A stretch of DNA of 64,000 nt from Bacteroidota bacterium (GTDB lineage: Bacteria > Bacteroidota > Bacteroidia > Palsa-965). The position numbers and the translations under genes are program-made. Position 1 is the first letter of the stretch. Each line of letters opens with the position of its first letter. The notes under the pieces were generated by a model. The model did no database searches. It was not told where the DNA came from and worked only from the letters and a program-made list of their open reading frames with translations. This document shows, piece by piece, positions 1 to 64,000 of this stretch. The stretch lies in NCBI GenBank assembly GCA_020402865.1, contig JADBYT010000021.1, forward strand, positions 73,314 to 137,313, in the 5' to 3' direction.

Positions 1-95
1 CATGTGTAAGATGAGCAAGCTGCAACGGAGTTTGCGGGTGTATTTGAAAAGTATGCGCCATGTGTCTGAGCGTCGTATTTTTTACTTCTTACTTG

Positions 96-268
96 CCGGC
101 GGCGGGTTTTACCGAAGCCGCCGGGCGATTTGTACACGGTGGTTTCGACAGGCTCAACCACCGTGGGGATACGTTTTCCCGGAGGCTGATCTTGCAGAAG
201 CCGCCGGAGGACTTTGCTTTCCCGGAGGCTGATCCCTGCAGGCCTGCGGGGATCGAAGCCGCCGGAAA
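96..268. repeat. Cluster of four GC-rich stem-loops just 3' of hisS (REP/BIME-like)
   Basis: Arms CCGGCGGC/GCCGCCGG (96-124). Arms CACGGTGGT/ACCACCGTG around loop TTCGACAGGCTCA (135-165). CCCGGAGGC...GCCGCCGG at 178-207 and 221-268, the latter enclosing palindrome GCAGGCCTGC. Right arm GAAGCCGCCGG occurs three times. Confidence 0.7.
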
Positions 269-286
269 CAACAAATGCCTTACTGC

Positions 287-1675
287 CTATGCCAGTCGTT
301 TTATCAATTCATCAATGGCAATCAGCTCCTGTTCGCCGTTCTGCATGTTTTTGAGCATGACTTTACCGGCTGCACGTTCGCTTTCACCAATTACGGCCAC
401 GAACGGAATTTTACGGGCATCAGCATACTTGAACTGTTTCTGAATTTTGGCGGCATCCGGATAAATTTCGGCAGCAATGCCGGCCCGGCGGGCTTTGTGC
501 AGGGTGCGGAAAGCTTCGTCGCCATCTTCACCGCCAAAGTTGATGAACAGCAGTTGCGTGCTCATGGTCACATCGGCCGGATAGCGGTTCAGTTCGTTCA
601 GCACATCGTAAATACGATCAGCACCAAACGAAATGCCTACGCCCGACATGTTCTTCAACCCGAAAATGCCTGTGAGGTCATCGTAACGGCCGCCACCGCA
701 AATGCTGCTGCTGAGTGAACCGGCATTGGCCTTCACTTCAAAAATGGCCCCGGTGTAATAATTCAGTCCGCGCGCAAGCGTAATGTCGAGTTCCACTTCG
801 GCTTTCTGCAAACCGGCCTCGGCAATTTTGGTGAAGATGTAATCGACTTCTTCAATGCCCTTCTGCCCTGTTTCCGATTCTGCAAGCATGCTGCGCAGCA
901 AATCGCGCTTGGCGGCGTAATTACCGGTAAAAGCAATAAGCGGTTGCAGTTTTTCGATGGCCTCCGCCGAAACGCCATTGGCTTCGAGCTCTTTGTTTAC
1001 GCCATCCACCCCGATTTTATCGAGCTTGTCGATCGCTACGGTGATGGTGACAATGCGTTCCTTCTCGCCAATCACTTCGGCAATACCGCTGAGGATTTTG
1101 CGGTTGTTAATTTTCACCGTTACCGGCACATCAAATGTGGTAAACACATCGTCAATCATCTGCACCAGTTCCACCTCATTCAGCAGCGAATTGCTTCCGA
1201 TTACATCGGCATCACACTGGTAAAACTCGCGGTATCGTCCCTTTTGCGGCTTATCGGCACGCCATACAGGCTGTATCTGGTAGCGGCGGAAAGGGAATGT
1301 AATTTCGTTCTGGTGCATCACCACAAAGCGCGCAAAGGGCACGGTGAGGTCGTAGCGCAGGGCTTTTTCGGTGAGTATGTCGGAGTTGGTATTTTGCGAA
1401 AGTGTGCGTTCAAATGTATCGCGCATTTTCGCTTTGGTCTCGTCTTTGGCTTCGTGCGGACGAGAATTTAGTATTTTGAACAGCAGCTGATCGCCTTCGT
1501 CGCCGTATTTGCCGGTAAGGGTTTCAATAGTTTCCATGGCCGGTGTTTCAATGGGCAGGTAGCCATAACGGCGAAACACGGTGCGGATGGTATCAAAAAT
1601 ATAGTTGCGGCGCACCATCTCCTGCGGAGAGAAATCGCGTGTGCCTTTGGGAATGGAAGGTTTCTGAGCGGCCAT
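287..1675 (-). CDS. hisS: Histidine--tRNA ligase
   Basis: 462-aa ORF with class II aaRS HisRS hallmarks: KGTRDF near the N-terminus, [25 protein letters not shown], and a C-terminal anticodon-binding-like region. Confidence 0.93.
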
Positions 1676-1676
1676 T

Positions 1677-2306
1677 TTAGGCGGATAGGTGTTTGAGGAG
1701 AAATTCTTTGAGCGGATTTAATGCTTCGTGATTCAAATTCCACTGTGTTTGATCAAGATAATTTCTTGACTTTTCATGAGCCGGATCAATATTTCTGTCG
1801 GTCCGTTTATTGAGTAATGCTGAATAAGCATACAGCTTTATTTTTTCGTCAGGTAACTGAAGTTCTTTACCTGTGCCCAACAAACATTCTACATATCGAT
1901 TGTGGCATTGATTGATGTCGTGATGATCTTCGTGACAAAGATTAATCAGCAATGTTTCAAGATTATAAACATTTGAGTATATGTCTTTTTCTTCGCGTGG
2001 TCTGTTAAATGGTAGCAGAAAGAAATCGGTGAGCAAATTTACTTCAACCATTTGCTGAAGTTTGTCTAATCGTTGAGTATATACAAAATCGGCATCGAGA
2101 ATAGCTATAACGGACTTGCCCGCATCCATTGCTTTCTGAAGCTGAGATTGAAACATAGTTCTTTTAATAAAACCTTCCAGATTAGTATCTAATCTCAGAA
2201 AACTATTGTCATTAATTAAAATCGAGCCTTGGGTAACTTGAGAAATGTATTGAGATATGAAGCGCTGATCGGCAACACCTTCAACTATTAGCAAAAACTC
2301 TTTCAT
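1677..2306 (-). CDS. Toprim-like small protein (RloB/AbiLii-, DUF4276-, DUF3226- or DUF4435-like; family unresolved)
   Basis: 209 aa. N-terminal LLIVEGVAD (Toprim-type conserved Glu) and later AILDADF (DxD-type acidic motif). Starts 7 nt after the upstream ATPase gene and stops 1 nt before the hisS start. AT-richer than its neighbours. Confidence 0.55.
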
Positions 2307-2313
2307 CGCTCAA

Positions 2314-3369
2314 TTATCTAATCTCGTTCTCTGAAATAATATTTGCAGCCAACTCGGTATAATTTAACACATACGACTTTATCTGGTTATCTTTTGTTTT
2401 ACCTAAAATGATGTATCTGGACTTGTCCTGATATTTTTCACCCAGTTCGAAGAGTGCTTCTTGATATGCTTCAATAAACTCTTTGCTGTGTGTTGTTGCA
2501 AAAAGCTGCACATTATATTCTAAAGCCGATTCAATAATGGCTTTGATATATTCTTTCATACGCAGGTAATACACACCGGTATCAATTTCATCAATCATCA
2601 GACGTTGATTGGATGAAGTCATTATACGCAGCATAAGGCGGAGCATTTTGAGAGCACCATCGCCAAAAGCTGTTATTGGTAATAATTTAGAATTGTCTTT
2701 CTGCTGAATAGCAATTGAAGTTTCTTCGTATTGATCTTCGAGAAGGCGTATATCCTCGATTTCAGGAATAAATAGTTTCAGCGACTGAATTAGTCTGGCG
2801 TTATTACTGAGATCCTGATTAATTAGACGCGAGTAGTTTTTTACAATGCGCGAAGTATAGCCAACATTATTAGGAATAATTGCTCCTGTAGTTAAATGCT
2901 TTTCTGGTAAATAAACTGCAGGTGATACATCAGTAAGGGTATTATTAGTGTATTGAGCAACGACTTCCCCGATTTTGTTTTGACCTGAATACTTTTCACT
3001 AAATTTCTCCTTTACACTTGCTTCATGCAAACGAATATCCTGAGCTAGTATCCTGAAAACTGATTTATTATTGAACCCGTATTCAATTTCACGATTTTCG
3101 GGCTGGCTGTTATTTATAAAATAAGCAAGATAATTTCGTTTTGACGATTCGTCGCTGTCAACACTATGCTTTACAGCATATACAGCATTAAGATTATGAA
3201 GTGTCTGAACAAGATCTGTATCTAACAGTAAAGCCTCCAGCAAACTGGTTTTGCCGATATTATTATCACCGGCAATCAGATTAATCTGGCCGATATTGCT
3301 CATTTCAAAACGATCAAAACATTTGAAATGCCCGACCATGAAATCAGTAATATGGAAATTTGGAGCCAT
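2314..3369 (-). CDS. ABC/AAA_21-type ATPase (OLD/AriA/AbiLi-like class)
   Basis: Walker A GDNNIGKTS, signature-like FGDGALKML, Walker B RLMIDEIDTGV, H-loop ATTHS. Start placed at MAPNFHITDF (3369) because the longer ORF (3405) overlaps the upstream gene. Confidence 0.8.
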   Translation of the reverse strand: MAPNFHITDFMVGHFKCFDRFEMSNIGQINLIAGDNNIGKTSLLEALLLDTDLVQTLHNLNAVYAVKHSVDSDESSKRNYLAYFINNSQPENREIEYGFNNKSVFRILAQDIRLHEASVKEKFSEKYSGQNKIGEVVAQYTNNTLTDVSPAVYLPEKHLTTGAIIPNNVGYTSRIVKNYSRLINQDLSNNARLIQSLKLFIPEIEDIRLLEDQYEETSIAIQQKDNSKLLPITAFGDGALKMLRLMLRIMTSSNQRLMIDEIDTGVYYLRMKEYIKAIIESALEYNVQLFATTHSKEFIEAYQEALFELGEKYQDKSRYIILGKTKDNQIKSYVLNYTELAANIISENEIR

Positions 3370-3401
3370 AAGCCACAAATATAACCACAAACTCCCCAAT
3401 T

Positions 3402-4103
3402 TCAAGGCACCTTATACCCTCTCAGCTGCAACTTATAATATCCGCCCGAAGCATAATTGCGCACATGCTGCACCACACCGAGCCGCGGCACATACCACTC
3501 GAGTACCGTGGCATAGCGGTAAAACCTGCCGTTTTCAAGATCAGGCCGCTGTGCCAGCATATCGGCGCTTACTTTCCACGCGGCGAGTTTGCCTATTTTG
3601 GGCAGTATAATCGAATCGGCCGCCACAACATAGCGGTTTACAATGCGGTAATTCATTGTACTTGGACCATTGGGACCGGGCCGGGTGTCGGAAAAAGAAG
3701 CTTCGCGCAGCGAATCGCCGGGCTGCGGATTGAGCGGATAGTTGAGCCACAAGGACGGCGATTCGGGTAAGTGCATTTCATCTTCCGTGTTTTTCACATC
3801 CACCACCCACTGCCGGGCTGCCACGTAGAAAAAAAGCGAATCGGCACTGTAATACTGCGGCGTGGTGCCAATAAGTATCCGTTTGCGTGTCATGTACTGC
3901 GCCTCAGCAGTTGAAACAGTTTTTCCCTTCACATCGGTGGTGAGCAATACATTCACATTCACATACCCCATAGCCTGCCCCTTCTCATTAAAACGTACAA
4001 ACGAAAACGCGGCATGCTTTCGAACCGGCATTGGCAACAGGGCATTACTGCCCGAAAATGCGGTGAGCACCACTAACAGTAAAATCAATCCGGCATGTTT
4101 CAT
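3402..4103 (-). CDS. Hypothetical secreted protein
   Basis: 233-aa ORF with an N-terminal signal peptide (MKHAGLILLLVVLTAFSGSNA). No recognisable catalytic motif. Confidence 0.6.
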   Translation of the reverse strand: MKHAGLILLLVVLTAFSGSNALLPMPVRKHAAFSFVRFNEKGQAMGYVNVNVLLTTDVKGKTVSTAEAQYMTRKRILIGTTPQYYSADSLFFYVAARQWVVDVKNTEDEMHLPESPSLWLNYPLNPQPGDSLREASFSDTRPGPNGPSTMNYRIVNRYVVAADSIILPKIGKLAAWKVSADMLAQRPDLENGRFYRYATVLEWYVPRLGVVQHVRNYASGGYYKLQLRGYKVP

Positions 4104-4176
4104 TCCCTAAAAATACAAAACACGCCGCACAGGGTCGTAGCGGCGTGTTTGAAGGTTGTGAGAATAAAAGGGGAAA

Positions 4177-4884
4177 TCAGGGTCTCACAATTTTGCTTAT
4201 TTCAGAATGGCTTTCGAGTTTGCTTTCCTTATAGCTTTCTGAATAAACCGTTCCGATTTTGGGTGTAAACCATTCAATGCTATGACGGGGCTTGATGGGC
4301 AGTTTACCCATGGCCATTACCATTTCAAAATCAATATCGTATTCAATCTTCCAGCAATCGAAAGTTCCGGCAGGCGTGGTTTTGTTTTCTTTGGCCACCA
4401 CTTTACGATTGTACATTTTTATGGTAGTGGTTGAAAACTGTGTGCCTTTGTTTTTGGTATTCATTACCACATGCGCATCAGGCAGTTTCATGCCTACACT
4501 CATGTTGCCGGGATATTCCATATCCAGTCCTTCAAACTCGAATGTAAAATCGGCACCCATGCGGGCATTGCTTGTAGATGCGAAATTTTTCATGTCCATG
4601 TAAAACTTGCCGTTTTCGCAACGCATCTTCACATCGGCCGAACCCATTTCGCGGCTTTTGGCGTCAACCGTGCTCACATGCATTTCGGCTGTGGCGCTGC
4701 TGGCTGTTTTGGTCACCTCTTTAATGGTACTGGTGCCGGTTGATACCAGTTTGCCTTTTTCATCGTAGGTGGTGGTGGTAATGCTTACGCCTTTTACAAA
4801 AAGGTCGCTTTCGCACACTTCAGCAGGCACCATGGAGGTGAACAGAAAGGCGGAAGCAAGGAGCGGGAAGAGTAATTTTTTCAT
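4177..4884 (-). CDS. Hypothetical secreted protein
   Basis: Start placed at MKKLLFPLLASAFLFTSMVPA (signal peptide). The upstream ORF extension looks non-coding. Confidence 0.6.
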   Translation of the reverse strand: MKKLLFPLLASAFLFTSMVPAEVCESDLFVKGVSITTTTYDEKGKLVSTGTSTIKEVTKTASSATAEMHVSTVDAKSREMGSADVKMRCENGKFYMDMKNFASTSNARMGADFTFEFEGLDMEYPGNMSVGMKLPDAHVVMNTKNKGTQFSTTTIKMYNRKVVAKENKTTPAGTFDCWKIEYDIDFEMVMAMGKLPIKPRHSIEWFTPKIGTVYSESYKESKLESHSEISKIVRP

Positions 4885-5009
4885 GGCAGTGAGTGAGTTA
4901 TTGCACAGCGCAAAGTTGTGAAATATGGTTGAATGCCTGTGGTATAAAAAAAAGATGTTGTGATAAAAAATCCCCGGCAAAAACTGTACCGGGGATTTAT
5001 ACAAAAGCA

Positions 5010-6689
5010 TTACACTGCCAGTTTTTTATACTTAAAGCGTTTCGGCTCGGCTGAATCGCCCAGACGTTTGCGGCGGTTTTCTTCGTATTCGGAGAATGAG
5101 CCTTCGAAGAAATACACGCTGGCATCGCCTTCAAAAGCAAGGATATGCGTACACACCCGGTCGAGGAACCAACGGTCGTGTGAGATGATTACGGCGCAGC
5201 CTGCAAAGTTTTCGAGGGCTTCTTCGAGTGCGCGCATCGTATTCACATCAATATCGTTGGTAGGTTCGTCGAGCAGGAGCACGTTTGCGCCCGAGCGCAG
5301 TGTGAGTGCCAGGTGCAGGCGGTTACGCTCACCACCCGAAAGCACTTTTACTTTCTTGCCCTGATCGGGGCCGCTGAAGTTGAATTTCGATACAAACGCG
5401 CGCGAGTTGAGCTTATGGCCTTCAAGCTCCACATACTCCGTGCCGCCGGTTATGGCTTCAAACACGGTGTGTTCGGGATTGATTTCGGTGTGCGACTGAT
5501 CGACATAAGCCACTTTTACCGTGGGGCCTACTTTAAACTCACCGGCTTCGGGCTGTATTTCGCCCATAATGAGGCGGAACAGCGTGGTTTTACCGGCGCC
5601 GTTGGGACCAATAATGCCTACAATGCCCGCCGGGGGCAGTTTAAAGTTGAGGTTTTCGTAAAGCACCTTGTCGCCAAAGGCTTTACTTACGCCAATGGCT
5701 TCAATTACTTCGTTGCCCAGACGCGGGCCGTTGGGTATGAAAAGTTCGAGCTTATCTTCCTTAGCGCGCACGTCTTCGTTGAGCATTTTCTCATAGTTGG
5801 CAATACGCGCTTTTGATTTGGCCTGGCGGCCTTTGGCACCCTGGCGCACCCACTCCAGCTCGCGTTCAAGTGTTTTGCGACGTTTGCTCTCGGTCTTTTC
5901 TTCCTGCGCCAGACGCTGTGATTTCTGGTCGAGCCAGCTTGAGTAGTTGCCTTTCCACGGAATACCTTCGCCGCGGTCGAGTTCGAGAATCCAGCCGGCT
6001 ACGTTATCGAGGAAGTAACGGTCGTGCGTTACCGCAATTACGGTGCCGTGGTAATTCTGCAGGAACTGCTCGAGCCACAATACCGACTCGGCATCAAGGT
6101 GGTTGGTAGGTTCGTCGAGCAGGAGAATATCAGGCTGCTGAAGCAGCAGGCGGCACAAAGCCACGCGGCGGCGCTCACCACCCGAACATACGTTAATGGG
6201 TGTATCGCCTTCGGGGCAGTTGAGCGCACTCATGGCGCGTTCCAGCTTGCTTTCAATGTTCCACGCATCAAGCTGCTCAATACGGTCGGAAAGGCGGGCC
6301 TGACGTTCGATGAGTTTGTTCATCTCCTCATCGCTCATGGGCTCGGCAAATTTGTTGTTTACCTCTTCGTACTCATTAAGCACATCGGTAATTTCCTTCA
6401 CCCCTTCCTTCACAATATCCATTACCGTTTTCGACTCATCAAGCTGCGGCTCCTGTTCGAGAAAACCAATGCTGTAGCCGGGCGAGTAATGCAAATCGCC
6501 GAGGTAATCCTTGTCCACACCCGCAATAATGCGAAGCAGCGATGATTTACCCGAGCCGTTAAGACCAATGATACCGATTTTGGCACCGTAATAAAACGAG
6601 AGGTAAATGTCTTTAAGAACCTGTTTTTGCGGCGGGTGAATTTTGCTCACGCCCACCATCGAAAAAATAATCTGTCTGCCTTCCGACAT
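5010..6689 (-). CDS. ettA: ABC-F ATPase, energy-dependent translational throttle protein EttA-like
   Basis: Two ABC cassettes (Walker A GLNGSGKSS and GPNGAGKTT; signatures CSGGERRRVAL and LSGGERNRLHL) and no TM segments. About 559 aa from MSEGRQIIFSM. Confidence 0.9.
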   Translation of the reverse strand: MSEGRQIIFSMVGVSKIHPPQKQVLKDIYLSFYYGAKIGIIGLNGSGKSSLLRIIAGVDKDYLGDLHYSPGYSIGFLEQEPQLDESKTVMDIVKEGVKEITDVLNEYEEVNNKFAEPMSDEEMNKLIERQARLSDRIEQLDAWNIESKLERAMSALNCPEGDTPINVCSGGERRRVALCRLLLQQPDILLLDEPTNHLDAESVLWLEQFLQNYHGTVIAVTHDRYFLDNVAGWILELDRGEGIPWKGNYSSWLDQKSQRLAQEEKTESKRRKTLERELEWVRQGAKGRQAKSKARIANYEKMLNEDVRAKEDKLELFIPNGPRLGNEVIEAIGVSKAFGDKVLYENLNFKLPPAGIVGIIGPNGAGKTTLFRLIMGEIQPEAGEFKVGPTVKVAYVDQSHTEINPEHTVFEAITGGTEYVELEGHKLNSRAFVSKFNFSGPDQGKKVKVLSGGERNRLHLALTLRSGANVLLLDEPTNDIDVNTMRALEEALENFAGCAVIISHDRWFLDRVCTHILAFEGDASVYFFEGSFSEYEENRRKRLGDSAEPKRFKYKKLAV

Positions 6690-6928
6690 GGTATGTAAAA
6701 TCTGGTTTAGAGGATGCAAATATCGGTAAATTAAACGAAGGATAAACTGTTCCCTTCAACATCCTTAATTACCCTATAAACAACTAACCAACAAGCCATT
6801 AAACCCCAAAAAACATCTATCTCCCGAATTTCGTATGTTGCTGATATAACTCAGATCGTGCAGCAACGCAAATTTCCGCATCAGTTGCAAATCCTGTTTT
6901 ACACTCAAAAAGAAGAGCAATAAATCAA

Positions 6929-7378
6929 ATGAATCAGCCAATCTCCCCAGAAGCCCTTCTGCACTGGCGTTTAAGCCTGATAAGACCTTTGTTTTTCTTC
7001 AGCTCGGTTGAAATTGTGGGTGATGCCTGGCTGAAAGGAATACAACATGTGGGCTGGGGCTGGTTTCCGGCCGAAGATTGCAGTGCGTGGTTCGACGATC
7101 TGAATATGAAAGCCGGGCCTGACTGGGCATTGCAGGAAGCGCGTATTACTAAAAGTGAATATCAGTTAATCGTTCCTTTCCATGAAGCATTCAGAATGGT
7201 TTGCGATGAAAAGGAAAATGACGGAAAAAAACTGCTTAACACGTCATCCCTCAGCAGGTTGATTAATGAAGCCCGGATGGTATGTGGAAAACTACCTCAC
7301 ACGATAAAAGGCGGCAAGGAAAAAGAGCTTGTCAGGCTACTGACAAAAGTGGCAGGCCGGTTTTGGATCACGAACTGA
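6929..7378 (+). CDS. Hypothetical protein
   Basis: 149-aa ORF in an otherwise empty interval. No motif recognised. Confidence 0.45.
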   Translation: MNQPISPEALLHWRLSLIRPLFFFSSVEIVGDAWLKGIQHVGWGWFPAEDCSAWFDDLNMKAGPDWALQEARITKSEYQLIVPFHEAFRMVCDEKENDGKKLLNTSSLSRLINEARMVCGKLPHTIKGGKEKELVRLLTKVAGRFWITN

Positions 7379-7465
7379 TAGTAATCACATAAAACTCATA
7401 TAATAACCAAACATATAATTTAATATTTTTATATATTTACCCACAAAACCAATCTCTGCACCAAG

Positions 7466-8137
7466 ATGCCGTCATCAATTGACAACAAAAATCTGTTCTG
7501 GCTGCGCTGGACAATAAACTGTGCGTTGGGTGAAGTGCTGGGTATCGGTGCGGCGGGTTTAATTGCATTGATGGTTTTTAAGCTGCTTGGCGAACCACAA
7601 ACTACAGGGTCGAAGTTACTTGTGTTGTTTTGCATGATGTGTGCAGGATTAATAGAAGGTGCTGTGCTGGGCTACATGCAATGGCGCATACTGCGTCAAA
7701 AACTTCCTGAACTGCCGCGCAGCAACTGGCTGCAATACACAATGCTTATTGCCGTGCTGGGCTGGATGCTGGGTATGCTGCCTTCGTTGTTTTTTTTCGA
7801 TGAGCAGCCTGCCAACACAAGCACTTCTGCGCCTCCGCTTCCGGGTACTTTATTTGCGGCGCTGAGTGTGGGTGCAGGGCTATTGCTGGGCGCGTTGTTC
7901 GGGCTTTTCCAGTGGTTTGAACTGAAACATTATGTGCATCATTCAAAGCAATGGATTTTGGCCAATGCGCTGGGCTGGGGTGCCGGAATAGGCTGGATTT
8001 ATTTCTTTGCCGGCTTGCCCGAAGAACATACACCGTTGCTGGAAACCTTGTTCTATGCAGCCTGCGGCAGCATTCTTGCCGGTTTAAGTGTAGGTGCAAT
8101 TACCGGTGCTTTTCTGGTGCGGCTGCATAAAAAGTAG
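7466..8137 (+). CDS. Hypothetical integral membrane protein
   Basis: 223 aa with several long hydrophobic segments (Gly/Ala/Leu-rich helices). Confidence 0.6.
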   Translation: MPSSIDNKNLFWLRWTINCALGEVLGIGAAGLIALMVFKLLGEPQTTGSKLLVLFCMMCAGLIEGAVLGYMQWRILRQKLPELPRSNWLQYTMLIAVLGWMLGMLPSLFFFDEQPANTSTSAPPLPGTLFAALSVGAGLLLGALFGLFQWFELKHYVHHSKQWILANALGWGAGIGWIYFFAGLPEEHTPLLETLFYAACGSILAGLSVGAITGAFLVRLHKK

Positions 8138-8184
8138 AAATCCGTCTCCGGCAAACAAATACGTGCAGGTGTTGTTTTGTATGC

Positions 8185-8976
8185 ATGTATTTCATTTCTG
8201 AATTAAGAACACGAAACGAACCGCTGTTTTGGTTTGGTCTGCTCTGCTTTGCGGCTGCGCTGGTGTTTATTCTGCTTTCGTTGCGTTCAAACCTGCTTGT
8301 GGCGGGTGTGAATGCCTGGTATAAACCAATCAAATTTGCCCTTTCAATCGGTATTTACTGCTGGACAATGGGCTGGTTCATACATTACCTTCCAAAATTC
8401 AATGTATCGCTTTTCAACCTGACCATTATTGTACTGCTGGGTTTTGAAATTGTGTACATCGCCCTGCAGGCGGGGCGCGGCGAGCTTTCGCATTACAACC
8501 AGCGTGCGCCTGTTTATGTAATTCTGTACGGACTAATGGCCATAGCGGCCACCGTGGTTACACTTTACACGGCATACGCGGGTATCGAATTTTTCAGGCA
8601 GCCGGTGCAGCTTCCGGCGGCTTATCTGAATGGCATACGCGCCGGTATTTTCATCTTCGTCATTTTCTCGCTCGAGGGTTTTGTAATGGGTTCGCGGCTT
8701 TCGCACACCATTGGCGGGGCCGATGGCAACCACGGCATTGCGTTTTTAGGCTGGAGCAAACGCTTCGGCGATCCGCGTTTGGCGCATTTTATTGGTATGC
8801 ATGCCTTGCAGGTATTGCCGTTGCTGGGCTGGTATGTGTTCAGGGAAAGCCGCTGGGTTTGGCTTACGGCTGCGCTTTACTTTTTACTGGCGCTGTTTAC
8901 ACTTGTGCAGGCGCTGCGTGGTTTGCCTTTTTCAGGCAAGCCTCCGGCCGCTGCAGAAAACAGCAGACAGCAGTAA
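8185..8976 (+). CDS. Hypothetical integral membrane protein
   Basis: 263 aa with about 7 hydrophobic helices. Confidence 0.6.
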   Translation: MYFISELRTRNEPLFWFGLLCFAAALVFILLSLRSNLLVAGVNAWYKPIKFALSIGIYCWTMGWFIHYLPKFNVSLFNLTIIVLLGFEIVYIALQAGRGELSHYNQRAPVYVILYGLMAIAATVVTLYTAYAGIEFFRQPVQLPAAYLNGIRAGIFIFVIFSLEGFVMGSRLSHTIGGADGNHGIAFLGWSKRFGDPRLAHFIGMHALQVLPLLGWYVFRESRWVWLTAALYFLLALFTLVQALRGLPFSGKPPAAAENSRQQ

Positions 8977-8982
8977 AACGTA

Positions 8983-9591
8983 TCAGCAGTTTTTACGGAA
9001 AAGCCCGGCTCCGCTGCGCAGAATAAATGCGTTAAGCTGCCAGCAAAGCCACGCCGACCCCACGCCAATCAGCGCGCCGGCAATTACATCGGTTGGATAG
9101 TGCATGCCCAGATGCATGCGCGAATAGGCTACCGTACCTGCCCATACAAACGCAGGCGCAGCCACGTACCATTTGGGAAAAGCCATGGTAAGCGAAGTAG
9201 CCAGCGCAAACGCCGAAGAAGTGTGGCCCGAAGGAAATGAATACGGTCCGGCATGCTGCTGCGGCACAATATCGTTATAGGTCACATACGGCCGCTTGCG
9301 ACCAATGCTGTATTTAAGCCCAACCGTAATTGCTGTGGAAACTGCCATTGTGCTGCCCACAATCCAGAAACGCTGCTGGCGCAAACTATCGCATTTCATG
9401 AGCGAATGCACAAGCAGACCGGCTGGAAGAATGGCGCAGGCCGGCACCATGCTGTTTGAAGCACCTTTCATCAGTCCGTCGAGGCGCACATTGCGTTCTA
9501 CATGTATGCTGCGCAGCTGGCGGATGTCCCAGTTTTGGGCAGGCAGCAGCAAGGCAATAAAGCAGGTCAGGCTAAGTAAAGTGTATTTCAT
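8983..9591 (-). CDS. PAP2-family phosphatase
   Basis: Acid phosphatase motifs KYSIGRKRP, PSGHTS and SRMHLGMHYPTDV. Membrane-embedded. Confidence 0.85.
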   Translation of the reverse strand: MKYTLLSLTCFIALLLPAQNWDIRQLRSIHVERNVRLDGLMKGASNSMVPACAILPAGLLVHSLMKCDSLRQQRFWIVGSTMAVSTAITVGLKYSIGRKRPYVTYNDIVPQQHAGPYSFPSGHTSSAFALATSLTMAFPKWYVAAPAFVWAGTVAYSRMHLGMHYPTDVIAGALIGVGSAWLCWQLNAFILRSGAGLFRKNC

Positions 9592-9612
9592 ACTAAGGAG
9601 GAAAGCTTCAAA

Positions 9613-10233
9613 TTACTTAAATGTAAGCGGATGCGCCGCATTAAATCGCTTCAGAAAAATGAAAAGCTGCTGAGCGCGCTTGCGTTTATTAAGTTGCCTG
9701 AATTCTGCGGCCAGTTTTTCGTCGTGCGTTTCAAGAAAACTGAGCATGAACTGCGGCGTAAACAAGGCTATGCTGCCGGTGTAGGTATCCAGCACATATT
9801 GCATTTGCTGGCGCACAGGGGCATTGCCTGCAACAGGGCCGCCCGTGTATAGATAATTCATTTCTGTGGTGGTAAAATGACATAGCGTGCCCACCACCAT
9901 AAGGCGTGTGAATCCTTCCTGCGTGCGGATATAAATATGGCGGTTAAAACAATAGCCCCAAAGTGCCGAAGTAAGCGTATCATGCTGCACACCGGCACTG
10001 TCGCGCCAGGAAATGTTCCGGCCGGCCACCGTTTTACTCATAAAATCGGGCGCTTCCCGGTCGGCGGCAGAAATAAGTTGTGCAAGCGGAACCGGCCTGT
10101 TGGCTTTAAATGCGTCGAAGCTGAGGTAAATGCCCGGCTGCAATTCCACAGTCCGGTGGCGTAATGCGGAATCGGGCTGTGCAATGAGTACAGGCGGAAG
10201 TGTAAGAAGAAAAAGTAAAAATAGAATACGCAT
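9613..10233 (-). CDS. Hypothetical secreted protein
   Basis: Signal peptide MRILFLLFLLTLPPVLIAQ. No other motif recognised. Confidence 0.55.
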   Translation of the reverse strand: MRILFLLFLLTLPPVLIAQPDSALRHRTVELQPGIYLSFDAFKANRPVPLAQLISAADREAPDFMSKTVAGRNISWRDSAGVQHDTLTSALWGYCFNRHIYIRTQEGFTRLMVVGTLCHFTTTEMNYLYTGGPVAGNAPVRQQMQYVLDTYTGSIALFTPQFMLSFLETHDEKLAAEFRQLNKRKRAQQLFIFLKRFNAAHPLTFK

Positions 10234-10242
10234 ACAAAGCAA

Positions 10243-10602
10243 TCAGATTTCTTCGAGGGTAATCCGGGTTTTATCACCACCCGCATTACCGGTGTTCATG
10301 GTTTCGGCCGGTTCAAAGAGCATTACCGATACTTCTTCATCGGCCAGCGGGCAATGCTCCACTCCGCGCGGCACTACAATCATTTCGCCTTCATGAAGCT
10401 GCACATTTTTATCGCGGAACTGCATGGTAAAACTTCCCTTCACCACATAAAACAACTCATCTTCATGTGTGTGTGAATGCCATACAAACTCACCTTTAAA
10501 TTTCACCAGCCGCACCTGCTGTCCGTTGAGAGAGGCTACTACGCGCGGGTTCCAGTGGTCGGTGAATTGGGTGAGTTTATCGGTGAGGTTTATTTTTTGC
10601 AT
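10243..10602 (-). CDS. Cupin domain protein
   Basis: 119 aa with cupin motifs (HSHTHEDELFYVVKG ... VVPRGVEH). Confidence 0.8.
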   Translation of the reverse strand: MQKINLTDKLTQFTDHWNPRVVASLNGQQVRLVKFKGEFVWHSHTHEDELFYVVKGSFTMQFRDKNVQLHEGEMIVVPRGVEHCPLADEEVSVMLFEPAETMNTGNAGGDKTRITLEEI

Positions 10603-10748
10603 GGAGTGAAGATAAATGAATTGACCGGAATAATAGGTGTAATTAAGAATCCGGGAGATTTAAAATGCTTACTCAAACACTAGCAAATTAATACATTTAC
10701 ACTATGAATGTAACCCTTGTTTGCCCTTAAGCTCATTCGTCAATCGCC

Positions 10749-12197
10749 ATGAATAAAATACAGTCTAATTGTGCGCTGTTCGTGCAGCTTTTACTCGTGC
10801 TGATACCACTTTCCGCATTTTCGCAGATAGATCCCCCCAAAGCAACTGTAACCTGGTTCGACGGAAGTACTTTTAAACAACGCGAGTCCGACATCGTAAA
10901 ATATACGCTAACCGATTCTTTCTTTTTACGAAGCAGATATAATATCCAATTAAAAAGCGACAGTATTATTTTTCAAGGAAAAAAATACCTCAATACCAGT
11001 AAATTCAATCACTACCTGAATTTCGACAGGTTTGACAGCAGTACAAAAACTTCACAACGTATTTCCTCATTCCCGCTAAACGATACACTAAAGTTAAACA
11101 GGGTAACCTTTAGTAAAAACGGAAGCTATTGTTTGGTTGCCCAATACGATTCCTATGCTGCCAGGCCTGACAAGAATCAGGGTAAGATTATTTTTTATGT
11201 TTTTGCTAAAGGCCAGTTAATTTCCACAATAAATGCAATTTATAAAGGCAGATCTTTATCAGATTATTCAATTAATAACATTGGAACAGTATTACTGATT
11301 ACTTCCAACTTTCAGGAAATTGAACTGCAAACTCCAATAAGTAAAACAAAAACAAGCGGTGCGTATAGCGAACTCATACTGATTCATGCAAACGGGCAAA
11401 TTATCCGCCAGGAGAAATTTAAAACGGATACCACATATAAATTATCAACAATCTATAATACACGCGGAACGGGCTATATGCTGGAGTTTCTGAAAGACAG
11501 AAATACATTACCAAAGGCGCAGTATAAACATTCACTGGACGAATATGAGACCTTTAATTATAAACTCATTTATATTGATCAATCAGGTGAAGTAAGATGG
11601 AATAAAAATTTTTTAATAAAGGGGATGGGGCATTTCAGCGATGATGTGGTTGAAATTAATCATGATCTTATTTTCAGGATAAGTCTGCAATCAACCTTTC
11701 AGGAACCCAAAATTATCTGTGACCAGAAAGAAATACACTATCCCTATAGCAAAAATAGTCCGTTTCTAATTCAAACAATTCTGCTGCATACTGATTCAAC
11801 AGGAAAATTAGTGTGGTATGGTCAGCTTCAAACAGACAGTTTGTTTACAGCTCCTAGTCGCATGGCAGGCAATATGAATTCAACAACGATCGACGTGCTA
11901 TCCATTCAATGGCCAGATACTGTAAACGGTAAGAACCTGTTGGATTGTATTAACTTAACCCGGTTAATTCTTACACGTATTGATTTAACCACACATCAGC
12001 TTTCCACGTTTGTAATCATGGAAAATAGTCGGTTTATATCGGTTGTAGATTTTCAGATATTAACGGAAAATAAATTTTTGATTACGGCCAGATTTAAAGA
12101 ACCACCCGGTGGACAATCAATAATTACGAAGGATAAAATGCAACCGGGATATTCTGCACAGCTAACTGGTGTATTTACGCCGGATCAGAAAAAATGA
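10749..12197 (+). CDS. Hypothetical secreted protein (AT-rich gene)
   Basis: 482-aa uninterrupted ORF with a signal-peptide-like N-terminus. Asn/Ile/Lys/Thr-rich and clearly lower GC than the flanks. Confidence 0.6.
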   Translation: MNKIQSNCALFVQLLLVLIPLSAFSQIDPPKATVTWFDGSTFKQRESDIVKYTLTDSFFLRSRYNIQLKSDSIIFQGKKYLNTSKFNHYLNFDRFDSSTKTSQRISSFPLNDTLKLNRVTFSKNGSYCLVAQYDSYAARPDKNQGKIIFYVFAKGQLISTINAIYKGRSLSDYSINNIGTVLLITSNFQEIELQTPISKTKTSGAYSELILIHANGQIIRQEKFKTDTTYKLSTIYNTRGTGYMLEFLKDRNTLPKAQYKHSLDEYETFNYKLIYIDQSGEVRWNKNFLIKGMGHFSDDVVEINHDLIFRISLQSTFQEPKIICDQKEIHYPYSKNSPFLIQTILLHTDSTGKLVWYGQLQTDSLFTAPSRMAGNMNSTTIDVLSIQWPDTVNGKNLLDCINLTRLILTRIDLTTHQLSTFVIMENSRFISVVDFQILTENKFLITARFKEPPGGQSIITKDKMQPGYSAQLTGVFTPDQKK

Positions 12198-12294
12198 ATA
12201 AATCCTTTGTGATTAAAATATCGGCTGTTGCTGGCTTTGGCAGCCGCAATTGATTTAATTCACCGATCTTTATACATCATCTGTACAATCAGCC

Positions 12295-14433
12295 ATGAAA
12301 CAACTATACGCCTTCCTGTTTCTCTCCTTTACATTTTCATTTGCGGCCAATGCACAAACAAATGTGCCATTAAATGTACTGATGCTTGCTCAAAAGCAGC
12401 CGCAAGGCTCGTCCATCGGCCTGCTGGTAAAAGGTGATGCGGCACAGGTTTCAGCCGCTGTGAAAAAGCATGGCGGGCGCATGCGGCAAAGCACAGGACA
12501 AATCAGCTCGGTGGAGTTGCCGGTGGCTGCATTGCGGGCATTTGCCGCTGAACCGGGCATTCTGGAAATTGGTCATGCGCCGGTGGCGCTGCAGCTTTTG
12601 AATGATACCATGCGCACACAATCGCACGTGGATGAAGTACACAATGGCCTTGCGCCGCTAACACAGGGCTTTACCGGCCGCAATGTGGTAATGGGCATTA
12701 TGGACTCAGGCATCGACTTTAACCATCCCGATTTTAAAGACAGCCTCGGCAATACGCGCATTTATGCCCTGTGGGATCAGCGCGACAATACCGGCCCCGG
12801 CCCTGCGCCTTACAACTACGGCACATTGTGGACACAGGCACAGATAAACGGCGGCAACTGCACGCACAACGATTTGCAGTATTACGGCCACGGCACCCAC
12901 GTAAGCGGCATTGCTGCCGGAAACGGACGTGCTACTGCCGTTCGGAATTACTCAGGTGTTGCGCCTGATGCCGTGATTGTAGCCGTAGCCATTGACTTTA
13001 CAGGCGCCAACAGCCCCACGGCCATTGCCGATGCTACCGCGTGGATGTATGCACAGGCACAAACCCTCGGCCTGCCCTGCGTAATCAATGCCAGCCTTGG
13101 CGATTATTACGGCTCGCACGACGGGCAGGATTTGCAGGCGCAGCTGATGGACAATTTAATTACGGCGCAAACAGGCCGCGTGTTTGTGGGCGCAGCAGGC
13201 AACGCCGGCGATCTGGACATACACCTCTCCTACCCGCTCAGCGCCGATACTGCGCTGACGTGGTTTACCGTGGGCAGCGGCAATATTTACATGCAGTTGT
13301 GGATGGATACTGCCGCTGCAGCCAATGCGCATTTTGCCGTAGGCACCACCAACACCACTTCGTGGACCGACAGAGGCCGCACGCCGTTTACCACCATTGC
13401 ACAAAACCTGAGTGGCATTGGCACCGACACGGTGTTTAACGCGCAGGGCCAGCGGCTGGGCATTGTACAACGCGCAGGCACCGTACAGGGCAGCGCCTAT
13501 TCAATGGAATTTCTGGTGCAGCCCGATTCGCTCAACGGCTACGGCTGGAGCCTCGAAGCCACGGGCAGCGGTGTGTTTCACAGCTGGAGCTTTGATTTTG
13601 TGCCCAATGCCTCGCTTCCTTCGCAGGCCGTTTATCCACGCATGAGCGAGTACCGTATGCCCGACCGCATCAGCACATTAGTGAGCAGCTTTCAGTGCTC
13701 CGACAAAGTAATTACCGTAGGCAACTACGTAAACCGCAGCCGCTGGCCCGATGTAAACAACGTGTGGCAAACCGACGCCAGCGTAACTGCCGGCGATATT
13801 ATGAGCAACAGCAGCCGCGGCCCCACACGCACAGGCCGTACCAAGCCCGAAATTGCCGCGCCGGGTGCAAACAACTTTTCGTGCGCGGTAATCAGCACCC
13901 TGCCCAATTTTATTACCAATGCACCGCAGGTGGTGGCGCAGGGCGGCTATCATATTCAGGGTGGCGGCACATCAGCAGCATCGCCGGTGGTGGCGGGCGC
14001 AGCGGCACTGTGCCTGCAACACACGCCCGGTGCCGACTGGCTGCAAGTGCGCAATGCACTGCTTTACTGCACCCGCAACGACAGCTTTACCGGCCCCGTA
14101 GCCGCTGCACCCGATAATACCTGGGGCTACGGAAAGCTGGATGCATTTTCAGCACTCACCAATTGCTTCCTCACCACCACCGGCCCCGAACAACCGGCCG
14201 GAGCACAGGGCAATGTGTATCCAAACCCGGCCGCAGCCGGACTGGCCGTTACGCTTCAGCTGCCGCAACCGGCCACACAAATTGAAGTATTCAATATGCT
14301 GGGCGAAATTGTACTTGCACAAACCATTGCGGCCAGCGGGAATACGGTAACTTTGCATACCGAAAAGCTGCCGCCCGGCTTATATCTGCTCCGCACAACG
14401 GCGGGCAACGTGATGCGGCTTGTGATTCGCTGA
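12295..14433 (+). CDS. S8 (subtilisin-family) serine peptidase with T9SS C-terminal sorting domain
   Basis: Catalytic triad contexts GIMDSGID, HGTHVSGIAAG and GGTSAASPVVAG. Signal peptide present. C-terminus VYPNPAA...LYLLRTT...VIR is typical of Por/T9SS CTDs. Confidence 0.9.
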   Translation: MKQLYAFLFLSFTFSFAANAQTNVPLNVLMLAQKQPQGSSIGLLVKGDAAQVSAAVKKHGGRMRQSTGQISSVELPVAALRAFAAEPGILEIGHAPVALQLLNDTMRTQSHVDEVHNGLAPLTQGFTGRNVVMGIMDSGIDFNHPDFKDSLGNTRIYALWDQRDNTGPGPAPYNYGTLWTQAQINGGNCTHNDLQYYGHGTHVSGIAAGNGRATAVRNYSGVAPDAVIVAVAIDFTGANSPTAIADATAWMYAQAQTLGLPCVINASLGDYYGSHDGQDLQAQLMDNLITAQTGRVFVGAAGNAGDLDIHLSYPLSADTALTWFTVGSGNIYMQLWMDTAAAANAHFAVGTTNTTSWTDRGRTPFTTIAQNLSGIGTDTVFNAQGQRLGIVQRAGTVQGSAYSMEFLVQPDSLNGYGWSLEATGSGVFHSWSFDFVPNASLPSQAVYPRMSEYRMPDRISTLVSSFQCSDKVITVGNYVNRSRWPDVNNVWQTDASVTAGDIMSNSSRGPTRTGRTKPEIAAPGANNFSCAVISTLPNFITNAPQVVAQGGYHIQGGGTSAASPVVAGAAALCLQHTPGADWLQVRNALLYCTRNDSFTGPVAAAPDNTWGYGKLDAFSALTNCFLTTTGPEQPAGAQGNVYPNPAAAGLAVTLQLPQPATQIEVFNMLGEIVLAQTIAASGNTVTLHTEKLPPGLYLLRTTAGNVMRLVIR

Positions 14434-14442
14434 CAGAACTGT

Positions 14443-14700
14443 ATGCTACGTTATATGAAACCGTTTGGCTGGGTTGTGCTTTTGTTTGGCGCACTTACAG
14501 CCGGGTTTTCCACACTTCCGGGGGTACTCGGATTTCTTGCCCTGCCAATGATGCTAATGGGCATGGGGCTTTCTACTATTTACCTTATGCTGAGCACACG
14601 TTACCGCGTGGAGCACGGATACATACACCCCGGCTACATTGGTCTGCTGCTGAGTTCGGTGCCGTTGCTGCTGATTATTTTGTTTAAACTCATCAACTAA
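14443..14700 (+). CDS. Small hypothetical membrane protein
   Basis: 85 aa with three hydrophobic helices. Its stop overlaps the next gene's start. Confidence 0.45.
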   Translation: MLRYMKPFGWVVLLFGALTAGFSTLPGVLGFLALPMMLMGMGLSTIYLMLSTRYRVEHGYIHPGYIGLLLSSVPLLLIILFKLIN

Positions 14701-15581
14701 TGGAAACCGCCGCTCCCCGCACACAGGTATCCAACTACCTTTCACTGGTTACATTCAGCCATACCATTTTTGCGCTGCCGTTTGCCATAATCGGCTTTCT
14801 GCTGGCAGTACGGTTTGGGGATTATACGTTTTCGTGGAAACTGTTTTTGCTGGTGCTGGGCTGCATGGTAAGTGCACGCAGCGCCGCCATGGCGTTTAAC
14901 CGCTACATCGACCGCGATATTGATGCAAAGAATGCACGCACCGCCACGCGCGAAATTCCGGCCGGCATCATCACGCCCAAAAATGCGTTGTGGTTTGTTA
15001 TACTCACCTCGCTTGCCTTTGTGGCCTGCACGTGGTTTATCAACCGGCTTTGCTTTTATCTTTCGCCGGTGGCGCTGGCGGTAATTCTGGGCTACAGCTT
15101 AACCAAACGTTTTACGGCACTGTGTCATCTGGTGCTGGGCGTGGGGCTGGCGCTGGCGCCCATTGGTGCGTGGCTGGCCGTTACCGGCGTGTTTGCCTGG
15201 CTGCCGCTGCTGTTTTCGTTTGCGGTGCTGTGCTGGGTGAGCGGGTTTGATATGATTTATGCGTTGCAGGACGAATCGTTTGACCGCGAAAACAAGTTGA
15301 ATTCAATGCCGGTTTTGCTGGGTAAAAAGGGGGCGCTTCGTTTGTCGGAAGTGCTGCATGTGTTTGCGGCAGTGTTTATCTGGCTGCCGGTTTATACACA
15401 CAGTTTTGGTGTATGGTACTGCATCGGCGCATCGGTGTTCAGCGGTTTGCTGGTGTATCAGCACACGCTTGTAAAGCCCGATGATCTGAGTAAGGTGAAC
15501 CGTGCTTTTTTTACAACCAATGGCATAGCCAGCGTGGTGTTTGCGGTGTTTGTGGTGCTGGAATTGTTTTTCCCGCTGTAA
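14700..15581 (+). CDS. UbiA-family polyprenyltransferase
   Basis: Asp-rich motif NRYIDRDIDAKNARTATREIP, a second motif region YALQDESFD, and about 8 TM helices. Confidence 0.85.
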   Translation: METAAPRTQVSNYLSLVTFSHTIFALPFAIIGFLLAVRFGDYTFSWKLFLLVLGCMVSARSAAMAFNRYIDRDIDAKNARTATREIPAGIITPKNALWFVILTSLAFVACTWFINRLCFYLSPVALAVILGYSLTKRFTALCHLVLGVGLALAPIGAWLAVTGVFAWLPLLFSFAVLCWVSGFDMIYALQDESFDRENKLNSMPVLLGKKGALRLSEVLHVFAAVFIWLPVYTHSFGVWYCIGASVFSGLLVYQHTLVKPDDLSKVNRAFFTTNGIASVVFAVFVVLELFFPL

Positions 15582-15582
15582 A

Positions 15583-16260
15583 ATGAACGCGGTGAAACGA
15601 TTTTTCGGCTGGTTCATTGCCACGCGACTGCGGCGCTGGGCTTTCATTTGGCTGCCGCTGTGTGGCGTGCTGCTGGTAGTAAGTTGTCATTTATGGATAC
15701 AGCGCAGCACGCAGGCACAAATTTACAGCGAGGTAAATGCTGTTCCGGCGCATGACGTGGCGCTGGTGCTGGGAGCCAATCCGCTTGCGCGCACGGGCCG
15801 CACCAATCTGTATTTTCTTTATCGGATGGAAGCGGCGGCGGCGCTTTACAAAGCCGGTAAAGTGAAGCACATTATTGTTAGCGGCGATAATCACATTGCC
15901 ACTTACGATGAATCTACAGCGATGAAACTGGCGCTTACTTCGCTTGGCGTGCCCGATTCGTGCATCACGCTCGACTTTGCCGGTTTCCGCACGCTCGACT
16001 CGGTGGTGCGTTGCAAAACAGTATTCGGCCAAAGCAGTGTGATTATTGTTTCGCAGCAGTTTCACAATGAGCGTGCCCTGTTTATTGCCAATCGTCGTGG
16101 CCTTAGCGCCGTGGCATTTAACGCAAAAGACGTGCCCGGTGCCTACTCCCGCCGTACACAGCTCCGCGAGTATCTTGCCCGCGTAAGCGCAGTGTTTGAT
16201 GTGGTGCTGCTCAACCGCCAACCGAAATTTGGCGGCCCGCCGGAGCCCATCAAACTTTGA
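15583..16260 (+). CDS. SanA/YdcF (DUF218) family protein
   Basis: N-terminal TM helix followed by DUF218-like VSGDNHIATYDES...LDFAGFRTLDSV...IVSQQFHNERALFIA. ATG at 15583. Confidence 0.8.
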   Translation: MNAVKRFFGWFIATRLRRWAFIWLPLCGVLLVVSCHLWIQRSTQAQIYSEVNAVPAHDVALVLGANPLARTGRTNLYFLYRMEAAAALYKAGKVKHIIVSGDNHIATYDESTAMKLALTSLGVPDSCITLDFAGFRTLDSVVRCKTVFGQSSVIIVSQQFHNERALFIANRRGLSAVAFNAKDVPGAYSRRTQLREYLARVSAVFDVVLLNRQPKFGGPPEPIKL

Positions 16261-16269
16261 TCTCACATC

Positions 16270-16380
16270 CTCCCGGTTTTCACAAGAAAACCCAAACCCA
16301 AGGTTTTCACCCAAAAACCAAAACCAGGGTTTCCACAAGAAAACCCAGACTCCACGGTTTCCGCAAGGAAACCGAAAAAC
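16270..16380. repeat. Four tandem mini-hairpins (about 27-bp degenerate repeat) in a convergent intergenic region
   Basis: GGTTTTC-ACAA-GAAAACC, GGTTTT-CACCCA-AAAACC, GGGTTTCC-ACAA-GAAAACCC (one mismatch) and GGTTTCC-GCAA-GGAAACC, spaced about 27 nt apart. Confidence 0.7.
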
Positions 16381-16447
16381 AAGCCCCAAGCCCCATGAAA
16401 AACATGCAAACCCCCAAAGCCCGCACCGTGCCCCCATGCGCCCACAA

Positions 16448-17182
16448 CTACAAATCAGCTCTCACCATCTTCATTTTCACCTTCTTTCCTTTCACAATTT
16501 CCTGATGCACCAGCTGCCGGTCTGATTTACGGATATAATATACCGAAGCCAGTCCGGGCGAAATATCATCCGTTACTACCACACGCCATACCTCATACTT
16601 GTTGTTTTTTCCCGAGGTAAACACCTGCGATTTCACCTCGGCAATATGCATTTGCATGATGCCTGATTTTTTGTCGGGGTCATAGTTATAAATGGTAATG
16701 TCTTTTTTGAGCCCGTCTTCAAGCTTCACCCAGCGCACAAGATGTGTATATAAATTACTGTCGAAATAAGCTGCTGAAACAGTATCGCGGATTTCTTTGC
16801 GTTCGTTTTTTTTCAGGTTGATATAATGCCCGGTAATAATTGGATTGAAGTTGAGTACCATTTCGCGCTGCGCATTCACTGAGCTATGCCGTATCGGTTT
16901 AAGTGTGGCCGAATCGGCAATGGTTGAGTCAATCCACAATCTGTCTGAATTGCGCATACGCATGGTTGACACGACATAGAGTTTTCCGTTTGCAAACCGT
17001 ACCGAATCTGTCATAAGTCCGATCGGAATTTCCTTTTTCCCCACCATCATGAACCACGATGTTTCGTAGCGCACAGGTTTAATTGTGTGCATATCAATGT
17101 ATGAACTGCCCGGCACCAGCGGCTGTTCGGCAAGTGCAAATCCAAGCGGCACCACGCAAATTGCAATCAGAAGTTTTTTCAT
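16448..17182 (-). CDS. Hypothetical secreted protein
   Basis: 244 aa with signal peptide MKKLLIAICVVPLGFALA. Confidence 0.6.
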   Translation of the reverse strand: MKKLLIAICVVPLGFALAEQPLVPGSSYIDMHTIKPVRYETSWFMMVGKKEIPIGLMTDSVRFANGKLYVVSTMRMRNSDRLWIDSTIADSATLKPIRHSSVNAQREMVLNFNPIITGHYINLKKNERKEIRDTVSAAYFDSNLYTHLVRWVKLEDGLKKDITIYNYDPDKKSGIMQMHIAEVKSQVFTSGKNNKYEVWRVVVTDDISPGLASVYYIRKSDRQLVHQEIVKGKKVKMKMVRADL

Positions 17183-17333
17183 TCGCTCCTATTTTCCGGC
17201 AATGGTACAACGATGTGTTAAGCAGTTGATTTAAAATTATGCCAACGAAACAGATTTTATACCAATGGCGATGATATAATTGCCTGCCGCAGGCTGTTGA
17301 ATTTTGTACTTTTATAGATGCAGTTATACATGC

Positions 17334-18299
17334 ATGATACGAATACTGAGAAGCCTTTTTTTGCGCAATGCCCTGCTGCTGCTATTTATAGAGGCCTGTA
17401 TTTTCATATCACTTCTGCTTAGCCGTCCATTGTCTTATATTCTTGTTCCGCTGCTATTTATGGCGGTAACTTATGGCGTTGTTTTTCTATTCAATCATTT
17501 TGCCGTCCGTCTTTTGTTGCTGCGAAAAAAGCTGGCCATATTTGGCACCACCTTGTTGCTGTATCTTATTGCAGTTTCGTTTCTGCTCTGGGGCGGTATG
17601 GAGGGCTTTAAGGAAGGTCAGTGGTTGTGGGCATTTGTGAATTGCCTGCTTGTGCAACTGACCGGTAGCGGCTTGTATTTTATTTTTCTGTGGGTAAAAG
17701 ACAACTACATCCGCACCGGCGAACAACTCCGGCAGAAACAGGATGAGTTGCATTTGCTGCATCTGCAAATGAATCCGCATTTTCTGATGAATGCGTTGAA
17801 CAACCTGTATGGCATATCGCTATCTGCGCCTGATCAGGTGCCCGGTAAAATTGTGGAGTTGTCGGAGCTGCTGCGCTATCAGGTAAATGCTACACGCCGT
17901 GAGCGGGTGAAGCTGGACGAGGAAATTGAATTTCTTGAAAAGTTTATTGCGCACCAGCAATGGAAAAGCCGGCAATTACGTGGAGGTTTGCGTACCACGG
18001 GCATAAGAGAAAGCGTGGAAATACCGCCGTTGCTGGGTTTGCCGCTGCTTGAAAACGCCATTAAGTTTGCGCTCGAAACGCCTGAGCCGTATTTTGAAAT
18101 AGCGATCGATTACCGCAGCGGCGTTTTTACTGTTTCGCTTACAAACAGTTGTCTGGCACCTGCACAGCGTAAAAACGGTACCGGGCTTGGCCTTGTAAAC
18201 CTGAAGCAGCGCCTGCAGCTGAGTGGTTTGCGGCACGAATTAAGCAGCCACGAGAAAGAACCTTCGATGTATTTTACGGAGCTGAAGCTATGGATATAA
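17334..18299 (+). CDS. Sensor histidine kinase, LytS/YehU type
   Basis: N-terminal TM helices, the His_kinase motif LHLQMNPHFLMNALNNL, and a C-terminal ATPase region with GTGLGLVNL. First in-frame ATG is at 17334; the ORF track starts at a TTG at 17304. Confidence 0.85.
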   Translation: MIRILRSLFLRNALLLLFIEACIFISLLLSRPLSYILVPLLFMAVTYGVVFLFNHFAVRLLLLRKKLAIFGTTLLLYLIAVSFLLWGGMEGFKEGQWLWAFVNCLLVQLTGSGLYFIFLWVKDNYIRTGEQLRQKQDELHLLHLQMNPHFLMNALNNLYGISLSAPDQVPGKIVELSELLRYQVNATRRERVKLDEEIEFLEKFIAHQQWKSRQLRGGLRTTGIRESVEIPPLLGLPLLENAIKFALETPEPYFEIAIDYRSGVFTVSLTNSCLAPAQRKNGTGLGLVNLKQRLQLSGLRHELSSHEKEPSMYFTELKLWI

Positions 18300-18982
18300 A
18301 TTGCGCCTGCTTAATTGCCGATGATGAAGCACCAGCGCATCTGGTAATCGAATCGCATCTGGCGCAGGTGCCGGGGTTTTACTGTGCCGGCCATGCCTGC
18401 AACGGTGCCGAAGCACTGGCGGAAATGGCTTCGGGCCGCTACGGGCTGGTGTTTCTGGATATAGAAATGCCGGTAATTTCAGGACTTGATTTGTTACGCA
18501 ATCTGCCGCACCGTCCGGCTGTAATCATTACCACGGCCTACGAAAATTTTGCCTTTGAGTCGTACCAGCTTGATGTGGCTGATTATTTGCTGAAGCCCAT
18601 TTCGCTGCCGCGTTTCATTAAATCGCTTCAAAAAGCCAAACCGTTTATTCCGGTGCAGCAGTCAACAGAAGTGTTGCAGTTTCAGGTAAAAGGCGAAAAG
18701 GTACATATACGCCCTTCGGAATTGAGCCATGTGGAAAGTATGGGCAATTATATCCGGCTTTATTTCACTGCCGCCCGGTTGCCGCTTACCGTTTATGGCA
18801 GTTTACGCGATACAGCCCGGCAACTGGGCGGCAGTGGCTTTTTGCAAATTCATAAATCGTTTGTGATTAATACCGCGCTGGTGCAGCAGATTTCTGAAAA
18901 TTCGGTCATGCTGCAAAATCAGGTGATACTGCCCGTTGGACGCAAATACAAACTCCTGCTCGAACAACGCACCGCAAAATAA
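18290..18982 (+). CDS. LytTR-family response regulator
   Basis: Receiver domain (DDEAP...FLDIEMP...) and a C-terminal LytTR DNA-binding region (...IHKSFVIN...). Overlaps the end of the kinase gene. Confidence 0.9.
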   Translation: MDINCACLIADDEAPAHLVIESHLAQVPGFYCAGHACNGAEALAEMASGRYGLVFLDIEMPVISGLDLLRNLPHRPAVIITTAYENFAFESYQLDVADYLLKPISLPRFIKSLQKAKPFIPVQQSTEVLQFQVKGEKVHIRPSELSHVESMGNYIRLYFTAARLPLTVYGSLRDTARQLGGSGFLQIHKSFVINTALVQQISENSVMLQNQVILPVGRKYKLLLEQRTAK

Positions 18983-19034
18983 AATGGCTGCCCTGCCAAT
19001 GCAGAACAGCCATACATGCTTTGTATGCTTTTGA

Positions 19035-19781
19035 TTATTCTTTCTTTGCGCTCTTTTTGCGGAAACGCATATTGAGCAATTCCACAAGGAATGCAAAGGC
19101 CATGGAGCAATACACATAAGCCTTTTCCACATGCACATGCAAGGCATCGAGAATAAGCACCATACCAATCATAAGCAGAAACGCCAGCGCCAGCATTTTT
19201 ACCGTGGGGTGACGTTCCACAAATTCGGCCACCGGACGCGAAAAGAGCATCATAATTACGGTTGATGCAACTACCGCAAACACCATTACCGAAAGGTACT
19301 TACTGATGCCCACCGCAGTGAGGATAGAATCAAATGAAAACACGATATCAATAAGTACTATTTGCAAAATAACCTGACTGAATAATGCCTTGGCTTTGCT
19401 GCCTTTTTGTTCTTCATCCTCACCTGCCCCCTCCATTTTATTGTGAATTTCAGAGGTGGTTTTTACAAGCAGGAATACGCCGCCGGCAAACAAAATCAGG
19501 TCACGTCCGCTAAACCCTTCTCCGAATACGGTAAAGAGTTCTTTTTCCATTCCCATAATAAAGGAAATGAAGAAAAGAAGCACCACACGAACCACCATGG
19601 CTATGGCCAGACCCAGATTCCAGGCTTTACGCTGATCCTTGGCATTCAGCTTTCCGGCAATGATGGAAATGAAAATGATGTTGTCGATTCCCAGAACGGT
19701 TTCGAGCACAATTAAGGTAAGCAGGTTCATCCAGCCTTCGGCCCGGCCGAACACGGATAAAGATTCTAAAAACTGATCCAT
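19035..19781 (-). CDS. TerC-family integral membrane protein
   Basis: Start placed at MDQFLESL. TerC-like repeated motifs LGIDNIIFISI and SFDSILTAVG, with multiple TM helices. Confidence 0.85.
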   Translation of the reverse strand: MDQFLESLSVFGRAEGWMNLLTLIVLETVLGIDNIIFISIIAGKLNAKDQRKAWNLGLAIAMVVRVVLLFFISFIMGMEKELFTVFGEGFSGRDLILFAGGVFLLVKTTSEIHNKMEGAGEDEEQKGSKAKALFSQVILQIVLIDIVFSFDSILTAVGISKYLSVMVFAVVASTVIMMLFSRPVAEFVERHPTVKMLALAFLLMIGMVLILDALHVHVEKAYVYCSMAFAFLVELLNMRFRKKSAKKE

Positions 19782-19980
19782 TTCGTAGTATTTATTGAGG
19801 CGCACAAAAATAATCAGTTTTTCCCTTTCTCGATCTAAAAAATAATTCACTGATAATCAAACAATTGAAAATTATTTTAGTACTATGTCTTGCATAGTAC
19901 CTATCTATGGATATATCTTTGCTTCGTAAAGTTAAATGCTATACACGCATCCATATATAACAAGATAACACCGCATACCC

Positions 19981-20229
19981 ATGAAAACGCTATTACTCAG
20001 TTTGTTTCTGTTTCCGGGTGCCGATGTTCCCGCAGAGGTAAAAACAGAAAGCGCATTCCAGATAAAAAACCGGCATATTGAATTTACCCGCTATATACAG
20101 GCTGATTTACTTACGGTGAAAGAAACCGGAGGTAATTCAATTTGGGTAGCCCGCATTAACTGCTTTCGCCACGAGTATAAAGTGGTGGGCGAATTGAACA
20201 CATTACACATTAAAGCCAAACGCTCATGA
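19981..20229 (+). CDS. Small hypothetical protein
   Basis: 82-aa ORF whose stop overlaps the padR-like start (ATGA), suggesting translational coupling. No motif recognised. Confidence 0.4.
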   Translation: MKTLLLSLFLFPGADVPAEVKTESAFQIKNRHIEFTRYIQADLLTVKETGGNSIWVARINCFRHEYKVVGELNTLHIKAKRS

Positions 20230-20663
20230 ACATTGAGAACACCAAAGCCCAGATGCGCAAAGGGGTGCTGGAGTTTTGCATTCTCTCCATTCTTTCAGAC
20301 GGAGATGCTTACCCCACCGAAATTATTGAACGCATGAAACTGGCCCGGCTTGTAGTGGTGGAAGGCACGCTCTATCCGCTGCTTACCCGCCTGAAAAACA
20401 TGGACTTACTCACCTACCGCTGGGAAGAATCAACCTCAGGGCCGCCGCGTAAATATTACCGGCTTACCGAAACAGGTATTAGTTTTTTACGCGAACTGGA
20501 AGCCACCTGGGACGAACTGGTGGCCTCGGTAGAGCAGGTTACCCAAAAGCCGCAGCAGCAGGCCATATCAGCCGCAGTGCCTTTTAATCCGGAAGCTGCT
20601 CCGCAGCCCGAAAAACAAGCAAACAACCACACAACCACCAACGATAATACTGAAGTACAATGA
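20226..20663 (+). CDS. PadR-family transcriptional regulator
   Basis: Winged-helix PadR pattern KGVLEFCILSIL...YPTEII...EGTLYPLLTRL...RKYYRLTE. Confidence 0.9.
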   Translation: MNIENTKAQMRKGVLEFCILSILSDGDAYPTEIIERMKLARLVVVEGTLYPLLTRLKNMDLLTYRWEESTSGPPRKYYRLTETGISFLRELEATWDELVASVEQVTQKPQQQAISAAVPFNPEAAPQPEKQANNHTTTNDNTEVQ

Positions 20664-22453
20664 ACAAGACGGTAACCATCAATATCAGCGGCATTATTTT
20701 TCATATCGAGGAAGATGCGTTTGAGGTATTGCGCAATTACCTGCAAACCCTGCGCAACCGTTTCAGCCAGGAAGAAGGCTGCGACGAAATAATGGCCGAC
20801 ATTGAAGCCCGCATTGCCGAACTGCTCAAAGCCAAAACCGGTATTTCGAAAGAGGTGATTGTGATGGCCGACGTAGAAGGCGTAATTGCCGTAATGGGCA
20901 GCCCCGAATCGTTTGCGGAAGGCGAAGAACCCCAGCAAACACAAAATACCGGCCAGCAAAACCAGCAGAACCAGCAAAACAATACCGGCCAGCAAAGCTA
21001 CTCGCGCGGATACGCCCGCCGACGGCTCTTCCGCGATCCCGACGACCGTATTATTGGCGGTGTTTGCGCCGGTTTGGGACATTATTTCGATATCAATCCC
21101 ATCTGGATCCGCCTTACACTGGCCGTGAGCTTCTTTGTATTCGGTTCAGGATTTCTGCTTTACATACTCCTGCTCATCATTATGCCCAAAGCCGAAACCA
21201 CAGCCGAAAAGCTTGAAATGCGCGGCGAGCCGGTTGACGTAAACAACATAAGCCGAAGCATTAAGGATGATTTCGAAAACTTCAAACGGCGCATGGAGGA
21301 TCTGGGCGAAGAAGCCAGCAACTGGGGTAAAAAACAGTTCGGATCGGCCCGCGAAAACTATAACAGCGAACGCCGAAACAGCCGTGGCATTGAACGGGTG
21401 CTTGGGTCACTATTTGAAGTAGCCGGGCGCGTGTTTTCTTTTGTACTGCTCGTAATAGGTGTAGGCATACTCATCGGCATACTTACGTCAACCTTTACCT
21501 TTCACCGCGTGGGCCCCGACGAACTTGGCCATAGTTTCAGAAACCTGTTCAGCAGCAACAGCGATTACATACTTGCCATTATTGCCTTCTTCCTCGTGTT
21601 CGGTATTCCGGCCATGATGATGATTTATCAGGGAATTAAAGCACTTTTCAATATTAAAGTAACAACTAAGGTAATTGGATATAGCGCCCTGTCGCTCTGG
21701 TTTATAGGTATCGTTATTGGCATCTACTGCGGCGTGGGCGTGGCTTCCAATTTCCGCCACAGCGGTCACATTACCGAACGCTTTAATTTTGCCAGTCCGG
21801 CACCCGATACCCTGCAGCTTTCGGTAAATATTGACTCCGATCTGGAAAACGAAACCTATAATTATCGCCACAAGAAATATAAAAATCACGACCGCCGCTA
21901 CGCGTATTTTGCAGTAACCAACGAAGGCATGAAATTCGGTACCACCGAACTGCATATTATCCCTTCGCAAACCGGCCAATATGAGCTGGTGATACACAAA
22001 TACTCCGAAGGCAGTACCCGCGAAGAAGCCGGTCTGCTGGCACGAGAAATACGTTTTCAGTTGCGTCAGGAAGGGAATAAACTCATCATCCCCGGTTCAT
22101 TTACCATTGGGCACGACCAGAAATGGCGGGCGCAGGAAGTGGAGCTTGAGCTACATGTACCTCAGGGAAAGGTAGTTAACCTTGACCAAAGTACACGTGA
22201 AATCATTCACAACGTGGACAATGAGCAAAACACCTATGACCCGAATATGGCAGGCCGCCGCTGGCGTATGGGTAAAGACATGCTGACCTGTGTGGATTGC
22301 GACGGACTTGATATGGAGAATACAAATTCCAAAGCCCGTGAAAATTCGCAAGCCAATAAGCAAGCCGACAGTACAGCCAAAGCGCAGGATGAACTGGAAA
22401 AGAAAATTCAGCGTGTGGCCGACAGTATTCGCAATGCGGCCGGGAAAAAATAA
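20660..22453 (+). CDS. PspC domain-containing membrane protein
   Basis: PspC motif RLFRDPDDRIIGGVCAGLGHYFDINPIWIRL followed by TM helices. Overlaps the padR stop; PadR-PspC pairing is common in Bacteroidota. Confidence 0.85.
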   Translation: MNKTVTINISGIIFHIEEDAFEVLRNYLQTLRNRFSQEEGCDEIMADIEARIAELLKAKTGISKEVIVMADVEGVIAVMGSPESFAEGEEPQQTQNTGQQNQQNQQNNTGQQSYSRGYARRRLFRDPDDRIIGGVCAGLGHYFDINPIWIRLTLAVSFFVFGSGFLLYILLLIIMPKAETTAEKLEMRGEPVDVNNISRSIKDDFENFKRRMEDLGEEASNWGKKQFGSARENYNSERRNSRGIERVLGSLFEVAGRVFSFVLLVIGVGILIGILTSTFTFHRVGPDELGHSFRNLFSSNSDYILAIIAFFLVFGIPAMMMIYQGIKALFNIKVTTKVIGYSALSLWFIGIVIGIYCGVGVASNFRHSGHITERFNFASPAPDTLQLSVNIDSDLENETYNYRHKKYKNHDRRYAYFAVTNEGMKFGTTELHIIPSQTGQYELVIHKYSEGSTREEAGLLAREIRFQLRQEGNKLIIPGSFTIGHDQKWRAQEVELELHVPQGKVVNLDQSTREIIHNVDNEQNTYDPNMAGRRWRMGKDMLTCVDCDGLDMENTNSKARENSQANKQADSTAKAQDELEKKIQRVADSIRNAAGKK

Positions 22454-22459
22454 TTGCAC

Positions 22460-22495
22460 GGAACTGTAACTATACGTCCTGTCTGTTCGTCTTAT
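22460..22495 (+). promoter_or_regulatory. ECF-sigma-like promoter motif (copy A)
   Basis: GGAACTGTAAC, then 17 nt, then CGTCTTAT. This fits the generic ECF pattern (AAC in -35, CGT in -10). The same motif recurs at 23127. Confidence 0.4.
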
Positions 22496-22553
22496 TCACA
22501 ACAGCTCCCCATTTTGGTTAGGTATTCAGGACCTGTTTCATGCAATTGAATGA

Positions 22554-22589
22554 GATACGCCGGTTTCGCAGCCCGGCGTATCTTTTTTT
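22554..22589 (+). terminator. Intrinsic terminator (copy A)
   Basis: 10-bp stem GATACGCCGG / CCGGCGTATC, loop TTTCGCAGC, then T7. Confidence 0.75.
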
Positions 22590-22618
22590 ATGACCTTTGC
22601 CAAAATTCACAGCTATAT

Positions 22619-23101
22619 ATGAATACCGAGAGCCGCGCTGCTTATCTGATCCGTCATTTACACATGCAGCCGCATCCCGAAGGCGGGTACTATGCCGAGC
22701 ATTACCGCTCGCAGTTGCTGGTGGAACGCCAAAACGAGGCGCCTCGCAGTGCGGTAACTTCAATTTACTATCTGCTTCAGCAAAATGAAGTTAGCCGCTG
22801 GCATGTAGTGGATGCCGACGAGATCTGGCACTGGCACGAGGGCAACGAGCTGGAACTTTGGCTGGTGAATCCGGAAATTACGCAATTGCGTGTAATCAGG
22901 CTCGGCCAGCCGGGGGCTGATACGCAGCCTTCGGCGGTGGTGCCGGCGGGCTGGTTTCAGGCCGTGCGTTCTACCGGCAGTTACAGCCTTTGCGGCTGCA
23001 CGGTGGCTCCGGCTTTTCAGTTCAGCGGGTTCCGTTTTACCTCCCCGCAGGAAGCCGAAAAACTAAGCCAGCTACACCCCGATGCAGCCGCGTTTTGTTA
23101 A
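22619..23101 (+). CDS. DUF985-type cupin protein
   Basis: Start placed at MNTESRAAYLI. Motif HLHMQPHPEGGYYAEHYRS is typical of cupin_5/DUF985. The longer ORF from 22550 would run through the terminator hairpin. Confidence 0.85.
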   Translation: MNTESRAAYLIRHLHMQPHPEGGYYAEHYRSQLLVERQNEAPRSAVTSIYYLLQQNEVSRWHVVDADEIWHWHEGNELELWLVNPEITQLRVIRLGQPGADTQPSAVVPAGWFQAVRSTGSYSLCGCTVAPAFQFSGFRFTSPQEAEKLSQLHPDAAAFC

Positions 23102-23126
23102 GAAATTAAAAAATACACCTCCGGGC

Positions 23127-23156
23127 TGTAACGAAATACACATTTCAGCGTCTTAT
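23127..23156 (+). promoter_or_regulatory. ECF-sigma-like promoter motif (copy B)
   Basis: TGTAAC, then 16 nt, then CGTCTTAT. Paralogous to 22465-22495. Confidence 0.4.
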
Positions 23157-23231
23157 ACCTGAACATCCTCCCAACCTTTGGTCAGGTCTGTTTCTTTTGG
23201 GAGGAATTTGTTTCGTGCAATTGGTGTGCAG

Positions 23232-23270
23232 GAAAAGCCGGCTTTCGCAGCGTCGGCTTTTCCTTTTTTC
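23232..23270 (+). terminator. Intrinsic terminator (copy B)
   Basis: Stem GAAAAGCCG / CGGCTTTTC, a loop containing TTTCGCAGC, then a T-rich run. Confidence 0.7.
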
Positions 23271-23359
23271 TTTCAGTTGATCTTAATCATTTTAAGAAGC
23301 AGATTTCACTAAAAAGTGTATGTTTGCAACCGATAAAAAACTCAACAGAAAACACAATT

Positions 23360-24136
23360 ATGGCCAATCACGACGCACACCACGACGGACACGACCACGA
23401 TCATGATCACACCGAAGGCAACCGCCAGTATTATCCCAAAGGCTGGTGGATTCCGCTGGTGGCGCTTGTAGTTTTTGCTATAGGTTTTGCCGGTTTGGGC
23501 GGCTGGCTCTTCAGCCTTTCCGGTACCGACCGCTGGGGCAAACACAGTGCCGATGACGAACACGGACATGGCGGCCACAAAACCGAAATGGCAGCTCACC
23601 ACGATGGCGACAAGCACGAGGCTGATCACAAGCACACTTCAGAAAATGATTCTATGCTTGCTCCCGACAGCAACATGGTGATTACGAAACTGAACGACGG
23701 CAAAGAAATCAGCGGTGCTCCCAATGGCATCGAATCAGCACTGGTGGCTTTTATCAGCGATGCAGCAAAGCCGGTTGACAAAACCACCTGGTTTACATTC
23801 GACCGTCTTGTATTTGAAACCGGCAAAGCCAGCCTCAACCTGAACGACGCCGGAACCCTGGCCCAGCTTGATAACATGGCCGCTGTGTTGAAAGCATATC
23901 CGGCTGTAGAGCTGAAAATTGGCGGTTATACCGACAATACCGGCAAAAAAGAAGACAACCAGAAACTTTCGCAGCAGCGCGCAGAGTCGGTTATGGCCGA
24001 AATTGCAAAGCGCGGCATTGACGCAAAACGCCTCGCCGCAGAAGGCTACGGCGATCAGTTCCCCAAAGCCGATAACAGCACCGAAGAAGGCCGCGCTCAA
24101 AATCGCCGTATTGATGTGCGTGTAACCAAAAAATAA
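23360..24136 (+). CDS. OmpA-family (peptidoglycan-binding) protein with His-rich N-terminal regions
   Basis: C-terminal OmpA_C pattern GGYTDNTGKKEDNQKLSQQRAESV...NRRIDVRV. N-terminus is MANHDAHHDGHDHDHDH, then one TM helix, then DDEHGHGGHK...HHDGDKHEADHKH. ATG at 23360; the ORF track starts at a TTG at 23324. Confidence 0.85.
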   Translation: MANHDAHHDGHDHDHDHTEGNRQYYPKGWWIPLVALVVFAIGFAGLGGWLFSLSGTDRWGKHSADDEHGHGGHKTEMAAHHDGDKHEADHKHTSENDSMLAPDSNMVITKLNDGKEISGAPNGIESALVAFISDAAKPVDKTTWFTFDRLVFETGKASLNLNDAGTLAQLDNMAAVLKAYPAVELKIGGYTDNTGKKEDNQKLSQQRAESVMAEIAKRGIDAKRLAAEGYGDQFPKADNSTEEGRAQNRRIDVRVTKK

Positions 24137-24175
24137 TTCGCGCCGCTTCACGAACAGCATAATTTAGCCCGCTTT

Positions 24176-24210
24176 AAACGCCACTGATGTCATTTCAGTG
24201 GCGTTTTTTA
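24176..24210 (+). terminator. Intrinsic terminator after the ompA-like gene
   Basis: Stem AAACGCCACTGA / TCAGTGGCGTTT with loop TGTCAT, followed by a T-run. Confidence 0.8.
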
Positions 24211-24816
24211 TTGCAGCAAATTGTCGCAGTTCTTTTTTGAAAGGCTGTCCGAATTTTGTCTTTAAACGTTTTTTCTCCGACAAGTCATCGGCGCTGAATT
24301 TAACGGCACAGACAACACCAAAAAGTAACGACAAACAAGGTAACGCGGCAAACAAAAATTGACCCTCACACAGCCGGAGGATGAAATTTGGAAAGCGTTT
24401 TAATGCCCGGAAAATTTGCCTCAGCTAAACAGGTAAAATTACTGTTTAGCAGTTCATTTATTGGTTGATGGTTTGTTTAACCTATACCCATTTTATCATA
24501 AACAAAACAGGCACCTATTTTGCCGGCTGTTGCTGATACATGCTTATTTTATTAACGGATTTAGTTTACAGAAAACAAGTAGAGAGCCGTTTTATTTAGT
24601 AAGATGATTACTAATCAGATGATTTCAACATCTGTTAACAACTCCACATTTTGTTAATTGTGAATGATTAACACAGGATTGTCGCAAACAAACTAGATCT
24701 GTTGATAACCGTATTGACGGAGGGGGGGCTTGCTATGTAGGTTTGTCTCGACCCCTGCCTGTCAACCCCGATTGACCGAGCAGCGCCTGTAAGTCTTAAG
24801 TATAGTAAGTACAGTT

Positions 24817-25389
24817 ATGATTGATAAAGCGCTGTCGTTCCTCCAAAAAGAGCTGAACGAATATTTAAAATTAAAAATGGGTTCTACCACGGATATGGTA
24901 ACCCTTACATCCATTATTGCCCAGAACGGAAATCTCGACATTGATGCCGGAACGCTTGGTATGATGGTGGTAAATATTGAAGAAGAAAAGCAGTTTCGTT
25001 CCGTATCGCCGCAAACCATTCAGGTAGGTTCAAATTACACCTTGGTAAATCCCGAACTGAAGATCAATGTGTATATGATGATTGCGGCCAATCATACCAG
25101 CCACACGGAAGCGCTTAAACTTATTTCCAACACGATATTATTTTTTCAGGGGCGCAATACATTTTCCAATGTGGAGTTTCCGGCACTGGATGATGTGGAG
25201 CAGTTAATGGTTGACTTATACACCATCAATTTCGAGCAGCAAAACCAGTTGTGGGCTTCTATCGGAGCAAAATACCTGCCTTCGGTGCTTTACCGTATCC
25301 GGATGCTGATTATGAACGACAACCTTGTACGCGATACGGCTCCGGCTGTTAGCACATTTGATCGCTCTTTTGCGGGCGGACGCGAATAA
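24817..25389 (+). CDS. eCIS Pvc16_N/DUF4255-like protein (Afp16/Pvc16 analogue, tail terminator/cap)
   Basis: 190 aa and the first gene of the co-directional block. The N-terminus MIDKALSFLQKELNEYLK resembles DUF4255 family starts. Its position in the locus supports the call. Confidence 0.65.
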   Translation: MIDKALSFLQKELNEYLKLKMGSTTDMVTLTSIIAQNGNLDIDAGTLGMMVVNIEEEKQFRSVSPQTIQVGSNYTLVNPELKINVYMMIAANHTSHTEALKLISNTILFFQGRNTFSNVEFPALDDVEQLMVDLYTINFEQQNQLWASIGAKYLPSVLYRIRMLIMNDNLVRDTAPAVSTFDRSFAGGRE

Positions 25390-25398
25390 AGCCGTATT

Positions 25399-26463
25399 AT
25401 GAAAGATCAGTTTAAAACATTATTCCGCTTAGATTGCACACACACGTTTTATTCCAACGGACGCTGTGGCGATTTTACCTTGCAGCCTACTGCAGCCACA
25501 GCACAGTTGCTTCGCAGCCGGCGTTGTGTGTTCAGATGGGGCGGTGATTCGGGCGCGGTGATTTATCAGCTCAACGAAACAGCCTCTTTACCGCTTACTG
25601 CTTTCCAGACTAATGAAGCACTCTCTTTTGCAATCATCAATAACTCGGCCGAATTCTTTCATTTTACCACCACCACAGAATTACCGGCCATTGGTAAAAT
25701 AAATCTCTACCGCAATGTGTCGCGCACGGTAACGGCCGGCTATTTATCGCTCCTCAAAACCGAAGCTTTTCTTACGGCCGGAGTAATCACACACAAAATA
25801 AAAACCAATAGTGCAGCATCCATCGAACTGAGGAACCGCGAAGGAATAATAATCCGTTCAGGAAGCATTGAGGCCGGTTCGCAGAACAAAGAATATCAGT
25901 TCGACATACAAACCCTTCCCACCGGCTTATACGAAGTGCACGAAACCGTAGGAGCCGCACCGCCCGACAGAACATACTACTATGCGGATGCCGAACTGCT
26001 CAACAGCAGAATATTCGGCATTGTGCTCATCGAAAATAAAACAGCCTACCCCTATGACTATTCAGGAAACGATGCCTACAAACTGGGATTCACCGCCACG
26101 AGCGGGACCTGGAATTACTACCTGGTTATGCCATCAACAGGAGTAGCCACACAGTATTTTGTAGAAGACAAAAGCAACGGTGAAAACCGTTACAGCGAGA
26201 CATTGGCCGGCCCCATTGTATTCAACCGGGTCACCAATATTCCTTCTACAGATACCGTGGCTCCGCTGCTTCAAAAATCCGGCAAAACGGTGGTTTTGTT
26301 CCAGTCGGCTCAGCCCATCGCTTTCAAACAGAAAGCACGGCGACTGCTTCAACTGCTTCACAAAACACAGGTGGGAAACAACCTGGTTACAAAAGTTATT
26401 GTGGCCGATTTGTCGAACCCCGACATCCGTAAAACCGGCACCAACCTGTTCATCTACATCTGA
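25399..26463 (+). CDS. eCIS-associated hypothetical protein
   Basis: 354-aa ORF, 10 nt after the previous gene. No motif recognised. Confidence 0.6.
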   Translation: MKDQFKTLFRLDCTHTFYSNGRCGDFTLQPTAATAQLLRSRRCVFRWGGDSGAVIYQLNETASLPLTAFQTNEALSFAIINNSAEFFHFTTTTELPAIGKINLYRNVSRTVTAGYLSLLKTEAFLTAGVITHKIKTNSAASIELRNREGIIIRSGSIEAGSQNKEYQFDIQTLPTGLYEVHETVGAAPPDRTYYYADAELLNSRIFGIVLIENKTAYPYDYSGNDAYKLGFTATSGTWNYYLVMPSTGVATQYFVEDKSNGENRYSETLAGPIVFNRVTNIPSTDTVAPLLQKSGKTVVLFQSAQPIAFKQKARRLLQLLHKTQVGNNLVTKVIVADLSNPDIRKTGTNLFIYI

Positions 26464-26506
26464 ACAACCATAAACAAGAATCATCAACCACAAATCCAAT
26501 TCACCT

Positions 26507-28432
26507 ATGGCTACCTACAAAACGCCAGATGTTTACGTCGAGGAAATCTCGGTGTTCCCTCCCTCCGTTGCGGAAGTGGAGACCTGTATCCCCGCTTTTA
26601 TCGGATATACAGAGAAAGCAACAAAAATCAGTAACAACGATCTGATTAACAAACCTACCCGAATCACCTCAATGCTCGACTATGCGCAGTATTTTGGCGG
26701 GGCGCCTGAGGTTAATGTATCATCTGTTGCTATTGATAACAATAACAATTACCAGCAAGCCACTATGTCAACTTCGTATTACATGTACGACAGTTTGCGC
26801 TTGTTTTATGCCAATGGCGGTGGTGATTGCTACATTACTTCAATCGGACTTTACGAAACCACACCTTCGCCCGATCTGGCTGAGTTTCAGAACGGTCTTT
26901 CAGCTGTAGAAATGGTTGATGAACCCACCATTCTTGTTTTTCCTGATGCGGTGAGTCTGTCGGGCGATGGCCTTTACACAATTCAGCAGGCAGCACTCTC
27001 ACAGGCCAACAAACTCAAAGATCGTTTCTGCGTATTTGATCTGGCAAAAAACGATGCTGTTGGCGATACCTTCCGCAGCAAAATCGGTATCAACTACCTG
27101 AAATATGGTTCGGCCTACACGCCCTGGCTCAATGTAAGCCTCTCAAAAAACATCACGTACAAAAACGTGAAATCGGTACTCAGCAAAGGAGGAAGCCCTG
27201 TAACGCTCGACTCGCTTACTGCTGATCCGGCACTGAAATCTCTGATCACAGACTATAACAATCTGCTCAACGATATCAACACCGTAAACGGCGACACACT
27301 CGCTGCTTCAGGTGCATACCGCAATCAGGTTAATACTGCAATTGCCAGCGTTATAACTACTGCACCTACCCCTACACAAATTCAGGCGGTGCTGGAGAAA
27401 ATTTACGACGGTTTTGAAAAAGTTAATGCCTGGGCCACATCACTCACCAGCAGCCGTCTTATCGACGCTACCACCGGTGCTATTCGTCAAAAAATCCAGA
27501 CCCGCCTCAACCCGGTTTGGACAGAGCTTGCCAAACTCGAATACGAGCTTGATGCTGAAGAATCAGCGTATGTTCCTCAGTCTGGCACCACTACACTAAA
27601 TAATGCTTATGGCTGGTTTGATGAAACAACCCTTGGCGGATTGCCATCAACAACTTATGTAAACGGAACCACAGCAACCGACCGTTACAATTCGGCACTT
27701 ACTGCTGCCAAGGCATTGTTCAATCAGGCCGAAGCTGCATTTATTGAAGTGCTTGATGCGGTGAACACACTCGACGAGACTCTCGAAAACGCGCTGCTTG
27801 AATCATTCCCGCTGTATAAAACAATCATTCAGGGAATGAATGATTCGGCAACCGTAATGCCCCCCTCCGGTGCTGTTGTGGGCCAGTATGCAGCTACCGA
27901 CCGCGACCGCGGCGTGTGGAAGGCTCCCGCCAACGTAAGCCTTTCATCTGTTGTTGGCCCGGCTACCACCTTTACCGCTTCACAGCTTGATGCATTGAAC
28001 ATTGATGTAAATGCTGGTAAATCAATCAACGCCATCCGCTCGTTTGTAGGCAAAGGCACACTCATCTGGGGTGCGCGTACACTGGCCGGCAACGACAACG
28101 AATGGCGTTACATTCCGGTTCGCCGCTTCTTCAACACCGCCGAAGAATCGATCAAGAAATCGACCTACTGGGCTGTGTTTGAGCCGAACAACGGCAACAC
28201 CTGGATTAAGGTGAAAGGTATGATTGAGAATTACCTCACCAACAAATGGAAAGAAGGTGCACTGGTAGGTGCCAAGCCCGATGAAGCATTTTTTGTGCGT
28301 ATTGGTCTGGGACAAACCATGAGTGCCCAGGATATCCTTGAGGGTTACATGAAGGTGGAAATCGGCATGGCTGTAGTTCGCCCGGCAGAATTCATCGTCC
28401 TCAAATTCTCTCACAAACTCCAGCAGTCGTAA
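26507..28432 (+). CDS. Contractile sheath protein (Afp2-4/Pvc2-4 analogue)
   Basis: N-terminus MATYKTPDVYVEEIS and C-terminal GVWKAPANVSL...INAIRSFVGKGTLIWGARTL are classic phage-tail/eCIS sheath signatures. Confidence 0.92.
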   Translation: MATYKTPDVYVEEISVFPPSVAEVETCIPAFIGYTEKATKISNNDLINKPTRITSMLDYAQYFGGAPEVNVSSVAIDNNNNYQQATMSTSYYMYDSLRLFYANGGGDCYITSIGLYETTPSPDLAEFQNGLSAVEMVDEPTILVFPDAVSLSGDGLYTIQQAALSQANKLKDRFCVFDLAKNDAVGDTFRSKIGINYLKYGSAYTPWLNVSLSKNITYKNVKSVLSKGGSPVTLDSLTADPALKSLITDYNNLLNDINTVNGDTLAASGAYRNQVNTAIASVITTAPTPTQIQAVLEKIYDGFEKVNAWATSLTSSRLIDATTGAIRQKIQTRLNPVWTELAKLEYELDAEESAYVPQSGTTTLNNAYGWFDETTLGGLPSTTYVNGTTATDRYNSALTAAKALFNQAEAAFIEVLDAVNTLDETLENALLESFPLYKTIIQGMNDSATVMPPSGAVVGQYAATDRDRGVWKAPANVSLSSVVGPATTFTASQLDALNIDVNAGKSINAIRSFVGKGTLIWGARTLAGNDNEWRYIPVRRFFNTAEESIKKSTYWAVFEPNNGNTWIKVKGMIENYLTNKWKEGALVGAKPDEAFFVRIGLGQTMSAQDILEGYMKVEIGMAVVRPAEFIVLKFSHKLQQS

Positions 28433-28483
28433 TACACGGCAGCACGAACCACAAAGTGTTTAACTCTATAACAAACAACCATT

Positions 28484-28918
28484 ATGGCAAATAAATATCC
28501 GCTGGCTGTGTTCCACTTCCGTGTCGATTGGGGAAGTGCCAGCATCAGCTTCACCGAAGTATCAGGTCTTACACAGGAACTTCAGGCCATTGAATACCGC
28601 ACCGGCGATCTGCCGGAGTATTCATCCATCAAAATGCCGGGTATGCGCAAGTACAACAACATTACCCTTAAGCGCGGACTTACCAAAGGCAACAACGAGT
28701 TTTTTACCTGGCTCAATTCCGTTAAACTGAACGAAATTGAACGCCGCGACATCACCATCAACCTGCTCAACGAAAAACACGAGCCGGTGGTGATCTGGAA
28801 AGTGCAAAATGCGTTCCCGGTAAAACTCGAAGGCCCCGGCCTGAAAGCCACTGGTAACGAAGTCGCCATCGAATCGATGGAACTTGCCCACGAAGGTTTA
28901 ACTGTTGAATTCGCATAA
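28484..28918 (+). CDS. Tail tube protein (T4 gp19-like; Afp1/Pvc1 analogue)
   Basis: 144 aa with the tube-family pattern FHFRVDW...ISFTEVSGL...IEYRTGD...KMPGMRKYNNITLKRG. Confidence 0.9.
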   Translation: MANKYPLAVFHFRVDWGSASISFTEVSGLTQELQAIEYRTGDLPEYSSIKMPGMRKYNNITLKRGLTKGNNEFFTWLNSVKLNEIERRDITINLLNEKHEPVVIWKVQNAFPVKLEGPGLKATGNEVAIESMELAHEGLTVEFA

Positions 28919-28920
28919 GC

Positions 28921-29442
28921 GTGGCCAACAGAAAAAATCCGAATTATTATCCGCCTGTTAACTTCCATTTCAAGGTGGAACTCATCTCCGACGAATCCGG
29001 CACTACAATGGCCGAGGTCTCGTTTTCGGAAGTGGGTGGCCTGAGCATGGAACTTGGCGTGGAGGAATTGTCGGAAGGCGGTGAAAACCGATATACACAC
29101 CGCCTTCCGACTAAATCAAAATTCGGAAATCTCAGCCTCAAACGCGGTATGTTGCGCGGCGACTCGGAAGTGGTGAAATGGGTTATGGATGCCATAAGCA
29201 ACCATAAATTTTCAACCTGCACCGTGTACGTGTCGCTGCTCAACTTCAATCACGAGCCGGTAAGAACATGGAAGTTTGTAAAGGCATGGCCCCTGAAATG
29301 GGTAACTGCTGATCTGAAAGCCACCGACAACGCCATTGTGATTGAAACATTTGACCTCGCCTACGCCTACTTTACAATCGATAATCCGAAAGAGTCGAGC
29401 ACACGCCCCTCTGCACAAACACGCACAAACGAAAGGCAATGA
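28921..29442 (+). CDS. Second tail tube paralogue (Afp5/Pvc5-like)
   Basis: GTG start. Pattern FHFKVEL...VSFSEVGGL...KFGNLSLKRG is paralogous to the preceding tube gene. Confidence 0.85.
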   Translation: MANRKNPNYYPPVNFHFKVELISDESGTTMAEVSFSEVGGLSMELGVEELSEGGENRYTHRLPTKSKFGNLSLKRGMLRGDSEVVKWVMDAISNHKFSTCTVYVSLLNFNHEPVRTWKFVKAWPLKWVTADLKATDNAIVIETFDLAYAYFTIDNPKESSTRPSAQTRTNERQ

Positions 29443-29603
29443 CGGTTCAGGTAAACGAAATCATTATTCGCGCCACCATTACTGATGCTTCTTCCGCACC
29501 TCCGGCAGGAGGAGGAACGGGTAATGCACAGGAAAAAGAAGACATCATTACCGAATGTGTGGAACAGGTGCTCGAAATTCTGCGCCGCGAAAATAAACGC
29601 TGA
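29439..29603 (+). CDS. Small eCIS protein, DUF5908-like (Afp6/Pvc6 position)
   Basis: Hand-translated 54-aa ORF MTVQVNEIIIRATITD...CVEQVLEILRRENKR. It is below the 60-aa ORF-track cut-off. Its ATG overlaps the tube-2 stop (ATGA), and it sits between the tube and LysM genes as in other eCIS loci. Confidence 0.6.
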   Translation: MTVQVNEIIIRATITDASSAPPAGGGTGNAQEKEDIITECVEQVLEILRRENKR

Positions 29604-29611
29604 GACCGACT

Positions 29612-30319
29612 ATGGCAGTACAAAGCACTCCTACCGATACCGGTTTGGTAAAAATGAAGATCCTCACCTTCAAAACTGAAAAGTTCGAGAAGGGTGATAA
29701 AGGTGATCCCGCTGAGTTTGAACTCATGTTCAACCCCACTACATATACATCAAAGTATGAAGTAGTGTATGAACCCGAACAGGGAAAAGGCAATACTGCC
29801 GGTGCCCCGAAGTTTGGCAAAATTAAACCGCGCGATTTCTCTTTTGAATTCATTTTCGACGGTACCGGTGTATCGGCTCCTAAAACAGACGTTCACTTAA
29901 AAATTCAGGATTTTCTCAAAGTGGCTGTCATAAGCCGCGAAGACACTCACCGTCCGCATTTCTTAACCCTGAATTGGGGGAAACTGGCTATTAATGTAAT
30001 TCTTAAAACAGCCGACATAGCCGTTACCCTGCTTGATGCGCAGGGCAATCCGCTCAGGGCTAAAGTTACTGCCACATTTACCGAAAGCATTGAAGATACC
30101 CTGCGCGTTAGGCAGGAAAACCAGCAGTCGCCAAACCTCACCCACCTCAGGCAGGTTAAAAACGATAGCAAACTGCCCATTATGGCATTGAAAGAATACC
30201 GCGACCACACCTACTACCTTTCTGTGGCACGCGCAAATAATCTCAACAATTTCCGCCGCTTAAACATTGGCAGCCAGATTAAATTGCCTCCGGTGGTAAA
30301 TGAGGAGAAAAAAGCATGA
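29612..30319 (+). CDS. LysM-containing tube initiator / baseplate hub protein (Afp7/Pvc7 analogue)
   Basis: 235 aa with a tube-like N-terminal part and a C-terminal LysM-like YYLSVARANNLNNFRRLNIGSQIKLP. Confidence 0.8.
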   Translation: MAVQSTPTDTGLVKMKILTFKTEKFEKGDKGDPAEFELMFNPTTYTSKYEVVYEPEQGKGNTAGAPKFGKIKPRDFSFEFIFDGTGVSAPKTDVHLKIQDFLKVAVISREDTHRPHFLTLNWGKLAINVILKTADIAVTLLDAQGNPLRAKVTATFTESIEDTLRVRQENQQSPNLTHLRQVKNDSKLPIMALKEYRDHTYYLSVARANNLNNFRRLNIGSQIKLPPVVNEEKKA

Positions 30320-32076
30320 GTAACGAGAATCAAAGGGTAATACCCACACCTAAGCCGAATGACCTTTCCACGTTTGATATCAAACTGGGAGGAAGCGATA
30401 TGAAGCCTGAATACAAGGTAACTTCTATCGACATTGGAAAGGTGTACAATAAAATCTCGTATGCCCGCATTACACTCAGCGATGGCGATCCGGCCACGCA
30501 AACATTTGCGATCAGTGACTCGGATGACTTCAAGCCCGGACAGGAAATTGAAATTCAACTGGGCTATCATGGCGAAAACGAAACTGTATTTAAGGGAATT
30601 ATTCTCGGACACGGAGTACGCATTCGCAACAACAAGGGCAATTTTCTGCTCATCGAAGCCCGCGATAAAGCAATTAAGCTTACCGGTGCACGAAAAAGTG
30701 CTTATTTCTACGAACAGAAAGACAGTGAAATAATTGAACAGCTTGCTTCCGGCGCCGGCCTGCAAACTGATGTGGAAGCCACCGGCGTGAAGCACAAAGA
30801 AATGGTACAGTACCACGTATCAGACTGGGATTTCCTGCTGGCACGTGCAGAAGCATGCGGATTGCTTGTGCTCACCGACGACGGTAAGCTGATAGCGAAG
30901 AAAGCAGACACCTCAGGCGAAATTGCACTTCAACTCGAATTCGGAGCCACCATGCTTGAATTTGAAGCCACAATGGATGCCGAAACGCAGGTGAAAGCCA
31001 TAAAAAGTAAAACCTGGAATTTCTCCGATCAGGAGCTGGTGGAAACAGAAGGCAGCGACCCCTCGGTAAACGGAAACGGAAACCTCGACGCTGCTGCACT
31101 GGCCGATGTGATGGGAATTGACCCGATGCCATTGCTGCATCCCGGAAAGTTTGAAGAACAGGAACTGAAAGACTGGATTGATGCACGTACTGTGAGGCAT
31201 AAGCTGGCCCGTATTTGCGGACATGCCCGTTTTCAGGGACTGGGAAGCATGAAACCGGGACAAATGATTGACCTCAAAGGCGTGGGCGACCGTTTTAACG
31301 GCAAAGCTTTTGTAACCGGCATCCGTCATCAGGTAAACGGCACAAACTGGACAACCGACTTGCAGTTTGGTTTCTCAGAACGTGGCTTTGCCGAACAGTT
31401 TGAACTGGCCGACCGAAAAGCATCGGGTATGTTGCCGGGTGTAAACGGACTGCATGTGGGCCTGGTGACCAAGCTCGGCAGTGATCCGGATGGAGAAGAC
31501 CGCATACAGGTGAAAATGCCGTTGCTCGACAATGCCGCTGAAGGGATATGGGCGCGCGTTTCCACGCCCGACGGAGGAAACAAACGCGGTATTTTCTTCC
31601 GCCCTGAAGTGGGCGACGAAGTACTGCTCGGATTCCTTAACGATGATCCCCGACAGCCGGTGGTGCTGGGCATGCTCAACAGCAAAAAGATGCCCGCACC
31701 CGTTACTGCCGACAGCGACGATAATCACATCAAAGGTATTTACACCCGCAGTGAGATGAAATTCTTTTTCGACGACGAAAAAAAAATCATCACACTCGAA
31801 ACACCCGGCAAGCAAACCGTGGTGATAGACGACGACAAAGGCGCCATTACGCTCACCGACAAAACAGGAAACATTGTGGAGATGAGCGACAAGGGCATCA
31901 CATTTACAAGTAAAAAAGACATCATTCTTGATGCCGCCTCGGGCGATATTAAGATGAGTGCCACAAATATTAAAGCAGAAGCCTCTGCACAGCTTACCGC
32001 CAAAGGAAGCGCAGGTGCCGAAGTTTCGGCCGGCGGAAATATGGTGGTTAAAGGTGCAATGGTTCAGATAAACTGA
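30316..32076 (+). CDS. VgrG-like spike (gpD/gp27-gp5 fusion; Afp8/Pvc8 analogue)
   Basis: 586 aa. The gp5 OB-fold region is RVSTPDGGNKRGIFFRPEVGDEVLLGFLNDDPRQPVVLGMLNS, followed by a beta-helical repeat tail. ATGA overlap with the previous gene. Confidence 0.9.
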   Translation: MSNENQRVIPTPKPNDLSTFDIKLGGSDMKPEYKVTSIDIGKVYNKISYARITLSDGDPATQTFAISDSDDFKPGQEIEIQLGYHGENETVFKGIILGHGVRIRNNKGNFLLIEARDKAIKLTGARKSAYFYEQKDSEIIEQLASGAGLQTDVEATGVKHKEMVQYHVSDWDFLLARAEACGLLVLTDDGKLIAKKADTSGEIALQLEFGATMLEFEATMDAETQVKAIKSKTWNFSDQELVETEGSDPSVNGNGNLDAAALADVMGIDPMPLLHPGKFEEQELKDWIDARTVRHKLARICGHARFQGLGSMKPGQMIDLKGVGDRFNGKAFVTGIRHQVNGTNWTTDLQFGFSERGFAEQFELADRKASGMLPGVNGLHVGLVTKLGSDPDGEDRIQVKMPLLDNAAEGIWARVSTPDGGNKRGIFFRPEVGDEVLLGFLNDDPRQPVVLGMLNSKKMPAPVTADSDDNHIKGIYTRSEMKFFFDDEKKIITLETPGKQTVVIDDDKGAITLTDKTGNIVEMSDKGITFTSKKDIILDAASGDIKMSATNIKAEASAQLTAKGSAGAEVSAGGNMVVKGAMVQIN

Positions 32077-32083
32077 TACAACT

Positions 32084-32374
32084 ATGGCAATGGCTGCAAG
32101 AGTGGGCGATATGCACGTATGCCCGATGGTTACCGGAACTGTGCCTCACGTAGGCGGCCCGGTTATGCCCCCGGGGGCGCCAACGGTTATGATTGGCGGT
32201 ATGCCCGCTGCCGTAGTAGGCGGTATGTGTACATGCACCGGCCCGCCAGATACCATTGCTAAAGGTTCGGCAACGGTAATGATTGGCGGACAACCCGCGG
32301 CACGCATGGGCGATACCACCGCTCACGGCGGAAGCATTGTAGTAGGTTGTCCGACAGTAATGATTGGCGGTTAA
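32084..32374 (+). CDS. PAAR-domain spike tip protein (Afp10/Pvc10 analogue)
   Basis: 96 aa, Gly/Pro-rich, with repeated PAAR-like motifs (MPAAVVG, QPAARMGD) and VMIGG repeats. Confidence 0.9.
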   Translation: MAMAARVGDMHVCPMVTGTVPHVGGPVMPPGAPTVMIGGMPAAVVGGMCTCTGPPDTIAKGSATVMIGGQPAARMGDTTAHGGSIVVGCPTVMIGG

Positions 32375-32398
32375 TAAATGATTTGACACAGACAGAAT

Positions 32399-32824
32399 AT
32401 GAATACCTACGATGTGAATTACGACTTTCTGGGAACCGGCTGGAGTTTCCCGCCCACCTTTAACCAGGTGGCCGGCGATGTGCAGCTTACTTCCATGCTC
32501 GACGATATTAAATCGAGCTTGCATATCCTGCTGTCAACCTCAATAAACGAACGAATTATGCAGCCCGACTATGGCTGCAACCTGAACCGGTTTCTGTTTG
32601 AACCTATGGACAGCAACCTGATCAGCTACATGGAGAAAATGATTAAGGATGCCATATTCTATCACGAAGCACGCATCCGTCCCGAAAAGATTGTCATTGA
32701 CTCCGAGTTTTACCTCGAAGGTAAAATTATCATTACGGTAGAGTTTACGGTTTCTGCCACCAACTCACGATATAATTTCGTTTACCCCTATTACCTCAAC
32801 GAAGGCAACGGCGTAAGCCGCTGA
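32399..32824 (+). CDS. GPW/gp25-family baseplate wedge protein (Afp9/Pvc9 analogue)
   Basis: 141 aa with the gp25 pattern DIKSSLHILLSTSINERIMQPDYGCNLNRFLFEP. Confidence 0.85.
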   Translation: MNTYDVNYDFLGTGWSFPPTFNQVAGDVQLTSMLDDIKSSLHILLSTSINERIMQPDYGCNLNRFLFEPMDSNLISYMEKMIKDAIFYHEARIRPEKIVIDSEFYLEGKIIITVEFTVSATNSRYNFVYPYYLNEGNGVSR

Positions 32825-32831
32825 TTGAACT

Positions 32832-35800
32832 ATGAGCGAAATCGACCATAACTGTGGCTGTGAAGTAAAAAACCCGTTGCAACGCGACGGAACCAGCCAG
32901 GCCGAACGCCTGCTAAAGGCGCTTGACCCGACATACGTGCAGGTTGACGAACGTAATATCGATGACCTGCTGCGATTCGCACTGAAATACGCGGAGAAAC
33001 TCAATTTTTATAACGAAGGGAATCAGTTGAACGGCAACTGGTATAACTTCCTGGCGAAAGACGTGTCGGTACTTTGTGCAAACATTAGCGGCACCAACCT
33101 CGATCAGCTGGTGAAAGACTTCCGCAGCGCATTCCAGAAATTGGATTTGCTTGCACAGCTCAATGCACCTTCTCCGGCCGAAATTACGGAAGCGAAAACC
33201 ACCTACCTCTCGCTTTATAAACCTGTAATTGATCTGATCAACCTGCTGGGACAGTGGCACGACCTGTGCGACGAAAAGCTGACCCTGCGTTCGGACCTTT
33301 CGCTCTATTTCACATCTGTGTTCAGCGAAGGATTCAGTCGTTTCCGAAACATTGATGCCGCTGCAGCCAATCCGCTCTATGATCTTTTACCCGAACCTCC
33401 CCCACCGGGAGTAAGCTCATGGGCTGTAAACGGACTTTCAATCAACTCCGACTGGCTGACCCAGATCAATACAACACCTGTAACACCAAACTTCGACATT
33501 TTCGTTGGGCTTTCGCCTGCTCAAAAGCATAAATGCACACTCGCAGCGGCTTATTTCATCAGAGGTATTTTTGATGAATTCTACATGGCCCTGCTCAATA
33601 TTATTTCGCGGGCTCCTGAATACCTGCTCAAGAGTCTTGAAGCGTTTCCCTACCACAAAGCGCAGGCGGGTTTGTTTCTTGCTTTTTTGCAATTGTTTGG
33701 CTACGCACAAAAGCACATCAATAAAATTACCCGCCGCCATCTTGATTTCTATTTTGACCGCGTACTTAAACTCGAACGCAAACCGGCAGTAGCCGACAGT
33801 GTTCATCTTATTTTTGAACTGGCAGCCAATGTGGCACAGTTTGAAATTAAAGAAGACACATTGCTCAAAGCCGGTAAAGATGCTTTAGGCAAACCACTTT
33901 CATACGGCACCGACGATACGCTGGTATTTAACAAAGCACAGGCTACTGAGTTCAAAAGCATTTACATCCAGCGTTACAAACCCTCAGACGGTATTGAACG
34001 TACAGCCTTGTTTGCCTCACCTGTAGCGAATTCGGCAAACGGACTTGGTGCCGCATTAGATACTGCATTGCCGCAATGGGAAGCTTTCGGCTCACCACAA
34101 CTGTCGCTGGAAACCGGCTTTACACCTGCGTTCAGCATGCCCGATGCCACAGTAGGTTTTGCCATTGCATCGCCACAATTAATTTTGCGCGAGGGTGAAC
34201 GAAAAATTATTGTTACCGTTACCCTCAAAAATAATCTCTCTGGGTTTCCTGCTTCGCCTCCGGCATCGGCATTCAATTTTCAGATTACTACCGCCAAATC
34301 GTGGTTTACTTTCGATGCAGTAGCCAACCCTGCTACGGTGGATATTGACTATGTGGCGGGCAGCCGGAAACTCATCTTCACCCTTACCCTGCTCAACGAT
34401 GATCCGGCAACCTCGGCCTGGAACAGCAAAGTGCATGGCGGCACCTACTCATCGTCGCTCTGGCCAGTGATGCGGGTAACGCTGAACAACAACATCGCAA
34501 ACGGAAACATCTGGCAGCTTCTTCAGAATGCCGAGCCCGAAAGTGTGAATGTAACTGTGGAGGTAAAAAATCTGCAAAGCATCATTATTCAGAATGATGC
34601 GGCCAAAGGCGATCCGGCCAAACCTTTCCAGCCCTTTGGTGTTCAGGCCCCGCGCGGTGCCGCATTTTACATTGGCAGCGATGAAATTTTATACAAAAGT
34701 ATTTACGAACTCAATGTAACGGTTGACTGGCACGAAACTCCTGAGCTTCAGTTTAAGGATCATTATCAGCATTATTTCAGTGTGCCGGCCACCACTTCGC
34801 CTACTGCAGCTGCGGTAACCGTGTTAGGTGGCAATAACCCGTTTGCGAATAATCAGTCGGTACTGGCTACGGTAAGTTATCTCTCCGGACGTGTGTGGAA
34901 AAAACCCGATGTACAAAATTTACCCACACCAGGACCCGGAATTGCCAGAGTGATAAATAATACCAATGATGTGCAGGTAACCCTGTTTCAGAATACCGCC
35001 ACCGATCTTCATACCTTTTCCTTCCAGTCGTCGAATCCGGCAACACAAAGACCCATTTTCAATGCTGATTTACCGGATCCCGATCAGTTTGAAGAACTGA
35101 AAGAATTTACCACCACTACACAGCGCGGTTTTATTCGTTTGCAGTTAGGCAATCTGGATTTTCAGCACAACAAGTATGCTGCCGCACTGATGCGTGCCGC
35201 GCAATTAAACAGCACGCCCGGCACACCACAAATTGCACGTATAAATCCGCCTTACACCCCCATTTTTAAATCCATCAGCGCCTCCTACAAATCAGGACGC
35301 AACCTGAATACCACACACGATCAGTTTTACCTTGTTCATCCGTTTGGCGAGGAGCGCGTTACGTTCGACGCAAACGGCTCTTTTGTATCCACAACGGCCA
35401 TCAATACGCCGCCCGAAGAAGCCGGTGCTTTTCGCAGTGCATCCAATCCAGCCATTATGGCCGATCCGGGCGATGCGGAAATAGCCGAAGTAGTGGGAAG
35501 CGGAAAAGCATCCAGTCGTTGTCTTGTACCCAAGTACACCATTAACGAAAGCATAGACACAAGGCCGGAACCGATAGCGCGCAGACTGGAAGGCATGTTG
35601 TTTATCGGGCTCAAAGGCTTGAATCCACAGGAAAGTGTATCAATGCTTGTACAAACGGTTGACGATAGTGCCGATCCCAACCAGAACCAGCCTGAAGTAC
35701 ACTGGAGCTACCTGCGAAACAATGAATGGGTTGCCCTTGATCAGTCGATGCTCATTTCCGATACCACCAACGGCTTCATCAACAGCGGCCTAATCGAACT

Positions 35801-36797
35801 GAGCATACCCGAAGACGCCAGCAACACCAACTCCATACTTACCAATGGTTTGCACTGGCTGCGGGCTGCCACCGTGCTCAAGGAAGATCCGGTAATTGAT
35901 GCACCTGTACTTACACTGCCCGGTTCCACCAGTGCGCTGAGTAATGTACTAAACATACACACCCAGGCCATAAAAGCCAGTTTCCGAAACAACAACAACG
36001 ATCCCGAGCACCTGCGTGAGGCCCTGCCGGCTGCCACCATCTCGAAACTCGAAAACAGCAACTCGGCTATTAAATCAGTAAGCCAGCCCTACGCTTCATT
36101 TGGCGGTAAACTCAGCGAAGCCGGAAATGAATACTACCGCCGTGTCAGCGAACGTTTGCGCCATAAAGGCCGCGCCATTACCATCTGGGATTACGAACGC
36201 CTTGTGCTCGAAAACTTCCCTTCAATTTATAAGGTGAAATGTATTAACCACATGCGTCACCGCATCATCAACAACGAAGCCTGCTTCAACCAAATGGCCG
36301 GAGGCGGTGTAACAGTTATTGTGGTGTCGAACCTGCGCAACCAAAATCTGGTAAATCCGCTTCAACCCACTACCAGTACAGCCACGCGCGAAGAAATCAG
36401 ACTCATGCTGAAAAAACGGAATTCGCGTTTTGCCGATGTAAGTGTGATTAATCCGGTGTACGAGGAAGTACAGGTACATTTCAAAGTGTATTTCGGAAAA
36501 AAATGGAGCAGTGATAAAGGTTATTACAGTTCACTGCTCAACGAAGACATTAAGAAATTCCTCTCGCCCTGGGCTTATGCCGAAGGCACCGACATCCGCT
36601 TCGGAGGTAAACTGCACGCATCATACATCCTTAATTTCATTGAGGAACGCGAATACGTGGATTATATCACCGATTTCAAAATGTACAGAGCCGAAAATGG
36701 TGAAGTACCTGCAAATAGTCAGCCGCTCGAAGAAATAAGCGCATCACAGGTATATTCCATTCTTGTATCAGCTCCTAATCATATTATCTCGTATTGA
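32832..36797 (+). CDS. Very large baseplate J/gp6-like protein (Afp11/Pvc11 analogue)
   Basis: 1321 aa. The C-terminal region KGRAITIWDYERLVLENFPSIYKVKCINH is characteristic of eCIS baseplate-J proteins. The protein is much longer than canonical versions. Confidence 0.75.
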   Translation: MSEIDHNCGCEVKNPLQRDGTSQAERLLKALDPTYVQVDERNIDDLLRFALKYAEKLNFYNEGNQLNGNWYNFLAKDVSVLCANISGTNLDQLVKDFRSAFQKLDLLAQLNAPSPAEITEAKTTYLSLYKPVIDLINLLGQWHDLCDEKLTLRSDLSLYFTSVFSEGFSRFRNIDAAAANPLYDLLPEPPPPGVSSWAVNGLSINSDWLTQINTTPVTPNFDIFVGLSPAQKHKCTLAAAYFIRGIFDEFYMALLNIISRAPEYLLKSLEAFPYHKAQAGLFLAFLQLFGYAQKHINKITRRHLDFYFDRVLKLERKPAVADSVHLIFELAANVAQFEIKEDTLLKAGKDALGKPLSYGTDDTLVFNKAQATEFKSIYIQRYKPSDGIERTALFASPVANSANGLGAALDTALPQWEAFGSPQLSLETGFTPAFSMPDATVGFAIASPQLILREGERKIIVTVTLKNNLSGFPASPPASAFNFQITTAKSWFTFDAVANPATVDIDYVAGSRKLIFTLTLLNDDPATSAWNSKVHGGTYSSSLWPVMRVTLNNNIANGNIWQLLQNAEPESVNVTVEVKNLQSIIIQNDAAKGDPAKPFQPFGVQAPRGAAFYIGSDEILYKSIYELNVTVDWHETPELQFKDHYQHYFSVPATTSPTAAAVTVLGGNNPFANNQSVLATVSYLSGRVWKKPDVQNLPTPGPGIARVINNTNDVQVTLFQNTATDLHTFSFQSSNPATQRPIFNADLPDPDQFEELKEFTTTTQRGFIRLQLGNLDFQHNKYAAALMRAAQLNSTPGTPQIARINPPYTPIFKSISASYKSGRNLNTTHDQFYLVHPFGEERVTFDANGSFVSTTAINTPPEEAGAFRSASNPAIMADPGDAEIAEVVGSGKASSRCLVPKYTINESIDTRPEPIARRLEGMLFIGLKGLNPQESVSMLVQTVDDSADPNQNQPEVHWSYLRNNEWVALDQSMLISDTTNGFINSGLIELSIPEDASNTNSILTNGLHWLRAATVLKEDPVIDAPVLTLPGSTSALSNVLNIHTQAIKASFRNNNNDPEHLREALPAATISKLENSNSAIKSVSQPYASFGGKLSEAGNEYYRRVSERLRHKGRAITIWDYERLVLENFPSIYKVKCINHMRHRIINNEACFNQMAGGGVTVIVVSNLRNQNLVNPLQPTTSTATREEIRLMLKKRNSRFADVSVINPVYEEVQVHFKVYFGKKWSSDKGYYSSLLNEDIKKFLSPWAYAEGTDIRFGGKLHASYILNFIEEREYVDYITDFKMYRAENGEVPANSQPLEEISASQVYSILVSAPNHIISY

Positions 36798-36799
36798 TT

Positions 36800-39700
36800 A
36801 TGACAGACCGCCAGCTCACAATACCTAAAACACCCGAGCTCGATACGAGTGAAAACTACTCCCTGCTCAGCAGCGAAGGAATAAAATTTATCGAACGGCT
36901 TTCTTCCAAAATCTGGACTGATTACAACGTTCACGATCCGGGTATTACCATTATGGAATTGCTGTGCTATGCCATTACCGATCTTGGCTACCGCACGTCA
37001 TTCCCGCTCGAAGATATTCTGGCTCCGCATCCGTCGGAAAATAATCCTGCACGCGATTTTTTCACCGCCGCAGAAGTATTGCCTGTTAATCCAACCACTG
37101 AAACTGATTTACGCAAAATAATCATTGATGTAAAAGGAGTAAAGAATGCGTGGATTACCACGGCACGCACCAGCGAAGCTCCTGTGTACATAAACAGCAA
37201 CTACGGAGAGCTTACCAACAATCCCGCTTTTGCCACGGGCATACTTCCGCTCAACGGCCTTTTCAATATCATGCTTGAATATGAAATGCCGGGCGACGGA
37301 AAGGAAGAAAGTGAACTAAATACCGAGGAAAAACAAATCAGAGCGAACGTAAAAGAACAGACCCGTCGCGATGTGCATGCAGCCGTAATGGCCTACCGCA
37401 ACCTTTGTGAAGACCTTCTCGGAATCAGTGAAGTAAGCATCAATGAAATTGCCATCTGCGCCGATATTGAGGTGCGGCAGAATGCCGATATCAATCTGGT
37501 GATGGCAAAAATTTACCAGATTGCCATTAACTACTGCTCGCCTTCACTCAATTTCTACACCCTTGAAGAAATGCTCGATAAGAGCTACACGGTGGATGAA
37601 ATTTTTGAAGGACCGCTGCTTCGTCACGGATTCCTCGATAACACGGAAGTAGAAAATGCCAACCTGCGCGAAAAACTATATACGTCTGACCTGATCAATG
37701 CCATTATGGACATTGAAGACGTGATTGCTGTGCGTGGTTTTAAACTGCTGCGTTATGAAGATGGCGTACTGAAAGATACCGAACCGTGGATCCTTTCGCT
37801 TAATCCGGGGTTTGCGGCACAGTTTTCGCGACTGAAATCAAAGCTTCTTTTTTATAAAGGTCTGCTGCCGTTCATGGCTCAGCAGGATGAAGTACTGGTT
37901 GAACTAAACCGTTTGCAGCAAAGCAGCGGACGATTCCGCAAAACCGGGCATAAGATGGACATTGAAGTGCCCAAAGGAAAATGGCGTGAGTTGAATGACT
38001 ATTTCCCGGTACTGAATGATTTTCCGCTGGTGTATGGTATTGGACAGCCCGGATTGTCTGACAATGCTTCCGACCTGCGAAAGGCACAGGCGCGGCAGTT
38101 AAAAGCCTACATGCTTTTTTTCGAGCAGCTGCTTACTAATTATCTGGCTCAGCTGGCCGGCGTACGCAAACTCTTCTCGGCATCAGAAACCGTTGACCGG
38201 CGTACACTTACAGTTACCGGCAGAAGTTATTATACCCAACTGCTTAAAGATTATTCGGCAGATGAGCAAAGCGGTATAAACGATTTCAACAGCCTGATCA
38301 ACTTTACTGAATATCAGGAAGAGCTCAATAAGCTGGTGGAAGACGAATCGCTTTTTGCCGAACGGCGTAACCGTTTTCTCGATCATTTGCTGGCGCGTTT
38401 CTGCGAAAGCATGACCGAATACAGCCTCATTCTTTTTCACCAGATGGGCAAGGAAGCCGGAAGCCTGCGTCTGGTTGCCGACAAAGAAGCCCTGCTGCGC
38501 GACTACAGTCTGCTGAGCCGCGACAGAGGCAAGGCATTTAACTACCGCAAAAAAATTCCCAATGCAACGCCTCCGCCTGCACAGCTTCCTGATGTCTGGA
38601 ATACCACCAATGTGGCCGGACTGAAAGTACGCATTGCACGCCTGCTGGGTATGGCCGGTGTACCCGTGGAAGATGATGACGACAGTAACCTGCGTGTAAT
38701 AAGCACCGGTACCAACAGATGGCGCGTACAATTAGTAAACGCAAACGGTGATTTGCTGCTTGATACGCCCAACTTCTCCACGTTTGAGCTGGCCCAGAAA
38801 CGCTACTACGAAATTCGCGAAAGCGGCATGCTGGCGTCGAACTTTGTAACCGACACTGGCGACCTTTCACTCCGCCTGAATGATACAGGCGATAACAGCC
38901 GCGAACTGGCCTACCAGTTTTTCGACAACCTGACAGAACTCAATACCTTCTCGGCACAGGCCATTGCGCTGCTTGCCGAAGACATTATCATCGACCGCAT
39001 TCGCCGCAGAAGCATTGCTACCGACATGTTCAGCATTCAAACATGTACGGCAAACTCTGCTCCCGGCTGGCAGGTGGTAATGAATGCCCCGGTAAACGAC
39101 AATCCCGGAGCGCCTGTGCAAACCTTCCTCACTACCGTGTGTGAAGACAGCCTCGAATGTGCCGAAGGGCATCTGCTCTTCATGCTCCACTCGGGCGATG
39201 AAGAAGATAACTACGTGATGAAAGACAACGGGCCGGCCGATTTTTCATTCGAATTTTACGACGATTGCGAGCCGCCCCGTCTGGTTGCCAGAGGCAATAC
39301 CTTCACCACAGCCGAAGCCCGCAACGCCACATTTACCCGTTTGCTATTCCTCTTCCGCGACAGATGCGATATTGAAGATTTTCACCTGCTTGAGCACATT
39401 CTGCTTCGTCCGCGTGTGCCCATGAACCCCGAAAACGTGCCGTATGAAAATGTGCTGCCGGCCTGCCAAACTTTGCGACGCAGTTCGGAATACAGCCAGG
39501 AAAATTTGTTTGAATACGATTTTCACGACAACGGGTCAAATACATTCAGCCTGCGCATTTTTAGTAAGCAGGAAAATGGCAACTACCGTAAAAACGGGCA
39601 GCAATTTTTGCCGCAGGTAAATGGTGATTACCTCAAAATAATTGAAACAACACCGGAGGTGGAAGATCCGGCCGAATTACGCGAATTACTCGGCGCAATT

Positions 39701-40300
39701 CGCCGCCGCGGAATGGCCGAAAGCAACTACAGGCTCAATCCGCCGGCCGACGTTTCAACAGACAGCTGGACGGTAGAACTGCTTGGCGATTCTGGCACCT
39801 CAAACACAGTATTGTGCGAAATAATACCGGTATTTCTTACAGAGGCGCTGGCCCGCGAATTTGTAGAAAAACTGGCCAACTGGCTTGCCTTTAAAACAAT
39901 AAGCTGGGAAAGCTATTTGCCTGCAGAATGCGACATTCCCGATGATCCGTATTCATTCCGTATGTCGTTTATCCTGCCGGCCTGGCCTACCCGTTTCCGC
40001 AGTTCGTACTTCCGCGAATTTGTGGAGCGCACCATCCGCGAAGAAACACCCGCACATATTTACGTGAAAATATGCTGGGTTAGCCTTCAGCAGATGCGCG
40101 GCTTCGAACTGGCCTACCGCCCCTGGCTCGAATCGCTCAATACAAACGAGTATCCCGATGCCACGCTTACCAACCAGCTAATTACACAAATGGGTAATCT
40201 GTATAACGTGTATCCCACAGCCATTCTGCATAGTTGCGATGACATTGATGCCGACGAACCGCAGATGATACTCGATCAGACCACCTTAGGAAATCAATAA
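36800..40300 (+). CDS. Large baseplate wedge protein (Afp12/Pvc12-like)
   Basis: About 1166 aa from the ATG at 36800. N-terminal YNVHDPGITIMELLCYAITDLGYR and the later HLLEHILLRPR motif are as I recall them from eCIS Afp12-position proteins. Confidence 0.65.
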   Translation: MTDRQLTIPKTPELDTSENYSLLSSEGIKFIERLSSKIWTDYNVHDPGITIMELLCYAITDLGYRTSFPLEDILAPHPSENNPARDFFTAAEVLPVNPTTETDLRKIIIDVKGVKNAWITTARTSEAPVYINSNYGELTNNPAFATGILPLNGLFNIMLEYEMPGDGKEESELNTEEKQIRANVKEQTRRDVHAAVMAYRNLCEDLLGISEVSINEIAICADIEVRQNADINLVMAKIYQIAINYCSPSLNFYTLEEMLDKSYTVDEIFEGPLLRHGFLDNTEVENANLREKLYTSDLINAIMDIEDVIAVRGFKLLRYEDGVLKDTEPWILSLNPGFAAQFSRLKSKLLFYKGLLPFMAQQDEVLVELNRLQQSSGRFRKTGHKMDIEVPKGKWRELNDYFPVLNDFPLVYGIGQPGLSDNASDLRKAQARQLKAYMLFFEQLLTNYLAQLAGVRKLFSASETVDRRTLTVTGRSYYTQLLKDYSADEQSGINDFNSLINFTEYQEELNKLVEDESLFAERRNRFLDHLLARFCESMTEYSLILFHQMGKEAGSLRLVADKEALLRDYSLLSRDRGKAFNYRKKIPNATPPPAQLPDVWNTTNVAGLKVRIARLLGMAGVPVEDDDDSNLRVISTGTNRWRVQLVNANGDLLLDTPNFSTFELAQKRYYEIRESGMLASNFVTDTGDLSLRLNDTGDNSRELAYQFFDNLTELNTFSAQAIALLAEDIIIDRIRRRSIATDMFSIQTCTANSAPGWQVVMNAPVNDNPGAPVQTFLTTVCEDSLECAEGHLLFMLHSGDEEDNYVMKDNGPADFSFEFYDDCEPPRLVARGNTFTTAEARNATFTRLLFLFRDRCDIEDFHLLEHILLRPRVPMNPENVPYENVLPACQTLRRSSEYSQENLFEYDFHDNGSNTFSLRIFSKQENGNYRKNGQQFLPQVNGDYLKIIETTPEVEDPAELRELLGAIRRRGMAESNYRLNPPADVSTDSWTVELLGDSGTSNTVLCEIIPVFLTEALAREFVEKLANWLAFKTISWESYLPAECDIPDDPYSFRMSFILPAWPTRFRSSYFREFVERTIREETPAHIYVKICWVSLQQMRGFELAYRPWLESLNTNEYPDATLTNQLITQMGNLYNVYPTAILHSCDDIDADEPQMILDQTTLGNQ

Positions 40301-40333
40301 AGAAAAACGTATTACACCTCAATAACTTCCGCT

Positions 40334-64000: not shown

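Follow-up and report, generated by a model that had tools for sequence, protein, structure and literature searches.

Do the two similar elements that flank a DUF985 cupin gene in this Bacteroidota genome encode small RNAs of an envelope-stress response, or are they leaders that control the genes lying behind them? Here the 'window' refers to the whole stretch of DNA that was analysed, 64,000 nt in length, and elements A and B each extend from an ECF-type promoter to the end of an intrinsic terminator (Table 1). A sequence-only reading had described a series of blocks shared by the two elements, and every one of them was found where it had been placed.

Table 1 Features of the two elements and of their neighbouring genes, in window positions
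Feature	Position	Strand	Detail or basis
Element A	22464-22589	+	all blocks of the sequence-only reading, same order
Element B	23126-23270	+	all blocks of the sequence-only reading, same order
ECF-type promoter of A	22464-22495	+	-35 CTGTAAC, 17-nt spacer, -10 CGTCTTAT
ECF-type promoter of B	23126-23156	+	-35 CTGTAAC, 16-nt spacer, -10 CGTCTTAT
CTGTAAC block	A 22464-22470; B 23126-23132	+	sequence
Promoter spacer	A 17 nt; B 16 nt	+	sequence
CGTCTTAT (-10 block)	A 22488-22495; B 23149-23156	+	sequence
TTTGGTYAGGT block	A 22513-22523; B 23177-23187	+	sequence
TGTTTCRTGCAATTG block	A 22534-22548; B 23209-23223	+	sequence
TTTCGCAGC, loop of GC-rich hairpin (A 12 bp, B 13 bp)	A 22564-22572; B 23243-23251	+	
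T-run	A T7 22583-22589; B T6 23264-23269	+	
Predicted RNA A, ~92 nt	22497-22589	+	fold; 5' end deduced from promoter
RNA A 5' hairpin	AACAG 22500-22504 with CUGUU 22533-22537	+	loop contains UUGGUUAGGU
RNA A core UGUUUCAUGCAAUUG	22534-22548	+	
RNA A terminator	stem 22552-22563 with 22573-22584	+	loop UUUCGCAGC, U7
Predicted RNA B, ~112 nt	23157-23270	+	fold, alignments, covariation
RNA B P0	23161-23165 with 23209-23213	+	
RNA B P1	23166-23173 with 23198-23205	+	loop contains UUUGGUCAGGU
RNA B invariant core	23203-23232	+	
RNA B P2	23215-23219 with 23225-23229	+	
RNA B P3 terminator	23230-23242 with 23252-23264	+	loop UUUCGCAGC 23243-23251; U-run to ~23270
PadR-family regulator gene, first of the usual upstream operon	20226..20663	+	Pfam PF03551, E = 5e-17
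HAAS-PspC-LiaI/LiaF-TM-Toastrack membrane sensor gene (pspC)	20660..22453	+	Pfam PF22564 (23.8 bits, under the 27-bit cut-off), PF04024, PF22571, PF22744
DUF985 cupin gene, between A and B	22619..23101	+	Pfam PF06172, E = 7e-46
Gene of His/Asp-rich single-TM protein with OmpA-like C-terminal domain (OmpA-His), downstream of B	23360..24136	+	Pfam PF00691

Two matches to TGTAAC-N15-18-CGTCTTAT are present in the window, against none in 100 shuffles of it. Folding against shuffled controls gave z-scores of -3.1 and -3.5 for the two RNAs and confirmed the hairpins, which a generic terminator scanner with a loop limit of 8 nt misses only for their loop length. The search for further genomic copies that the sequence-only reading had recommended was run by whole-genome blastn and pattern scans over the 4.89-Mb, 49-contig assembly (48.6% G+C), and no third copy was found there, leaving A and B as the sole copies. 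Because of this copy number of two in 4.89 Mb, along with the syntenic position across the genus that is described below, a generic dispersed repeat is ruled out. Element B has no ATG, and a 44-aa ORF starting at TTG spans its terminator.

The promoter motif was first met ahead of an ECF sigma gene of G021, in a motif scan of fetched loci. The sigma gene in this genome lies on contig C12 and encodes 161 aa, with the sigma_PG0214/GFO_1088 family as its best NCBIfam match at 117 bits, just below the 130-bit cut-off. Next to it come a gene for a 658-aa, repeat-rich, single-TM protein, the probable anti-sigma factor, and two MsrB genes, in this order. The sigma orthologues are 85-99% identical across 25 genomes of the genus, and TGTAAC-N16/17-CGTC(T/C/A)TA precedes the gene in all 25, at 18-51 nt ahead of the ATG. 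Such a motif ahead of its own gene is a hallmark of an autoregulated ECF sigma. In this genome, the strict motif stands ahead of only one of the 18 sigma-70-family paralogues, namely the conserved ECF sigma. As a point against dependence on this sigma, a second sigma gene in this genome has a related upstream motif, GCAAC-N16-CGTC.

When both strands of this genome were scanned with a promoter matrix built from 24 sigma-gene promoters of other species, the promoter of A ranked first among 9.8 million positions with 29.7 bits, and that of B ranked sixth with 24.8 bits. The sigma gene's own promoter came just below B at rank 7 with 24.7 bits. Only nine sites in the genome score above 23 bits, each of them between genes. 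Protein-coding genes behind the top sites include those for two outer-membrane beta-barrel proteins (one with Plug and CarboxypepD_reg domains), a transglutaminase-like protein, a DUF4386 membrane protein, and a DUF4932 protein. This predicted nine-site set, rich in outer-membrane proteins, looks like an envelope regulon. The ECF-type promoters proposed by the sequence-only reading are thus supported, as their motif is the autoregulatory motif of one sigma (25/25) and both A and B are among the nine best sites of the genome. From these sequences, we infer that A and B are transcribed from promoters of one conserved ECF sigma and depend on it in the cell.

Expression was examined using assembled metatranscriptome contigs of close relatives, ~90-97% identical, rather than isolate RNA-seq. 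Contigs from X24, X26, and X27 start at 23171, 23180, and 23187, 10-30 nt past the predicted start of B (~23157-23161), in at least three independent environmental metatranscriptomes; X25 appears to be the X24 data filed twice. These X24, X26, and X27 contigs have no coverage over the DUF985 3' end and the B promoter (22987-23133). An X6 contig begins at 23132, inside the B promoter, which counts against the small-RNA reading. From B, the contigs (X24/X25, X26, X27, and X6) continue past the terminator and reach the OmpA-His gene at similar depth. These contigs support that the B promoter is active and that read-through transcripts exist, and their beginning just past the B promoter agrees with the ECF-driven transcription that had been proposed from the window. 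As for A, an X27 contig (record 18) spans the pspC 3' end into the core of A, and a separate search of RNA runs for element A found none containing it. No discrete short transcript is among the contigs. Because their depth is flat and small RNAs are usually lost from such libraries, the contigs neither show nor exclude an abundant species of ~110 nt.

Structure was tested on a model-guided alignment (A3) of 31 copies, with another alignment (A2) also used. The family fold contains a P0-P1 5' hairpin with CG<->UA covariation, a near-invariant core UCUGUUUCGUGCAAUUGGUGUGCAG, and a terminator whose stem covaries while its loop, UUUCGCAGC, is conserved. In the alignments, 89-90% of the stem cells are paired versus 74-77% in column shuffles (89% versus 74% for A3), none of 500 shuffles attaining the observed value, and the paired portion is at most 55% once the 3' partner columns are shifted by 1-3 positions. 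P0, which joins GAACA of the leader with UGUUU of the core, is 93% paired and shows one-sided GU<->AU changes. P1 has 6 bp between a pyrimidine arm and a purine arm, and five of the six pairs change on both sides, as in the variants CCUCCC/GGGAGG, CCUCUC/GAGAGG, CCCCUC/GAGGGG, and CCUUUC/GAAAGG. P3, the terminator stem, has two-sided changes at every one of its 11 bp. The conserved loop of this terminator is unusual. P2 (GUGCA-loop-UGUGC), a small hairpin seen in RNA B and lacking in RNA A, is beyond covariation testing because its stem is almost invariant; two of its pairs are G-U, so it forms on this strand only. The core as a DNA operator is unlikely, since the P2 stem depends on those G-U pairs and CAATTG lies outside any longer palindrome.

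Three unpaired motifs are kept across all four sibling types of the family: GGUUAGGUCAGGU in the P1 loop, the core UCUGUUUCGUGCAAUUGGUGUGCAG, and the terminator loop UUUCGCAGC. Because these conserved unpaired motifs adjoin stems that vary freely, the alignment points to selection acting on the RNA and not on the promoter and terminator alone. The core may not be a free seed, as part of it is paired in P0 and P2.

Distribution was examined using a covariance model built from 22 B-type copies, which matches 24 of the 27 genomes of the genus. Of the three genomes missed, two are incomplete (at 66% and 72%), and the third is G003, where the sole match, obtained by sequence search, is 42 nt long and broken off by the contig end. 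The model matches RNA B with 113 bits and RNA A with 50 bits (E = 4e-10), and it recovers the A-type copies as well. Homologues of element B are present in nearly every genome of the genus, whereas those of element A are found only in the three closest species; A-type copies outside this genome are in G017, G022, and G026. Among the 23 genomes examined for siblings, one to three copies stand in tandem per locus, with the B type in all 23, the A type in this clade, a C type in five species, and a D type in two. Every copy carries the ECF-like promoter except for an additional degenerate one in G007. The alignment and covariance model that the sequence-only reading had recommended thus reveal a conserved and syntenic RNA family with a covariation-supported structure.

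The covariance model found no match in the other two genera of the taxonomic family, which constitutes the entire order (35 genomes). Inspection downstream of pspC detected a diverged homologue in the second genus (G027 and G029), located 3' of pspC and having an identical TTCTGTTTCGTGCAA core, and the G029 homologue also has a GTAAC-N17-CGTCTTA promoter. Matches to the core pattern in other contigs and genera were mostly coding-sequence coincidences, the true homologues being only those of G027 and G029. The RNA family is accordingly found in two of the three genera of its one-family Bacteroidota order. In Rfam, the whole window has no match at the gathering thresholds. A permissive search gave sub-threshold hits to rnk_pseudo (23.7 of 55 bits) and STnc250 (22 of 42 bits), which were rejected since both align to the terminator alone.

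The genes around the elements were compared across the genus. The PadR regulator and the HAAS-PspC-LiaI/LiaF-TM-Toastrack sensor form a known membrane-stress signalling dyad (PMC11237479). Because the padR-pspC operon, whose last stop codon lies 11 nt from the -35 box of A, has no terminator of its own, element A doubles as its 3'UTR. In 17 of 23 examined loci, a PspC gene is found upstream of the RNA, co-oriented with it and within 3 kb; in five genomes, it is on another contig or at least 5 kb distant. The gene downstream of B encodes a His-rich single-TM protein in ~11 genomes, fused to the OmpA-like domain in this clade, and an RRM RNA-binding protein in eight, with its own TAtcTTTG sigma-A-type promoter (assigned by consensus as in PMC7366714). 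The element is bound to neither flank across the genus, which argues for an autonomous gene.

Our preferred explanation, with a probability of roughly 0.6, is that A and B are ECF-dependent, trans-acting sibling small RNAs, with A doubling as a 3'UTR and B as a 5' leader. When released from its membrane anti-sigma partner, the sigma would transcribe its own operon, genes for outer-membrane barrels and for further exported or membrane proteins, and RNAs A and B. Most transcripts would end at the strong intrinsic terminator, producing a short RNA (~90-115 nt) with a long 5' hairpin (P0-P1), the near-invariant core, and the terminator with its conserved loop. It would probably work through the conserved sequences of the loops and core. 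The RNA would most probably act in trans, independently of Hfq, either by base-pairing to mRNAs or by contacting a protein. In cis, A would form the 3' end of the padR-pspC transcript, and read-through would make B the 5' leader of the mRNA for the downstream His-rich membrane protein. For both elements, we infer a discrete short RNA as well as the trans action. In this way, the stress response of this lineage, like that of E. coli, probably includes a non-coding arm.

Instead, A and B could be primarily cis-acting leaders or attenuators. The ECF promoter would then mainly serve the downstream gene (DUF985 for A and the His-rich/OmpA-like gene for B), the hairpins and terminator would set the read-through, perhaps in response to a ligand, protein, or temperature, and the short RNA would be a by-product. 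The metatranscriptome contigs, unbroken from just past the B promoter through the terminator into the next gene, fit this view, and so do the co-oriented gene found 80-250 nt downstream of B in most genomes, encoding the His-rich TM protein in ~11, and the distance of only 30 nt from the terminator of A to the DUF985 start codon. The conserved terminator loop could also bind something that modulates termination. On the other hand, the element is nearly unchanged where the gene downstream of B is convergent (G014, G015, and G007) or is the unrelated RRM gene that has its own promoter. Even the OmpA-His gene has, by reading the sequence, a sigma-A-type -7 box of its own, TATGTTTG, upstream of its ATG and past the B terminator, and DUF985 directly follows pspC with no A copy between them in G007, G011, and G015. 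Moreover, the alignment has no conserved antiterminator or other alternative pairing, and the terminator arms vary freely around an invariant core. We consider such a leader unlikely to be the main function, and an assignment to a riboswitch or attenuator class was rejected because of the differing or convergent downstream genes and the lack of a conserved alternative pairing.

If A and B act in trans as small RNAs, their targets could be mRNAs. Duplex and pattern searches found no mRNA target conserved across the genus. When the P1 loop, linker, P2, and terminator loop were examined with RNAduplex against ~3,900 crude start regions, the best scores equalled or hardly exceeded those obtained with shuffled seeds. 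Across the genus, the core complement (TGCAYGAAACAG) has ~70 matches versus ~19 for a reversed control, and nearly all of these sites are random intragenic ones after removal of the RNA genes. The isolated start-codon sites that are left belong to an M43 protease in this genome, a lipoprotein in G012, and one secreted-protein gene in G011 and G015. The first of them is a candidate target, as the core of A is complementary at 12 of 12 positions to UGCAUGAAACAG in the start-codon region of this T9SS-secreted M43 metalloprotease, the gene of which ranks second for the A core and seventh for the B core in the duplex search. An exact-site scan of the other genomes of the genus found no match to the M43 protease site.

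The partner could alternatively be a protein. In that case, the UUUCG-containing motifs (the core GUUUCGUGCA and the terminator loop GUUUCGCAGC) and the GGUUAGGUCAGGU loop would bind an RNA-binding protein, for example the adjacent RRM protein, and the RNA would titrate or recruit it under stress. Base-pairing searches having yielded no target, this possibility gains from the three unpaired motifs kept across the four sibling types, the terminator loop included, and from UUUCG being common to two of the three. Hfq is absent as well, since PF17209 has no match in this 100%-complete genome under a search that detected it in control genomes. A single RRM_1 gene is present in 12 of the 27 genomes of the genus, and it lies ~100 nt downstream of B in eight of the 12. 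However, the RRM gene is lacking here and in 15 of the 27 genomes, so its product is not a general partner, and the eight adjacent cases may stem from a single ancestral rearrangement. With no other candidate protein identified, a protein-binding decoy or partner seems rather improbable as the principal role.

Although A is the sole terminator of the padR-pspC operon and each element does hold a promoter and a terminator, it is hardly credible that the two are back-to-back promoter and terminator punctuation around pspC and DUF985 with a functionless RNA between, because such a spacer would not be so conserved as the 25-nt core, which is almost invariant across the genus amid diverging flanks and identical in its first 15 nt in the second genus, or bear the compensatory changes of P1 and the three conserved loop motifs.

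Variable flanks, the presence of siblings, and conserved loops speak for trans action of the sibling small RNAs, and the lack of a conserved predicted target and the partly paired core weaken it. More specifically, and at odds somewhat short of even, A and B could represent the first ECF-sigma-controlled regulatory RNA family in Bacteroidota, consisting of Hfq-independent siblings that are fed by their own ECF promoters and by the 3' end of the PadR/HAAS-PspC operon, and that act via the conserved loops on exported-protein mRNAs (for example at AUGAAACAG start regions) or on an RNA-binding protein.

Small RNAs dependent on sigmaE include MicA, RybB, and MicL of Enterobacteria and VrrA of Vibrio, and the proteobacterial members depend on Hfq. 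Like these, A and B are short RNAs (here predicted) with an intrinsic terminator, an envelope-type ECF promoter, and a regulon including outer-membrane protein genes; the predicted start of A, like that of MicL, is at an ECF promoter located where another gene ends. Unlike them, A and B have no sequence or Rfam similarity to the known RNAs, reside in a host without Hfq, and belong to tandem sibling genes. Repression of mRNAs for outer-membrane proteins or lipoproteins is a feature of the four, whereas here no conserved target was found. Hfq dependence is a mark of the proteobacterial examples and not of the functional class.

CpxQ is a small RNA from the 3'UTR of cpxP. RNA A resembles it in that it lies in the 3'UTR of an operon for envelope stress (padR-pspC, joined to A in the X27 contig) and shares the terminator of that operon, but A has its own promoter as well, which is the MicL/DapZ type of 3'UTR small RNA. 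Tandem sibling small RNA families are represented by OmrA/B, PrrF1/F2, and Qrr1-5. The present family is similar to them in having paralogous copies under the same regulator (here predicted) that keep a conserved core, differ elsewhere, and are sometimes adjacent. It is dissimilar in that those families have other regulators and chaperone dependence, and in that protein-coding genes stand between the copies here or on either side of them. Bacteroidota possess a great many ECF sigma factors. To our knowledge, Hfq and ProQ are missing there, which is why RNA regulation in this phylum is poorly understood.

Experimentally validated sigmaE-dependent small RNAs outside Proteobacteria are FoxI and FoxJ of Fusobacterium nucleatum (PMC11005410). 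Both pairs are ECF-dependent (here by sequence) and come from Gram-negative lineages far from Proteobacteria and without Hfq. They differ in phylum and are unrelated in sequence, and the evidence for A and B is comparative and metatranscriptomic only. FoxI and FoxJ imply that a 'non-coding arm' arose more than once. Within Bacteroidota, small RNAs are known from Bacteroides thetaiotaomicron (GibS and others, PMC7366714) and Flavobacterium psychrophilum (Rfp18, PMC9723704), which share with A and B the Hfq independence, a structured fold, an intergenic or UTR-linked location, intrinsic terminators, and loops thought to carry the pairing regions. They have no sequence relation to A and B, and those two studies link no small RNA to an ECF promoter: no recognition motif was known for any B. 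thetaiotaomicron ECF sigma according to PMC7366714, and a CGT-box ECF motif was reported in F. psychrophilum only for protein-coding genes (PMC9723704). Full-text searches of the literature found no ECF-controlled regulatory RNA in Bacteroidota.

A and B thus belong to a new RNA family, and their putative function would bring a new phylum to the sigma-plus-small-RNA design. If true, this envelope-stress design of a 'sigma factor plus small RNA' would have an independent origin in a third phylum, in addition to Proteobacteria and Fusobacteria, in a family confined to one small order. The locus offers a concrete case in its sigma and putative anti-sigma pair, a predicted nine-site regulon, conserved RNA surfaces, and natural variants that differ in the number of siblings (one to three) and in whether an RRM gene lies next to them. 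Incidentally, the order is encountered mostly in freshwater metagenomes and in some soil metagenomes.

The promoters of the two predicted sibling small RNAs, RNA A and RNA B, match the motif TGTAAC-N16/17-CGTC(T/C/A)TA that precedes one conserved ECF sigma gene, and the operon of this sigma gene was located elsewhere in the same genome. A 161-aa sigma factor is encoded first in this operon on contig C12, followed by a 658-aa protein and two tandem MsrB genes. The 658-aa protein contains a single TM helix and roughly five internal repeats; it is probably the anti-sigma factor. The MsrB genes, which encode methionine-sulfoxide reductases, hint that the stress signal has an oxidative component. 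A second ECF sigma gene, on contig C46, is preceded by GCAAC-N16-CGTCTTT, which resembles the motif of the RNA A and RNA B promoters. Some promoters may be recognised by both sigma factors.

Features associated with RNAs A and B (C, contig of the genome named; L, fetched locus; G, related genome)
Feature	Position	Strand	Remark
ECF sigma operon matching the RNA A/B promoters	own genome C12, ~191,555-194,091	minus	outside the window
Second ECF sigma gene	own genome C46, 251107	minus	
T9SS-secreted M43 (pappalysin-like) metalloprotease gene	own genome C12:163524-165636		
Degenerate third RNA copy	L077:1692-1832 (= G007:C31:36860-37000)		190 nt 3' of RNA B
RRM_1 gene	L068-L082, e.g. L079:1714-1995; G025:C60:10377-10586 and seven similar		
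Terminator-like hairpin with T-rich tail	window 23069-23090	minus	inside 3' end of DUF985 gene
His/Asp-rich protein genes	window 23360-24136; also L070, L074, L076, L080, L088, L089		3' of RNA B

The core of RNA A is complementary at 12 of 12 positions to the start-codon region of the M43 protease gene (own genome C12:163522-163533). A scan of the other genus genomes for the exact complementary site gave no match at a protease start. Another ECF sigma gene (C12:161581-162082) lies ~1.4 kb upstream of the protease gene.

In the third RNA copy, found in G007, core and terminator are retained, but neither the ECF promoter nor the P1 loop motif is present, and P2 has an additional hairpin inserted. 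A single-copy gene for an RRM_1 RNA-binding protein is present in 12 of the 27 genus genomes; in eight of these it follows RNA B by ~90-100 nt, has a CA-rich leader and is served by a TAtcTTTG promoter of its own. Neither an RRM_1 gene nor Hfq is present in the window's genome.

The gene most commonly found 3' of RNA B encodes a His/Asp-rich single-TM protein. Members of this family follow the pattern MAHHE..H.HD.TEG.RQYYP.GW... and may bind metal; they measure 117-140 aa in most species, and fusion to an OmpA-like peptidoglycan-binding domain is confined to the window's clade. As for the minus-strand hairpin within the DUF985 gene, there is apparently no minus-strand gene that would need it.
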